From the NCBI GenBank assembly GCA_963827685.1, contig CAWHBU010000004.1:160001-224000 (forward strand): a stretch of DNA of 64,000 nucleotides, written 5' to 3'. The notes beneath the pieces are model-generated. The model had not been told where the DNA came from. It was given only the letters and a program-made list of their open reading frames with translations, and ran no database searches. This DNA is from an uncultured delta proteobacterium. GTDB lineage: Bacteria; Desulfobacterota; BSN033; UBA1163. Shown in pieces: positions 1-64,000 of this stretch. The position numbers were made by a program, and so were the translations under genes. How positions within the stretch are numbered: the first letter of the stretch is position 1; each line of letters starts with the position of its first letter.

Positions 1-387
1 AGCCTTGGCAACGGAAACAGGACTCTTTCGACCATCTCGTTGCCGTTTCAGCGCTTCATTGAACCTATTAAATAAACCTTTTATTGTGTGCTCATCAACA
101 TCTGACAATTCCTCAATATTTTTGTTTTTTAAATCGCTCAAAACAGCCAAATCGGTGCTTATGCAGCTAACCAATCCGTCAAAAGCATAATTGGAATAAA
201 GATAATTCCATCCCCGGATTATAATGCCAACGCCCTTAGCCATGTTCTCAGGGTTGCCCCAGTTCTCCGAGACAACTCCTAAGGCCTCAAAATAAATCGG
301 CCCTCTATTTTCCCGGTGATTGTACAATTCATACCCTTTGCGGAATTCCTCATAATCTGGAATGTGAAAATCTATATCGGCATCCAT
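1..387 (-). CDS. hypothetical protein, 3'-truncated by the window edge; ends in an SPVSVAKA motif reminiscent of HhH-glycosylase-like/DUF6308-type proteins
   Basis: Manually translated open frame from ATG 387 (MDADIDFHIPDYEEFRKGYELY...KSPVSVAKA) with an AGGTG RBS; not in the ORF track because it has no stop in the window. Confidence 0.7.
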   Translation of the reverse strand, partial: MDADIDFHIPDYEEFRKGYELYNHRENRGPIYFEALGVVSENWGNPENMAKGVGIIIRGWNYLYSNYAFDGLVSCISTDLAVLSDLKNKNIEELSDVDEHTIKGLFNRFNEALKRQRDGRKSPVSVAKA

Positions 388-394
388 AATTGAC

Positions 395-946
395 TCACCT
401 TCCCCCTCGCACATAGACCTCCGAATGCCTCTCATGCTCCAACCAATTCTTTGCATAGAGCGAAGCCAATTTCTTGTCTTTGATCACAAGAAGATTTTCT
501 GCATTCTTTTCTTCGGCAGCCTTTGTGAAATTAAAAGACCCGGTAATCACGGTCTCCCCATCGATAATCATCACCTTGTTGTGGGCTATGGCGTGTTTAG
601 CATCTATCTTGACAGGGATCCCTTGGTTATAGAGAAAAGTGGCTGATGAATACTTTTGTGTCCTTTGGCTCTTGTCCAGGACAACTTCCACCTTCACTCC
701 TCTCTTATGGGCATTCAACAGTGCTTTGGCGATGGGAGCGGATGTGAAGGAGTAGGCTTGGACAAGGATGGTGGTTTGGGCTTTGTTCAACTCTTTTATG
801 ATGGCTTCGGTCGCACCCCCTTTGGGGGAGAAATAGACTTCCCAGGTGCAGGTGGTGGGTTTTTCTTGGGGGAGGGTGATGGAGGGAGATAATATGCACC
901 AAAGGGTAATGGTAAAGAGCGTAAGTAAAGCGGTTATTCGATTCAT
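395..946 (-). CDS. phospholipase D family endonuclease (Nuc-like), probably secreted
   Basis: Single HKD motif HNKVMIID..TGSFNFT..A...NAEN; VYFSP start of domain; hydrophobic signal-like N-terminus from ATG 946. Confidence 0.9.
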   Translation of the reverse strand: MNRITALLTLFTITLWCILSPSITLPQEKPTTCTWEVYFSPKGGATEAIIKELNKAQTTILVQAYSFTSAPIAKALLNAHKRGVKVEVVLDKSQRTQKYSSATFLYNQGIPVKIDAKHAIAHNKVMIIDGETVITGSFNFTKAAEEKNAENLLVIKDKKLASLYAKNWLEHERHSEVYVRGGR

Positions 947-1073
947 TCGGTTCCTACTTGTTTCTTTATCTGATTGCGGAATCGTAACCAAAACATAAGA
1001 CTGAGGTGAGGCTGTGGTCAGCCAGTGGCTCTTCAGTCCAATCGGTTAAGAGTGGGGACTTATAGATACACAA

Positions 1074-2444
1074 TCAGCCGTGAAAGCGTTCTTGTAACCA
1101 ATCAGTCAGTTGGGGTCCTTCCAATTTTCTCGTCGTGTTACCTTCCCGAACGTACACCTCTCCATCGAAATGCACAACTCCAGGTTTTGCTACCGGTGGC
1201 ACATCAACTGCGCAAATGACCGAGTTATTCCAAGGCTCAAATCTGACATAGACTTTGCCCAAAAGGATTGGATGAAAGAGGGAGGAGCAAAGCAAATCTC
1301 GCAGTTTCTGTTCAAAACCGTCCCTATTTTTTTTCTTGCATAACCGGAAGTCTCTTTCAATACCTTTTATTTCACGCTTGTCAGAGACTCCGATGAACAA
1401 CGTGCCACCAGATGAATTCAAGAAAGCTGCAACAGTTCTGAGAGCAGACTTGAGCACAATTTGACTCGATGCGTTCGTATTCACGTCAATCTCTAAAGTC
1501 TCCTTGAACTCAATTGTTTGGCACTCGCCTCTCTTCAAACCATCTTCAATTGAAATCTGGTATTTACGCTTCTTCCTCTCATTAGAAATGAAGTACCAAC
1601 TTAACAATAGAATCACCGTCACCCATGACAAAAATGCAATGATAAAATTGAATCGCTTTAGCACTTGCAATGCCTCTCGTTGAGGAGAAAAATTGAGAGG
1701 GACTAAGATTGTGCCTACCGTTTTGTTGGAATGATCAGTAATCGGTGTCACCAGAATTAGATACTCCTTTCCCTCGATCTTTCTTTCCTGAACTGGGGTT
1801 GCAACTAATTTTGACAAATTGATTCTGTCAAGTTCCAAGGGTATCCCACCCCAATGCATTCTTAGATTCCCATGAGCATCAAATACTGCGTAATCCACTA
1901 TATTATCAGTTTCCCTCGTCGGTAGTTTCGTAGCCTGTTCTACGTTCAATTTGTTAAACTTCTTCGCATTTGTAGCGAGTGTTTCATCATCTTCTTTCAG
2001 GTTTTTCGGGTCTGCAATCCCCAAGACTATCGAGCCATCTTTAATCTTTTTAAGTAGAAGTCGCCATTTCTCACCAGCAAATGTGGTCACAGTTGTGAAC
2101 TTCGAAGGTTCTAAGCTCATTAGGAGCCTCGGGGAAGGGATGAGGCCAGGAATAAAGCCTTCTATATCTATGACAACACCGTTTTCAGCAATCACATAGT
2201 ATCTCGGAACTGGAAATGAAGCGTCACGATATTTCTTCAAATCCCAATGGTCAACGTACAACACAGCGTCTTTGACTTCCTTGGTCCAATCATTGAGTTG
2301 TGAAAGAGCAGTCTTCTTTGCTTGATTCTCGACAAATACGTATTGGACAATGGCAACAGCTGAGAAGAACAATGCGGAAAACAGCAGAACCCAAAGTATC
2401 TGCTTATGAGTCTCTTTCAAGTTTAGCTTTGAAAGTATTCCCAC
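1074..2444 (-). CDS. 2-TM membrane protein with extracytoplasmic tandem Cache/PAS-like region and cytoplasmic Schlafen AlbA_2 domain
   Basis: TM1 ILWVLLFSALFFSAVAIVQYVF; TM2 FIIAFLSWVTVILLLSWYF; C-terminal GECQTIEFKE...VAAFLNSSGGTLFIGVSD...YVREGNTT is the AlbA_2 signature. Confidence 0.8.
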   Translation of the reverse strand: MGILSKLNLKETHKQILWVLLFSALFFSAVAIVQYVFVENQAKKTALSQLNDWTKEVKDAVLYVDHWDLKKYRDASFPVPRYYVIAENGVVIDIEGFIPGLIPSPRLLMSLEPSKFTTVTTFAGEKWRLLLKKIKDGSIVLGIADPKNLKEDDETLATNAKKFNKLNVEQATKLPTRETDNIVDYAVFDAHGNLRMHWGGIPLELDRINLSKLVATPVQERKIEGKEYLILVTPITDHSNKTVGTILVPLNFSPQREALQVLKRFNFIIAFLSWVTVILLLSWYFISNERKKRKYQISIEDGLKRGECQTIEFKETLEIDVNTNASSQIVLKSALRTVAAFLNSSGGTLFIGVSDKREIKGIERDFRLCKKKNRDGFEQKLRDLLCSSLFHPILLGKVYVRFEPWNNSVICAVDVPPVAKPGVVHFDGEVYVREGNTTRKLEGPQLTDWLQERFHG

Positions 2445-2469
2445 CTCTTGTGCCCTCCGTAATTACCTT

Positions 2470-2576
2470 ATTCTCTGCAATATCCCTGGCGATTATGTCT
2501 GGTGGCGGAGGTTTTCCGAGTCCTCAAGGTTTTCATCTTTCAGCCAGAATATATCGGGGCTTACCTCGTCCCTCTG
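2470..2576 (-). pseudogene. C-terminal fragment of a second, unrelated type I HsdM
   Basis: Reads RDEVSPDIFWLKDENLEDSENL/PPDIIARDIAEN, a typical HsdM C-terminal motif, with a frameshift. Confidence 0.65.
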
Positions 2577-2590
2577 CTCCGACCGGAGTT

Positions 2591-5500
2591 TTATACCCCC
2601 ACATATACGCTTCGCCCCTCTCCATAGTAGCTCTCAAAAATATGCTGATACACGGCGTTGCATTTCTGAGTATAAATTTCCCGGGTGAATACCCGAGGCA
2701 GTTCATCCAGTTTATCCTCGACGGCCACACGGACAGCCGCTCGTGTCGCCTGTGTTTTCCGCCAGTCGAGAACCAATTTTTCCCGTTTCAGCGTCTCCAA
2801 CAGTTCACGGGCGATGCTTTTGACTTGCCCCTCTTCCTTCTTGGTGAGTTTCATCTCGGGCTTGGTGATGAGGTCAAACACCGCCAGTTCTTCCTCGGAC
2901 AGCCCCTCCGAAACCCCCCGTTTCTCCTCTTCTTGCAGTTCGTTTACAAACTTGAGCAGTCGCTCAAAGAACTCCTCTAAGTTGGCCGCACCCTGATTGT
3001 ATTCGTCGATCATCTGTTGGAATTTCTCCAAGTAGTCCACCCGGGTCTTGTTCAGTCGCACCATCTTTTCCAAAGCAGAATTGATGGCCCCACGGAGTTT
3101 TTCAATCTCCATGCGCCTCCGTTCTTTGGCAAACTCCTTCTTGAGAGCCTTAAAATCAATCTCGCTGAGGTCGATCAGTTTTTTCTTCCCATCGGGGGTC
3201 GATGATCCCAGAATGACATACCCTTTGGCTGTGATGTTCTCGTCCAACAGATCCTCTACCTCTTCCATGATCTTGGATACATCGGCCTCGGGCTGAAGAG
3301 CCTCTATTTTCAGTTGGATGACCCGGAACAGGGCACAAACAGGGACAAACTCGTTGGCCTCGGGGTCGGGGAGTATGGCCTTGAAGATACGGTTGACAGT
3401 ATTGGAGAGGTTGATAAACCGCTTTTTGGTGGTGTCGTTGACCAAAACTACGTCAACGGCCTCATCCAGTAACTTCACCCGCTCGAACCCTTTTGCGGCG
3501 ATGATGGGTTCCACCTTGACGCTTGTTTCCTTGAGAAACTGGACAGTCTGAGCGATGGCCGTTTTGAGCATGGCGACGAGTTCCGCCTTCTCTTTGACCG
3601 GTTCTTCTCCGGGTTTCACCCCTCCGCCCGAACCCGAACCATAGATCGCCAAGGCCCTTTGAAGGTTACGAAATACCCCCACGTAGTCAACGATAAGCCC
3701 GTTCACCTTGTCCTTAAAGACCCGGTTGGCCCGGGCGATGGTCTGCATCAATGTGTGGTTCCGCATTGGCTTGTCAAGGTAGATGGCGGAACAGGATGGG
3801 ACATCGAACCCGGTCATCCACATGGCGCAGACAAACACCAACCGGAACAGATCATCAGGGTCTTTGAATTTGGTGTCCAGATCCTCCTTCACCATTCGTT
3901 GGCGATGAGGGACGATGTCCACGCCCTTCTTTTTCAACTCGGCAACTTCATTCTGAGACGAGGAAACCACGACCGCCATGTCTGTTTCCCGCATATAGGA
4001 AATCTTTTTCTCCACGTCCTGTCGTCCCGGCCCTTCCAGTTTGTTTATCTGCTTTGTCAGTCGTTGGATCTTCTGCTTCCAGTATTTCTGCACCTTGTCA
4101 TACATCTTCACGGCGGTGGCTTTATCAATGCTCACAACCATGCCCTTACCGAGTTGTCCCCGCTCGGTGAAGTGTTCGACGATGTCCTCGGCGATCTTTT
4201 CCAAGCGATCTTCCCGGGTGATAAGGTGATATTCCCGGGAAAATTCCCTTTCCAACTTCTTCTCTTGGGCCTCGTCAAGCTCTGCCTCTTCCAACAGCCG
4301 ATCCATCCCCTCCTTGAAAGCTCTCTCGTCCTTTAATTGAAGTTCAGGGATACGATTTTCATAGTAGAGCGGCACCGTGGCTCCGTCGTCCACGGACTGT
4401 TTGAAGTTGTAGATAGAAACATACTCACCAAATACCTCCCGAGTCTTTTCCTCTCCTATGATGAGTGGCGTTCCGGTGAAGGCGAGGAATGACGCTTTGG
4501 GAAGGGCGTTTCTCATGTTCAGGGCGAGGGTGTCATATTGGCTCCGGTGTGCCTCATCGGTGATGACGATAATGTCCTCCCTCTGCGATAGGACAGGATG
4601 GGGACTGCCATCCTCGGTGCGAAATTTGTGGATCAGGGTGAAAACGAACCGGTGATCCTCGGTGAGGAGGCGCCGGAGGTCTTTTGAACTTTCGGCTTGA
4701 CAATGGCCTTCCGTGATTACCCCGGCATTTGCAAAGGTCTTGTAGATCTGGTCGTCCAGTTCCTGCCGGTCGGTAACGACGACGAATGTCCAGTTCCCCG
4801 GCACTTTCCGCAAGACCTTCTGGGAGAAGAAAATCATGGAAATGGACTTGCCGCTTCCCTGCGTATGCCAGAACACACCCAAACGGCCCTTGCGGTTCTT
4901 GATTTCTTGCAGGGCAGCCATGGCGTTTTCCACCCCAAGATACTGGTGGTTCTTGGGCACAATCTTGACTATCCCGCCCCGGACTTCCATGAACAGGAGA
5001 AAGTTCTCCAAGATGTCCAGAAACCGGATTGGCTCGCAAGTCCCTCGGAGAACGGTTTCAAGGGAGATGACTCCTTCTTCCCCCTCGCTGTTGATTTTCT
5101 TCCAGTCATTGAAGTGGCCCCAGTCGGATGTGATGCTTCCAACCTTAGCCTCACTTCCATTGGAGAGGATGATGAAGGCATTGAACCAGAAGAGTTGCGG
5201 GATGGTGTCCTTGTAGTCTGTCAGATTTCCCGTGAAGGCTGTTTGAATCTGTTTGTGGCTTGCCTTGAGTTCGACAAACAGGAGCGGGATGCCGTTGACG
5301 AATCCCACGAGGTCGGCCCGCCTCTTATACATTTCCCCCACGAGCCAAAACTGGGAAACCAAGAGAAAATCATTGTTGGCGTGGTTGTCCCAATCTACGA
5401 GCCTGACAGTTTCAACCTTCTCCCCACCTCCTTCCGGGTCGGGAATATGGACTTTGACGCCGTTTCGCAGAAGTTGGTATATCTCCCGATTGGCGGCAGG

Positions 5501-5770
5501 CATACTGAGCCGAGAACGGTCACGAGTCAATTCCTCAAACATAAGATTATTTGCTTCGGGAGGGAGGTCGGGGTTCAGACGCTTGAAAGCAATACGAAGG
5601 CGGGATTGGAGGATAATTTCGGATTGATTATCCCGGCCAAGAGTACCGGAAGGGCCAAGAATTTCATGCAGGGCGTTGATATGACCCCATCCCAATTTTT
5701 TAAGCATTTCGATGGCGGGCAGTTCAATGAGTTCTTGCTCGGAATACGAATAGCTGCCTTTGAGTGTCAT
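2591..5770 (-). CDS. hsdR: type I restriction endonuclease subunit R
   Basis: RADLVGFVNGIPLLFVELK nuclease motif, HTQGSGKS Walker A, DEAHRSQ, FTGTP, MQTIARANR. Confidence 0.97.
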   Translation of the reverse strand: MTLKGSYSYSEQELIELPAIEMLKKLGWGHINALHEILGPSGTLGRDNQSEIILQSRLRIAFKRLNPDLPPEANNLMFEELTRDRSRLSMPAANREIYQLLRNGVKVHIPDPEGGGEKVETVRLVDWDNHANNDFLLVSQFWLVGEMYKRRADLVGFVNGIPLLFVELKASHKQIQTAFTGNLTDYKDTIPQLFWFNAFIILSNGSEAKVGSITSDWGHFNDWKKINSEGEEGVISLETVLRGTCEPIRFLDILENFLLFMEVRGGIVKIVPKNHQYLGVENAMAALQEIKNRKGRLGVFWHTQGSGKSISMIFFSQKVLRKVPGNWTFVVVTDRQELDDQIYKTFANAGVITEGHCQAESSKDLRRLLTEDHRFVFTLIHKFRTEDGSPHPVLSQREDIIVITDEAHRSQYDTLALNMRNALPKASFLAFTGTPLIIGEEKTREVFGEYVSIYNFKQSVDDGATVPLYYENRIPELQLKDERAFKEGMDRLLEEAELDEAQEKKLEREFSREYHLITREDRLEKIAEDIVEHFTERGQLGKGMVVSIDKATAVKMYDKVQKYWKQKIQRLTKQINKLEGPGRQDVEKKISYMRETDMAVVVSSSQNEVAELKKKGVDIVPHRQRMVKEDLDTKFKDPDDLFRLVFVCAMWMTGFDVPSCSAIYLDKPMRNHTLMQTIARANRVFKDKVNGLIVDYVGVFRNLQRALAIYGSGSGGGVKPGEEPVKEKAELVAMLKTAIAQTVQFLKETSVKVEPIIAAKGFERVKLLDEAVDVVLVNDTTKKRFINLSNTVNRIFKAILPDPEANEFVPVCALFRVIQLKIEALQPEADVSKIMEEVEDLLDENITAKGYVILGSSTPDGKKKLIDLSEIDFKALKKEFAKERRRMEIEKLRGAINSALEKMVRLNKTRVDYLEKFQQMIDEYNQGAANLEEFFERLLKFVNELQEEEKRGVSEGLSEEELAVFDLITKPEMKLTKKEEGQVKSIARELLETLKREKLVLDWRKTQATRAAVRVAVEDKLDELPRVFTREIYTQKCNAVYQHIFESYYGEGRSVYVGV

Positions 5771-6963
5771 GCGTTGGCCTCGGCAATAGCGATATCCAGT
5801 TCTGAAACGTCCAGTTCGTCGGAGATGAGTTTGGGGAGGAGAAGATCACGGGTTTGGCGGAGGATACGATTTTTCTTACCAAGAACAGCGAGTTGTTCAG
5901 CGATTGGCAAACATATTTTCTCAAACCGGACAAGGTGTCCCTTCGGAGGATAAAGGCATTCAATCCTTTCCATATCACCTTTAGTTACGGCCTTAAAAAT
6001 TGTCCCTCCGCCCATGATGTCCTCTTCCGTGAAGATTTCTTTGAGTTGATGGAAAGCAAAACATTGGTAACCATCCAAGTTTCGGATCGCAGACAGACCC
6101 CTACCAATAATAATCTTGTGGTCAGTAAGGTTTAACCTTCCTACCGGTGCCCTAACGCTGAAAAGAATATCCCCTGCTTCTGCAATCCTACCGGCAAACG
6201 TGCAATATACCCGTGTTGTCGGGAACCGTTCTCCGAAGTCAGTAACACCTTGATGGAATGGAAGCCCTTCACCATTGGTGTTGTAAAATTCTGATTTCGG
6301 AGATTGCCCCATAAGAATAGAGCAAACATCACTCAAGTGTTTTACCTCCCATCCCTCCGGTATCTTTCCCAAGGACGAATCCACCATCTTGACTTTCTGG
6401 TGGCCGGGGAAGCGGAACTTTACGAACCACTCCCGGTAGAGGGTCTGGGCTATCTCCTCCAATATCTTGATGCGCCGGAGATTGTTCTCGATCAGATCGT
6501 CGTAGGCAGAGAGAATAGAGGCGATTTTATCTTGCGTCTGTCCATCCGAAGGGATGAGCAAAAGGAGGCTATTTAGGTCAGCCTTGTTTACTGCTCCAAA
6601 GACGGCCCCGCTTTCAGCAGCATGAATATTTTCAACGTTGGCCTTTAATAAGTAAAAAATAAACCGCCCCGATCTATTTGGCCGAATTGCACATAGACCT
6701 CGACCAATGCAGCACTCTTCGGTGGCGAGGTTCAAAGCACCAACAGGCGCTCGGACACTCATAAGAATGTCCCGGGGAAGAGCAATCTTGGATGGTAGTG
6801 AGCAATAGGTCGAGGGAGAGGGATGTAATTCTCCGAAATCTCGGTTACCTTGGAAAAAAGGCAGACCATCTCCTCGGTTATTGTAATATTCTGATTTTGG
6901 AGACTGGCCCATAATGATCGTTGCCAGATCTCCAAGCCTCTTTTGCTCCCAAGATGTGGCCAT
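5767..6963 (-). CDS. hsdS: type I R-M specificity subunit with two closely similar TRDs
   Basis: Conserved spacer QDKIASILSAYDDLIENN...LYREWFV...IPEGWEV and RDLLLPKL; start overlaps the hsdM stop (TGATG). Confidence 0.95.
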   Translation of the reverse strand: MATSWEQKRLGDLATIIMGQSPKSEYYNNRGDGLPFFQGNRDFGELHPSPSTYCSLPSKIALPRDILMSVRAPVGALNLATEECCIGRGLCAIRPNRSGRFIFYLLKANVENIHAAESGAVFGAVNKADLNSLLLLIPSDGQTQDKIASILSAYDDLIENNLRRIKILEEIAQTLYREWFVKFRFPGHQKVKMVDSSLGKIPEGWEVKHLSDVCSILMGQSPKSEFYNTNGEGLPFHQGVTDFGERFPTTRVYCTFAGRIAEAGDILFSVRAPVGRLNLTDHKIIIGRGLSAIRNLDGYQCFAFHQLKEIFTEEDIMGGGTIFKAVTKGDMERIECLYPPKGHLVRFEKICLPIAEQLAVLGKKNRILRQTRDLLLPKLISDELDVSELDIAIAEANA

Positions 6964-8516
6964 CACCAACCTTCGATAATTTTCGGGATATTCTCTGCAA
7001 TCCTTTCCTCCAACTCCCTCGCTTTAACGTTCAGGACTTCCAACTCCTCGTTCAACTCCTGCAATCGCTCCTTAAAGTCGAAGTCATCTGCCTCTCCCTC
7101 GGTCACTCCTACATAGCGTCCGGGGTTCAAGCTCCATCCTTGAGCCTCAATTTCCTTAATGGCGGCCACCTTGCATAATCCGGGGACATCTGCATACTTT
7201 CCCTTCGGGAACTTTTCAGCCATCAACTTGGCGCTCTCGTGATGATTCTCATGCTTCTCCCCTCGGTAAAGCCGAACGATATTGGCAAGAAACTCAATCT
7301 GCTCGGGTTTAAAGTCCCTATGGGCACGATCAATCTGGTTGTAGATGTGCCGAGCATCGAGGAACAGCACCTTGTCCTGTCTGTCAGTCCCCTTCTTTGC
7401 TCGGTCGAGGAACCAGAGCATACATGGCAGGGTAACGGTGTAGAACATATTCGGCCCCACCGCTACCATCACGTCCACCGCCCGGTCTTGGATAAGTTTT
7501 TTGCGGATTTCCAATTCAGAGGCCCGGGCGTCTGCCGCCGAGTTTGCCATGACGAAACCGGCTCTGCCCTTCTTGCTCAAGGCACTGTAAAAAATCTGTA
7601 TCCAGAGGTAATTGGCGTTATCGACCTTGGGCAAACCAAGAGGGAAGCGAGGATCGTCTTTGAGGCGGTCTTTATCTACTCGGTCAACATTGAACGGAGG
7701 ATTGGCGAGGACAAAGTCGAATTTCCCCGGACTGGTGTGTAGATCTTCATAGTAGGTGTTTCCCTGTCGGATGTCCCCTGCAAGTCCGTGGACGGCAAGG
7801 TTCATTTTATTGAGGCGACCGGTTTCCGCCACCCGCTCCTGCCCGTAGATGCTGATCTCCGCACTCGGGTTCTTCTTGTGCTCCTCAACGAAATGAGCGC
7901 TCTGGACGAACATACCACCTGACCCACAGGCTGGGTCGAAGATGCGGCCATGAAAGGGTTCCAATATCTCGACGATGAGTTTAACTATTGCTGTCGGAGT
8001 GAAGAACTCCCCCCCCTTTTGTCCTTCAGCCATGGCGAACTTGCCAAGGAAATATTCATAAATTTTTCCGAAAGCGTCTCCTTCAATGTCCATGGGGATG
8101 GAAGCCATGATCTTCAGGAGTTCCACCAAGGATGAGTTTTCCAGCCGGTTGTAGGTCTTAGGCAGGACGTCCTTCAGATCAGGATTCTCCGCTTCGATAG
8201 CCTTCATTGCATCGTTGATTGCCTGCCCGATATTTGCTCCCTCGGGTTTCTGAAGGAGTTTCTGGAAGCGGGCGGTTTCAGGAAGGTAGAGAACACCTTT
8301 TGCTTGATAGTCGGACTTCCCGATCTGTCGGCGTCCTGTCCCCTTGCCCTCCAGTTCCTTCTGGGCGGCGGCGAACTTTTGGTCAGCGTAGCGAAGGAAG
8401 ATAAGACCAAGAACGGGGATTGAATATTCCGAGGATTTGAGTTTGGAGTTCGCCCTCAGTTCGTCGGCGGCATCCCAAAGACGTTTTTCAATCTGGTTGT
8501 TATTCCCAACAGCCAT
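6963..8516 (-). CDS. hsdM: type I R-M N6-adenine methyltransferase subunit
   Basis: [30 protein letters not shown]. Confidence 0.97.
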
Positions 8517-8596
8517 ATTATCTCCTTCAAAGATTTTTGACGGTTACACACTTTTATTTTGAGATTAAAAGGGAGGCTTCAGTTTGAATAGGAGTT

Positions 8597-8631
8597 TACT
8601 AAATCAGGAACGGGGTGTCAATGAGAATTGA
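8597..8631 (-). promoter_or_regulatory. sigma70 promoter for hsdMSR; copy 1 of a 35-bp direct repeat
   Basis: Minus strand TTGACA-ccccgttcctgatttag(17)-TAAACT; 34/35 identical to 10030-10064. Confidence 0.75.
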
Positions 8632-8988
8632 AGGGCAAGGAAATCCTGTTCTACAAATGTTTAGCGAGCTTTATTTAATTCTTATTCGAAATTTCCAATT
8701 TATTTCACGATGATTTTTTATCACCCAAATTCGGTGAGGATCGACCTTCGAAAACCCCTTTGATATCCGCTTTAGGTCATTCCCTTTGGGTGATAAAAGA
8801 GACACAAATATTACCCAAATTTCGGCTCTCGGCTCTGATTCAGACGGAATAATCAAGCGGGGTTGAACTGTTGCAAATACAAGGCGGATTGTTCATTTTG
8901 CGAAAGCAAAATTACTTATATTTGAAAGCTCATAAAGTCTTAATAACCAAATTATTGTAGCCCTCTGACAATTAATCTTTAGGGCAGC

Positions 8989-9660
8989 CTATTTGAAGTA
9001 CATCTTTACAACAGCCCCGTAGACGAGCAACCCAATCCCCCCTAATGCCATTATGCAAAGGGCAAAGAGAAACCAAAAAAACCCATCGCGCTTTCGTTGG
9101 TACGCCGGCAGTTCGCTTCCCAGGAATTCTGTCTCAAGGTTCACTGGGGGATACCGTCTTAACCGAGGAAATGGCCACTCCCACCAATCGGGATCGTCTA
9201 CCATTGGATAACGGTCATAGACACCGACCGAAAATTTTCCATATGGCCTGAGTGCAATAGTTAGAAGATCCTGGGCTTGCTGTCTGATCAATCTGATGCT
9301 GTCATAGAAATTCTTGTACCTGGATACTCCAACATAAGCACCTAAGACCGCCCCAAAAAACACGCTCAGACTTCCATAGCGTTTCCCTTTAATATGGATA
9401 AGTACCTTCAAGCCAAACAGTGACTCAAGCGCCCGAGGTAGGGTACCCGTCAAGGTCTGGGTGACCAAATCCTCGATAAGTTGTCTCTCTTTGCTATCCT
9501 CACTGATGCGGCGGCTCTCGATATTGCTGTCCTCCTGTGGAGAGTATTCCACTTTCGCTTCAAGAATTGCCTCTCTTTTTTGCAGTAGCATCTCTCTTCC
9601 CTCCGGCTGCATAGCTTTAAAGAACAGCAGATTGCAAAACTGCTGATTGAGATAATCCAT
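8989..9660 (-). CDS. hypothetical membrane protein
   Basis: 223-aa ORF with a hydrophobic C-terminal helix and an internal GSLSVFFGAVLG segment. Confidence 0.65.
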   Translation of the reverse strand: MDYLNQQFCNLLFFKAMQPEGREMLLQKREAILEAKVEYSPQEDSNIESRRISEDSKERQLIEDLVTQTLTGTLPRALESLFGLKVLIHIKGKRYGSLSVFFGAVLGAYVGVSRYKNFYDSIRLIRQQAQDLLTIALRPYGKFSVGVYDRYPMVDDPDWWEWPFPRLRRYPPVNLETEFLGSELPAYQRKRDGFFWFLFALCIMALGGIGLLVYGAVVKMYFK

Positions 9661-9851
9661 TGAGATGATGTTTATGGAACGATTGTAATATACACATTTT
9701 CCAAACTTATTGGAAGCAAAAAGTTTAGGGAAAAATCCTTACAGAACGCGTTGCCCTCGAACGAACAATCTCGTTTGCATCAACTCTTCAAAGCCCAATT
9801 CAGAAGTCTTCGAATGTCAACGGAATTCCTTCTGTTAGAGTCGCCGTCTTC

Positions 9852-10019
9852 TCAACTCCCAAATTGCAGACTCCTGATCGCCTCCACCTTCCGGTCATCT
9901 GTGGTGTGGAGATACCTTTCTGTGGTGCGAATATGAGAATGGCCCATGAGGGCCTGGACGGTTTTAAGATCCGCTTCTCTATCCAAAAGGATTGTGGCAA
10001 AGGTGTGAAGGATAACGTG
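9852..10019 (-). pseudogene. 3' remnant of a tyrosine recombinase paralogous to 12548-13156
   Basis: HVILHTFATILLDREADLKTVQALMGHSHIRTTERYLHTTDDRKVEAIRSLQFGS* aligns with the C-terminus of the intact copy. Confidence 0.85.
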
Positions 10020-10029
10020 AACAGAAGTG

Positions 10030-10064
10030 TACTAAATCAGGAACGGGGTGTCAATGGGAATTGA
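10030..10064 (-). promoter_or_regulatory. copy 2 of the 35-bp promoter repeat
   Basis: Minus strand TTGACA-17-TACACT, directly upstream of the recombinase remnant. Confidence 0.7.
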
Positions 10065-10119
10065 GAGCGGGTGAAAAAGGTCTTGGCATTCCCCAACCTT
10101 TCTGGGATAATACTAAAAT

Positions 10120-10770
10120 ATGACAAATTTGAGTTTCTCAAAGAAAACAATCCAAAATACCTTGAAGAAAAAGGCTGTCATTTTGATAACAATGCTGGAG
10201 AAAGTTCTTTATTGGATAATCATCCCGTTAGCATTTGTGCTGATAATTTATCACTGGTTGTTTTCTGGTGCGACTACAGGCCGTGAAATAGCCTCTTTTT
10301 ATGCTTCTCTTGCCACGATGATAGGAGTTATTTGGGCAATCATAAATGTTAGGAGAGCATTATCAATTAGGAAAAAGGAATTAATCGGTAAGCTCTATGA
10401 GAGATTCTTGGAGAAGAGTGTGTATGAGCTTTATGAAAAAATAAAAAATCAGGACGATTTCGAATTGACTGATAAAAATAAAAGGGCATTGAATAAGATG
10501 TTAACCCTTTTCGATGAGGTTGACTACTTCAAAACACAAAAATTATTTGGGGATGAAATCTGGGAATATATTGCCTGTGAACTCGTCAATTTATCTTGTC
10601 ATAAAAAAGTTAGGGCTTTTTTGAAGGAGAATAGAAAAAAATATCCAAAGCCAAAAAATAAGTACCAAGAAGATATGATGCCATTCACTGGCTTTGAGGC
10701 ATTGGTTAACGAACTACCTGAAGATTATTGGTTTAGAGACAGACCAAATCGTGAAGAAAATAACGATTAA
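10120..10770 (+). CDS. membrane-anchored hypothetical protein, DUF4760-like
   Basis: Two N-terminal TM helices followed by a helical LNKMLTLFDEVDYF segment; the start could be ATG 10192. Confidence 0.6.
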   Translation: MTNLSFSKKTIQNTLKKKAVILITMLEKVLYWIIIPLAFVLIIYHWLFSGATTGREIASFYASLATMIGVIWAIINVRRALSIRKKELIGKLYERFLEKSVYELYEKIKNQDDFELTDKNKRALNKMLTLFDEVDYFKTQKLFGDEIWEYIACELVNLSCHKKVRAFLKENRKKYPKPKNKYQEDMMPFTGFEALVNELPEDYWFRDRPNREENND

Positions 10771-10811
10771 ATTATAAATTGCAGGCTAATAATTTTTATG
10801 CGAGAGGAACA

Positions 10812-11351
10812 ATGAAAAGTAAAGCCAAAGTACCACGTGATACTGTAATTGACGCCATTGACATTCTGAATGACCTGATGGGTGAAATCATGAACGGTGT
10901 GGACGTATACAAACACTATGTCGAATGTTACAAGACTGGAATAGTCACTGATGATGATATGGCGGGAGCATCGAGACTCTGTTTCACGAGCATGATTCTG
11001 GCATTGAATAAGGTTAGAGAATTCAACAGGAGATACCTTCAAATTGTTCCACAGGGGGTTCACCGTGCTGCACTGACTCAACTGCAAGAGACGATAGTGG
11101 CAAGGGGCATACCGGAATTTCGTGACCATTGCATAGGCCACATTTGGAATCAGAAGACGAACCAGCCACTGAAACATTCAGAGGTCATGAAGCGGTTGTC
11201 GGTAATCGTTGAAGAAAATGTAATGGCTTTCGTGAACTGGCTTCATGGCACGGGAAGCGGTGGCAACACCGTAGTGGGAGTTCTTGAATCAATTCGTGAT
11301 ACACTCAAGGAGGAATACTCTGTGATGGTATCTGAGGTAATAAATAGGTGA
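10812..11351 (+). CDS. HEPN-like (AbiU2-type) putative RNase
   Basis: GAGG RBS; helical protein with an Rx5H motif FRDHCIGH. Confidence 0.6.
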   Translation: MKSKAKVPRDTVIDAIDILNDLMGEIMNGVDVYKHYVECYKTGIVTDDDMAGASRLCFTSMILALNKVREFNRRYLQIVPQGVHRAALTQLQETIVARGIPEFRDHCIGHIWNQKTNQPLKHSEVMKRLSVIVEENVMAFVNWLHGTGSGGNTVVGVLESIRDTLKEEYSVMVSEVINR

Positions 11352-11532
11352 AGTTTGCCTCTGTCAGATTAAGTGTCCTGACCAGTATTTGAGTTGACGA
11401 ACAGTGTCAGGACAAACCTCATCCTCCAATTTCGCCCCACATCCTTCTGAGATACATGATCCCTTTTGACTTTTTTGGACAATAGTTTACTTGACCCATC
11501 CTCACTATCATGCAATATACTGAGGGTATGTC

Positions 11533-12429
11533 GTGATATCAAACTTCAACGTACCGTTTGTGAAGGACATTCGAGAAGCCCACAGAAAGGAGGTTTTAAT
11601 TAGAGTGCTTAGCGTTTACGCCGATGACAGCACGGACGAAGAGCAAAGGAGAGTATTCGCTCTTGCTGGGGTTATGGGAACAAAAGAGGAGTGGAACGAA
11701 CTTGAACATAAATGGGCAGCTCGTACCGGGGGAGTGCCATTTCATGCAACGGATTGTGAATCTGGATGGGGCGTTTATAGAGACATTCCAGAAGAAGAAA
11801 GAAGGGCACTATACAAGGATTTGACGAATTTATTGGCGGGAACTAATATGCTGGGCTATGGTATAGCCATCGACTTAGTAGCTCACAGCGACGTTATGAA
11901 AGATCCTGCCAAAGATGCTCCATATTTCTTTTGTTTTCATCAAGTTATAGCTCAGTTTATAATGCGTACACGCCAAATGATTCCGCAACAAAAGGTAAAG
12001 TTTACTTTCGATATCAATCAAAAAGTGAGATACAACGTCGGAGTTCTTTATGATTGGTTAACAAAGCACGAGGAATATAAAGACGTCACATCGTATGTAG
12101 ATCGGGAGATATCTTTTGAGACAAGGAAAATCGTAGGTATTCAAGTAGTTGATTTATTCGCTTTTGAAACTATGAAACGGCTTGATAATACCATAGGTCC
12201 AACCAGACGGTCCAAAAGAGTGTCCCTTGAGGTTTTGCAGAATACAGGAAGATTTCAGGTGCAATGTATGAGAAAAACTGATTTTGAATCCTTTAGAAGT
12301 CATTTTAGTGAACAACGGATCTCAACAGACAATAAACAATATAAGGAATGGCTTTCAAAGAACCATTGCATTGATACTACTGAAAATAGAACCCGATACC
12401 TCATGTATCTTGACAAACAAAAACGATAG
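11533..12429 (+). CDS. DUF3800 family protein (RNase H-like fold)
   Basis: VYADDS...FALAG...FHATD...GIQVVDLFA motifs. Confidence 0.75.
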   Translation: MISNFNVPFVKDIREAHRKEVLIRVLSVYADDSTDEEQRRVFALAGVMGTKEEWNELEHKWAARTGGVPFHATDCESGWGVYRDIPEEERRALYKDLTNLLAGTNMLGYGIAIDLVAHSDVMKDPAKDAPYFFCFHQVIAQFIMRTRQMIPQQKVKFTFDINQKVRYNVGVLYDWLTKHEEYKDVTSYVDREISFETRKIVGIQVVDLFAFETMKRLDNTIGPTRRSKRVSLEVLQNTGRFQVQCMRKTDFESFRSHFSEQRISTDNKQYKEWLSKNHCIDTTENRTRYLMYLDKQKR

Positions 12430-12547
12430 GTGACAAAGAAAAAATGGTTATATACTTGAAGAATCTAATAAACACACACAGATTATAGAAAAAAAAACGA
12501 CATTATGATTCCAAAGACAAAAATGGGGGTCAGGCAATCCCCAACTC

Positions 12548-13156
12548 TCAATGGTATTGAGACACCCCAAATTGCAGACTCCGAATCGCTTCCACTTTTC
12601 GGTCATCGGTGCTGTGAAGATACCTTTCCGTGGTGCGAATATGAGAATGACCCATTAGGGCCTGGACGGTTCTAAGATCATTTCCCTTATCCAGGAGAGT
12701 CGTGGCAAAGGTATGCCGCATGACGTGGGGATGGATTCTCTTTTGGATCAGAGCCCTCTTTGCCGCTGACTTGATGAGGTAGTCAACGGCCTTGGGAGTC
12801 AAGCCCTTTTCCTCGTAGGGTCCATGCTTCCCCAATGTCTGAAAGAGCGGATGAGTCGGTTCTATGACATTCCCGATGGTCTTTAGGTAATCCTTGATGG
12901 CGAGAAGAGTCTCACCCTTGAGGGGAATGCGCCGGAATCTCTTTCCCTTACCGATGACATCAATGACTGCTTGGTTCCGGTATGTTTTGAGATCCTCGAC
13001 CTTCAGACTGCAAATTTCGGCTTTTCTTAACCCGGCTGCGAGAAGGGTAAGCAGAATGGCGTAATCACGTTTGCCTTGTGGAGTCCGTCGATCAGGGACC
13101 CTGAGCATGGCTTGGGCTTCTTCCTCGGTCAAAAATTCAGTCTCTTTCTTTTTCAT
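12548..13156 (-). CDS. short (202 aa) tyrosine recombinase, catalytic domain only (FimB/FimE/resolvase size)
   Basis: GLRKAE, GKG, HVMRHTF, MGH..IRTTERY catalytic set intact; GGAGG RBS; no N-terminal core-binding domain. Confidence 0.92.
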   Translation of the reverse strand: MKKKETEFLTEEEAQAMLRVPDRRTPQGKRDYAILLTLLAAGLRKAEICSLKVEDLKTYRNQAVIDVIGKGKRFRRIPLKGETLLAIKDYLKTIGNVIEPTHPLFQTLGKHGPYEEKGLTPKAVDYLIKSAAKRALIQKRIHPHVMRHTFATTLLDKGNDLRTVQALMGHSHIRTTERYLHSTDDRKVEAIRSLQFGVSQYH

Positions 13157-13274
13157 GGTCCAACCTCCTTCCTGGTTGAATGATTTTCGGTTTGATGGTA
13201 GATTTACTTCGAGTGGGCATCATCCCGTTCCTTCCAGCCATGAGGTAGCCGCCTTATGGCTTTGGGATGAAGGC

Positions 13275-13988
13275 TCACTCACTTCTTTCTCTGATCAGCT
13301 TTGCGACTGCCTCACGGATTAAATCTCCTACCTCTCTACCTTCGGTATGCGCTATTTTTCCCAATTTTTCTTTAATATCCCGTCTCAATTCCACCGTTAA
13401 AGCATCCAGGGCTTCAGCGTAAGGAGGAACCTTGGAGAGAGGGGGATTCTTCTTCCCCTGGACCAAAGCAGAAAGGTATTTCTCATGGCTTTCATCGAGA
13501 TAGCGGAAGTGCAACTGTCTCCAATCCCTGCCTGTAATATCCTGTCCAGTTAGTCCTTTAACCCATCGCTCTTGGTACAGAGGCTTAAAAGGCTTGAAAT
13601 AAATGGGAGCATATTTTTCGCGCTCATTTTCAATGCTGTCTATTACACTATGTCCCCACAATGTGAGGCTAAGATCTAATTCAGGATAAACGAAGTAAAC
13701 AGGCATTCCTTTAAAGACGAAACGCCACTTCCCTTTTACATTTCCCCAAAAATACTTTTTGCATAAGACTTGTTCCCAACACCAAGCATTTGGGTCCAAT
13801 GGATAGTTTTCAGGCTCACCTTTGCAATTACCGCTTTCATCTTCTTCTATTGGATTTCCCTTGTTTATATAAAGCCCTCCCTCCCTGCATTTGAAGCATT
13901 TAATGTCACTGAGAGGTTTGACACATCGACCCGCCCATTCCTGGTTATTGAAAACCGTCCTTATTACTAATCCTTTCTTCTCGATCAT
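13275..13988 (-). CDS. Cys-rich, putative PUA/EVE-like N-terminal domain fused to a C-terminal ribbon-helix-helix domain
   Basis: ATG 13988 with GAGGG RBS; C-terminal LTVELRRDIKEKLGKIAHTEGREVGDLIREAV is RHH-like. Confidence 0.65.
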   Translation of the reverse strand: MIEKKGLVIRTVFNNQEWAGRCVKPLSDIKCFKCREGGLYINKGNPIEEDESGNCKGEPENYPLDPNAWCWEQVLCKKYFWGNVKGKWRFVFKGMPVYFVYPELDLSLTLWGHSVIDSIENEREKYAPIYFKPFKPLYQERWVKGLTGQDITGRDWRQLHFRYLDESHEKYLSALVQGKKNPPLSKVPPYAEALDALTVELRRDIKEKLGKIAHTEGREVGDLIREAVAKLIRERSE

Positions 13989-14013
13989 ACATTCCCTCTT
14001 ACACAAGATCAGA

Positions 14014-14065
14014 TTAGTTATTATTAGTTTAAAACTAATATATACTAACATAACACTAATGTCAA
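14014..14065 (-). promoter_or_regulatory. sigma70 promoter overlapped by five phased ACTAA/TTAGT operator motifs
   Basis: TTGACA(14065-14060)-17-TATATT(14042-14037); motifs at 14014, 14024, 14034, 14044, 14055. Confidence 0.7.
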
Positions 14066-14445
14066 GAGTTTTTTTCACGGCGAGGGTAAATGCGTGTCGA
14101 GTGGAAACCCTGGGAATCTTGTTTAACAGAAATACCCGACATGAAGTCGCTGAGGTATTGGGTCTTAGGATGGTTACTGATTTCAGATTGATGGACGAAT
14201 GAGCAATGATGCGGATCGGTGGGGAGCCTCCCCCCAAATTTTCGGCTTCGACCCCTCCCCCGGTGTCGGGGGAGACCCCGAACATCAAGACCAGACGAGC
14301 CAATTTGAGACTCTCCCTTGCACAGGATGACACCCCTTCGCAAAATTTTTTTGCCAAAGATAGGATTTTCTGTTGACCTGCCCCCCGAAAACCGGTCCAG
14401 GGGATGAGTTAGAATAGGACTGGAAATGAGTATGGGGAGGTAGGG

Positions 14446-14724
14446 ATGAAGAAGAAGGGGTTTAGTGCAGAACAAATCATCGGGAAGCTGAGAGAGGCAG
14501 AGGTTCTTCTGGGTCAGGGGAGCACAGTGGGCGAAGTGAGCCGCAAGCTCGGGATTACGGAACAGACCTATTATCGTTGGAGACGGGAGTATGGAGGGAT
14601 GCGGGTGGAACAGGCCCGAAGGCTCAAGGAGCTGGAGAAGGAGAACGGGAGGCTCAAGAGACTGGTGGCCGATCTGACTCTGGACAATGCGATTCTTAAG
14701 GAGGTAACCCGGGGAAACTTCTGA
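14446..14724 (+). CDS. IS3 transposase OrfA (HTH)
   Basis: FSAEQII..LREAE...[11 protein letters not shown]...[15 protein letters not shown]. Confidence 0.92.
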
Positions 14725-14747
14725 GCCCGTCACGGAGGCGGAAGGCG

Positions 14748-15587
14748 GTGATGTGGGTTTGGGAAAGCCTTCGGATCTCCCAACGGCGGGCATGCAGGGT
14801 GCTAGGGCAGGCTCGATCGACTCAACGTCAGGAGGTAGGCGTTTCAGGTGAAGAAGAGAGGTTGGTGGCTAGAATAATCGCCTTGGCTACTCAGTATGGT
14901 CGGTATGGGTATCGGAGGATTACGGCTCTGTTGAGGGCGGAGGGGTGGCGGGTGAACCATAAGCGGGTTGAGAGGATCTGGAGGCAGGAGGGGTTAAAGG
15001 TACCCCAGAAGCAGCCCAAGAGGGGGAGGTTATGGCTCAATGAGGGCTCCTGCATCCGGCTGAGGCCCGAGCGGAAAAACCATGTCTGGAGTTATGACCT
15101 AATGGCAGCACGGACCCAGGACGGGAGGGCTTTTCGAATTCTGACCATCCTGGATGAATATACGAGAGAATCTTTAAACATCACGGTGTCGAGAAGAATC
15201 ACGTCTCAAGAGGTGATTTATCAGCTGGCGGAGTTATTTCTTGAGAGAGGGATCCCGGAGCATATTCGTTCGGACAATGGGCCGGAGTTTACGGCGAGGG
15301 CGATCCGGCAGTGGCTAAGGGATCTTGGAGTAAAGACCTTGTACATTGAGCCTGGGAGTCCTTGGGAGAATGGGTACATTGAATCCTTTAACGGGAAGTT
15401 AAGGGACGAACTTCTCAACCTGGAAATCTTCACAACGCTCTTTGAGGCTCAGGTGCTGATCGAAAACTGGAGGAAGGACTACAATCAGATCAGACCTCAC
15501 AGTGCGTTGGGTTACCGACCTCCTGCACCTGAGGCTATTATGCCGAGCTATGGTTCAACAAGTCTAACTCTGAGTGTGGTACAATGA
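14748..15587 (+). CDS. IS3 transposase OrfB (DDE), expressed through a -1 frameshift
   Basis: [38 protein letters not shown]. Confidence 0.92.
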
Positions 15588-16054
15588 TTGGGGGCTGGTC
15601 AGCCTTTCCACCGGGTTCCAGACCTGGAATGCACTCGCTATACTGCAACATTACTGCAGGCCATATGTATGAACGTTAACCTACGAAAAAGTATTGAGGT
15701 GAAATTTCTCAAGGTTTAGGGCTAGAATGACGCATATCCTCGCAGTCAGGGACTTTTTAAGAAGCAATTTCTCCCAAGTTATCTTGGAGAGTCCTTGGCG
15801 ACCTGGCTCCTGAAGGGAACTGGGGAGATTCAGAGAAATACAGTAGTCACCCATACTTAGGAAGATTGTAACTATCCGAACTGATCACATGGAGTCCTGC
15901 CCGTTAAGATTTAGCAAATCGAGATTGCCCATTCGTTCCAGGGCGATTCTCTTAATCACCTAAGGGATTGGTTCCCCGGGGATATTTGTTCCTAACACGA
16001 TCCCTAAAAATATTTTTGAACAACTTCAAAAAAACACAAACTTCAAAAAAACAC

Positions 16055-16101
16055 TTGACAAGACAATATCATTTTGGTAGTAAATAAATCGAGCGCTTGT
16101 T
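16055..16101 (+). promoter_or_regulatory. promoter and putative TetR operator
   Basis: TTGACA at 16055; imperfect palindrome ATCGAGCGCTTGTT at 16088-16101; a tandem duplication AACTTCAAAAAAACAC lies just upstream. Confidence 0.55.
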
Positions 16102-16131
16102 TTAAATACTTCTGAAACTTAACCAGGCGCT

Positions 16132-16800
16132 ATGAAAAAAGTGGCTAAACCGCTAATGCCAAAGAACACAACCAATGAGCGCCCTGAACACCTGATTAAT
16201 GCTCCAGCAAAGAATACCGATCTAATTCAAAAGAAGCATCAGCTGATCGTGGACGGCGCATGCAAGGTGTTTTTCAAGAAGGGATACCATCCAACGACCA
16301 TCCGTGATATAGCCCACGCCTGTGCTATGTCTATGGGGCAACTCTACCACTATATCTCTTCTAAAGATGATGTGTTGTACTTGGTTCACAAACATATGCA
16401 AAACATGTGGTATGAATACTTGAAAAACTCAGCTTATGAAGAAGAAAAGGATCCAGGAAAAAAGTTATTACGGGCTCTTAATGAAACCTTAAAATTCATG
16501 ACTGAGAATAGAAGGCTAATCCAATTTATTTATTCCGAAAGTAAATATTTAGATAGGAAGCATCTGCAGGCAGTTCTAGAAATGGACAGGAAAAATGTGA
16601 TTGGATTCTGGCACGAGATTCTACAGGAGGTAATGCAAGAAAAGTCAATTAAGGGCGACGGGAATTTCTTAGCCAGCCTAATTACTTACCTATGTGTATT
16701 TATGCCCTTGAGGGGGTGGACTCTTAAGGGTATGTCATTTAAGCAGGAGAAAGCATACCTAGTGGACTTTATTTTCAATGGGTTGGGTGTCATTCGATAA
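16132..16800 (+). CDS. TetR family transcriptional regulator (KstR2-like)
   Basis: FFKKGYHPTTIRDIA...GQLYHYISSKDDVL HTH. Confidence 0.92.
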   Translation: MKKVAKPLMPKNTTNERPEHLINAPAKNTDLIQKKHQLIVDGACKVFFKKGYHPTTIRDIAHACAMSMGQLYHYISSKDDVLYLVHKHMQNMWYEYLKNSAYEEEKDPGKKLLRALNETLKFMTENRRLIQFIYSESKYLDRKHLQAVLEMDRKNVIGFWHEILQEVMQEKSIKGDGNFLASLITYLCVFMPLRGWTLKGMSFKQEKAYLVDFIFNGLGVIR

Positions 16801-16959
16801 TGCACATTTTTGTAAAATTATTTATCTAAAAGGCTAGCAATATGAATGTCCTACGATTGGTGTACAAATACAAAATTTCTGAGATAGATTTCAACTAGTG
16901 ATTGATTAAATTACTCTGTGAACCTGTTGAATGGCCGTTCGGGAAGGGTACAGGGTGAT

Positions 16960-17485
16960 ATCGCTGGGCAAGGCAGCCATCTCAACAGGAAGCTAGCAGA
17001 GACATCGGCAAGCCCATTGCCATAGGTTTGGTACGTGGGGAGCTGATGTCGGTGTTGTGGCGTGAGCCGAGTTAGAAAGCAAGGATTTACCTGGGATGAG
17101 ATATCACACTGCGGGAGAGATAAAAACTTTGGGCCGAGAAGCCTTGTTTGCAAAATGCGATGTGACCGACGAAACGGATGTAATTGAAATGGCTTAGAAA
17201 ACGATTGGTAAGCTTGGGCATATGGGTATGCTTGTCACTAATGCAGCGTTACCGTTGCCTGACCTATACTGGAATCACCACTTAGGCAATGCGAATTAGT
17301 AATAAGGGGTAATTTAGTGGGAGGTTTTCTTTCTTCAAAGGCGGTATTGCCGCAAATGATTAAGCAAAAGGGCAGGAGTATCATGAATATCTCTTCTCTG
17401 GCGGCTGATGAGAGAGACGAGGGGACTGGTAGTACGGGTTTAGCTTATGTATCTAAGGCGGGGCTTGGCCGCTTTACTTTGTGTC
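16960..17485 (+). pseudogene. degraded short-chain dehydrogenase (SDR)
   Basis: Fragments ASRDIGKPIAIGL, CDVTDETDV, LVTNAA, KAVLPQMIKQKGRSIMNISS, AYVSKAGL interrupted by stops and frameshifts. Confidence 0.75.
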
Positions 17486-17524
17486 AAGATTTATATGTTT
17501 TAGAGGTTCCGAAGGAGGACAGTA

Positions 17525-19048
17525 ATGGGAGTCCACGATTTTAATGTGTACAATCTTATCAAACGTAATGGCCGAATTATTGGCGAACGAATTGCTCTAA
17601 TATCTGGGAATCAAAGGATAAGTCACTTGGAATTTTTGGAGAAGGTTAATCAATTGGCCTTTGGACTTCTACGCATAGGGGTTGGAAAAGGTGACCGTAT
17701 TGGTATCCTTGCTCATAATTGCTTAGAGTTTTTTTATCTATGCGGGGCAGTGGCTAAAATAGGTGCCATCATGTTGCCTATCAACTGGCGTCTCAATCCA
17801 GAAGAAATTAAATATATTATCTCCGACGGAGTTCCAAGAGTTCTGTTTGTGGATTCTGAGTTTGAGGGTATGGTACGGTCTTTCATTTCTGATTTCAGAT
17901 TTGTTGAAAAGGTCTATGCTACGGACAAAGGCGGAGAAAGTTTTGAAAATTTCAATAGCTTAATGGAAAATGATGGGGCTTGTTCAAAGATAGATGTTTG
18001 CCCCGACGATAGCTATGTTATTATTCATACTGCCGCGGTTCATGGAAGACCCCGTGGGGCTACCCTTACTCACCAAAATATAATTCTATTTAACTTGCAG
18101 CAAATGTACTATTGGCATTTGACAAAGGAAGATGTCCATATGGCTCTACTACCATTATTTCACATAGGTGGGCTTGGTATAGCTTTGAGCGTTGGGCAGG
18201 CCGGAGGCACAAACATTATTTTGCCCAAATTTGATTCCGACTTGGCTCTCAAACATATTGAAGAAGAGAAGGTTACTATTTTGGGTGATTTTCCCCCTAT
18301 CCTTAAGAACTTACTTGACAGAGCGCAAGAAACTGACCGTAATCTTTCCAGCCTGAGAATCGTTGCTGGATTGGATCATCCCGATACAGTTAGGCGACTT
18401 GAAAAAATGACTGAAGCTATTTTTTGGACAGGCTATGGTCAAACGGAAACTTCGGGTGTTTTTACCTATGCTCCTTACTTTGAGAGGCTCGGTTCTGCTG
18501 GAACTCAGAGTTTCTTAACTGACATTGAGATAGTCGATGCCTGCGGTAATATTTTAGGGGTAGAGAGAACAGGCGAAATAGTAGTTCGCGGAATGACCGT
18601 ATTCAGGGGTTATTGGAATCTCGAAAGAGATACTGAATATACCTTTCGTGATGGCTGGCATCATACGGGTGACGTGGGTTACCTGGATAAACAAGGGTAT
18701 CTTTGGTATAAGGGCAGAACACCTATCAAGGAATTGATCAAATCGGGTGGAGAAAACGTATATCCAGCTGAGGTAGAAAAAGTGATCTTACAACATCCCT
18801 CTGTAGAGGAGACTGCAGTAATCGGCATCCCTGATTCCCAATGGGGCGAGGCTATTAAGGCAATCTGTGTTTTGAAAAAGGGGGAGGCACTTACAGAAGT
18901 AGAGCTAATCGAATTTGTGGCAGGTCGAATTGCCCGATTTAAGAAACCTAAGTATGTTGTTTTTGTTTCGAATCTACCAAAAACTGAGGACGGATTCATC
19001 AATCTCGAAAAAGTTAAGGCAGATTACGGCGGAACTTACTCGGTATAA
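17525..19048 (+). CDS. acyl-CoA synthetase (AMP-forming, CaiC-like subfamily)
   Basis: HTAAVHGRPRG variant P-loop, YGQTE, HTGD, KSGGENVYPAEVE. Confidence 0.9.
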   Translation: MGVHDFNVYNLIKRNGRIIGERIALISGNQRISHLEFLEKVNQLAFGLLRIGVGKGDRIGILAHNCLEFFYLCGAVAKIGAIMLPINWRLNPEEIKYIISDGVPRVLFVDSEFEGMVRSFISDFRFVEKVYATDKGGESFENFNSLMENDGACSKIDVCPDDSYVIIHTAAVHGRPRGATLTHQNIILFNLQQMYYWHLTKEDVHMALLPLFHIGGLGIALSVGQAGGTNIILPKFDSDLALKHIEEEKVTILGDFPPILKNLLDRAQETDRNLSSLRIVAGLDHPDTVRRLEKMTEAIFWTGYGQTETSGVFTYAPYFERLGSAGTQSFLTDIEIVDACGNILGVERTGEIVVRGMTVFRGYWNLERDTEYTFRDGWHHTGDVGYLDKQGYLWYKGRTPIKELIKSGGENVYPAEVEKVILQHPSVEETAVIGIPDSQWGEAIKAICVLKKGEALTEVELIEFVAGRIARFKKPKYVVFVSNLPKTEDGFINLEKVKADYGGTYSV

Positions 19049-19209
19049 GATTTGACTTAAAAACTTTTCCAATACCATTAAGGCGTAAAATTCTCAAGCG
19101 GAAGACAGAAATAAATAGAGTGAAGCCCAGTAGCCGTCAGTATGATTTCAAGAATTCGGCGGCAAATCTTTTATATTGTTACATTATTGTACAAAATAAC
19201 TCGAATTTA

Positions 19210-19465
19210 GGTAAGCCACTGGTTTTACCAGGGCGACTTGATAAGGTTTGACCGTTCAGCATCACATCCTCCCGTGACTTGATGAGAGAAGCAAACGGAA
19301 CAGGAGAATATGATGGAAGATAGTTTTCAGGAGTATCGAAACTTATCCATGCGAAATGGGATTGCAAATAGCATGTGGTGTTTATCCCAGAGGAGAGACA
19401 ACAAGCGCTCTTTGGGCAGGCACGACGCCACTTTGCTGAAATATTTCATACCTTAACGCAACAAA
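19210..19465 (+). mobile_element. IS200/IS605 TnpA 5' remnant
   Basis: EYRNLSHAKWDCK*HVVFIP..RQQALFGQARRHFAEIFHTL matches the TnpA N-terminus. Confidence 0.75.
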
Positions 19466-19597
19466 TCACTATTGTAAAGATATTACCGAGATACTACCTT
19501 AGGAGAGGAGGTGGTAGCTTTCTGGTGAGGCCTTGGGTCCCGCAACGCGCTTGGGGAGATTAGTAGCCAAGCTAAAAATCACTTTAGGAGGTGAATT

Positions 19598-19768
19598 ATG
19601 GTTATTGTCAACGAAGAAGTATGTGCCGCGTGCGGCCAGTGTGTAATTGTGTGTGCAGTGGAAGCAATCAAGGGGTGGGGAATACCTATAATAGATGATG
19701 AAAAATGTACTGAGTGTGGCCTGTGTGTCGAATATTGCCCAGTTGATGCATTGGAGGTGAAACAATGA
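19598..19768 (+). CDS. 2x[4Fe-4S] ferredoxin (56 aa)
   Basis: Manually translated: [11 protein letters not shown] and [12 protein letters not shown]; AGGAGG RBS; ATGA overlap with the next gene. Confidence 0.92.
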
Positions 19769-21068
19769 AATCAGCAAGATATGATGTGGTAATTATAGGC
19801 TCAGGCATGGGAGGTTTAAGCGCTGCTGCTCTACTTTCCCATTTAGGGTACAGAATTATTGTGGCTGAAAAACAACCAATTATCGGTGGAAGAAATTCTA
19901 CTATAGATCATAAAGGTTTTAAGATTTCTACGGGGGCAATGGGTCAAGAGCTAGTACTCGGGGATATTGTCTTTAAGGAGGTTGGAGCTCCTTTCAATGT
20001 TAAAGTACCGCGACCAAATAGCGTTTACTATATCAATGGGAAAGTACATGAGGTGCCTGAGAAAGGAAAACTCCGTGCGGCACTTACCATAGCAAGTGGC
20101 CCAGAGGAGGCAAACAAGATAATGAAGGTTCTTCGACGTGCCATTCAATGGCAGGAGCCATCCGATTCCATGTCGTTTCGTGAATGGATGCTCCAATATA
20201 CCCAGAACGAGAAGGCTTTAGGGGTATTCCGCGGAAGTTGGGATACCAATGTATGGTGCGCTGGTGAGCTCATCCGAGAACTTAGGACATTGGGACCAAT
20301 GCCTTACGGTTACGCGGTTGGTGGTAATATAGCCATAATGGAATCGCTGGCTAATGTAGTGCAAGCGAACGGTGGCGAAGTCTGGACACGTTGCCGAGCG
20401 AAGCAGATCTTAGTAGAAGACGGGGTAGTCAAGGGAGTGATAATAGAGCGAAGAGAAAACAAAGACGAGGTGCAGATAGCTTGTGGTGCAGTGATCAGCA
20501 ATGCTGGACCCAAAAAAACGGTAGAACTAGCCGGTAGCGAGAACTTCGATAAGGGATACATCAGAGAAGTGCGAGAAACCCTTAAACCTTTTCATTGGCT
20601 CGCATTTCAGATTTCTTCCAACAGGCCTTTGGTTGAACACGAAGGGATCGGGTTTGTAACTGACGCACGCAGGGTAAATTGGATTGTCTGTCCTACTATT
20701 CTGTGTCCGGAGTTAGCTCCCTTAGGAAAACACTTGCTATATGTAGGTTCATGGCTACCACCGAGCCCCCCTACGATCTGAAGAAAGAGCTCGAGTTGAG
20801 TCTGCTTGATTTAAGAGAACTTGTAAAAGGTTATGAAAAATACGGTGGGGAAATCTTACACGTGGGTTATTGGTTAAAAGGGTGGCCAATGGCTCACACT
20901 TGTGCCGGTCATTACTTTTATCAGAAGACATCAGTTGAGAACCTATATAATGTGGGTGACGGTGCAGTTCCGCCTGGACACATAGCAGGCCTCGAGGGTT
21001 GTGCTATGAGTGCCAGAGTGGTCGTTGAGGATTTGAAAAAACGGATGAAACCAAGTGAAAATTTTTAA
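19765..21068 (+). CDS. phytoene-dehydrogenase-like FAD oxidoreductase, frameshifted near 20766-20771
   Basis: IIGSGMGGL...GGR; the C-terminal [15 protein letters not shown] continues in another frame after a C6 run. Confidence 0.8.
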
Positions 21069-21168
21069 TGTATCACAACAAACAGGAGAGGTATATGAAC
21101 AAAAACAACGGCCATTTACCTTGGCTGCACTTGTTCCCCTGAAGTGAAACCTTGAAGGGAGGAATACG

Positions 21169-21669
21169 ATGGACAAGATAGAAATCCCAACGTTGGATTG
21201 GTATGAAAGGTACAAGAGAATCTTAGATGTCCTAAATTCAATGGGAGAAGGTCTTATGAAATACCTCACTGAAAGTTTTGGTAAAGATGAGGGTATGAAG
21301 ATATATGCTGAACAGATTGAGCCACAACAGCCCATTGTAGCGGGTAGAAAGTTGGTCGAAAAACTAGGCTTAAAACCGGATATTGAAGGAGCACTTAAGC
21401 TGGTTGGTGTTTATACCCGAGAGGTTTGGGGGTTTGGGGATGATAGGTTCACGGAGATAAGGCGTGAAACACCAAACAAAGGTACCTTGACCATTCGACG
21501 CTGCAAAGGTTGGGAAACGATTTTTAAGCCAAACGGATGGGATTGTGCGCCAGGTTGCCTTAATGAATATCAAGAGCTTGTTAAAATATTGTCACCAGAA
21601 TTTAAGGCCGAATTGTCAAAGTGTCTTGCCAGAGGCGATGGTTTCTGTGAAGTTACAGTAGAGACTTAA
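21169..21669 (+). CDS. V4R / L-2-amino-thiazoline-4-carboxylic acid hydrolase-like protein
   Basis: C..W...DC..GC...CLARGDGFCE pattern. Confidence 0.7.
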   Translation: MDKIEIPTLDWYERYKRILDVLNSMGEGLMKYLTESFGKDEGMKIYAEQIEPQQPIVAGRKLVEKLGLKPDIEGALKLVGVYTREVWGFGDDRFTEIRRETPNKGTLTIRRCKGWETIFKPNGWDCAPGCLNEYQELVKILSPEFKAELSKCLARGDGFCEVTVET

Positions 21670-21805
21670 ACAGTCTTAAGAACTCTTCTCGCAAACCTGT
21701 TGAGAAATTAATGCCGTTGAGTTTCGCACACACGGCTGTTATTCATGAGAGATTCCAGTTTTTTAGAACGCATACTTGATTCTGACGAAATGAATGTAAT
21801 CCCCA

Positions 21806-21915
21806 TAAATACCTCTAAAAATGTCATTCCTGCGAAAGCAGGAATCCATAAGCTCCTGACATAACTGGATTCCCGCTTCAGCGGAGTGACGAATTGGAAA
21901 TTATTAGAGGTTCCC
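21806..21915. repeat. MITE with IS5-type ends enclosing a REP-like palindrome
   Basis: ACCTCTAAAAAT ... GTCATTCCTGCGAAAGCAGGAATCCA...CTGGATTCCCGCTTCAGCGGAGTGAC ... ATTATTAGAGGTTCCC. Confidence 0.65.
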
Positions 21916-21917
21916 TT

Positions 21918-23375
21918 ATGAGAGAAAGAAGTCAACCAAACAAGTACATGGAGCTTAGAAAACTTCTCCATCCAGAGTCCGTTGCTCTCATCGGGGTTCC
22001 AAGAGGTTCGAAACAGGGTAGTATCTTCTTAAGAGCCATGCTGGATTGTGATTTTCCAGGAAAATTGTTTCTTATCAATCCTTGGGCTGAGAAAATAAAT
22101 GGCTTAAAAGCCTACCCTAGCGTGAAAGCTGTAGAAGACTCGATCTATATGGCTATTTTGCTAGTTCCAAACACCGAGACACCTCAAGTATTGGAAGAAT
22201 GTGCAGAAAAAGGAGTAAAAATTGCTGTCCTTTATTCTGCAGGATATTCCGAACTGGGTACGAAAGAAGGCCAAGCACTGGAGAAGCATATTCTAGACAT
22301 TGCTCGATCTAGAGGTATTAGGCTCATTGGACCCAATTGTATGGGAATCTACTCACCGAAGGCACATCTGTCTAATTTTCCAGGGTTATCAAAAAATCAA
22401 GGGAAAATGGGCTTAATCTCCCAGAGTGGATCATTAACCAATGCACTGCGCAAATTAATGCCAAGGAGAGAAATGTTCTTTAGTATGGCCATTAGCACTG
22501 GCAATGAGGTTGATTTGAAAAGCACAGATTTTCTGGGATATTTCGGTCATGATAATCACACCAAGTTGATTGCCCTATATCTCGAAGGTATTAAAGATGG
22601 TCGAGGATTTTACAATGTCCTAAAAGAGACGACCCTTAGAAAACCTGTCATTATTTGGAAGACTGGGGCCACCGAAATGGGCGAGCGGGCAATCTCCTCA
22701 CATACAGGGAGCATGACAGGTTCTATTGAAATGTGGAAATCTGTTTTTCGACAGTGCGGAGTTACAACGGTGGTTGGAATTGAAGAATTTATCGACGCGG
22801 TCACAGCCTTCTACGTCTTTCCGGAGGGCCTCAGTAGTAGGATAGGGATTGTCTCTGGGCCTGGAGGCCTAGCGGTATCGGCTGCCGAGGCTTGCCATAG
22901 GGTTGGGCTTCAACTGGCCAATTTGAAGCAGGAAACGCAAATGGCTCTAAAATTACTTATTCCCGTCACCGGTACGAGTGTCAAGAACCCTGTGGATTTA
23001 GGCCTTTCAGCCTCGCTGGATATCAACCTCTTTGGAAAGGTAGCAGAGACCGTCGGAAGGGACTCAGAAGTTGATGCGATAATGATCATCGTGGCAATCA
23101 CTCCAGAACAAAATAGGGCTTTTCCAGAGGTCCTGTCAAAGCCCCATAATGTTGTTAGAAAGCCTTTCGTAATGGTTTCTTTACCCGGTTTTGGCGTGGA
23201 ACGGATTGGACGGTTGTTCCAACAAGGGATCCCCGTTTTTGATTCGGTTGAACGGGCAGCCAATGCTTATGCAAAGGTGTTACGGTATCAAAATTGGCTT
23301 AAGAGTCGAAAAGAAACTGGGGAGCAAATGGTTGTAAAGGAGGAAATCTCCGATGAAGAATCATGGCGACATTAA
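21918..23375 (+). CDS. acyl-CoA synthetase (NDP-forming) alpha subunit, CoA-binding
   Basis: PESVALIG, GPNCMG, SQSG, SHTGS phospho-His; no ATP-grasp domain. Confidence 0.88.
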   Translation: MRERSQPNKYMELRKLLHPESVALIGVPRGSKQGSIFLRAMLDCDFPGKLFLINPWAEKINGLKAYPSVKAVEDSIYMAILLVPNTETPQVLEECAEKGVKIAVLYSAGYSELGTKEGQALEKHILDIARSRGIRLIGPNCMGIYSPKAHLSNFPGLSKNQGKMGLISQSGSLTNALRKLMPRREMFFSMAISTGNEVDLKSTDFLGYFGHDNHTKLIALYLEGIKDGRGFYNVLKETTLRKPVIIWKTGATEMGERAISSHTGSMTGSIEMWKSVFRQCGVTTVVGIEEFIDAVTAFYVFPEGLSSRIGIVSGPGGLAVSAAEACHRVGLQLANLKQETQMALKLLIPVTGTSVKNPVDLGLSASLDINLFGKVAETVGRDSEVDAIMIIVAITPEQNRAFPEVLSKPHNVVRKPFVMVSLPGFGVERIGRLFQQGIPVFDSVERAANAYAKVLRYQNWLKSRKETGEQMVVKEEISDEESWRH

Positions 23376-24180
23376 GTTAAAAATCGTAGACCTTTCTTTA
23401 GCTTTTGGCAAAGTGTCAGCCCTTAATAAAGTTACCATGGAGATTCGGGAAGGGGAGATCACGGCTATTATTGGCCCAAATGGAGCGGGCAAAACTAGCT
23501 TGCTAAACTGTATTAATGGATTCTATCACCCTCAAGAAGGCAAGATCTACTTTGAGGGGAGGAAAATCACCCATCTGTCACCCCATATTATTGCCAGGCT
23601 TGGCATTGCCAGGACATTCCAAAATATTTTGCTCTACAGAGGGCTCAGTACTCTTGACAACTTGATGGCAGCACGACAAGGATTCATTCACTCCAACCTC
23701 TTCTCTTGTGCAATCTATTTTGGTTGGGCACAGAAACAGGAGATTGCTCATCGCGAGGTAGTAGAGGATATCATCGATTTTTTGGAGATCAAGCCTATTA
23801 GGAAAAAAGTAGTCGCTGTACTACCTTATGGGTTGAGAAAACGTGTCGAATTAGGCAGAGCTCTGGCTCTTGAGCCAAAATTGCTTCTCCTGGATGAACC
23901 AATGGCTGGGATGAATGTGGAAGAGAAAGAAGACATGGCACGATTCATTCTCGATCTGTTCGAGGGCCAAGGTTCGATCTACCGCACCTCTTCATCTCTG
24001 AGGAATGGGGTAAAAACCATTATCCTTATCGAACACGATATGGGTGTAGTAATGGACATAGCAGATCGGGTGGTAGTTCTTGATTTTGGACAGAAAATTG
24101 CAGAGGGCACTCCAGACGAAGTCAAACGAGATTCTGCTGTCATTAAGGCTTATCTGGGTGAGGAGGCGAAGAAATATTGA
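23353..24180 (+). CDS. Liv-type ABC ATP-binding protein (LivG-like)
   Basis: GPNGAGKT, LLDEP, IEHDM, VIKAYLG. Confidence 0.92.
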   Translation: MKNHGDIKLKIVDLSLAFGKVSALNKVTMEIREGEITAIIGPNGAGKTSLLNCINGFYHPQEGKIYFEGRKITHLSPHIIARLGIARTFQNILLYRGLSTLDNLMAARQGFIHSNLFSCAIYFGWAQKQEIAHREVVEDIIDFLEIKPIRKKVVAVLPYGLRKRVELGRALALEPKLLLLDEPMAGMNVEEKEDMARFILDLFEGQGSIYRTSSSLRNGVKTIILIEHDMGVVMDIADRVVVLDFGQKIAEGTPDEVKRDSAVIKAYLGEEAKKY

Positions 24181-24981
24181 GGCAACCTCCAATAATTCGA
24201 ATTTCGAGGTTTAGAATTTCGTCAAATTGAATTTACCGAGAATATTAAACAGGAAAACATACTTTTCGATATGATTCTTATAACCATAGTAGTTCTGACC
24301 ATTCTTCCTTGTCCAGCGGACATCCGCATCCTTCTGTCGCTTCTTCTGTTCACTCCAGTCTTCTGGGACGTCTGCTTGTTTGGTTCGCTTATTCTCTTCG
24401 GGACTATTCCTCTGCTTCGTTACGGGAACAATGCTGGCATCTACAATCTGTCCTTTACGGGGCGAGTAGCCTTGTTCGCAAAGATACGCTTCAAATTGGT
24501 CAAAGGCTTTGTCAATCACCCCGGCCTCGGTCAAGTGCTCCCGAAACAACCAATTGGTCTTGGGGTCCGGAACGTTATCTCCCAAAGAACGATCCAAGAA
24601 TCATATAAACGAGAAACGATCCCGAATGTGAAACTCGGCCTGCTCGTCCGAAAGATTCTACAGCGATTGGAGAATCAGAACCTCGAACATCAATACGACC
24701 TTAAAAGGTTTCCGACCCGCACTGGATTTGAGTTCTTTGTTTCGCACAACTTCCAGGATAGGAAGAATCAGTTTTTAGTCCACTTTTGTCTGAATGCTGG
24801 GGAGCGAATCGTCCCCATTATCCAGCTGCTTGAAACGAATTTGCCAATGCAACAAACCGGTCTACATCATCATGGGTCAGATGCTTCTTTGAGAGAATGT
24901 TTTATCGTGAATTAACTGCAAACCGTTACATAACATATGTATAAATATCTGGACGAAAAAAGTTAATTTTTAGAGGGATCC
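24181..24981 (-). mobile_element. internally deleted, degenerate IS5-family element
   Basis: Ends GGCAACCTCCAATAATT / GGATCCCTCTAAAAATT flanked by TTGA / TTAA; transposase fragments IVDASIV..KQRN and DADVRWTRKNGQNYYGYKNHI. Confidence 0.8.
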
Positions 24982-24985
24982 TTAA

Positions 24986-26878
24986 ATGAGTAATGACACA
25001 ATCCCGAAAATTCTTGCCGAGAATTGCCAGAAATGGGGTGATAAATGTGCCATGCGGAATAAGGATCGTGGTGTCTGGCAAGAATACACATGGAAAGATG
25101 TATATGAGAAAGTGAAGAATATATCTCTCGGCCTTATGGCGCTCGGACTAACGAGAAGGGAGAAAGTGGTTATCATTGGAGATAACGTGGCAGAGTGGTT
25201 CTGGGCTATGTTTGCCACTCAAGCAGCGGGAGGAATCAGCGTAGGGATATTCGTTGATGCAGTTCCTCAGGAGGTTAAATATATTACCAATCATTCGGAC
25301 GCCAAATTCGCTATCGTTGCGGATCAAGAGCAAACTGACAAATTTCTTCAGATCAAGTCAGAGGTTTCTCAATTGAAGAGGATCATTTATTGGGATGCCA
25401 AAGGACTCGCTCACTATGATGATTCATTGTTGATGGACTTTGAACAACTTATGCGAGTAGGTCAGGAGTATGGGAGAAAACATCTGGGGATTTATGAAGA
25501 CAGCGTTACAGAAGGCAAAGGGGAGGATATTTGTGCTTGCTATTATACCTCTGGGACGAGCGGATTGCCCAAAGGTGCGATGGTTACCTCCAATGCGATC
25601 ATCGCCTCTGTCAACGCTTTCATTGTGAAGGCGGAAATAGGTCAGAAGGATGAATTTGTCTCCTGTTTCCCTGCAGCGTGGATAGGAGATACCCTTTTTT
25701 CGACGATACCACACCTGGTTTCCGGTGCAAAACTGAATTTTCCAGAGGAGCCCGAGACCCTCCAAGAGGACTTAAGGGAGATTGGTCCTCATGTTGTAGC
25801 CTATAGTCCCAAACAATGGGAGAGTCTGTCAGCCCTTACCGAGTTTAAGATATTGGATGGTGGAGCCTTGCAGAGGTTTTTCTATAATCTCTTTCTCCCA
25901 ATTGGATTTAAAAGGGCCGCTTTTAAGTCAACCGGAGCGAAACCAAACATGATATGGCGATTAATTTTTCTTTTGGGTGACCTACTTGTGTTCGATCGCA
26001 TCTTAGACAAATTGGGACTTCTATATGTTAGGATACCCATTACTGGAAGTGCTGCAATGAGTAAGGAGACCTTTAGATTTTGGCGAGCCCTGGGGTTAGA
26101 ACTCAGACAAGTTTACGCGAGCACAGAGACAGGGTTTGTCAGTGGACACGATAAGGGTGATGTCAAAGATGAAACCATTGGAAAGATAGCCTCAGGAGTA
26201 AGGGTAAAAATCAGCGATCAAGGAGAGATCCTAGTGAGCGGACCTGGCTTATTTTGTGCTTACTACAAGGATTCTGAAAAGACAAAAGAGGTTCTCAAGG
26301 ACGGATGGTTTCATACGGGAGACGCAGGGTATATCCGGGAGGATGGACACCTAGTTTTCCTCGATAGGCTCGCGGACCTTAGAGAACTGAGGAGTGGGCA
26401 AAAATATGCTCCTCAGTATATCGAAGGTCTTCTTAGAGCAAGTCCTTACGTTAAAGATGCTTTGGCCATTGGAAATAAGGAAAATGCATATATCTCCATC
26501 ATCATCAATATTAACTTTGATAACGTGGGGAAGTGGGCTGAAGCCCACCATATCTCTTATACTACTTTTGCTGATCTATCACAGAAAAAGGAAATCGCAG
26601 GTCTCATCAAGAAGGATATAGACAGGGTTAATAAGATACTCGTGGATCCAATAAAGATTAAAAAGTACGTCCTTCTACACAAGGAATTTGACGCAGATGA
26701 AGCTGAATTAACCAGAACAAGGAAGTTGAGAAGAGAATTTATGGAGAAAAGGTATTCAGATCTAATTGAGGCTATATATACTGAAAAGGAAGAAGTTCCT
26801 GTCGAAGCTGATGTGAAGTACCAGGATGGTAGAACCAGTAAGATAAAAACTGCAATTAAAATTGTGAAATCCGGGTGA
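24986..26878 (+). CDS. long-chain fatty acid-CoA ligase embedded in the ABC operon
   Basis: YTSGTSGLPKG, YASTE, HTGDAG, ELTRTRKLRR. Confidence 0.92.
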   Translation: MSNDTIPKILAENCQKWGDKCAMRNKDRGVWQEYTWKDVYEKVKNISLGLMALGLTRREKVVIIGDNVAEWFWAMFATQAAGGISVGIFVDAVPQEVKYITNHSDAKFAIVADQEQTDKFLQIKSEVSQLKRIIYWDAKGLAHYDDSLLMDFEQLMRVGQEYGRKHLGIYEDSVTEGKGEDICACYYTSGTSGLPKGAMVTSNAIIASVNAFIVKAEIGQKDEFVSCFPAAWIGDTLFSTIPHLVSGAKLNFPEEPETLQEDLREIGPHVVAYSPKQWESLSALTEFKILDGGALQRFFYNLFLPIGFKRAAFKSTGAKPNMIWRLIFLLGDLLVFDRILDKLGLLYVRIPITGSAAMSKETFRFWRALGLELRQVYASTETGFVSGHDKGDVKDETIGKIASGVRVKISDQGEILVSGPGLFCAYYKDSEKTKEVLKDGWFHTGDAGYIREDGHLVFLDRLADLRELRSGQKYAPQYIEGLLRASPYVKDALAIGNKENAYISIIININFDNVGKWAEAHHISYTTFADLSQKKEIAGLIKKDIDRVNKILVDPIKIKKYVLLHKEFDADEAELTRTRKLRREFMEKRYSDLIEAIYTEKEEVPVEADVKYQDGRTSKIKTAIKIVKSG

Positions 26879-26881
26879 AGC

Positions 26882-27757
26882 ATGATTACATTCATAGAAC
26901 TCTTTTTGAACGGCGTGATGAGCGGTACAGTTTATGGTTTGGTGGCCATTGGGTTTACCTTGATTTACAAATCATCGGGTGTTCTGAACCTGGCCCAAGG
27001 CGAGATGGTGATGATAGGAGCCTACCTGTGTTGGGCTTTCATGAATCAGTTGCATCTCCCGTTTTGGATAAGCATTCTCACTTTAATGATTCTTACAGGT
27101 GCTTTAGGGTTCGGATTTGAGCGATTTCCATTGCGTCCACTGACTGGACAACCAATTCTTTCGCTCATCATGGTCACCCTAGCCATTTCGATGTTTTTGA
27201 AGGCTATTGTAGTTGCCCTGTGGGGGTCACTTCCTGCTTTGGCGATGCCCGAGTTCATTCCGAGGCGGCCCCTCGTAGTCATGAATATTAAACTTTCCCA
27301 AGAACTTTTGTGGATGTCTGTAATCAGTCTGGCATTGACCAGCATGTTCTCCCTTTTTTTCCACCATACAAAAACGGGACTGAATATGAAGGCTGTCTCA
27401 GATGGGCCCGAGATTGTGCAGAGTTTAGGGATAAATGTGTTTTTTATCATTGCGGTGGTCTGGGGTATTTCGAGTATTGTTTCCGCAGTGGGCGGCGTCT
27501 TGTTGGGGTCGATGAAATCTGTCGGCTTTGGGTTGTCTATAATAGGACTGAAGGCCCTCCCAGCGGCACTCATCGGTGGATTAGATTCTATTCCGGGTGC
27601 CCTCATTGGCGGTGTTATTGTTGGTGTGGCTGAAATCATGGTAGGTCACTACATAGGTTTTGGCCTGAAGGATGTGGCTCCTTTCTTATTGCTATTGGTC
27701 ATGATACTGATCAAGCCCTATGGACTTTTTGGTCTAAAAAGAATTGAGAGGATATAG
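26882..27757 (+). CDS. Liv-type ABC permease (LivH-like)
   Basis: YGLVAIGFTLIY...LNLAQGE; KPYGLFG. Confidence 0.92.
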   Translation: MITFIELFLNGVMSGTVYGLVAIGFTLIYKSSGVLNLAQGEMVMIGAYLCWAFMNQLHLPFWISILTLMILTGALGFGFERFPLRPLTGQPILSLIMVTLAISMFLKAIVVALWGSLPALAMPEFIPRRPLVVMNIKLSQELLWMSVISLALTSMFSLFFHHTKTGLNMKAVSDGPEIVQSLGINVFFIIAVVWGISSIVSAVGGVLLGSMKSVGFGLSIIGLKALPAALIGGLDSIPGALIGGVIVGVAEIMVGHYIGFGLKDVAPFLLLLVMILIKPYGLFGLKRIERI

Positions 27758-27760
27758 AAA

Positions 27761-28825
27761 ATGGGCATCGATCTGCCTTGTGGTACATTCAATCGAACTT
27801 ATAAGGAAGATATGGCGATCGTTCGGACGAGAGCCCGTTGGGCCTTGCTAATCGGGTTTCTTCTTTTCTTATCTATTATCCCACCGTTTTTTCTAGGCCG
27901 GCAAATCATTGCCATGATCAATACTACAGCCTTCATTGTTATAGCCGTCCATGGACTCAATATCGTGACAGGATACTGTGGACAGGTCCACCTAGGGCAG
28001 GCGGCATTCTTGGCAGTGGGGGGCTACACCTCTGCAATCTTGGCTACGAAGCTTCACCTCCCTTTCTATCTCTGCTTGCCCATAGCAGGCCTTGCATCTG
28101 CCTTTATTGGAATAATTTTCGCGTTGCCCGCAGTTCGAGTAAAGGGGTTGTACCTCGCCCTGACATCGCTGGCGGCGCAGTTTATCATTATATACATCAT
28201 CCAGACCCCAGCGGCCTCCTTGACGAATGGCGTGTATTCGCTCCGAGTGCCTCCGGCCGAAATTGGTCCTATAGTCTTCGATACAGAAAGGAAAATTTAT
28301 TTCTTGATAATGATTGTAGCTATCCTTATGACTTTTTTGGCCAAGAACTTGGCTCGTACCAAGATTGGAAGAAACTTCGTTGCCATCAGGGACAACGATC
28401 TGGCTGCTGAGGTAATGGGAATTAATATCTTTCAGTATAAAGTCCTCGCATTTGCCATTTGTTCCTTTTATGCAGGTATTTCCGGTTCTTTATATGCTTA
28501 CTCGGCCGGAGTAATTACAACGGATTACTTTTCCTTAATGGATTCAATATGGTATGTAGGCATGCTAGTCACAGGCGGAATGGGTAGTGTATTGGGTCCG
28601 ATTTTTGGCACAATCTTCATAAGGTTCATCACTGAAGGAACAACAGCCCTTGCTCCAACCTTGACGCAAGCCTTCCCAGCAATGGGAGAAGGCGCCTTTT
28701 CCTCGCTGAGTGAGTTAATCTTTGCCCTGGCTATCGCTTTCTTTCTTATCTTCGAGCCTAGGGGATTAGCCCATGGATGGGAAATTTTTAAGAATTCCTA
28801 TCGTCTCTGGCCGTTTTCTTATTGA
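27761..28825 (+). CDS. Liv-type ABC permease (LivM-like)
   Basis: GLNIVTGYCGQ; AIRDNDLAAEVMGI; EPRGL. Confidence 0.92.
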   Translation: MGIDLPCGTFNRTYKEDMAIVRTRARWALLIGFLLFLSIIPPFFLGRQIIAMINTTAFIVIAVHGLNIVTGYCGQVHLGQAAFLAVGGYTSAILATKLHLPFYLCLPIAGLASAFIGIIFALPAVRVKGLYLALTSLAAQFIIIYIIQTPAASLTNGVYSLRVPPAEIGPIVFDTERKIYFLIMIVAILMTFLAKNLARTKIGRNFVAIRDNDLAAEVMGINIFQYKVLAFAICSFYAGISGSLYAYSAGVITTDYFSLMDSIWYVGMLVTGGMGSVLGPIFGTIFIRFITEGTTALAPTLTQAFPAMGEGAFSSLSELIFALAIAFFLIFEPRGLAHGWEIFKNSYRLWPFSY

Positions 28826-28917
28826 AAGGAGGTGGTTAGGAAAAGGATTAAGAGGGAATCCAGATCTAATTGTGGAATTAAAGATTGAGTAAAAATACTA
28901 TTCAAGGAGGAAAAGAG

Positions 28918-30165
28918 ATGAAAACTTCTAGAATGACAATTTCATTTTCGATAATCTTGTTTGCATTTTCGCTCATCGTTGAACCTGTGTGGGCACAGGT
29001 GAAACCTGCACCCTCGGGGGCTGTGATCAATATCCTTTCATGCCCTGATATTACTGGAAGGGCTCGTGACATGGTCTATCAAATCCATTGGGGAGTGCAG
29101 GCTTGGTTTGATTACCTAAATGAAGAGAAGGGCGGAATAGATGGTGTTCCTATTAACGTGTTTGTGGCGGATGGAAAATATGATGTTACTGTGATTAAGA
29201 GCATTTATAAGAGATATGTTAATCAAGTTCTTACGATGACTTTTGTAGGACAGTCGGTAGCTTATGATGCGCTTTTGTATGATTTCCAGAAAGATAAGAT
29301 GCCAGTCTTTGCCTTTTGTGGTGGGAGTGATGGTTTCGTCTACCCCCCGAGTTGGGTATATACGGCCCAGCCGGGCACAGCTGACAAGTGCGGACTTCTC
29401 TGCGAATGGATTATGAAAAACTGGAAGGAAAGTCGAAAACCTAAGCTAGCTCTTCTTTTGGGCAATTACCCGGCAGGCAGGTTTCCTGAAAAAGGCATTC
29501 CTTTTTATAAAAACCTTGGTGTTGACGTCGTGGCCGTAGAATATGTTCCCTTTCAACCCCAAAGTACAGTAGACCAACTGCTGAAGATCCGAGATACCAA
29601 GGCGGATTTCATTTTTGATACCCTCACCATTGACATGCTAAGGGTGGCTCTAGGGGACGCAGCGAGAATGGGGTGGAAATTGGGGAAAGATATCACGTGG
29701 GTTTCATTCTATACCAACGGTATCACCTTGAAGGAAGTCGTCCCGAAAGAGCAGTATGATGGATTTATTGGTTTTGAAGATGCACTCGACTGGTATACCC
29801 AGGAGAACTGGAGAGTGAGAAAGTTGACTGAGTATTACCGGAAGCGTTACAAAACTGACAAATATTTACCACAAGGAGGTCACGGAGGTGCGCTGAGTGC
29901 AATGATGGCGGAGGAGGCGTTGAGGCTGGCGATGAGGAAAGTTGGATATTCCAATCTCACGCCAGAAATACTTAGAGAAGAGGGATATTGCAAAATCAAA
30001 AACTACGAGACTGATGGTTATTCGCTACCGATAACGATTACCAAGGATGAACCTGCTAACCGTGGCGTGAGGATGGTGCGGTGTCACAAAGATAAGAACC
30101 CAAGTGTTATCATACCATTTACTAAAGCTCCTTGGGTATTTAAATGGGTCGACGAACATAAGTAG
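28918..30165 (+). CDS. Liv-type ABC substrate-binding protein
   Basis: GGAGG RBS, signal peptide, NEEKGGIDG...DGKYD. Confidence 0.88.
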   Translation: MKTSRMTISFSIILFAFSLIVEPVWAQVKPAPSGAVINILSCPDITGRARDMVYQIHWGVQAWFDYLNEEKGGIDGVPINVFVADGKYDVTVIKSIYKRYVNQVLTMTFVGQSVAYDALLYDFQKDKMPVFAFCGGSDGFVYPPSWVYTAQPGTADKCGLLCEWIMKNWKESRKPKLALLLGNYPAGRFPEKGIPFYKNLGVDVVAVEYVPFQPQSTVDQLLKIRDTKADFIFDTLTIDMLRVALGDAARMGWKLGKDITWVSFYTNGITLKEVVPKEQYDGFIGFEDALDWYTQENWRVRKLTEYYRKRYKTDKYLPQGGHGGALSAMMAEEALRLAMRKVGYSNLTPEILREEGYCKIKNYETDGYSLPITITKDEPANRGVRMVRCHKDKNPSVIIPFTKAPWVFKWVDEHK

Positions 30166-30193
30166 ATGAACAAAACAGCAACGGGTTAGAAAG

Positions 30194-30979
30194 ATGCTGA
30201 AATTAAACAATATTGAAGTCAATTACCTGAACGTCATCCTTGTCCTGAGAGGTGTTTCGCTTGAGGTTTCTAGAGGTTCGATTGTAGCCCTTCTTGGGGC
30301 CAATGGAGCTGGAAAAACAACCACACTGAAGGCCATTTCAGGACTCCTTCATATCGAAGAAGGGAGGGTGACAAGAGGCAATATTACTTTCAACGACCAT
30401 CAAATAGACAAATTGAGCCCCCAAGCAATTGCTAAGTTGGGTATCATTCAGGTGCTGGAAGGACGAAAGGTCTTGGAACATCTAACAGCTGAGGAGAATC
30501 TGCGTGTCGGGGGAAGCATCCACGGGGATGTAAAGAAGAGTCTACAAATGGTGTATGATTATTTCCCTACTCTTAAACATCTCAAGGATGCAACAAGTGG
30601 TTATCTATCCGGGGGCGAGCAACAAATGCTGGTGATGGGCAGGGCACTGATGGGACATCCAAAACTCATGCTTCTGGACGAACCTTCTTTAGGCCTTGCC
30701 CCTCTCGTGGTAAAAGAAATTTATAGGGCCATTCGAAGAATCAATCAGGAAGAAAAGACCTCAATTCTTATTGTGGAACAGAACGCATCGATTGCATTGA
30801 ATATCGCTCGCTATGGATACGTACTTGAAAATGGAAGGGTGGTACTCGATGGCCCTGCTGAGCACTTAATCAATAATGAAGATGTTAAAGAGTTCTACCT
30901 TGGTCTCACCGAAATAGGGAAGAAAAAGAGCTATCGTGAGGTAAAGCATTATAAAAGAAGGAAAAGATGGTTAGGGTAG
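30194..30979 (+). CDS. Liv-type ABC ATP-binding protein (LivF-like)
   Basis: GANGAGKTT, LSGGEQQML, DEPSLGLAP. Confidence 0.93.
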   Translation: MLKLNNIEVNYLNVILVLRGVSLEVSRGSIVALLGANGAGKTTTLKAISGLLHIEEGRVTRGNITFNDHQIDKLSPQAIAKLGIIQVLEGRKVLEHLTAEENLRVGGSIHGDVKKSLQMVYDYFPTLKHLKDATSGYLSGGEQQMLVMGRALMGHPKLMLLDEPSLGLAPLVVKEIYRAIRRINQEEKTSILIVEQNASIALNIARYGYVLENGRVVLDGPAEHLINNEDVKEFYLGLTEIGKKKSYREVKHYKRRKRWLG

Positions 30980-31252
30980 GGTGCGGGCGCAGCGGCAAAG
31001 GATAATCTTAAATTTAGGTCCAAACCCCTATGTTAGCGAGGGCGCCACGAAAGATGAAAATTCTTAAACCATAACGTCATCCATCATAACCTTCCTGCAG
31101 AAGGAAGAAGGTCGTTAACTTTGGTGGTCACACCCCGATGTCAAAACTGACTTGGGTAGATTGGAAGCACCACGAATTGTTGTCCACATGGGGAGCAGAG
31201 CATGTTAAATTTTTCAATCGTGATCCACCCTTTTCCAGAAAGGACATCTTAG

Positions 31253-31601
31253 ATGGACCCCATTCTTGAAAGGTGTTGTAGGATCCATGTCCAGAAGAAA
31301 ACCATGACCGTTTGTCCTATGATTGGGGAACCTAACGAGAAAGCCAAAAAGACTGTTAAAGCGTTTACCATCATGGCCCGAGTTCTTTTAGCCTGGTAAG
31401 GATTGGTTGGAGAGTCAAGGTTGCACTCATGTCGCTCTGGGGAGCACCGGAGTCTACTGGAAGCCTATGTTAAACATCTTGGAAGAAGGGCATGGAAGTG
31501 ATTCTGACTAATGCCAGAGATATCAAAAATGTCCCCGTTGAAAAACCGATGCCAAGGACTGTGAGTGAATTACCCAGCCTCTTCAGCATAGTTTCATCAA
31601 G
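31253..31601 (+). mobile_element. IS110 family recombinase 5' pseudogene
   Basis: MDPILERCCRIHVQKKT..., THVALGSTGVYWKP, KNVP.KTDAKD; truncated by an IS630 end. Confidence 0.8.
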
Positions 31602-31604
31602 GTT

Positions 31605-31771
31605 GGCGTAGTGTCTCAGTGACGGCTTTCCAATGATTGACCTTCTCCAGGATCTGACTGACTTTCTTGGTCCATACAAAAGGTATTGGATTTTGGTTAT
31701 TTAATCGAACGAACTCTTTGATCGCGGCAACTAAGTCTGGAACACTGTTGAAGACGCCTCGGCGGATCCTT
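31605..31771 (-). mobile_element. IS630 family 3' end, copy 1
   Basis: RIRRGVFNSVPDLVAAIKEFVRLNNQNPIPFVWTK...ETL. Confidence 0.8.
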
Positions 31772-32091
31772 ATTACAGAGGGTGTATGATCTCATGGCTG
31801 TACGGCGGGTCTTAAACCAAGAGATCGTTTGTTTCTTAAGCCCTTTGGTATTTTTGATCCGAAAAGGAGTGACCTTGGTCTGCACATGCGTTAGGTTCAA
31901 GACCGGTACGTTTCAACATGGGACGCCAATTGGATAGTTTACAATCATTTTCCATGTATGGATGTGGGGCCTAAGTCAGGTTTAGGGACAGGTGATCATG
32001 AAAGCCTATTTAGTGGATGAAGATGATCAAAAATAATACATAACGTATCACAAGATGCGACGTAAGATAAAATGACAGGAAGGAGAAGAGA

Positions 32092-32496
32092 ATGCCTTCA
32101 ATTAAAGGTATTGCCCACGTGGGAGTCGCTTTAAGTCGTGTGGATGACGCAATTTCATTATTTGAAAATTATTTTGGATCCAAACTGATCCTGAGAACAG
32201 GTATCCCTAATCAAAAGCAGAATTCCGCAATGGTTTCTGTAGGCAAAGATATCCTGGAACTAATGGAACCGACAGACGAAGATGCAGTAGTGGCTAAGTT
32301 TATTAGGAGTAGAGGAGAGGGGATACACCATATCAGCTTAGAGGTAGAAGGACTTCCAGAATTGGTAACCAAATTAGAGAAGAAGGGCGCCACGGTTATA
32401 GGGAAGCAATTAGAAGGCAAGGAAAGAATTGCCTTTTTACATCCCAAGAATACTTTTGGAGTCCTTTTCGAATTAAGAGAAGAAATAAAGGGATGA
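32092..32496 (+). CDS. mce: methylmalonyl-CoA epimerase (VOC family)
   Basis: HVGVA...LELMEP...RGEGIHHISLEV...FLHPK..GVLFEL. Confidence 0.8.
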   Translation: MPSIKGIAHVGVALSRVDDAISLFENYFGSKLILRTGIPNQKQNSAMVSVGKDILELMEPTDEDAVVAKFIRSRGEGIHHISLEVEGLPELVTKLEKKGATVIGKQLEGKERIAFLHPKNTFGVLFELREEIKG

Positions 32497-32639
32497 GGTG
32501 GAAATTATATTTTGAAAAGCGATAATGTCCGCGAGAACTTGGACGTCAAACTCAAGGCGAGGGGGCAAGAAAAGATGAATTATGAATATATCTCCACACT
32601 GGCTAATGATATGTTTTCTCTATTATGGACTGATTAATA

Positions 32640-32775
32640 AGCGGAAATCTCAAAGATTACATAAACGAATTGGCCGAGATTCCCAAGGCAACTATAGCAG
32701 CAATTGCAGGTTATGCCTTAAGAGGAGGAATGGAACTATCTCTATGCTGTGAGTTCACAATTGGGGCTGACAATG
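32640..32775 (+). pseudogene. enoyl-CoA hydratase fragment
   Basis: IPKATIAAIAGYALRGGMELSLCCE, cut by an IS630 end. Confidence 0.75.
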
Positions 32776-32778
32776 TTA

Positions 32779-32903
32779 CCGCGATCAAAGAGTTCGTTCG
32801 ATTAAATAACCAAAATCCAATACCTTTTGTATGGACCAAGAAAGTCAGTCAGATCCTGGAGAAGGTCAATCATTGGAAAGCCGTCACTGAGACACTACAC
32901 TAG
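32779..32903 (+). mobile_element. IS630 family 3' end, copy 2 (inverted relative to copy 1)
   Basis: 120 bp perfect inverted match to 31608-31727; ends ACACTAG. Confidence 0.85.
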
Positions 32904-32912
32904 GAGGCGAAA

Positions 32913-33764
32913 ATGGAAATTAAGAATGTCGGTATTTTGGGATCAGGGACGATGGGGAGTGGGATAGGGCAAGTTACTGCCATGTCAGGCTTCCGGGTTG
33001 TGATAAGAGACTTGAAAGAAGAATTTTTAAATTTAGGTCGATCAAGGGTAGAAGAAAGCCTCAAACGGATGGTCAAGAAAGAAAAGATTAATGAGAATCA
33101 AGCAAAGGAGATTCTAAATAATATCAAATGGACGACAGAAATATCTGATCTTTCCGGAATTGAATTTATTATTGAGGCAATACCAGAGGTGGCGGAACTC
33201 AAGAAAAGCATGTATCAGACTGTGGAAAAAATATTGGCTAAGGATGCTATTATTGCCTCTAACACTTCCTCCATCAGCATCTCATTGTTAAGTTCAGGCG
33301 TTACAAATCCAGGCCGTTTTATTGGAATGCACTGGTTCAATCCGCCAGTGATGATGAAGCTAGTTGAGATTGTGAAGGGAGTTTTGACATCTGAAGAAAC
33401 AGTTCGTGTAACACTGGACCTTTGCAAAAGGATGGGCAAGGAGACAATCGTGTGCCTTGATTCCCAGGGTTTTGTTACAACAAGAATTTTGACGGCCTTC
33501 AGATTGGAATGCTATCGAGTTTATGAAGAGGGGATTGCCAGTAAGGAAGATATTGATAAGGCTTGCCGCCTGGCGTTTGGCCATCCAATGGGCCAATTTG
33601 AACTAGCTGATTTTTCAGGGCTGGATATTGAGGTTAACGGTTTGAGAGGAATGGTGGAGACATATGGTGACAGGTTCAGAGCACCGCAACGTTTGTTAAA
33701 TTTGGTAAGGACGGGAAGAATCGGTCGAAAATCAAAGCACGGTTGGTATGATTATGATGATTAG
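32913..33764 (+). CDS. hbd: 3-hydroxyacyl-CoA dehydrogenase
   Basis: GSGTMGSGIG, EAIPE, SNTSS, GMHWFNP. Confidence 0.9.
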   Translation: MEIKNVGILGSGTMGSGIGQVTAMSGFRVVIRDLKEEFLNLGRSRVEESLKRMVKKEKINENQAKEILNNIKWTTEISDLSGIEFIIEAIPEVAELKKSMYQTVEKILAKDAIIASNTSSISISLLSSGVTNPGRFIGMHWFNPPVMMKLVEIVKGVLTSEETVRVTLDLCKRMGKETIVCLDSQGFVTTRILTAFRLECYRVYEEGIASKEDIDKACRLAFGHPMGQFELADFSGLDIEVNGLRGMVETYGDRFRAPQRLLNLVRTGRIGRKSKHGWYDYDD

Positions 33765-33850
33765 TTGGAAGTAATCTTTAGAAAAAGGGAATTGTTTCCG
33801 AAAATGAGGAATCTTACCTAACCCGTTTGTTAAAAGAGGAGGAAATCAAA

Positions 33851-35272
33851 ATGGCTGGCATTATTTCATATGGGGCTTACATACCTTTATATAGATTAAC
33901 GCGGGCGGAGATTTCTAAAAGCTGGGGCAGGCCACCCTTGCCTGGTGAAAAGGCGGTCGCAAATTTTGACGAGGACAGCTTGACTATGGGTGTAGCTGCA
34001 GCTATGGATTGCACAATGGGGATAGATCGTAAGACTATCGATGGCTTATACTTTGCCTCGACTACTTCACCGTATAAGGAGAAACAGGCCGCTTCTACCA
34101 TAGCAACAGCACTGAATCTGGATAAAAAAGCATTTACAGTAGACTTCTCTGGCTCTCTGAGAAGTGCGACAAATGCAACGAGAGCTGCCTTAGATGCCGT
34201 AGTTGCGGGTTCAGCCAGAAGCGTCTTAGTCTGCGCTTCCGATACCCGTTTGGGGTACCCTAATGGGGATAACGAGACCTCTTTCGGTGATGGAGCTGCT
34301 GCCATTCTTGTAGGCAACACAAGTGTTGTTGCCACAATCGAAGGTAGTTGTACCGTTTACAATGAGATGATGGATGTGTGGAGATCAGATAAGGACGATT
34401 TTGTTCTGGCCTGGGAGGATCGATTTATCTACGAAAAAGGATACACCAAAGTTGTTTCTGAAGCAATTTCCGCTGCCTTGAAGGAGTATAACTTGACCCC
34501 CAAGGACTTCTTTAAGGCTGCTTTGTATGCACCTAATCAACGACAACTTGGTGTAGTGGCCAGAAAGATTGGATTTGATTTGAAAACCCAGATCCAAGAC
34601 GCTTTACTTTCAGAAGTGGGTAATACCGGTACAGCCTTGCCATTGATGTCTTTGGTGGAAGCTTTGGAGGAGGCTAAAGCGGGGGACAGGATACTCCTTG
34701 CTAGCTACGGCGATGGGTGTGACGTTTATATGCTGAAGGTGACCGATGAGATAAAGAACATCAGAAACAGGCGAGGGATAAAGGGACATCTGACGCCAAA
34801 GCAAATGCTGGCTAGTTACCAGAGATACTTGGTTTGGCGTGAGTTGGTTGAAACTGAACCGCCGAGACGCGTACCACTAAATAAACCATCGGCAGTAGCT
34901 TTGTGGAGGGATAATAAGGGAGGGTTAGCCCTCTACGGGGTTAAGTGCAAGCGCTGCGGCACACCACAATACCCTAGTGTGAGAATATGCAGGGTCTGCA
35001 AAGCTAAGGATGAATTTGAAGAATACTGTTTCGCTGACAAAACAGGAAAGATAACTGCTTTTACCAATGACAACCTGGGCGTTTCGCCTGATCCTCCGAT
35101 TAGTGTAGCTGTAATTGATTTCGATGGTGGAGGAAGGATGTTCTGCGACGTGACTGATCGAAGGCCTGAAGATATTAAGGTGGGGACAAGAGTTGAGATG
35201 ACGTTCAGAAAGATTCGGTACGTAGGCGGCATTTACGACTATTGGTGGAAGTGTCGTCCGCCAAGAAGCTGA
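33851..35272 (+). CDS. HMG-CoA-synthase-like / DUF35 (Zn ribbon + OB-fold) fusion
   Basis: DEDSLTM, GDGAAA, VGNTG; C-terminal CKRCG..YP...CRVC; the catalytic Cys region reads GSLRS. Confidence 0.85.
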   Translation: MAGIISYGAYIPLYRLTRAEISKSWGRPPLPGEKAVANFDEDSLTMGVAAAMDCTMGIDRKTIDGLYFASTTSPYKEKQAASTIATALNLDKKAFTVDFSGSLRSATNATRAALDAVVAGSARSVLVCASDTRLGYPNGDNETSFGDGAAAILVGNTSVVATIEGSCTVYNEMMDVWRSDKDDFVLAWEDRFIYEKGYTKVVSEAISAALKEYNLTPKDFFKAALYAPNQRQLGVVARKIGFDLKTQIQDALLSEVGNTGTALPLMSLVEALEEAKAGDRILLASYGDGCDVYMLKVTDEIKNIRNRRGIKGHLTPKQMLASYQRYLVWRELVETEPPRRVPLNKPSAVALWRDNKGGLALYGVKCKRCGTPQYPSVRICRVCKAKDEFEEYCFADKTGKITAFTNDNLGVSPDPPISVAVIDFDGGGRMFCDVTDRRPEDIKVGTRVEMTFRKIRYVGGIYDYWWKCRPPRS

Positions 35273-35299
35273 AGATAGCCGAGGGAAGGAGTAAGGAAG

Positions 35300-36494
35300 A
35301 TGGGAAGCATTAAGGACAAAGTTGCCATAGTCGGTATGGGCTGTACTAAGTTTGGCGAGAATTGGGATATGAGTCAGGATGATATGATGATTGAGGCCAC
35401 TTATGAGGCCCTTGAGGACGCGGGGATAGAACTAAAAGATATCGAGGCGGCATGGTTAGGAATTTTCTGCCCAAGTTCGCCAACGGGACAGCTACTAGGC
35501 AAGAGCTCTAGGACTCCCCTACATACCTGTCACCAGAGTAGAGAATGCATGTGCCTCGGGTACAGAGGCCATTAGAGGTGCTTGCTATGCCGTGGCTGCC
35601 GGCATATGTAATGTCGCATTGGCTGTGGGTGTTGAAAAGCTGAAGGACAATGGGCTACAGGGACTTCCTGATGCTGATTGGTGGCCGGGTATTGACAATA
35701 CCTATCGAGATGCGAGCGGTAGCGGTCCAGCGCGGTTTGCGATGATGGCTACCACTTATTTCGACAAGTACGGCCTGAGCCCAGAAGAGGGCAAAAGGAT
35801 TTTGGCAATGATTGAGGAGAAAAATCATCGTAACGGGGCTCTTCATCCCAAAGCGCACTTTCAGCACGAAATTACACTAGAACAGATAATCAATGCCCCT
35901 ATAATTGCCTGGCCTCTCGGGATATATGACTGCTGCGGTGTAAGTGATGGCGCAGCAGTAGCTATCGTGACCCGTGCCGATATGGCAAGAAACTTCAGAG
36001 CTGACCCTATTTACGTAAAGGCATTACAGATCTGCGTAGGGTCGAAAGTAGGGGATATGAGTACTGTGTATGACTATGCTCATGTGGAGGAGACCTATCG
36101 TGCTGGTGTAGCGGCCTATGCTGAGGCAGGGATAAAGAAGCCACGTGAAGAAATAAGTATTGCAGAAGTACATGATTGTTTTTCCATCACTGAGTTAGTA
36201 ACTATGGAGGATCTTCAATTTAGCCCGAGAGGAAAGGCTTGTGAGGATGTTAAATCTGGGTTTTTCTCGTTAGAAGGCGGACTTCCAGTTAATACAGATG
36301 GTGGGCTTAAATGTTTTGGCCATCCCATCGGTGCTAGTGGAATTAGAATGCTTTACGAAGTATATAAACAGCTTCAGGGCAAGGCTGGTCGACGTCAGGT
36401 AAAGAATCCTAGACTGGGGCTGACTCACAATCTGGGAGGAGTGCCAGCGTGTGCTACCGCCAGTGTTCTCATTGCTGGTACCGAAAAAAGATAG
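35300..36494 (+). CDS. SCP-x type thiolase/aldolase, frameshifted near 35498
   Basis: Removing one G restores LARALGLPYIPVTRVENACASG; EVHDCF, GHPIGASG, HNLGG. Confidence 0.85.
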
Positions 36495-36728
36495 GAATAA
36501 AATGATTGCCTTCTCTCCGTATCGGGCGGATGGTACCAGCGAGTCGTAGCATGGATACTGACTACTTTGTTGTCAACGCTGTGTGTAAAGAGTTTATGGA
36601 TCCCCAATATAACTCCTTCTATGCTAATAATAAAGATGATCACTGCTGGCTGATTTGGTTGCAAGACGGGTGAGGGATTCCATGAATACAAGTAGTAGAA
36701 AAATCTAAATTATTGAGAGGAGGGAAAG

Positions 36729-37505
36729 ATGCCAGTTCTATACGAGAAGAAAGGCAGGATTGCTTACGTTACGCTTAATCGACCAAAAGTAAATGCTATT
36801 AATTTCGACATGCTTGATGAACTTGACAAGATATGGATTGATTTTAGAGATGATAACAATCTTTGGGTAGCTATTTTAACTGGAGCAGGAAATGTCTTCT
36901 CCGCTGGCTTTGATATTAAGGAAATACTGGAACCCTTGAAGAGAGGTGAATATAGATGGAGAAATTGTGCCACCTTTGGTGATAAGAGTTGTGGCCCTAT
37001 TACTCATTCGGTATGGAAGCCTATTGTTGGCGCTTTAGATGGATTTGTCAATGGTGCAGGTCTTTGGCTTGTTCTGGGATGTGACATAAGGATTGCAACC
37101 AGGGAAGCTCGCTTCGCTTTAGGAGAAGTAAGGCTAAATTTCCCGGTGGAATTTTCCGCACTTATGACCCGCTATATGCCTGAGGCAATTGTCAATGAGC
37201 TGCTTCTAACGGGTAGTACCATCAGTGCTGAGAGAGCTTATGATGTTGGATTCATTAATAAAGTAGTTCCTCGGGAACAACTAGAGCCTGAGGCAACGGC
37301 GATGGCTCATACAATATGCGAAGGTGGCCCTGTAGCAGCGCGGGTAATGAAACAGTTGGTTAAGCAAGGTTGGGATTTAGATTATAATAGTGCTGTGACA
37401 CTTTCGGAGAGTATGATTGTCCCGGTCGTCTTGAATTCCGAGGATACTAAAGAAGGTTGTATGGCCTTTTTAGAGAAGAGAAAGCCCGCCTGGAAAGGCA
37501 AGTAG
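36729..37505 (+). CDS. enoyl-CoA hydratase/isomerase family protein
   Basis: LNRPKVNAI, FSAGFD, CDIRIA, AFLEKRKP. Confidence 0.9.
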   Translation: MPVLYEKKGRIAYVTLNRPKVNAINFDMLDELDKIWIDFRDDNNLWVAILTGAGNVFSAGFDIKEILEPLKRGEYRWRNCATFGDKSCGPITHSVWKPIVGALDGFVNGAGLWLVLGCDIRIATREARFALGEVRLNFPVEFSALMTRYMPEAIVNELLLTGSTISAERAYDVGFINKVVPREQLEPEATAMAHTICEGGPVAARVMKQLVKQGWDLDYNSAVTLSESMIVPVVLNSEDTKEGCMAFLEKRKPAWKGK

Positions 37506-37550
37506 ACTTACAGAAAGGGTCTTTCATAAACCGGAAAGGAGGTTATGTGA

Positions 37551-38360
37551 ATGATTAGTTCAGCATTTGATCTAACAGGCAAAAAAGCGATTGTCACGGG
37601 GGGGGGGACCGGCATAGGCAGAGGCATAGCATTAGAGTTGGCCAAGGCTGGGGTTGATGTAACCATTGCTAGCCGCAATATGGACCATTTGGCACCGACA
37701 GCTAAGGAAATACAGTCTCTGGGGAGGAGGGCGCTGGCTATTTCAACTGATGTTCGTATTGAAGAAATGGTAAAGAAGATGGTAGCAAAGACTATAGAGG
37801 AGTTCGGCTATATTGATATTCTGGTCAATAATAGTGGAACCGGTTTCGAGGTTCCTCTGGAAAAAATGAGTCTAAGGGCTTGGAATGCTATCATAGAGAT
37901 TGATCTTACAGGCACATATTTGTGCTCTCGTCTCGTTGGAGAACATATGATCGAACGAAGGAGCGGAGTTGTCATCAACATTGCCTCAATTGCGGGCAGG
38001 AGAGGAATACCTCTTGAGTGCCATTACGGCGCAGCGAAGGCTGGTATCATAAACCTTACAAGTAGCCTAGCTGCAGAATGGGGTAGATATAATATAAGAG
38101 TGAACTGTATCGGCCCTGGGCCTATACTTACCGACGCGCCGAAGAAACTTTTTAGGGAACATGGTATCAGCGATGAAGCTGAGATGATAAAATTATGGGG
38201 GTCAGAGTGTGCATTAGGTCACTGCGGAATGCCAGAAGACGTTGGTTACGCAGTTGTTTTCTTAGCCTCTGACGCAGCTCGATTCATTAGCGGGGCTACA
38301 CTCTATATCGATGGTTGCCATGGGCTGAGGCCGGCTAGGCCTGGGCTTAGAGCCATCTAA
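37551..38360 (+). CDS. SDR family oxidoreductase
   Basis: TGGGTGIG, NNSG, YGAAK. Confidence 0.92.
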   Translation: MISSAFDLTGKKAIVTGGGTGIGRGIALELAKAGVDVTIASRNMDHLAPTAKEIQSLGRRALAISTDVRIEEMVKKMVAKTIEEFGYIDILVNNSGTGFEVPLEKMSLRAWNAIIEIDLTGTYLCSRLVGEHMIERRSGVVINIASIAGRRGIPLECHYGAAKAGIINLTSSLAAEWGRYNIRVNCIGPGPILTDAPKKLFREHGISDEAEMIKLWGSECALGHCGMPEDVGYAVVFLASDAARFISGATLYIDGCHGLRPARPGLRAI

Positions 38361-38510
38361 GTCTTAACAGTTAGGTTTGATAAGAAAATAAAAAACTTCG
38401 GAGAATGCCGTTACTTGCCCGATAGATTAGTAGGAGGCTTTGACAGCGGGGTCTTTGTTTTTTAGTGCGTTTGAACTGATAAATTGCCAAGGTTAATAAA
38501 TGACATTGGG

Positions 38511-38743
38511 AAAGGTTGGAAGACGATTCTTAAGCCAAACGGATGGGATTGTGCGCCAGGTTGCCTTAATGGATATTAAAAGCTTGTTAAAATATTGTCA
38601 CCAGAAATCAAAATCTAATTGTCAAAGTGTCTTGCTAGAAGCGATGGCTTCTGTGAAGTTACAGTAGAGACTTAAGCAGTCTTGAAAAGTCATCTGGCAA
38701 AGTTGTCAGCAATTTTATGTCCTTGAGTTTTGCATGCACGGCT
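38511..38743 (+). pseudogene. decayed duplicate of the 3' end and downstream DNA of the 21169-21669 gene
   Basis: Colinear match to 21505-21737, with internal stops. Confidence 0.85.
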
Positions 38744-38906
38744 AGAAGCAGCGCATTATATAGACAGAGAACTCTTCTCCTGTGAGATGACACTCAATGA
38801 GGACAATAAACTCTATGATTCAGTATACTAGCGGAGTTATTGGAACCTTGACGACTGATGAAGAATTTTGCACATAGCACGGATTACAATAAAGGAGGAT
38901 TCTTAG

Positions 38907-40403
38907 ATGGCAATTAGAACACCGCAACAATACATTGAAAGTCTGAAGGACGGTCGCGTCGTTTACTGCTCAGGAGAGAGCATCAAGGATGTCACGAAGC
39001 ATCCCATTCTAAAGATTTGCAGGGATTGGGTGGCTACGGATTACGTCCTTCAAAATGATCCCCGCTACAGGGATCTCATAACAGAGAAGAATGAAGAGGG
39101 TGAGCGGGTGAGTTTTGCGTTGATGCCTCAAAGAAGCAGGGAAGATTTGCTCAGATTGAGAGAGATAGTTAAACTCTGGGCAAGAGTTTGTTTCGGCAAA
39201 CCCCCAGGAGCTAAATTTGTCGCAAAAGACGGGTTGAATGCACTTACTGTGGTTAGCCAAAGAATTGATAAAAAATACGGCACGAATTACGCCGAAAACG
39301 TCGAGGCTTATCGGAAACATTTGCAAAAGAACGATTTGGCCTTTGCCATGGGGCTTACCGATGTTAAAGGAGACAGAAGTTTACGGCCCTCACAGCAAAA
39401 GACTCACCAGGATTATTATGTCAGAATCGTTGAAGAGAGAAAGGATGGCATCATTGTGAGAGGGGCCAAGACCCATATCAGCCAGGCACCGCTTTGCAAC
39501 GAGATACTAATAGCCCCGTGCCGTGCCATGAGAGAGGATGACAAGGTTTATGCTGTGTCTTTCGCAGTTCCGGTCAATAGTTCGGGGATTACAATGATTT
39601 CTGCTGAGCCGGAAGTGCATGAGGCCCACAACCTTTTTGACCATCCCATCGCTGGGTCGGTCTATATCAATGACGCTACAATCATCCTTGAGGACGTCTT
39701 TGTGCCAAATGAAAAGATATTCTTAAAAGGGGAATGGGATTTTGCAGGACAGGTAGCCTGTATGTTTGCAAATTTCCATCGCCTCAGCGCTGAGACCTAT
39801 AAAGCCATGGAACTTGAACTCTTTACCGGAGCTGCCGCACTGATGGCTGAATACAATGGGGTGGAGAAGGTCCCTCATATCCGAGAAAAGCTTACTTGGC
39901 TGGTGATGTACACGGAGGCAGTTGAGGTCATTGGCAAATCCGCATGCGAACATTGTATTTCAGAGCCGGATTCAGATTTGGTCTATCCCAATCCTATGTA
40001 TGCCAATATCTGCAAATTTTACTTTGCCGACAATTGGCATCAAGCAACAAGATATATCCAGGATATCGCGGGCGGTATCACGGTCACCTGTCCTTCTGGA
40101 AAAGATTTCATGAACCCTGAAACCCATGAGTTATTGGATAAGTACCTCGGAGGGAAACAAGGCATCCCGACAGAGCATCGGCTTCGCATGGCTAAATTAA
40201 TACGGGACCTCACCTCTTCATATGAAGATGTGCTCACGATTCATGCGGAAGGCTCACTCGAAGCTCAGAAGCTATCCATCTATGCATTGGCCGATTTTGA
40301 TCGCTACAAGGCGGCAGCGAAGCGGGCGGCGCGAATTCAGGATGGCTCAAAGCACAGTATCTATAGCCAATTGCCAGACTTTCCACCTGAATTCTTATAC
40401 TAG
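38907..40403 (+). CDS. AbfD/HpaB family flavoprotein (4-hydroxybutyryl-CoA dehydratase-like, divergent)
   Basis: YIESLKDGR, TDVKGDRSLRP, IVRGAKTHIS, FANFHR, IHAEGS. Confidence 0.85.
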   Translation: MAIRTPQQYIESLKDGRVVYCSGESIKDVTKHPILKICRDWVATDYVLQNDPRYRDLITEKNEEGERVSFALMPQRSREDLLRLREIVKLWARVCFGKPPGAKFVAKDGLNALTVVSQRIDKKYGTNYAENVEAYRKHLQKNDLAFAMGLTDVKGDRSLRPSQQKTHQDYYVRIVEERKDGIIVRGAKTHISQAPLCNEILIAPCRAMREDDKVYAVSFAVPVNSSGITMISAEPEVHEAHNLFDHPIAGSVYINDATIILEDVFVPNEKIFLKGEWDFAGQVACMFANFHRLSAETYKAMELELFTGAAALMAEYNGVEKVPHIREKLTWLVMYTEAVEVIGKSACEHCISEPDSDLVYPNPMYANICKFYFADNWHQATRYIQDIAGGITVTCPSGKDFMNPETHELLDKYLGGKQGIPTEHRLRMAKLIRDLTSSYEDVLTIHAEGSLEAQKLSIYALADFDRYKAAAKRAARIQDGSKHSIYSQLPDFPPEFLY

Positions 40404-40561
40404 CGGGTGAGATTTCTTAAGGTAGGTCGAATGCCCCCTCTAAACACGAACTCCCCAAAAGTGCAGCGGGAAAAATACTAAGGAGGATCTTAGCAGAGGG
40501 GAAGAAATCGGCCACGGAAGGTGATAATAAATCGAAATGATTGCGGAAAGGAATTCAAAAC

Positions 40562-41750
40562 GTGAATGAAAGAGATTCTATAATTGTTTCTGCTGTGAGA
40601 ACCCCGATCGGCACCTTTGGAGGTTCGCTCAGGGATATCCCACATGAAGGATTGGCGGCTGCCGTCATGGGAGAAGTTTGTAATAGGGCTAGCTTCCCGA
40701 GAGAAGAGCTTGATGACATCTATTGGGGTGTGGTTATGGTTCGGAGTGACGAAAATGGCCTCGCACGTTCCGCAGCTTTAACTGCAGGAATACCAGACCA
40801 TGCCTCTGCCGTACAGGTCAATCGGGCTTGCTGCTCATCTATGGAGGCTATCAGGATTGGGTCCATGGCCATCCGCCTAGGGGAGGCAAACGCGATTATT
40901 GCCGGAGGCGGAGAAAGTATGAGCAACGTCCCCTATTCAATTAAGAACGGAAGATGGGGGTTGAGGCTTCGTCATCAAGAACTGACTGACGGTGTATGGG
41001 ACGGACTCACTGATCACCATACAGGTCTTATCATGGGGATGACTGCAGAGAATGTTGCAGAAAAATATAATATTTCGAGGGAGGATCAGGATAAGTTTTC
41101 CTACGAAAGTCAGATGCGGACCAAAAAGGCAATTGAGGAGGGAAGGTTTAAGGATGAAATCGTACCGATTAAGGTACCTGGAGAGAAAAAAGGGGAATTC
41201 AAGATGCTAGACACGGATGAATATCCGAGGCCAGGGACGACATTGGAAGGGCTGGGGCAAATTACCTCCCGCGTTCAAGAAAGAGGGTACGGTTACGGCA
41301 GGGAATTCATCTGGGATAAACGATGGAGCCTCTGCTATCTTGGTTTTATCCAGAAAAGTTGCGGACAGGTTTAATATCAAGAGAAAGTGGAGAGTTGTGG
41401 GTTCAGCAGCAATGGGTGTGGATCCTAGAATTATGGGGATTGGACCGATCCCGGCAATTAAAAAGCTTTTAAAACTGACTGGATATGATCTCAAGAAAAT
41501 AGAATTGTTCGAGATAAATGAAGCGTTCGCTGCACCCTCGATAGCTGTTGAGCGAGAACTTGGGTTGAATCATGCAATTGTAAATGTAAATGGTGGTGGA
41601 ATTGCCTTAGGTCACCCAATCGGGAATTCAGGTTGTGGTATCGTGGTGAGTTTGATCCATGAAATGGAAAAACGTGGGGTGAGACTTGGGCTTGCTGCTT
41701 TATGTGGTTGTGGCGGACACGGTCAAGCCATCCTCCTTGAACGAATTTAG
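40562..41750 (+). CDS. acetyl-CoA C-acyltransferase (thiolase), frameshifted near 41254
   Basis: VNRACCSS, NEAFAA, GHPIG, LCGCGG; extra G in ctggggcaaa. Confidence 0.87.
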
Positions 41751-42148
41751 TTCTTCTATTCCCCCCTGAAGTCTTCTTATTAATCGATGTTCTGTAAGAA
41801 TCATTTGTGCACATCTAGGGAAAAGCCGACAAGTTGTAGAATATGTCAAACAATTTATCAAGAAAAATGTTGGGTGGAGCTTTAAATGCAACGAAAATAT
41901 CAAAAGAATTTTCCCGGGAGATAGACAGATACGCGTAAGAGTATCTATATGTTGGTGGAAGAATTTATTACCACGCGGCCCTAATGATACCCCGGATGGG
42001 GTAAAGAATCAGATAAAGGTGTAACCAAATTGTAACCGTCTTAACCTAAAATAATCCAAGATAACCAAAGTTATTCCAACATGGGTTTTGTAAGTGCTTG
42101 ATATTTAACACATTGAAAATGATGGGAAATCGCCTGATTTGAGTTATC

Positions 42149-42207
42149 GACTTAAAATCCCTCGGTGGCCCCCCACCGTGCCGGTTCAAGTCCGGCCCTG
42201 GGCACCA
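42149..42207 (+). mobile_element. att scar: 3' half of tRNA-Leu(TAA)
   Basis: GACTTAAAATCCCTC...GGTTCAAGTCC...GGCACCA with no 5' half; arm-like repeats TGTAACC x2 (~42020) and GTCCCCAC x2 (~42279). Confidence 0.85.
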
Positions 42208-42374
42208 TGAAAATAAAGGGTTTTCTTGATATTGCAGGTTTAAGACGCAAGCCCTTTTTTCTTGTATCAACCCATCCAGTCCCCACCCAGTCCCCACTTC
42301 TTCAACAATGGTGACAACCTGGACAGCACAGGCAGGATAAAAGGAAGCCTCCGTATTCACAACCACCATCCCCA

Positions 42375-43376
42375 CCCTCTCTCCTTCATCGCACGATCGA
42401 CGACTTCTCTCACATGACGTTTTATGACGTTTTCTGTAGGAGCGGAGGGAATCTGGGAGCAAGAGGATCCTGAGGAATGGACGCCTCGGAGTATGTGCGC
42501 AGGGCTTGAAATTCTGCACGTTTTGAGGCGCCAAAGGCACAAACTCCCTCTTCCCCTATCCCTTTACCCCTAACCCGAGAGGACTACCCTTTTGTCGGCC
42601 TCTGTAGCCCCTTCCTGATAGCGTAGGAGGGGGTTTAGACGAGTCCTGACGGTGTGGTCTGGGAATCACCAGGGAGTTACTTCAATCGGTGTGGCCCCCA
42701 ATCTTCCGAAGGCGCTCTTTTACCTGATTTTCGATAGCCTCTGCAACCCAACTTTTATTAACCATCAGATAGTCAAAAGGTGAAGTTTTGTGAATGAGTT
42801 GAGGACTCCGACCTGCCAAAGGTGGGTTTCTTCCTCCCTCTGAATAGCTCCCATCACGAGTGTATTTTTGTGTATAAGATGGTAAGCAATCTCCCTGTCG
42901 GTCTGCACTCCCGCCCTGTGGAGATGGTCCTTCCTCGCTTTCTTAATCGCTTCCGAAACTAAAGTTTTCTTAAGTAGTTGGTTCGCAATAACATCGGCTT
43001 TTACTTCAGTTTTCTTCAGTAGTTCACAGGCAATCTCGGCAGCTATTTGCTTATTTTTACAGCGATAACCAGCACGTATTACAGCTTCGCTTCCATCTGC
43101 TTTTTAATCGCCTCTGAAACCCAACTTTTCCCAACCAGCATCGCCCGATTGACAGCTTCTCTCACTGGAGTTTTATGGAGCAGCTGGTAGGCCATCTCGG
43201 CGGCACGCTGGTCATTTTTGACTCGGAAGCCAGCACGCTTTACGGCCTCGCTTCCAACCCAAGTTTTACCAAGCAGTTGATCCGAGTAGAATAAACTTTT
43301 CTTAACCACTCCCTTACCTGTTTTTTCCCCTGCAAAAAATAATAAAAAGTCTTTCCGAGGGTGGAATTTTATGGAG
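42375..43376 (-). repeat. array of heterologous terminase-small-subunit-like gene fragments (putative pac-site library)
   Basis: Repeated segments such as SEAVKRAGFRVKNDQRAAEMAYQLLHKTPVREAV and SEAVIRAGYRCKNKQIAAEIACELLKKTEV, most centred on a 10-bp-period direct repeat. Confidence 0.7.
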
Positions 43377-43380
43377 TTTC

Positions 43381-43551
43381 TTATTGTTTAACAGAATTTT
43401 GTTTAACAACAATATTCCATCCAGCCCCTATGATCTCCCAAATAAAATCTGTCAGGGTTTCTTTTCTCTTTTGAGCCTCCTCGATGATTCTTTTCTTCGC
43501 GGCGGGAGGGACTCGAATCGCTATTATTTGAGTCCTTCTTTCTCTGCTCAT
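43381..43551 (-). CDS. small ribbon-helix-helix DNA-binding protein (56 aa)
   Basis: Manually translated MSRERRTQIIAIRVPPAAKKRIIEEAQKRKETLTDFIWEII...; GAGG RBS. Confidence 0.65.
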   Translation of the reverse strand: MSRERRTQIIAIRVPPAAKKRIIEEAQKRKETLTDFIWEIIGAGWNIVVKQNSVKQ

Positions 43552-44205
43552 TCCTTCCTCTCCTCTTCGCTGAGTCCGCTGTTCGGTGGCTTCTGGATCG
43601 GGGTGGCTTCGAGAATTATCACCGTTTTACCGCCCGCTACCGCCCCCGTTTTCTTAGGCATCAATCCCGGAAGCACCTTAGAATAAAAGTCCAGCCATCC
43701 GCGCCAGTTCTTCGCCGCTCCAAGTCCGGCAGGTGTTTTTTGTTACCCGTTGGGCTTTCCCGGTTGACGATCGCTCCCAACACCCGTTTGCAATCAAGTG
43801 CAACTTATCCCTCCACCGCCTGCCGGGATCAGACCCTTTGCCTCCCTGTTTCGTATGCCCACTGGGCAAACATCGTTCTTGGTCTACCATCGCCTTTGAA
43901 ATCCGTCACCCATATCGGCCCATATTTTATGCAAAAACTTACGCAAAAACACCCCAATGGGCAACCTCAATCTAATATTCCTCACTTTGTCAGGGGTGGT
44001 TTGACTTATAACCAATTCAGATCCTCTCCGGAAAAACAATGGGAAGGCTCCCCAGGTATTCTATCTGAAGCAGTTGGTCTGCCTTCCCACTTCCCACTAT
44101 TTTTCCCCATTTTAAGTTGCAAAATATGTTATACTGTGATAATTATCATTACAAAATGGGTGAATCGTTTCGCTAACTTATTGAAATTATAAATGGCCGC
44201 CTATT

Positions 44206-44252
44206 GACTTCTAATCCGTGGGTCGGGGGTTCGAATCCCTCCAGGCGCGCCA
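44206..44252 (+). mobile_element. attR scar: 3' half of tRNA-Arg(TCT)
   Basis: GACTTCTAATCCGTGGGTCGGGGGTTCGAATCCCTCCAGGCGCGCCA; 5' half absent; sits at the head of the tRNA cluster. Confidence 0.88.
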
Positions 44253-44262
44253 AGGTGGGTAC

Positions 44263-44356
44263 CAATGCAAACTGCAAAATTAACAATGCAAAATTAGCCG
44301 CGCAGTTCAATTGCTAATTGACCATTGCTAATTGACCAATTTGCAATGATCTTTTC
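44263..44356. repeat. heptamer-based palindromic intergenic element; a related copy lies at 44529-44640
   Basis: CAATGCA/AAATTAA units facing TAATTGA/CATTG units; both copies end TTGCAATGATCTTTT. Confidence 0.7.
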
Positions 44357-44359
44357 AAT

Positions 44360-44437
44360 GGTGAGTGTAGCTCAGTTGGATAGAGCACTGGGTTGTGGCC
44401 CCAGTGGTCGAGGGTTCGAGTCCCTTCACTCACCCCA
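44360..44437 (+). tRNA. tRNA-His(GTG)
   Basis: Cloverleaf with G-1, anticodon loop TTGTGGC, CCA. Confidence 0.95.
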
Positions 44438-44439
44438 AA

Positions 44440-44516
44440 GCGCCCGTAGCTCAGTTGGATAGAGCGTCGGACTTCGAATCCGCAGGTCGTCCGTTCGAGC
44501 CGGACCGGGCGCGCCA
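44440..44516 (+). tRNA. tRNA-Arg(TCG)
   Basis: GCGCCCG acceptor stem, loop CTTCGAA, CCA. Confidence 0.93.
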
Positions 44517-44648
44517 CCCATAAGAAACAAATGCAAATTATAAAATTAACAATGCAAAGTTAGCAGTACTGCTGAATCATGTTGAGTCGTTCAATTGCTA
44601 ATTGAGCATTGTTAATTGACCATTTTGCAATGATCTTTTTGGCGAAAA

Positions 44649-44724
44649 GAGCCGTTAGCTCAATAGGTAGAGCAACTGACTCTTAATCAGTAGGTTACAG
44701 GTTCGATTCCTGTACGGCTCACCA
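44649..44724 (+). tRNA. tRNA-Lys(CTT)
   Basis: GAGCCGT stem, loop CTCTTAA, CCA. Confidence 0.95.
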
Positions 44725-44772
44725 TTTTTTAACAATTTTATCTTTTGTGCTTTTTGCAGGCGCGGATTTTTT

Positions 44773-44859
44773 GCCGGGGTGGCGAAATTGGAATACGCGC
44801 GAGACTTAGGATCTCGTGGTCGAGAGACTGTGCGGGTTCGAGTCCCGCCCTCGGCACCA
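44773..44859 (+). tRNA. tRNA-Leu(TAG)
   Basis: Long variable arm, loop CTTAGGA, CCA. Confidence 0.95.
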
Positions 44860-45015
44860 TAATAAAAAGGAAATTCTAAATTCGAAGTGCGAAATCCGAA
44901 TTTCCACGAGAGCGTGAGTCGTAAGTGGTTTACCCCTCACCCTTCACGCGTTAGCCCTTACGTGTCAAGATTTCGATATTCGGATTTTGGGTTTCTAAAT
45001 TTAGAGGGATATTTC

Positions 45016-46296
45016 ATGAAAACCAGTATTGAGGAGATCAGTTCGATCAAGAAAAAGGTATCCGTAGAAATTCCAGAAGACCAGGTTGCCAAAGAGGTTG
45101 ATTCCACCTATAAAGATTTGGGGAAAAAGGCAAAGATCAAAGGGTTTCGGCCTGGAAAGGTTCCGAGGAACATCTTGGAGAGATATTTCAAAGATTATGT
45201 CAAAGCAGAAGTCATCCAGAAACTGATTGAGGAGTCTTATCCAAAAGCTCTCTCGGAGACTGATCTTCAACCCGTCTCTCCACCTGTTATTGATCCTGGA
45301 GAATTCGAGGGTGGCAAGCCGTTTCAATATTCTGCTTTGATTGAAGTCAAACCTGATATCAAATTGGAAGGGTATACAGGATTGAAGATCGAAGGGAAAA
45401 AAGAGGAGGTGAAAGACGTAGACGTAGAGGAGCGGTTGAAAGCCCTCCAAAACCTTCATGCCAATTTAAAAACCATTTCAGAGGCCAGACCCATCCAGGC
45501 TGGGGATTATGTCATCATCGACTATGAGGCGAGCATGGGTGGTAACCCTTTGGAGGGAGGGAAGGCAATCGATTTTACGGTGGAGGTGGGAAGTGGACAG
45601 TTCATTCCGACCTTCGAGGAGAAGTTGATGGGGTTGAAGCCGGAAGAGGAAAGAGAAATTGAGGTTTCTTTTCCTGAGGATTATGGATATCAGAAGTGGG
45701 CAGGGAAGACCATTTCATTTCACGTTAAGATTAAAGAGATTAAGGAGAAGATTCTTCCCCCTCTCGATGATGAATTTGCGAAGGACTTGGGTGATTATTC
45801 ATCCCTCGAAGAATTAAGAGCCAAATTAAAAGGGGAGATCGAAAAGGAGAAGGAACTGGCATTGGAACGACATTTAAAAGATCGGGTGATGGATCAATTG
45901 CTTGAAGCAAACCCCTTCGAGGTTCCCGAAAGTTTGGTGGAGGAGCAAGCCAAAATCCTAGTCTCGGACACAAAGTTAAGACTGGCTGCCCAGGGGGTTG
46001 ATCTCAAAAATTTGGGGATCTCAGAGGAGAAACTCCAAGGGGATTATCGGGCCATGGCCCAGAAGCAGGTCAAGACTTTTCTAATTCTTGAAAGGATTGC
46101 AGGTCAGGAAGGGATTCTGGTCACCGATGAAGAAGCAGAGGATCGTCTCAAAGAGATGGCAGAGAGGATGCATCAAGAATTCGATGTGGTGAAGCGATAT
46201 TACGAGAAAAATGGTCTCCTCCCCGAAGTGAAGGCCGGGATCATCCGGGATAAGACATTGACTTTTTTGCTTGAAAAAGCAAACATCTCTACCTGA
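45016..46296 (+). CDS. tig: trigger factor
   Basis: GFRPGKVP ribosome-binding motif, FKBP domain, LDDEFAK. Confidence 0.96.
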
Positions 46297-46330
46297 CGGT
46301 AGACAGGAACTATGCTTGTGGGAGAAAACG

Positions 46331-46930
46331 ATGACACTGATACCGATTGTAATTGAAAAGGATGGGAGGGGCGAACGGGCCTATGATATCTATTCGCGTC
46401 TCTTAAAGGAGCGAATCATCTTTGTTGGGACAGCGATTGATGATGATGTGGCCAATCTGGTGATCGCCCAGATGCTTTTTCTGGAATCGGAGGATCCTGA
46501 CAAGGATGTCCACGTCTATATCAATTCTCCCGGAGGAGTTGTGACCTCTGGGCTTGCTATTTATGATACGATGCAATATATTCGACCCAAGGTTTCCACA
46601 TTATGTATGGGACAGGCCGCTAGCATTGCGGCTCTGCTTCTGGCAGCTGGGGAGAAGGGAAAACGATATGCCCTTCCCCATTCGAGGATCCTGATCCATC
46701 AACCCATGGGAGGTTTTCAAGGGCAGGCCTCGGATGTGGATATCCAAGCGAGGGAGATCCTGCGGCTTCGAGAAGAGCTGAATCGGATCATGGTCAAACA
46801 CACTTCTCAACCTGTGGAACGGATCCAGGCGGATACGGATCGAGATTTTTATATGACTGGCCATCAGGCGAAGGAATACGGTATTGTTGATGAAGTGGTC
46901 ATCCAGCGTCCCGTCCGATCTGTAGGGTAG
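46331..46930 (+). CDS. clpP: Clp protease proteolytic subunit
   Basis: [26 protein letters not shown]. Confidence 0.97.
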
Positions 46931-46957
46931 TCCTCAGGGGGGGGCAGAAAGGAGAAG

Positions 46958-48211
46958 ATGATGAAGGCGAATGGAGGGAATTATGGGACCGTCTTACATT
47001 GTTCTTTCTGTGGGAAGAGTCAGGATGAAGTAAGAAAGCTCATTGCCGGCCCCACGGTCTACATCTGTGATGAATGTATCGAGCTTTGTAATGAGATCAT
47101 TGCGGAAGAGGCCGAGGAACGGTTTGTTCCGGGAAGACTGACCGTTCCCAAACCTATGGAGATAAAGGCCAAATTGGATGAATATGTCATCGGACAGGAG
47201 AATGCTAAGAAGATCTTATCGGTAGCGGTCCACAATCACTATAAGCGGATTGATTCTCGGGTTGCGTCAGGAGATGTGGAGCTCCAGAAATCGAATATCA
47301 TTCTCATTGGGCCCACCGGGTCTGGGAAAACCCTCCTTGCCCAGACGCTGGCCCGTATCCTCGATGTTCCCTTCACGATTGCTGATGCGACCTGTCTGAC
47401 CGAAGCAGGGTATGTGGGTGAGGATGTGGAGAATATCATTCTGAGTCTTCTTCAGTCGGCCGATTACGATATCGAACGGACTCAGAAGGGAATCGTCTAT
47501 ATTGATGAGATCGATAAGATCTCGAGGAAATCGGATAGTCCTTCCATCACACGAGATGTTTCAGGCGAGGGGGTGCAACAGGCCCTCCTGAAAATCATCG
47601 AAGGGACCGTTGCGAGTGTCCCACCGAAGGGAGGTCGCAAACACCCTCAGCAGGAATTTATCCAAATCGACACGACCAACATTCTCTTCATCTGCGGCGG
47701 GGCCTTTGTCGGGCTGGAAAAATTAGTTGAACAAAGAGTAGGAGGAAAGACGCTTGGGTTTGGAGCAGATATCAAAAGCCAGTATGAGCGAGACATGGGA
47801 GAATTGCTGAGAGAGGTTCAACCCGAAGATCTTTTGAAGTTTGGATTAATTCCAGAGTTCATCGGAAGACTTCCCCTGATTGCTACCCTGGATGAGCTCA
47901 GCATCGATGCCCTGATGGATATTCTGAAAAAACCGAAGAATGCGTTGGTAAAACAGTATCAGAAACTCTTCGAATTTGAAAATGTGAAACTTCGATTTAC
48001 CGAAGGAGCTTTGATGGCCATTGGGAAGGAGGCCGTCAAGCGAAAATCCGGAGCCCGGGGTCTTCGTGCAATCATGGAGAACACCATGTTGGATGTGATG
48101 TATGAGATTCCTTCCCAGTCCAACATTCGTGAATGTATTATCAGTGAAGAGGTGGTTCTCCGTCACGAAAGCCCGATCCTCCTTTATGAGAAAGAGGTCG
48201 AGGTTGCTTGA
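46958..48211 (+). CDS. clpX: Clp protease ATP-binding subunit
   Basis: CSFC...CDEC Zn finger, [19 protein letters not shown] loop. Confidence 0.98.
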
Positions 48212-48360
48212 ACCTGACTTATTCGACGGCGCTAAGGGTTCGCCTTTGAAGGCGGGGTAAAGAACCGCCACTTCCTTGGCAAGCTTAGGGCACGGAGTCT
48301 ATCGAAGTGCAGGGTCAACCCTCAGCAACCCCGGGTCTTTAGGCTGGGAAGTCGAAGAGG

Positions 48361-48389
48361 TTGACATTGGAGGACCGGTTCCATAGAAT
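48361..48389 (+). promoter_or_regulatory. sigma70 promoter of tRNA-Val/Asp
   Basis: TTGACA-17-TAGAAT. Confidence 0.8.
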
Positions 48390-48404
48390 TGACTTTGCAG
48401 GGGA

Positions 48405-48480
48405 GGGCGGATAGCTCAGTTGGGAGAGCGCCGGCCTTACAAGCCGGAGGTCGCAGGTTCAATCCCTGTTCCGCCTACCA
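48405..48480 (+). tRNA. tRNA-Val(TAC)
   Basis: Loop CTTACAA, T-loop GTTCAAT, CCA. Confidence 0.95.
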
Positions 48481-48558
48481 ATCAAATTGGGATGGCGGAA
48501 TGCGGATTGCGGAATTTGAATCTAAAATCTACAATTTGAAATCTGAAATGATTTAATC

Positions 48559-48635
48559 GGGGGCGTAGTTCAGCTGGTTAGAACGCCGGCCTGTCACGCC
48601 GGAGGTCGCGAGTTCGATCCTCGTCGCTCCCGCCA
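48559..48635 (+). tRNA. tRNA-Asp(GTC)
   Basis: Loop CTGTCAC, GCCA end. Confidence 0.95.
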
Positions 48636-48641
48636 GAATGA

Positions 48642-48674
48642 AAAGGGATTAGCTAAAAAGCCAATCCCTTTTTT
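48642..48674 (+). terminator. intrinsic terminator
   Basis: AAAGGGATTAGC-loop-GCCAATCCCTTT followed by a T-tract. Confidence 0.75.
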
Positions 48675-48779
48675 GTTTGAATCCTGAAAAATTAAGATGA
48701 GGGATAGGGGGAAACAAGAACTTGACAAAGTAAAGGAGAGGGGTTGATTTGGCCTGGGAAATCATATAAATTACCATCC

Positions 48780-50918
48780 ATGGAGAAAGTGTCTTTCCTT
48801 TTTTGTGTCCATAATCATCAGCCCGTTGGAAATTTCCTACATGTCTTAGAAAATGCTTACGAGAAGGCTTACCTTCCCTTCATTGAAGTCCTCAAGAAAT
48901 ATCCATTTATGAGGATCTCCATTCATTATACCGGGGTCCTCTGGGATTTTATTAAAGGTCATCATCCAGAATTTTTAGATACGCTAAGAGAGTTGGTCAA
49001 GAAAGGGCAACTGGAGATGATGACCGGTGGGTATTATGAACCGATTCTGGCGGTCATCCCCAACTCTGACAAAGTTGGACAGATCAAGAGGCTGACCCAA
49101 ACCATTGAGGAAGAAATGGGAGTAACCCCGTATGGGATGTGGCTGGCAGAAAGGGTCTGGGAACCGCATCTCCCAAAGTATCTAGTGGAAGCCGGTGTAG
49201 AATATGTTACCATCGATGACTATCATTTCAAGAAATCCGGGTTGAGGGAAGAGGATTTGTATGGCTATTATCTAACAGAGGAGGAGGGGAAGGTTGTAAA
49301 AGCATTTCCAGGAAGCGAAACCTTGCGGCACATCATCCCCTTTCGTCCTCCGGAAGAAACCTTGGAATATCTCTCTCGGCTTCGAGGATCTTCCTGCGCA
49401 GCCATTTTTGCCGATGATGGCGAGAAATTTGGGATCTGGCCCGGTACCTACCATTCGGTCTACGAAGAGGGTTGGTTAGAACGTTTCTTCGAATTGATTG
49501 GAAAAAATTTGGACTGGATCGAACCCATGCCCCTTGGAACCTATGCCAATCGTGAGAAGCCACTCGGGAGAATCTATCTCTCCTGTTCCTCTTATATGGA
49601 AATGGATGAATGGAGTCTTCCCACAGAGGCGATGGCGGAATATGGAAAGGTTGTTGAGAGACTGAAGGAGTTGCCGGAAGGGGAGAGGATCAGAAGATTT
49701 ATCAAAGGCGGATTTTGGAGGAACTTCTTCGCCAAATATCCTGAATCGAACGACCTCCATAAAAGGGTCCTCCATCTTCGAGAAAAGATAGGAATTGCAG
49801 AAAAGAAGTCTGTTCCCAAAGACCAGGACCCTCTTCTCTATCTTTATCAAGCCCAGTGCAACGATGCCTACTGGCATGGAGTTTTTGGGGGACTCTATCT
49901 TCCTCACCTTCGCCACGCCATTTATGAAAACCTGATCAAGGCAGAAGCCCTTTATGATCGGAAAACACATCGGGAGAAAGAATGGAATGAACTGGAGAGA
50001 TTGGATCTCAATGGGGATGGAGAGGAGGAAGTCATTCTAAAGAACCCGGAGACGGTTCTCCTTTTTAGTAGCCGGGGGGGAAGCCTCTTGGAAATGGATG
50101 ATCGGTCAAAAGCATTCAATATCCTTGGGACCCTTACTCGAAGGAAAGAGGGCTATCATCACAACTTATTGGAATCCCGGGAACAGGCATCGAGGGATGA
50201 GGCACCGGCAGCTAAAACGAGGACCATCCATGAGATCTTTGATTCGAAGGAGAAGGGTTTAGATCAATATCTCCATTTCGATGGATATCGAAGGGCCTCC
50301 TTCTTGGATCATTTCATCGCCGAACCGATGGATTTCGAATCATTTCGAAGATGCCAATATCAGGAGGAAGGGGATTTTATTAAGGAGCCCTACGAGATTG
50401 AGGTGGAGAGAAAGGGAAAGTATCAGGAGGTCTTTTTTTCTCGATCGGGGAGCCTTTTTAGGAATGGAAAAAGGGATCCGATTAAGATAGAGAAAAGCTT
50501 CTCCATTCCACCCCATCAGAAGGTGGTAAAAGCATCCTATCAAATCGCTTACGAAGGGGAGAAGAGGAAAACGAACTTCGGTATCGAATTGAATATCAAT
50601 CTCTTGGCCGGAGATGCTCCGGATCGTTATTACGACATACCAGGACATCTCCTGGAAGATCGAAAACTTGCAAGCGTAGGTGTGATAAAAGATGTTTCAG
50701 AGATTCAGTTGGTCGACGAATGGGTGGGGATGAAGGTTGTCCTGAAGATGGACAGGAACTGTAATCTCTGGCGTTTTCCCATTGAGACCGTTTCGCTTTC
50801 AGAGAGCGGGTTCGAAAAGATTTTTCAAGGTTCATGTCTACTTCTTTACTGGTCGTTGGACTTAGGGCCTGATAAGGGTTTTGAGGTGAGCGTGGAATTG
50901 GGGATTCAATCCCTGTGA
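48780..50918 (+). CDS. GH57 4-alpha-glucanotransferase/alpha-amylase (DUF1925/DUF1926)
   Basis: HNHQP, WLAERVWEP, DDGEKFG.WP, AQCNDAYWHG. Confidence 0.93.
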   Translation: MEKVSFLFCVHNHQPVGNFLHVLENAYEKAYLPFIEVLKKYPFMRISIHYTGVLWDFIKGHHPEFLDTLRELVKKGQLEMMTGGYYEPILAVIPNSDKVGQIKRLTQTIEEEMGVTPYGMWLAERVWEPHLPKYLVEAGVEYVTIDDYHFKKSGLREEDLYGYYLTEEEGKVVKAFPGSETLRHIIPFRPPEETLEYLSRLRGSSCAAIFADDGEKFGIWPGTYHSVYEEGWLERFFELIGKNLDWIEPMPLGTYANREKPLGRIYLSCSSYMEMDEWSLPTEAMAEYGKVVERLKELPEGERIRRFIKGGFWRNFFAKYPESNDLHKRVLHLREKIGIAEKKSVPKDQDPLLYLYQAQCNDAYWHGVFGGLYLPHLRHAIYENLIKAEALYDRKTHREKEWNELERLDLNGDGEEEVILKNPETVLLFSSRGGSLLEMDDRSKAFNILGTLTRRKEGYHHNLLESREQASRDEAPAAKTRTIHEIFDSKEKGLDQYLHFDGYRRASFLDHFIAEPMDFESFRRCQYQEEGDFIKEPYEIEVERKGKYQEVFFSRSGSLFRNGKRDPIKIEKSFSIPPHQKVVKASYQIAYEGEKRKTNFGIELNINLLAGDAPDRYYDIPGHLLEDRKLASVGVIKDVSEIQLVDEWVGMKVVLKMDRNCNLWRFPIETVSLSESGFEKIFQGSCLLLYWSLDLGPDKGFEVSVELGIQSL

Positions 50919-50998
50919 GAGAGGCAAGCGAATCATATTCGATTCATTCGTTATCATTCGGTCCATTCGTTAATCAATTTAGATGAGGAGGAGATGAG

Positions 50999-51340
50999 AT
51001 GGAAAAGAAAGAGAAGCCCTTAGAGAAGATGACCGCCAAGGAACTGAGGGAGACGGCCCTTGGGTTGCCTGGAATCCATGGCGTTCACGCGATGAAAAAA
51101 GAGGAGTTGATCACAGCCATTCGTGCAGCCAAAGGCATTACCGAGCCGGAACCAAAGAAAGAAAAGAAGATTGTTGCTAAGAAAGAGAAAGTGGTTCTAA
51201 CCGTGGCCCAATTGAAACAGAAGGTAAAAGAACTGAGAGTCAAAAGAGAGGAACTTCTCCAGCAGAGAAATCTGAAGATGGCTGAGATTTTGAGAAAACG
51301 AATCAGTCGACTAAAGAAGCAGACCCGGCGAGCCGCCTAA
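50999..51340 (+). CDS. basic small protein with a Rho-N-terminal-like domain
   Basis: LEKMTAKELRE.A......GVHAMKKEELITAI. Confidence 0.8.
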   Translation: MEKKEKPLEKMTAKELRETALGLPGIHGVHAMKKEELITAIRAAKGITEPEPKKEKKIVAKKEKVVLTVAQLKQKVKELRVKREELLQQRNLKMAEILRKRISRLKKQTRRAA

Positions 51341-51472
51341 TGGATAGTAACCAGTTCGGAGTAATTAGTTTGGAGTTGGGAGAAAATCACTTAGCATTAA
51401 GAGTTTTAGAATTCTAAAATCTTAAAACACTCCGAACTCAAAACTCCGAACTCCCAACTCGTTTCAAAAGCG

Positions 51473-52306
51473 ATGCCTAAGATCTCCGTTATCATTCCCA
51501 CCTATAATCGCCTCCCTATGCTGAAAGAGGCGGTGGATTCAGTCCTGGCTCAAGATTTTGAAGATATGGAACTTATCGTTATCGATGACGGTTCCACCGA
51601 CGGAACGGCAGAGGAGATGAAGTCCTGCGGGGGGAGGGTTAAGATCTTCCAACATACTGAGAACAGAGGTGTGAGCGCTGCCAGAAACAGAGGGATTCTT
51701 CATGCCCGAGGCAAATATATCGCCTTTTTGGATTCGGATGATCTTTGGGTGAAGGGGAAAGCGAAGATTCAAGTGGCTTTCCTGGATGACAACCCTCATT
51801 ATCCCCTTTGCTACACTGATGAGATCTGGATTCGCAAAGGGAAGAGGGTCAACCCAATGCTCAAGCATGCTAAATATTCTGGTTGGATATTTGAAAAATG
51901 TCTTCCTCTCTGTATCATCAGCCCCTCCTCGGTGATGATGAAAAGAACACTTTTTTCAAAGGTCGGTCTCTTTGATGAAGCCCTTCCGGTATGTGAGGAT
52001 TATGACTTTTGGCTCAGGGTCTCTGCCCGCTTTCCCATCTTTTTTATCGATCGTAAACTGATTATCAAGCGGGGAGGCCATCCGGACCAACTCTCGCAGA
52101 GATCCTGGGGAAATGATCGCTACCGGGTGATGGCTCTGGAAAAACTGCTATCGGAACCCTATATTGGCTCAGAAGAAAAGAAGATGATTCTTAAAGAAAT
52201 GAAGAAGAAATGCTCTGTCCTTTATAAGGGTTTTCTGAAAAGAGGGAACGGGATTGAGGGAAGACAATATCAGGAGATCATGAAGCGATATGGGGTAGAG
52301 ATATGA
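51473..52306 (+). CDS. glycosyltransferase family 2
   Basis: VIIPTYNR, DDGSTD, ARN.G, FLDSDD, CEDYD. Confidence 0.93.
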   Translation: MPKISVIIPTYNRLPMLKEAVDSVLAQDFEDMELIVIDDGSTDGTAEEMKSCGGRVKIFQHTENRGVSAARNRGILHARGKYIAFLDSDDLWVKGKAKIQVAFLDDNPHYPLCYTDEIWIRKGKRVNPMLKHAKYSGWIFEKCLPLCIISPSSVMMKRTLFSKVGLFDEALPVCEDYDFWLRVSARFPIFFIDRKLIIKRGGHPDQLSQRSWGNDRYRVMALEKLLSEPYIGSEEKKMILKEMKKKCSVLYKGFLKRGNGIEGRQYQEIMKRYGVEI

Positions 52307-52496
52307 AATACCCAAACTCCAAATATCAATTACCAAATAATAACCAAATTCTTAATGACCAAAATTCAAAATAGAATTAGCCGATTTACGTTTGGGTATT
52401 TGGGCATTGGTAATTGGAAATTATTTGGGATTTGGTGATTGGGATTTGGAATTTCAAGAACGGGGTTGAAAAACCATTCGTTATGGGACGATTGAA

Positions 52497-53462
52497 ATGA
52501 AAACAATCCAAAAGATACCTCTTCAACAAATTGACTTATCGGATGATACTTTTTTCGTAAACTATTTGCCCGATCTTCAAAGACTTCGGTCTTCGATTGA
52601 AGAAATAGGATTAATTCAGCCTGTGCTTTTGAAGAAGAAGTTGAGTGGATACCAGATTGTCTGCGGATTCAGAAGAATTTCTGTGATGAAAGAATTAGGA
52701 AAGTCCGAAATTGAATCGCAAGTCTTTGAAGAGAAAGAGATGGATGAATTCCAATTGTTTTCTCTTTCACTCTATGAGAATTTAGCGACCCGGGGATTCA
52801 ATGCGGTTGAAAAAGCCATGGCCCTGGATAAGTTGATTCATTGCTTTCAAATGGATCCGGACGTGGTCATCAAAACCTTCCTTCCCAGCTTCTCCCTGGA
52901 GCCCAACGAAAAGATTCTAAACACCTACCTCGCTCTTGCTCAAATGGAGGATGAAATCAAAACGTATGTGCTCAAAGAGGAGGTTTCCCGTTCGAACATA
53001 CGAAGACTCTCAGCTCTGACCTCTGGCGATCGGATGGCCGTCCTTTCCCTTATCGCTCCGCTCAAATTGGGCGAGAACCGGTTGAGAGAGCTGCTCACCC
53101 TTTTGGAAGAAATCTCCAAGAGAAATCGATCGACAGTCAAAGAGATTGCCGGGCACCCTGAAATTCAGGCTATCCTTTCTCAAAAAGAACTTACCCCATC
53201 TCAGAAAGCGGAGCGCGCAAAGAAGGTTCTCACGGACCTCCGTTACCCAAAGTTGAAACAAATGGAGAAAGAGTTTGGAAAGAAAAGGAAAGACTTAAAT
53301 TTACCTTCCAATATTTCGCTTCACCATCCCCCCTTTTTTGAAGGAAAGGGATTGAAGATCGAATTTCAATTTGAAACGATAGAAGAGTATCGTTCGGTCG
53401 TTTCATCGTTATCTCAGCTCGCGGATACGGAAGAATTTAAGGAATTAATTCAAAGTTTGTGA
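52497..53462 (+). CDS. ParB/Srx N-terminal domain protein
   Basis: SIEEIGLIQP...YQIVCGFRR. Confidence 0.85.
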   Translation: MKTIQKIPLQQIDLSDDTFFVNYLPDLQRLRSSIEEIGLIQPVLLKKKLSGYQIVCGFRRISVMKELGKSEIESQVFEEKEMDEFQLFSLSLYENLATRGFNAVEKAMALDKLIHCFQMDPDVVIKTFLPSFSLEPNEKILNTYLALAQMEDEIKTYVLKEEVSRSNIRRLSALTSGDRMAVLSLIAPLKLGENRLRELLTLLEEISKRNRSTVKEIAGHPEIQAILSQKELTPSQKAERAKKVLTDLRYPKLKQMEKEFGKKRKDLNLPSNISLHHPPFFEGKGLKIEFQFETIEEYRSVVSSLSQLADTEEFKELIQSL

Positions 53463-53464
53463 TA

Positions 53465-53685
53465 GGCACCAAATCCCAAGCCCTGTACCTAATATGGTGC
53501 AGGGCAAGCACCAAATACCAGATAAGCTCCAATGATCCAAATTCAAGATTCCAAACCCCCTCACCCTTCCCCTCTCCCCCAAGGGGAGCGGGAGGGCCTG
53601 CCTGCCGGTAGGCAGGGGTGAGGGGCGGTCATTGGAAATTGGCATTTGGAATTTATTGGGATTTGTAATTTGGAATCTGGGATTT
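53465..53685. repeat. nested palindromic intergenic elements
   Basis: CCAAAT heptamer hairpin containing a CCCTCACCC..CCCTCTCCC element that itself contains CCTGCCTGCCGGTAGGCAGG. Confidence 0.75.
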
Positions 53686-53689
53686 AAAA

Positions 53690-54799
53690 TTGCTGCCCTT
53701 TCCGATTGAACGAATCTATCTCGATGAAAAGGCTGAAAAGGATCCGGTTTCGGAAACCATTCTTAAAGCCCTACCCCGTATTCCCGTGGAAACAGTCCAG
53801 GACAAGCGTTCTCTCATCAAACATTTTTCTTCTATGCACGATCCCATTGGGATCGGGAAAAGACATTTCTTAATTACCCATTCTTACGGAAGGCGTTTAA
53901 AACCTTGTCCGGGGACTTCCAACCATATCTGCTGCGGGTACTATGTGATCAACGCCATCACCAATTGTCCGATGGATTGCTCCTACTGCGTCCTTCAAGG
54001 ATACCTGAATAATCCATTTCTCACCTTCTATACCAACTGGGATGACCTTCTTCAAGAGATAGACGCCTTTCTCTCCAATGGTCGTCAATTCCTCTTTCGG
54101 CTGGGAACCGGGGAGCTCTCTGACAGCTTAGCTCTGGAATCTATCTTTCCATTCTCGCAGTTCCTCATTCCATTTTTTGCGGAGAGGCATAATGGCATTC
54201 TGGAACTGAAGACGAAGTCAGCGAATGTCAATCCTCTTCTTCAGTTAAACCATCGAGGAAAAACTGTTATCTCCTGGTCGCTCAATCCTCCCAAAATGAT
54301 CGAAAGGGAGGAGATGAGGACTGCTCCATTGGAGGAGAGGATCAGTGCAGCAAGGAGATGTGAGGAAAAGGATTATCCATTGGGATTCCATTTTGATCCT
54401 ATCATTTACCATGAAGGCTGGGAGAAAGAATATAAGGAGACCGTCCATCAACTTTTCAAACAGATTGATCCCAAAAGGGTCGTCTGGGTCAGTCTCGGAG
54501 GGTTTCGTTATCCACCCAAACTCAAAGCCATTGCCGAGGAACGTTTTCCAAGAACCGAAGTCTTTTTGGGAGAATTATTTCCAGGAAGAGATGGCAAGTT
54601 CCGCTATTTGAAAGAAATTCGTGTGGAGATGTATCGAAAAATAGCAGGATGGTTGAGAGAGGTGGACCCGGATCTTTTTATCTATCTTTGTATGGAAAGC
54701 AAGGAGGTCTGGGAAAAGGTTTTTGGCTGGACACCTTCGAGCAGTCGCCATTTGAATCAAATGTTTGAAGAAAGAGTGAGAGAATTTATAAAGCCTTGA
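53690..54799 (+). CDS. spore photoproduct lyase family radical SAM protein
   Basis: NCPMDCSYC.L, TGELSDSL, ELKTKS, YLCME. Confidence 0.88.
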   Translation: MLPFPIERIYLDEKAEKDPVSETILKALPRIPVETVQDKRSLIKHFSSMHDPIGIGKRHFLITHSYGRRLKPCPGTSNHICCGYYVINAITNCPMDCSYCVLQGYLNNPFLTFYTNWDDLLQEIDAFLSNGRQFLFRLGTGELSDSLALESIFPFSQFLIPFFAERHNGILELKTKSANVNPLLQLNHRGKTVISWSLNPPKMIEREEMRTAPLEERISAARRCEEKDYPLGFHFDPIIYHEGWEKEYKETVHQLFKQIDPKRVVWVSLGGFRYPPKLKAIAEERFPRTEVFLGELFPGRDGKFRYLKEIRVEMYRKIAGWLREVDPDLFIYLCMESKEVWEKVFGWTPSSSRHLNQMFEERVREFIKP

Positions 54800-54803
54800 A
54801 AGT

Positions 54804-54869
54804 TGTCATTGCAGAGAGCAGAGGCAACGAAACAATCTCGTAAGATTACTTCGCTTCGTTCGTATGACA
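54804..54869. repeat. degenerate REP/RPE-like palindrome
   Basis: TGTCATTGC...CGAAACAATCTC...AGATTACTTCG...ATGACA. Confidence 0.6.
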
Positions 54870-55094
54870 ATCTGTGGAATGTTAGCTTGTTTAGGATGTT
54901 CACTCTTAATAAGGAGGCGTGGGAATGAGATTAAAGGGGAGAATAGCTCTGATCACCGGTTCTACCCGATTTTTGTCCTCTCAGGAGTGCAGTTACATCA
55001 ATGGGACGGCCATCGTTGCGGATGGAGGGTTGACGGGTTATCACCCAGTTGGATTCCCTGACTTGATTGCCGAGATGATGAAGAAAAAAGGGAG

Positions 55095-55123
55095 TTGACA
55101 ACCGATTGGTTTAAGAATATAAA
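55095..55123 (+). promoter_or_regulatory. promoter with an internal palindromic operator for the second Liv operon
   Basis: TTGACA-17-TATAAA; AACCGATTGGTT imperfect palindrome in the spacer. Confidence 0.6.
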
Positions 55124-55222
55124 GCAGTTAGTCGGCAAAAGGGATTTAGATCATAGAAAGGAGGGATCAAGGAAAAAAGTCTCAAAGATATTTAACTAAA
55201 AATAACGTTGGAGGTGAGATAA

Positions 55223-56452
55223 ATGAGAAGACGAATTGCAACAACGGGTATGACATTATCTATATTTATCTTAACTTTATTACTTGTTCTACAGCCCGCC
55301 AGTGTGAAAGCCCAGCGTACGATCAAGGTTGGGATACTTGATACGTACAGTGGACCACCCGCCGTTTACGGCAATGATGCCCTCAACGGCTTCAAACTCG
55401 CATTAAATGACATTAACAAGAAAGGTGTTCTGGGTAAAAAAATCGAGTTTACCACCCGTGACGACAAGTTTAAGGTGGATATCGGCCTTAGCATGGCCAA
55501 AGAGCTGGTGATGATGGAGAAGGTGGATCTCCTTGTCGGGACGATCAACAGTGCTGTTTCTTTGGCTGTATCGGATTATGTGAAAGGGGAGAAGATACCT
55601 TTCATTGTTTGGATTTCGAAGAGCGAAAGAATCACCGGGGCGAAAGGACATCGCTATGTTTTCTCCACAGCTGAAAATACCTATATGGCCGGAAAAGCTG
55701 GGGGACTCGCCCTCAGCAAAAAACCTTATATCAAATACTGGATTGCTGGGGATGATTATGAGTATGGGCATGCCATCGCTGATGCTGCTTGGCGAAATCT
55801 GAAGGCACTGAAACCCAAAGTAGAGCTGATCGGACAATCGTGGTGGAAGGTAGGGGAGCCTGACCTGATCCCCTACATTACTGCGATAACGTCTGCTAAA
55901 CCTGATGCTGTTATTTTTGCAACGGGCGGGGCAAGTATGACCAATGCACTAAAGGCGATCAAGTCGACTGGCATGTCTGAAAAAATCCCAATTTGGATTC
56001 ATACTGCAACAGACCATGCTGTTCTTAAACCGTTGGGCAAAGAAGCCCCTGAAGGCGTAATGGGCACGATGGACTACCATTTCTATTATCCTGATACAAA
56101 GGCCAACAAAGCTTTCGTCAAGGCTTTCCAGGATGTCTATGGAGGCCCGCCGGGGTTTCCAGCCTTCCATGGTTACATTACAGCCTATTTAATCGCTAAA
56201 GCATTTGCCAAAGCAGGCGCCGTAGATAAAGAGAAATTTATCAATGCCATAGAAGGGATGAAAGTAGATAGCCCGGTAGGCGAGGTAGAGATGCGAGCCT
56301 GTGACCATCAGGCAGTCCTTCCCATGTTTCTGGGTGTCACTAAGAAAGTCCCCCAATATGACTTTCTCATCTCTACGGATATCATAACGTTGTCCGGTAA
56401 AGATATCATGCCAACTTGTGAGGAGATCAAGAAGGTTCGAGGAGGATCATAA
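55223..56452 (+). CDS. Liv-type substrate-binding protein, paralog 1
   Basis: Signal peptide, GVLGKKIEF..RDD, DYEYGH. Confidence 0.92.
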   Translation: MRRRIATTGMTLSIFILTLLLVLQPASVKAQRTIKVGILDTYSGPPAVYGNDALNGFKLALNDINKKGVLGKKIEFTTRDDKFKVDIGLSMAKELVMMEKVDLLVGTINSAVSLAVSDYVKGEKIPFIVWISKSERITGAKGHRYVFSTAENTYMAGKAGGLALSKKPYIKYWIAGDDYEYGHAIADAAWRNLKALKPKVELIGQSWWKVGEPDLIPYITAITSAKPDAVIFATGGASMTNALKAIKSTGMSEKIPIWIHTATDHAVLKPLGKEAPEGVMGTMDYHFYYPDTKANKAFVKAFQDVYGGPPGFPAFHGYITAYLIAKAFAKAGAVDKEKFINAIEGMKVDSPVGEVEMRACDHQAVLPMFLGVTKKVPQYDFLISTDIITLSGKDIMPTCEEIKKVRGGS

Positions 56453-56530
56453 TTTTCAAAATGGAGCAGGGGGCTGTGACTCTTTCCCCTGTTGCCAAAG
56501 CCACACTCATGGAGGAAGGAGGTAGGACAA

Positions 56531-57760
56531 ATGGAACGAATCGCTCATATGAGAAGTTTCGTATTGTTCACGGTCATTTTAGCCTTAATGTTTTTAGTCC
56601 GTCCCATTGATGTCAAAGCCCAGGGCCCTATTAAAATAGGGATTATCGATTCTTATTCCGGACCACCCTCAACCTTTACGTATGATGTCCGTGATGCCTT
56701 TAAGTTGGCTATCGATGAAGTGAATGCGAAGGGGGGTGTTGTTGGAAGGAAAATAGAGTTTACTACAAGAGACGACAAGTTCAAGGTCGATCTCGCTCTA
56801 AGCATGGCTAAAGAACTGGTCATGATGGAGAAGGTAGACCTCCTGATGGGTACGATTAATAGCGCGGCTAGTTTAGCGGTATCTGAATTTTGTAAAACCG
56901 AGAAGATACCCTTCCTCGTCACATTTTCAAAGAGTGAGAAGATCACCGGAGAGAAGGGCCATCGATATGTCTTCGAAGTGTCCGAAAATACAGTGATGAT
57001 CGGTAAGGCTGCAGCCGCCGGCTTAGCTAAGAAACCCTATATCAAATACTGGATCGCTGGTGATGATTATGAGTATGGGCATGCCTGTGCTGATGCTACC
57101 TGGAACACTCTCAAGAAACTAAAGCCAAAGGTAACGCTGATGGGGCAGTCATGGTGGAAGGTAGGAGAGCCGGAGTTGACGCCTTACCTGACTGCCATTT
57201 CGGCAAAGAAGCCCGACGCTGTCATTTTTTCTCCGGGTGGCGCGACGATTACGAATCTCATGAAGGTCTCCAAGACGACTGGATTTGCAGAGAAGTTTCC
57301 AATATGCTTGCACACTGCCACAGAGCATAGTAACCTTGCGCCTCTGGGTCTGGATGCCCCTGAGGGGGTGATTGGCACTTCAAACTATCATTTCTACTAT
57401 CCGGATACTCCGAAGAACAAGGCATTCGTTAAGGCTTTTAAAGATGCTTATGGAAGGGAGCCCAAGGTGGGCGCTCTCTACGGTTATCTCGCTGGGCAGT
57501 TCATTACCAAGGCGCTGGCGAAAGCAGGCAAGATGGATCGGGAGAAGTTTATTGATGCTTTAGAGGGGATGAAGGTAGATAGCCCCATTGGCGAGATAGA
57601 GATGCGAGCCTTCGATCATCAGGCCATGTTGCCAATGTTCATGGGCGTGACCAAGAAGGTGCCGCAATATCCTTTCCTTATTGCGAGTGATATTGTGACG
57701 ATCCCTGCTAAGGATTTGATGCCGAGCATCGAGGAGATCAAGAAGGCTCGGGGGCAGTAG
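56531..57760 (+). CDS. Liv-type substrate-binding protein, paralog 2
   Basis: Closely similar to paralog 1 throughout; AGGAGG RBS. Confidence 0.92.
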   Translation: MERIAHMRSFVLFTVILALMFLVRPIDVKAQGPIKIGIIDSYSGPPSTFTYDVRDAFKLAIDEVNAKGGVVGRKIEFTTRDDKFKVDLALSMAKELVMMEKVDLLMGTINSAASLAVSEFCKTEKIPFLVTFSKSEKITGEKGHRYVFEVSENTVMIGKAAAAGLAKKPYIKYWIAGDDYEYGHACADATWNTLKKLKPKVTLMGQSWWKVGEPELTPYLTAISAKKPDAVIFSPGGATITNLMKVSKTTGFAEKFPICLHTATEHSNLAPLGLDAPEGVIGTSNYHFYYPDTPKNKAFVKAFKDAYGREPKVGALYGYLAGQFITKALAKAGKMDREKFIDALEGMKVDSPIGEIEMRAFDHQAMLPMFMGVTKKVPQYPFLIASDIVTIPAKDLMPSIEEIKKARGQ

Positions 57761-57888
57761 GTCCCACAGCTTTTCACGAGAAATATTAGCCATGGGTCCC
57801 CCATCCCTCCATGGAGAGGGGACCCTGTTTCTTTATGAACAATCTCCTTCGATTTAGAAAGGTGAACCAGAGAGAACCAAGATGACGT

Positions 57889-58764
57889 TTGGCCCAGCAG
57901 AGGCTCTTCTGTCAATTGTTGGTAGGAATTAGCAGATCGATGCTCTTATTCATCGTTTGCGCCGGTTTAAGTTTCGTCCTGGGTGTGCTTCGGATCCCCA
58001 ATATCGCCCATGGGACGCTCTACATGATCGGAGCCTTCGCCACCTTCAGCATCACAAAAATGTTTGCTGGATCTGCTGGTTTTTGGATTGCTTTAATTTT
58101 GGCCCCCTTGTTAGTAGCACTGGTCAGCCTTGTTGCGGAGAGGGCCCTGTTTTGCCATCTCTATCAGAGAGAGCACCTGATGCTGCTCTTATTTACCTTT
58201 GCCATATCACTCATCCTTGGAGATTTAGTCAAGATCGTCTGGGGTGCGGAATATAAGTCCGTTTCGGCGCCTACTTTACTGAAGGGTTCGATTTCCCTGT
58301 TGGGCGCATCCTTCCCGCGCTATAATTTATTTCTCATCCTCGTGGGCCCTCTGGTGGCTATTGCTATTTGGCTCTTTACGAACAAAACGAAGATAGGAAA
58401 GATCTCCCGCGCGGCGGCAGTGGATCGAGAGATGGTGGGATTACTGGGAATCAATGTCAGTTGGGTCTTTGCCATCGCTTTCGTTATTGGGTGTTACCTT
58501 GCCGGAGTAGGAGGAGCATTGGTTGCCCCTACGGTAAGTATTACCTTAGGGATGGATCACACTCTTATTATCGAAGCCTTTCTTATTGTGATTATCGGAG
58601 GATTGGGTAACATGTGGGGCGCCCTGGTGGGGTCCCTTATCTTTGGTATCACTCATTCTTTTGGTGTATTGTTCTGGCCCCAGTTTGCTATCGTTTTTCC
58701 CTATATTGCGGTCGTGATTGTTTTGCTTTTGCGACCCAAGGGTCTGCTTAAATCGGTCTGGTAA
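57889..58764 (+). CDS. Liv-type permease (LivH-like); start uncertain
   Basis: NIAHG.LYM.GA; RPKGL; an out-of-frame ATG at 57882 suggests a possible indel. Confidence 0.88.
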   Translation: MAQQRLFCQLLVGISRSMLLFIVCAGLSFVLGVLRIPNIAHGTLYMIGAFATFSITKMFAGSAGFWIALILAPLLVALVSLVAERALFCHLYQREHLMLLLFTFAISLILGDLVKIVWGAEYKSVSAPTLLKGSISLLGASFPRYNLFLILVGPLVAIAIWLFTNKTKIGKISRAAAVDREMVGLLGINVSWVFAIAFVIGCYLAGVGGALVAPTVSITLGMDHTLIIEAFLIVIIGGLGNMWGALVGSLIFGITHSFGVLFWPQFAIVFPYIAVVIVLLLRPKGLLKSVW

Positions 58765-58781
58765 GCGAGGAGAGAGAGGGT

Positions 58782-59741
58782 TTGTTTAAAAACATTGTTC
58801 ACTTAAAAAGGTTTTGGCTTGTCGCCGCTATTTTTGTCGTTCTTTTCATTTTGCCGCAGTTCGCGCCTAGGTTTTACGTTTACATCCTTGCCCTGATTTA
58901 TGTAACCGCCTTATTGGCCATGAGTCTCAATATGGTGGTGGGATATGGGGGCATGTTCCAGTTTCATCATGCTGTGTTTTATGGGGTGGGAGCATACGCG
59001 GTCGCCTTGATGCTCACGAAAACCTCCATGCCCATGTGGATTGGTTTTATTGTAGGTCCCGCTGTGGCAGCGGTCACCGGGTTGATCATCGGCTGGTTTT
59101 GTGTGAGACTGACCAGGCTTTACTTTGGCATGCTTCAGATTTCTTTGGGTTCGTTGATTTGGGCAATTGTTTTTCGTTGGTATAGCTTTACTGGGGGAGA
59201 CGATGGCATCCATGGCATCCCTATGCCCTCGCTTATTTCCTCTTTGAACAGTTCTTATTACTTTATCCTGATCATCCTCGTGGTCTGTCTTTTTTTGATG
59301 TACATGATTCTAAAATCCCCATTTGGGAGCACCCTCCAAGCGATTCGGGATAATCCGCAGCGATGTGAAGCCGTGGGCATCAATGTCAGCCACTATCAAC
59401 TCGGTGGAATTGTTATTGCTACGTTCTTTGCTGGAGTCGCTGGAGTTCTTTTTGTGGTGTTGGAGCGTTCTGTTTTTGCTGATCTATTGTTTTGGACTTT
59501 ATCCCTTGAGATATTCATCATGTGCCTTTTGGGGGGATGGTTTACCTTTGCCGGGCCCATCTTGGGAGCAGCCATTACCGTCGCTCTGCGGACTTTTGTT
59601 GGAAAATATACTGAGTACTGGACATTGATTCTGGGGGTTCTACTCATCCTGGTGATTTTCTTTTTACCAGAGGGAGTCACAGGCTATTTCCAAAAATTAT
59701 TGAAGCCCCGGGTTAAAGAAGTGAAGGAGGGGAATCCATAG
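58782..59741 (+). CDS. Liv-type permease (LivM-like)
   Basis: SLNMVVGYGG; SPFG..LQAIRDN; LPEG. Confidence 0.92.
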   Translation: MFKNIVHLKRFWLVAAIFVVLFILPQFAPRFYVYILALIYVTALLAMSLNMVVGYGGMFQFHHAVFYGVGAYAVALMLTKTSMPMWIGFIVGPAVAAVTGLIIGWFCVRLTRLYFGMLQISLGSLIWAIVFRWYSFTGGDDGIHGIPMPSLISSLNSSYYFILIILVVCLFLMYMILKSPFGSTLQAIRDNPQRCEAVGINVSHYQLGGIVIATFFAGVAGVLFVVLERSVFADLLFWTLSLEIFIMCLLGGWFTFAGPILGAAITVALRTFVGKYTEYWTLILGVLLILVIFFLPEGVTGYFQKLLKPRVKEVKEGNP

Positions 59742-60476
59742 ATGCTTCAGGTGGAAGGCGTCATTAAATCATTTGATGAGTTCATGGCGGTCAATGGAGC
59801 TAACCTCACTGTTAAGAAGGGAGAGATTGTGGCCGTCATCGGTCCCAACGGCGCTGGCAAAACCACTTTATTTCACTTAATCACTGGTGCGCTGAAACGG
59901 GATAGAGGAAGAATTGTTTTTAAAGGTGAAGAGATCGGTGAATTACCCCCTTACGACATCTGCAAGAAAGGAATTAGCCGGTCGTACCAGATTGTGAACA
60001 TCTTTCCCAGGCTGACTGTCTTCGAGAATGTCCAGGTCGCTGTCCTTTCCTATCAGAGAAGGAGTTCCAATCTTTTCCGACCTGCCCAGAGCGTCGCTGT
60101 CAAGGAGACAAGAAGTATTTTGGAAAGTATGGGCCTGTCCGGTAAAGAAAAAAGTATTACGGGGTCACTCTCCCATGGTGACCAGAAAATACTGGAAATC
60201 GCTATTGCCTTAGGGAATGAGCCCGAATTGCTGATTCTGGATGAACCAACCGCTGGTATGTCTCCTGAGGAAACGCAGGCGACGATAGAACTGATAAAAA
60301 AGCTGGCACAGATGCGGGGATTAACCATTTTATTCTGCGAGCATGACATGGATATCGTGTTCTCCATTGCACAAAGTATCATGGTGATGCGTCACGGGCA
60401 AACGATCATTCAGGGTGGTTTGGAAGAAGTGAGAAGCAACAAAGAGGTGCAGGAAGCATACCTCGGAGGTGAGTGA
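59742..60476 (+). CDS. Liv-type ATP-binding protein (LivG-like)
   Basis: GPNGAGKTT, LSHGD, DEPTAG, EAYLG. Confidence 0.93.
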   Translation: MLQVEGVIKSFDEFMAVNGANLTVKKGEIVAVIGPNGAGKTTLFHLITGALKRDRGRIVFKGEEIGELPPYDICKKGISRSYQIVNIFPRLTVFENVQVAVLSYQRRSSNLFRPAQSVAVKETRSILESMGLSGKEKSITGSLSHGDQKILEIAIALGNEPELLILDEPTAGMSPEETQATIELIKKLAQMRGLTILFCEHDMDIVFSIAQSIMVMRHGQTIIQGGLEEVRSNKEVQEAYLGGE

Positions 60477-61174
60477 TGCTTGAGGTGGGCGGAATCCACA
60501 CCTTCTATGGTTTGAGCCATATTCTATTCGGCGTCTCTTTTAAAGTTGACCCAGGAGAGGTGGTCTGTCTTTTGGGACGAAACGGAGCAGGAAAAACGAC
60601 CACCATGAAAAGCATCATTGGCATCATCCCACCGAAGCAAGGGAGCATCCGGTTTAAAGGAGAGGAGATTATCGGCATTGAGCCCTATTTGCTCACACGA
60701 AAGGGTATCGGATATATCCCTGATGACAGAAGGATCTTTGCCGACCTCACGGTGGGAGAAAACTTAGAGATAGCTGAGAGAAAAGCGAAGGAAGGCGAGG
60801 GATGGAGCAGGGAAAAAATTTACGGGATGTTCCCTGCCCTGAAAAATATCGAGTCCCGCAGAGGAGGTTGCCTGAGCGGAGGGGAGCAAAAGATGTTAGC
60901 CATTGCTCGGGCATTAATGGGGAATCCAGAGTTCCTACTCCTTGACGAACCCTTCGAAGGACTGGCACCCTTACTGGTCCATGCTCTCGAAGAGCAGATC
61001 AGCAAGCTAAGGGAGGCTGGGTTGACCGTCTTAATTGCTGAACAGAATGTGAGATCAACCCTGAGAATAAGCGACCGGGGTTATATCATTGATAATGGAC
61101 AAATCCGTTATCATGGAAGTATAGAGGAACTGAGAGATAGTGAGGAAGTGAGGAAAAAATATTTACTGGTGTAG
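60473..61174 (+). CDS. Liv-type ATP-binding protein (LivF-like)
   Basis: GRNGAGKTT, LSGGEQKML, DEP.EGLAP. Confidence 0.93.
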   Translation: MMLEVGGIHTFYGLSHILFGVSFKVDPGEVVCLLGRNGAGKTTTMKSIIGIIPPKQGSIRFKGEEIIGIEPYLLTRKGIGYIPDDRRIFADLTVGENLEIAERKAKEGEGWSREKIYGMFPALKNIESRRGGCLSGGEQKMLAIARALMGNPEFLLLDEPFEGLAPLLVHALEEQISKLREAGLTVLIAEQNVRSTLRISDRGYIIDNGQIRYHGSIEELRDSEEVRKKYLLV

Positions 61175-61254
61175 CCCTGGGTGGAATTAAAGTTCCGGCT
61201 CCAAAGTCCCCTGCCTGTGGCAGGCAGGAAACTCCGGCTATTTGTTTCACTATT

Positions 61255-62933
61255 TCATCTCCCGGTGGTTTTTCTTAAGATCGCCCCTGTGTTCGCTGAC
61301 CCCACCCTATCTGCATAGCGTCTAAGATAACCTGTTTTTGCCTTGGGCTCAAATTCAGGTAGCTGGGCCAAACGATTATTTATTTCTTTATCCGTTAATT
61401 CTACTTCAAGTTTATGATTCGGAATGTCAATATGGATCATGTCCCCATCACGTAATGCGGCAATGGGACCACCACTTGCCGCTTCTGGAGAAACATGACC
61501 GATGGCAGCACCACGGGTTGCTCCGGAGAAACGACCATCTGTAACGAGAGCGACTTCTTTGTCCATCCCCATGCCGCAAAGCAATCCAGTAGGCCACAGC
61601 ATCTCCACCATTCCTGGACTCCCCCGAGGTCCCTCATAGCGACGATGATGACGTCCCCTGGCTTAAACTGCTGCTTCATAATTGCTGTTGTGGCTTCATG
61701 CTCGGAGTTGAAAACCCGCGCTGGCCCCCTATGGACAAACATTTCTGGAGCCACTGCACCCCTCTTAACGACTGCACCATCGGGGGCCAAGTTGCCGAAT
61801 AAAATAGTGACTCCACCTATCTTAGAATAAGGGTCTGACAAGGGCCGAATAACGTTCCTATCTCTAACCTGTGCCTGGTTTATATTCTCGGCTAAGGGCT
61901 TCCCGGAAATCGTCTTCACTTTAAGTTTTAGCAACTCTCGTAGTTCCTTCATCAAGGCATGCACACCGCCAGCAAGGTCTAAATGCTGGATACGGTGGTC
62001 TGAGGCGGGACTAAATTTACACAACTGAGGTGTCCGATCGCCAATCTCATTGATCGCTGATAATGAAAAATCGATCCCTGCTTCATGAGCTATCGCCGGG
62101 AGGTGTAGAACAGTGTTTGTGCTACCCCCGAAGGCCATGTCAACGACAAAGGCGTTGTAAATAGAATCCTTCGTCACGATATCACGGGGACGAATGTCTT
62201 CTGCTAAAACCCGCATGATCTGTTCCCCTGATTGCTTGGCGAGATGAATTCGCCTTGTATCGACGGCAGGAATGGTACCGTTGCCCGGCAGCGCCATTCC
62301 CAAAGCCTCGGTCAGGCAATTCATGGTGTTCGCCGTCCACATCCCGGCGCAACTGCCACAAGTAGGGCAAGCATGATGTTCTAATACTTCCAACTCCGCT
62401 TGACTCATCTCGCCTTTGATGGTCTTACCCATTGCCTCAACAACTGTTCCGAGGTCGATCAGTCGCGTCTTGTCTTCCTCCACGACCTGCCCAGCTAACA
62501 TGGGTCCGCCGCTAACAAATAGAGAGGGCAAGTTTGCTCTCAATGCTCCCATCAGCATACCTGGAACGATCTTGTCACAATTGGGTATAAAAACCAAACC
62601 ATCAAAGGGATAAGCTTCCGCCAAGATTTCGATGGTGTCAGCGATAAACTCCCGACTGGGTAAGTTATACCGCATACCAGGCGTCCCTTCATTGATACAC
62701 TCGCCGAGCGAAATCGTACCCACCTCAAAAGGTATCCCCCCGGCATTCCGCACACCTACTTTTACCCAATTCGTAATCGTGTTCAGGTGAACGTGACCAG
62801 GAAACATCTCGTTGAAGCTATTGATCACCCCGATGAAAGGTTTCTTAAGGTCCTCCTCGCTGCACCCTACAGCATATAATGCGGCGCGCGTTGGAGCCCG
62901 TTCAATTCCGAATTTTACTTTATCACTCCTCAT
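61255..62933 (-). CDS. ilvD: dihydroxy-acid dehydratase (IlvD/Edd family), frameshifted near 61640
   Basis: [35 protein letters not shown]; adding one C restores [12 protein letters not shown]. Confidence 0.85.
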
Positions 62934-63179
62934 CTTAATTTTTTTGGTAGTGTTTTTAGCTCGATGTTGTTCTTTGATCAAAGAATGCCATCTCTCATTG
63001 GCCTTTTTATAAGACAGATCTCAAATTCCTTTAGAGTTGATAATCTACCATGTTCAATTTTTTTGTCAATGAAAAATGGTGTTCACGACCGTATCCGGGG
63101 CATATAAATAAATTGACAAATTTTTTTGATGCTGTTAGAATTGTGATGCTTTTCACAATACTTGCGGATCGGATAGGCC

Positions 63180-64000
63180 ATGGTCCGAATGTCGATACGC
63201 CTAAAAGAGGAAGGGCCGATCATCGCCATAAGGATGACCAGTCAATTTCTAGGCATCCCTCTTTTCAAGGTTTACGCCTTTTTTATCGATGGCTTACTGA
63301 TCGACACCGGATTCGCCAACGGGCGAAAAAAATTCATGAAACTCTGTGATCGCCTCCGTCCCGCCATCGTGGTCAACACGCATCATCATGAGGATCATAC
63401 GGGCAACAATTACTGGATAACTAAAAAGTACGGCCTTTTACCCTTAGCACATCCTAAGACTTCGTCTTATATGAAAAATCCTTCTCAGTGGATACCGTTC
63501 TATCGGCGATTCGCGTGTGGAACGCCACTTCCTTCAGAGACCGGTGAGTTGGGCTCAGAGATTCAAACAGAAAGGTTCCGGTTTTTGGTTGTTCCCACAC
63601 CCGGGCATACGGACGACCACATCTGTCTCTATGAACCTGATGAGAGATGGCTTTTTTCAGGAGATCTCTTTATCATCGAACAAATAAAATATCTGAGAGA
63701 GGATGAGGATATCTATTCCATTCTCAATTCCTTGAAAAGGGTCGCAGCTCTCCAGCCTAAGAAGATGTTCTGTACCTTCAGTGGAATCGTTGATAACCCC
63801 GAAGAGGCCCTCCATCATAAGATTGAGTACTTAGAAGATCTTCAGAAAAAGATTGAAGAAGGACTTAAAAAGGGTCTATCCGCTCGGGGGATTCAACGGA
63901 AACTCTTAGGCAAAGGGGACCGTTTCTCTATTATGACAACAGGTCAAATGGGTAAAAAGAACCTGATCAATGCTTTTCTCAGATCAAAAGGGGTAGAACG
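63180..64000 (+). CDS. MBL-fold metallo-hydrolase, 3'-truncated by the window edge
   Basis: Manually translated: LIDTG, THHHEDH, TPGHT.DH, FSGDL. Confidence 0.9.
   Translation, partial: MVRMSIRLKEEGPIIAIRMTSQFLGIPLFKVYAFFIDGLLIDTGFANGRKKFMKLCDRLRPAIVVNTHHHEDHTGNNYWITKKYGLLPLAHPKTSSYMKNPSQWIPFYRRFACGTPLPSETGELGSEIQTERFRFLVVPTPGHTDDHICLYEPDERWLFSGDLFIIEQIKYLREDEDIYSILNSLKRVAALQPKKMFCTFSGIVDNPEEALHHKIEYLEDLQKKIEEGLKKGLSARGIQRKLLGKGDRFSIMTTGQMGKKNLINAFLRSKGVE

Follow-up and report, generated by a model that had tools for sequence, protein, structure and literature searches.

Why does an integrative island carry, at one of its ends, a kilobase composed of short and mutually divergent pieces of a small-terminase gene (terS), and what do these pieces have in common? 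How ring-shaped small terminases select a pac site is itself an old open question. The window analyzed here is a stretch of 64,000 nucleotides from an uncultured delta proteobacterium. A first-pass annotation, made from the letters alone, had described positions 42375–43376 as a concatenation of divergent fragments of one homologous region, and the peptides it listed were all found in place upon translation of the minus strand. It had proposed about 11 units; we count nine (F1–F9) that carry the site described below.

The nine pieces (~28–122 bp) derive from the 5′ part of Terminase_2 genes, occupy 43284–42375 on the minus strand and, as seen in a three-frame translation of that strand, follow each other head-to-tail in one shared orientation (Table 1). 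All nine cover nucleotides ~137–158 of the gene, a 22-nt core common to every unit, and none is drawn from the remainder of the 630-nt gene.

Table 1. Features in and around the terS array (positions in the window)
Feature	Position	Strand	Description
tRNA-Leu(taa) 3′ fragment	42149..42218	+	tRNA positions 31–89 plus 10 nt; 94% to the C7 gene
F9	42375..42440	−	patchwork: LLQ half-site, 10-bp tandem duplication, then VREVVDRAMKE
Conserved non-coding block 3′ of F8	42450..42691	−	with F8, 74% identical to C2:709158–709489, with near-identical sub-blocks
F8	42692..42764	−	VNKSWVAEAIENQVKERLRKIGGH; gene nt 137–209, then TD and stop; clade profile 29.8 bits
F8 repeat	~42747	−	weak
F7	42764..42803	−	QLIHKTSPFDYL in one frame; 97% over 31 bp to C2
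F7 repeat	42780–42794	−	TTCAC/TTCAC
F6	42804..42897	−	REIAYHLIHKNTLVMGAIQREEETHLWQVGV; 100% over 34 bp to L037; clade profile 41.7 bits
F6 repeat	42860–42875	−	ATACAC/ATACAC
F5	42893..42997	−	ADVIANQLLKKTLVSEAIKKARKDHLHRAGVQTD; gene nt 109–214; 95% over 37 bp to L031; clade profile 43.5 bits
F5 repeat	42959–42975	−	ACTTAAG/ACTTTAG, imperfect (4+2 nt)
F4	42998..43095	−	GSEAVIRAGYRCKNKQIAAEIACELLKKTEVK; gene nt 72–177; 86% over 98 bp to L030; PF03592 match
F4 repeat	43004–43020	−	ACTGAAG/ACTGAAG
F3	43090..43138	−	LVGKSWVSEAIKKQM; gene nt 136–184; 100% over 41 bp to L024; clade-profile match
F3 repeat	43120–43135	−	GTTGGG/GTTGGG
F2	43141..43262	−	GSEAVKRAGF...LLHKTPVREAVNRAM; gene nt 69–190; PF03592 14.3 bits; clade profile 39.1 bits
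F2 repeat	43166–43180	−	CTCCA/CTCCA
F1	43257..43284	−	DQLLGKTWV; gene nt 131–158 of L035-type terS; 93% to L035
F1 repeat	43259–43273	−	CTTGG/CTTGG
Small 56-aa gene	43381..43551	−	directly upstream of array; 80% to C2; phrog_22139, E 5e-4
Upstream packaging-module segment	43552..44095	−	reading frames broken
attR	44206..44253	+	48-bp exact copy of the 3′ end of tRNA-Arg(tct) (C4:148021–148068)

The assignment to TerS rests on two profiles. In a whole-genome run, PF03592 (Terminase_2) matched the array stretches 42996–43091, 42888–43001, and 43139–43261 with 14.3–15.8 bits each alone, and the first two jointly, in one frame, with 27.8 bits (cut-off 26.1). The clade profile, which spans the helix-3/linker part (aa 36–66) of an intact paralogue at locus C2 of the same genome, gave seven matches in the window (42697–43282; 8.9–43.5 bits), and elsewhere in the 5.2-Mb genome only two places exceeded 13 bits, both at the C2 paralogous locus. 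The clade profile matches the SF6 TerS structures 3zqp (E 1.3e-15) and 4zc3 (E 6.3e-12). These matches make the units fragments of the N-terminal helix-turn-helix (HTH) of Terminase_2 proteins, as had been proposed. They do not add up to a functional gene: frames are broken at several joins, and an intact terS or a C-terminal domain is absent at the locus, where tblastn with the 209-aa paralogue matched only residues 21–67. Nor does a start codon followed by VNKSWV represent a gene start, as had been suggested, since its ATG is created by a join inside a leader-type unit. An RNA element in 42440–42700 was considered and rejected (folding z-scores of 0.52 and −0.68 on the two strands, and no Rfam match); across 42100–44400, Rfam searches at gathering thresholds and with E up to 10 returned only tRNAs and chance-level rows.

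All units share a direct repeat of 5–10 nt, with a 10-bp period, in the codons that end helix 3 of the HTH. Between 42375 and 43376 there are eight exact offset-10 repeats of at least 5 nt, compared with 0.95 per kb elsewhere in the window, and offsets of 8, 9, 11, and 12 yield 0–2 repeats. A count of eight is reached by only two of 252 one-kb tiles, both of which overlap the array region. Seven of the eight are sites that the first-pass annotation had listed, and the eighth (43334) is an A-run. The annotated site at 42959–42975, however, is imperfect; the "weak" one at 43362 falls within sequence whose homologue at other loci is the usual spacer that follows the upstream small gene, and it could resemble a site by chance. 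F9 holds a perfect 10-bp tandem duplication (42414–42433), shares 19 identical bp with L020–22, and is scrambled inside the site. Judged from the site coordinates, neighboring sites are ~45–115 bp apart, without helical phasing.

It had been suggested that intact homologues might carry the repeat as well, and a survey of 131 non-redundant terS genes revealed that they do, at the same codons and in many different words. The longest gene-wide offset-10 repeat falls within aa 38–52 in 89 of the 131 genes (8% expected), and offset-10 runs of at least 6 occur in 56 of them, vs 0.7% of control windows; offsets 5–9 and 11–16 are at background. When codons were resampled with the protein kept, the mean run dropped from the observed 5.08 to 2.83, and none of 300 resamples reached the observed value. 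Across Terminase_2 terS genes, the offset-10 repeat is conserved as an element of the DNA itself, and it occurs among them in 40 different words. Further copies of each gene's own word, sought from 500 bp upstream to 100 bp downstream, were present in 11 of 45 genes, mostly as 6-mers and about as often as expected by chance, so the site is a lone pair that does not belong to any bigger group of identical boxes. Two other TerS-like open reading frames of the genome (C4:151574–151942 and a 231-aa frame on C6) have no notable offset-10 repeat. A limited literature search, covering the sources in part, yielded no published description of a family-wide offset-10 repeat; such a sequence-variable repeat, kept against codon drift throughout the family, is a result of the present analysis.

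The place of the repeat within terS can be compared with that of a characterized pac signal. According to three papers, the pac signal of SPP1 overlaps the part of gene 1 that codes for the DNA-binding domain, and its pacL and pacR segments are bound by TerS (PMC6316719, PMC4737164, PMC4856287). Two of these sources describe direct repeats within the signal (PMC6316719, PMC4737164), and a figure legend in one gives coordinate 1 of the revised SPP1 genome as the main pac cut (PMC6316719). SPP1 gene 1 contains CGCACGT as a pair with offset 10, located 18 nt beyond coordinate 1 of X97918.2, and this 7-nt repeat lies in the pac region, within ~10 nt of the homologous codons. The notion that a pac site may reside inside terS thus holds for SPP1. 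Our sites resemble an SPP1-type pac (pacR/box C) in combining direct repeats with the 5′, DNA-binding-domain-coding part of terS, in a comparison made by position and good to ~10 nt. The repeat appears, by position, to correspond to the TerS-bound right-hand part (pacR) of the SPP1 signal, and it probably marks a DNA-packaging start site. We infer that neighboring DNA-binding domains of the TerS ring would touch successive helix turns at the repeat. A counterpoint to a binding role of the repeat comes from the isolated SF6 DNA-binding domain, for which one paper reports no sequence-specific binding to pac boxes (PMC4737164).

Where did the pieces come from? Different units best match different intact terS genes (F1, L035; F3, L024; F4, L030; F5, L031; F6, L037), as the first-pass annotation had expected; local duplication and decay of one gene is not their origin. 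Six units (F1, F3–F6, and F9) are 86–100% identical to a terS known in intact form from the environment, and F7 is similar to the L038 type. The donors had been thought to be many helper phages; instead, they are at least seven variants of one TerS clade, whose members lie in satellite-like elements without a terL nearby. At C2, the terS gene closes an ~8-kb integrase/replication element; at L039, a methylase and an ATPase follow. In this clade, the N-terminal 70 residues form a mosaic with discrete variants and the C-terminal part is conserved.

The joins between units were mapped and scored for microhomology at five places (F1|F2 to F5|F6). The overlap is 6–7 nt at F1|F2, 6 nt at F3|F4, 3–4 nt at F4|F5, and 0–2 nt at F2|F3, and the F5|F6 join lies inside a look-alike stretch matching at 9 of 12 positions. 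In gene coordinates the joins jump backward by 28–112 nt. Both F1|F2 and F3|F4 enter GGAAGCGA, the start of a "GSEAV" unit, where a single join with shared microhomology had been claimed. Microhomology combined with backward jumps offers a purely mechanical route to such an array. Our preferred explanation, which we hold to be about evenly balanced between right and wrong, is that the array was left behind as scars when recombination took place repeatedly, and out of register, across a pac-like site. The terS copies of co-resident or successively arriving elements would have been joined out of register, time and again, each join running backward across the repeat, in most cases with the help of a microhomology of 3–7 nt or of a brief look-alike stretch. 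Later gains and losses of units would have come from unequal recombination between them. As a scar, the array need not be under selection, and its units would be potential binding sites for matching TerS variants. The F2|F3 join, one of the five, speaks against this route, as it lacks microhomology. By a rough estimate, a random ~75-nt piece of the 630-nt gene would include the core with a chance of ~8%; its presence in nine of nine units therefore indicates that the process was focused on the site or that the site was selected.

We also considered whether unit ends were cut by a terminase. Left ends at "ADVIA" (two) and at "REIAY" (two) recur across separate arrays, ~20–30 nt before the repeat. 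However, the look-alike stretch at F5|F6 explains the recurrent ends equally well, and we make no claim of a terminase cut. The distance of ~20–30 nt resembles the 18 nt seen in SPP1.

Could the array be an artifact in which variant terS reads of a mixed community were falsely chained? The assembly is of metagenome type, with an estimated contamination of 8%, and samples of this kind hold many coexisting terS variants. Nevertheless, contig evidence for the array comes from four public runs, which belong to four studies, and includes versions with other unit content; runs X8–X20, with small shares, and the uncovered parts in a run were left out of this evidence. Logan contigs of run X1 match 42665–42940 and 43238–43609 without mismatch, and X3, from another study, covers 42847–43561 (F1–F6) at 91–95% identity and spans every join from F1|F2 to F5|F6. 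Two metagenome open reading frames among the JGI proteins, P0122 (F1+F4-like) and P0124 (an F1-like plus a GSEAV unit, in another context), both read through the F1|GSEAV join. Microhomologies of 3–7 nt are, moreover, too short for chaining in a k-mer graph. An artifact is scarcely credible given these data, and the joins are spanned by contigs of other runs.

The same contigs reveal variation among strains: an X7 contig lacks F1–F2 (138 bp), and for contigs of X5 and X7 the point of divergence is F4|F5. The F3–F4 pair is found at 96–99% identity in contigs from three other studies, a conservation that fits selection and recent common descent equally well.

The C2 locus offers a view of a related element. 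It is ~8 kb long and encodes a tyrosine integrase, a replication protein and, as its last gene, TerS; capsid and TerL genes are absent. Here the conserved C-terminal part has acquired a new N-terminus, which lies downstream of an L024-type N-terminal piece and an insert of ~1.45 kb; the paralogue displays one event in "before and after" form. Its two ends share no direct repeat of at least 10 nt that could serve as att sites. A tRNA-Arg-like 3′ half adjoins the C2 integrase.

Directly upstream of the intact terS, both C2 and L018 carry a two-unit mini-array in the same orientation, and a counterpart of F7 lies in this position in both. The keeping of a mini-array there hints at a role. One such role would be that of silent cassettes, that is, donors for gene conversion into an expressed terS, which would swap recognition helix and site in one step and so change the packaging specificity of the element. 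The mosaic N-terminus of the clade next to its conserved C-terminal part would fit, as would the conserved edges of the units (GSEAV..RAGY and EAI..ERL.KIGV), which could act as short homology arms. We nevertheless regard the idea as improbable for the window array, which has no expression copy; its units are only 28–122 bp long, several are missing one of the conserved edges, the site within F9 is scrambled, the frames upstream are broken, and no recombinase or dedicated machinery was recognized beside it.

Apart from C2, no comparable array was detected with the clade profile in six-frame translations of the genome and of 155 loci, and tblastn with N-terminal queries found no second one in 75 loci. 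L085, with two clade-profile matches, was rejected as a further array because its sequence is frameshifted and poor. A DNA search with 42375–43560 in 40 related genomes, mostly fragmented, matched nothing but the small upstream gene, in a single genome (G003) that showed no array. Within a limited literature search, no papers on multiple pac sites, truncated terS, or terS fragments were found.

What remains is the setting of the array, at the attR end of a 56-kb island. That the locus belongs to an integrative island was confirmed by the 48-bp tRNA-Arg(tct) duplication, by an integrase (C4:148074–149189) beside tRNA-Arg(tct), and by comparison with six same-genus genomes, in which tRNA-Arg(tct) lies beside a tRNA-His cluster with both flanks homologous and relative to which the island is an insertion. 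The ~55 kb of cargo include a type I restriction-modification system and acyl-CoA/aromatic-compound genes, with the integrase at the far end, and all array units point into it. The 56-aa gene next to the array is kept upstream of terS in related elements and has no Pfam hit; from sequence pattern alone, we read its product as ribbon-helix-helix-like. Window positions 43396–44095 are 87% identical to L018, where they precede the small gene and an intact terS. The tRNA-Leu fragment, with its flank to 42286, is homologous to L018 and L024 and hence is an att relic of a second small element. PICI/SaPI-type gene content is present in C2; the remnant in the window has been reduced to the small upstream gene, the terS fragments, and two tRNA-fragment relics. 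Our best reading of the region is that a small satellite-type element has decayed here and left its packaging end.

Given this setting, the array could also be a selected library of pac sites, with the island or its end remnant keeping candidate packaging sites for many satellite TerS variants. Any such variant, together with a helper large terminase, would start headful packaging in the terS direction, into the cargo, and a hitch-hiker without its own TerS would gain promiscuous transfer or lateral transduction. The repeat is the only thing common to all nine units, six of them are close to environmental intact terS genes and F7 is L038-like, all are oriented alike toward the 55 kb of island up to the integrase, and versions of the array persist in four studies. 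There is also a precedent in the satellite PLE, which depends on a 14-bp sequence mimicking the pac site of its helper (PMC11417361). On the other hand, unit content differs between strains by simple deletions, the sites lack helical phasing, and 150 other terS loci hold no comparable array. No unit carries the intact repeat TCCTACAG of the genome's only intact clade TerS, of which F9 has one half, and a search of the genome (94.5% complete) revealed no large terminase. We consider a selected library possible but doubtful.

A decoy function, in which chromosomal pac-like sites titrate TerS or misdirect an invader's terminase and thereby lower its yield, would fit the co-occurrence, on one island, of a type I restriction-modification system and numerous sites for different TerS variants. 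Yet one copy per site cannot titrate a protein made in the lytic cycle, and the sites sit inside a satellite remnant rather than a host defense locus, which leaves this idea very improbable. A bolder synthesis holds that direct repeats one helical turn apart in the recognition-helix codons are the packaging element and that the array is a working collection of cassettes; we deem it unlikely. Were it true, a single ~100-bp cassette would carry both the specificity of the protein and its DNA site. The island, itself TerS-less, could be packaged by the TerS of any sister satellite present and would be a parasite of satellites, with headful packaging proceeding from the array into the 55-kb cargo.

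With recombination scars as the preferred explanation, the units would form a record of the satellite variants that met in one lineage. If the units are functional, one island could be mobilized by many packaging specificities, which would open a new transfer route for defense and metabolic genes in sediment bacteria. In either case, the array identifies a short terS region as a hot spot whose copies are joined to one another and retained without the remainder of the gene, and the family-wide repeat supplies a concrete element with 40 natural variants and a simple rule for in silico pac prediction.

Among known systems, CRISPR arrays are likewise rows of short foreign mobile-element pieces whose content varies between strains. 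Here, however, there are no constant repeats and no cas genes nearby, spacing is irregular, and the units overlap in homology; what recurs is homeologous unit parts of 63–81% identity, and the tandem repeats are the 10-bp sites themselves. The pilS loci of Neisseria and vls of Borrelia are silent-cassette arrays for gene conversion. Our array shares with them the head-to-tail arrangement of divergent partial copies of one gene's variable part, in which frame is not kept. It differs in its far shorter units, in a target that would be DNA-binding specificity and not a surface antigen, and in having no expression site, with no expressed full-length copy beside the window locus. Cos-type SaPIs and P4 exemplify packaging-signal mimicry by satellites, and SaPI/PICI-type satellites encode their own TerS. 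C2 is similar to the latter, with integrase, replication protein, and TerS, no capsid or TerL genes, and no TerL in the genome; the window copy differs as a remnant without integrase or terS. Pseudo-pac sites and SaPI TerS have been described (PMC8494744). Similarly, the PLE/ICP1 pair of Vibrio cholerae features a motor-less element with a copy of a packaging signal that is recognized by another's small terminase, and for PLE a 14-bp match inside an 89-bp stretch is required (PMC11417361). Known mimicry involves one signal and one helper, whereas here up to nine candidate sites derive from the terS genes of sister satellites. In gene family and position, the SPP1/SF6 pac (pacL-pacC-pacR; boxes A, B, and C) is a close parallel, with the same TerS family and direct repeats in the DNA-binding-domain-coding start of terS; SPP1 has one signal in one functional gene, whereas the array presents nine copies of the site, in different variants and with no gene.

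Between the last metabolic gene, a thiolase ending at 41750, and a four-tRNA cluster, the window (C4:160001-224000) holds no credible long ORF. On translation, the minus strand of this stretch yields pieces in shifting frames, all of which resemble one stretch of a small-terminase gene (terS; Table). PF03592 (Terminase_2) matches three stretches of the array, two of which share a frame and jointly lie above the family cut-off, and a clade profile of helix 3 plus linker gives seven matches there. In the rest of the 5.2-Mb genome, this profile exceeds 13 bits at two places only, both at the paralogous locus on contig C2. The array of terS-like pieces reported in the first-pass annotation is confirmed. 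No constant repeats were found between the units, and a CRISPR-like array was therefore rejected. When the units were aligned to intact terS genes, the sole gene stretch common to all those aligned was nt ~137-158, which is the 10-bp repeat discussed below; the remaining 480 nt of the gene were the source of no unit.

Table. Array units and related features (window coordinates unless a contig or locus is named; C2 and C4, contigs of the source genome; L loci, genome, metagenome or IMG/VR loci with terS relatives)
Feature	Coordinates	Strand	Peptide or content	terS gene nt	Best DNA match	Overlap at join with next unit
Island	C4:148068-160000 and 1-44205
HsdR	2591-5770
HsdM	6963-8516
Thiolase ORFs	40541-41750	+
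tRNA-Leu(taa) 3' fragment	42149-42218
Array	42375-43284	-
F1		-	DQLLGKTWV	131-158	L035, 93%	6-7 nt
F2		-	GSEAVKRAGF...LLHKTPVREAVNRAM	69-190		0-2 nt
F3		-	LVGKSWVSEAIKKQM	136-184	L024, 100% over 41 bp	6 nt
F4		-	GSEAVIRAGY...ELLKKTEVK	72-177	L030, 86% over 98 bp	3-4 nt
F5		-	ADVIANQLLKKTLVSEAIKK...AGVQTD	109-214	L031, 95%	9-of-12 look-alike stretch
F6		-	REIAYHLIHKNTLV...WQVGV	129-197	L037, 100% over 34 bp
F7		-	QLIHKTSPFDYL		Leader of C2 and L018, 94-97%
F8		-	VNKSWVAEAIENQVKERLRKIGGH	137-209	L024 and L035
Conserved block (between F8 and F9)	42450-42691; C2:709158-709440	-	Non-coding, ~240 bp
F9		-	LLQKT../..VREVVDRAMKE		L020-22, 19 bp identical
tRNA-Arg 3'-end copy	44206-44253		48 bp, exact
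Four-tRNA cluster	44361-44859
Full tRNA-Arg	C4:147991-148067
Intact terS	C2:707490-708119		209 aa
tRNA-Arg-like 3' half	C2:715745-715795
terS module	L018:4817-6718		1.9 kb
Tandem Terminase_2-type genes	L019:5250-5732 and 5971-6633		160 aa; 220 aa
Large terminase	L044:6734-8857

Unit by unit, the best DNA matches lie in different intact terS genes, as had been anticipated, and all the listed donors are members of the close TerS clade, which excludes the decay of one duplicated gene. The suggestion that many helper phages were the donors did not hold, since the donors are many variants of a single TerS clade. At both the window and C2, the conserved block follows a terS fragment ending ...IG.HTD-stop; stretches of 31 nt and ~46 nt are almost identical between the two, and their surroundings have diverged. 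The block had no Rfam match and no fold signal, and was absent from the other terS loci examined.

The array region contains eight exact repeats of at least 5 nt at an offset of 10. The rest of the window has about one per kb, and neighbouring offsets give no excess; seven of the eight coincide with the sites listed in the first-pass annotation. The expectation that intact homologues would bear the repeat at the homologous codons was borne out as well, by the C2 gene (TCCTACAG twice, offset 10), by a relative in the related genome G003 (AATTCAT twice, offset 10) and by a set of 131 non-redundant terS genes. In 89 of these 131, aa 38-52 (C2 numbering) contain the gene's longest exact offset-10 repeat, compared with 8% expected from length, and 56 genes have runs of at least 6 nt there, a length reached in 0.7% of control windows of equal size taken from other parts of the genes. 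Offsets 5-9 and 11-16 were at background level at the same residues. The mean run was 5.08, versus 2.83 after protein-preserving resampling of codons; none of 300 resamples reached the observed value, and resampled genes attaining 6 nt numbered 2.7 on average and 8 at most. A repeat in the protein cannot be the cause, because copies 10 nt apart are out of frame by one. The 56 genes carry 40 different repeat words, and the word recurred elsewhere near the gene at about chance level (11 of 45 genes). The excess over resampling and the diversity of words show that what is maintained in the DNA is repetition at one helical turn, whatever the sequence. Through the repeat, what was seen in the array extends to the whole family.

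The C2 gene is the only intact relative in the genome (PF03592, E about 1e-28). It stands last in an ~8-kb element, which also encodes a tyrosine integrase and a replication protein and lacks genes for capsid proteins and TerL. Three TerL Pfam families found no match in the genome (94.5% complete). Beside the integrase lies a tRNA-Arg-like 3' half (TCT anticodon stem-loop, T arm and acceptor end), with no full tRNA at the opposite end of the element. A protein search returned 129 relatives; their C-terminal two thirds are conserved, and residues ~20-65 take the form of discrete variants that correspond to the array units. We gathered 5 genome, 70 metagenome and 80 IMG/VR loci; the nearest named genome record is an uncultured Syntrophaceae MAG. 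At L039, the sole close-clade locus whose downstream genes were scanned, a methylase and an ATPase lie 3' of terS, with no terL there; a large terminase lies 3' of terS in two of the three distant relatives tested. The large terminase beside the distant relative at L044 has Hint and intein-splicing domains and appears to contain an intein. The L018 module comprises a tRNA-Leu fragment, the upstream segment, a small gene, a mini-array and an intact terS that shares 97% identity with the C2 gene; to the left of the module lie a PAS histidine kinase and an excisionase-like HTH gene, and no integrase was found within 6 kb upstream. One metagenomic element, L019, carries tandem genes, the shorter with an N-terminal match only and the longer a clade member.

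Six genomes of the same genus have tRNA-Arg(tct) at 100-200 bp from the tRNA-His-Arg-Lys-Leu cluster, with homology to the source genome on both flanks. The split of this spacing in the source genome, together with the exact tRNA-Arg copy, identifies an insertion of 56.1 kb that includes the left two thirds of the window, and the integrative-island location proposed earlier is upheld. The left end of the island encodes an integrase, an RHH-domain protein, a primase and DUF932; further genes are those of a type I R-M system, acyl-CoA ligases, aromatic-compound genes, a gene for an HpaB-like enzyme and the split thiolase. The array module (upstream segment, small gene and array) lies 110 bp inside the right attachment end and is directed into the island. 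The tRNA-Leu(taa) fragment and its flank are homologous to L018 and L024, and mark a second small element. Directly beside this relic, the thiolase is read as two overlapping ORFs (277 aa with Thiolase_N; 177 aa with Thiolase_C preceded by the end of Thiolase_N), which reflects either a frameshift in the gene or an error in the sequence.

The array is real, and its make-up varies. Contigs of public run X1, which may be the source sample of the genome, match 42170-42429, 42457-42693, 42665-42940, 43238-43388 and 43378-43609 with at most one mismatch. Run X3, from another study and under another organism label, covers 42847-43032 (16 differences) and 43003-43561 (27 differences, with a small local rearrangement at 43147-43170), and its contigs bridge joins F1|F2 to F5|F6. 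A marsh contig (X7) joins 43278 to 43139 and so is without F1 and F2, and contigs from peat (X5) and X7 depart from the window at 42999, precisely where F4 meets F5. Two JGI proteins are translated across related arrays. In P0122, the upstream text of the window and F1 lead straight into an F4-like unit; P0124 combines part of the upstream segment with a longer F1 and a single GSEAV unit, after which it continues as X5 and X7 do. The start of another relative, P0105 (GVQAD|REIAY), is a join of the F5|F6 kind. P0105, P0022, P0103, P0110 and P0111 are N-terminally cut or chimeric gene calls, four of which start at a Met immediately behind the variable region; more arrays, or breaks at this boundary, may be present on the contigs of these calls.

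For five joins, the array was compared with two intact homologues, the best one that continues from the left and the best that leads in from the right. Every join is a backward jump of 28-112 nt in gene coordinates, so that the repeat is copied again. Relative to L024, the C2 locus is one such event: after an N-terminal piece that finishes with ...KIGIH come TD-stop and ~1.45 kb containing the conserved block, another small fragment, a gene of 167 aa, the small upstream gene, a two-unit mini-array and a new N-terminus, where the sequence links up again with the conserved C-terminal part of terS. An F6-F7-type mini-array is common to C2, L018 and the window. The overlaps, the backward jumps and the C2 event favour repeated microhomology-mediated, out-of-register joining, which would have acted on the terS copies of elements meeting in one cell, with unequal recombination between units as a later step. 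That the jumps always straddle the repeat could reflect the placement of look-alike motifs, a block or cut at a TerS-bound site, or selection. The first-pass annotation had seen in the array a library of pac sites, which we regard as the less likely reading. We give more weight to a recombination scar at a hot spot, which is about as likely as not, given that the joins look mechanical, unit content drifts between strains and an intact cognate site of the genome's own TerS is absent. No description of the arrangement or of the family-wide repeat was found in the literature searched.

One of the closest known counterparts is the pac signal of SPP1/SF6. A match to the solved SF6 small terminase 3zqp was obtained with the clade profile (E 1.3e-15), and the repeat codons align with the end of the SF6 TerS HTH. 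In SPP1 gene 1 (X97918.2), two copies of CGCACGT stand at offset 10 in codons KPHVRARI; across the 811 nt of SPP1 examined no offset-10 repeat is better, and the pair starts 18 nt after coordinate 1 in the numbering of that record. SPP1 pac is described as overlapping promoters, the RBS and the DBD-coding part of gene 1, with TerS binding pacL and pacR and directing the cut in pacC between them; the Figure 1 legend of that source places the main cut at coordinate 1 of the revised genome (PMC6316719), an origin that X97918.2 may share. Another account gives pac three sets of direct repeats, boxes A, B and C, and reports that the isolated SF6 DBD binds DNA without sequence preference (PMC4737164). 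The CGCACGT pair may be box C. DNA is thought to wrap round the TerS ring (PMC4856287). On such a ring, two adjacent DBDs would encounter two similar sites separated by one turn, which fits a direct and not an inverted repeat. A pac-site reading of the repeat is well motivated and, while unproven, somewhat more likely than not.
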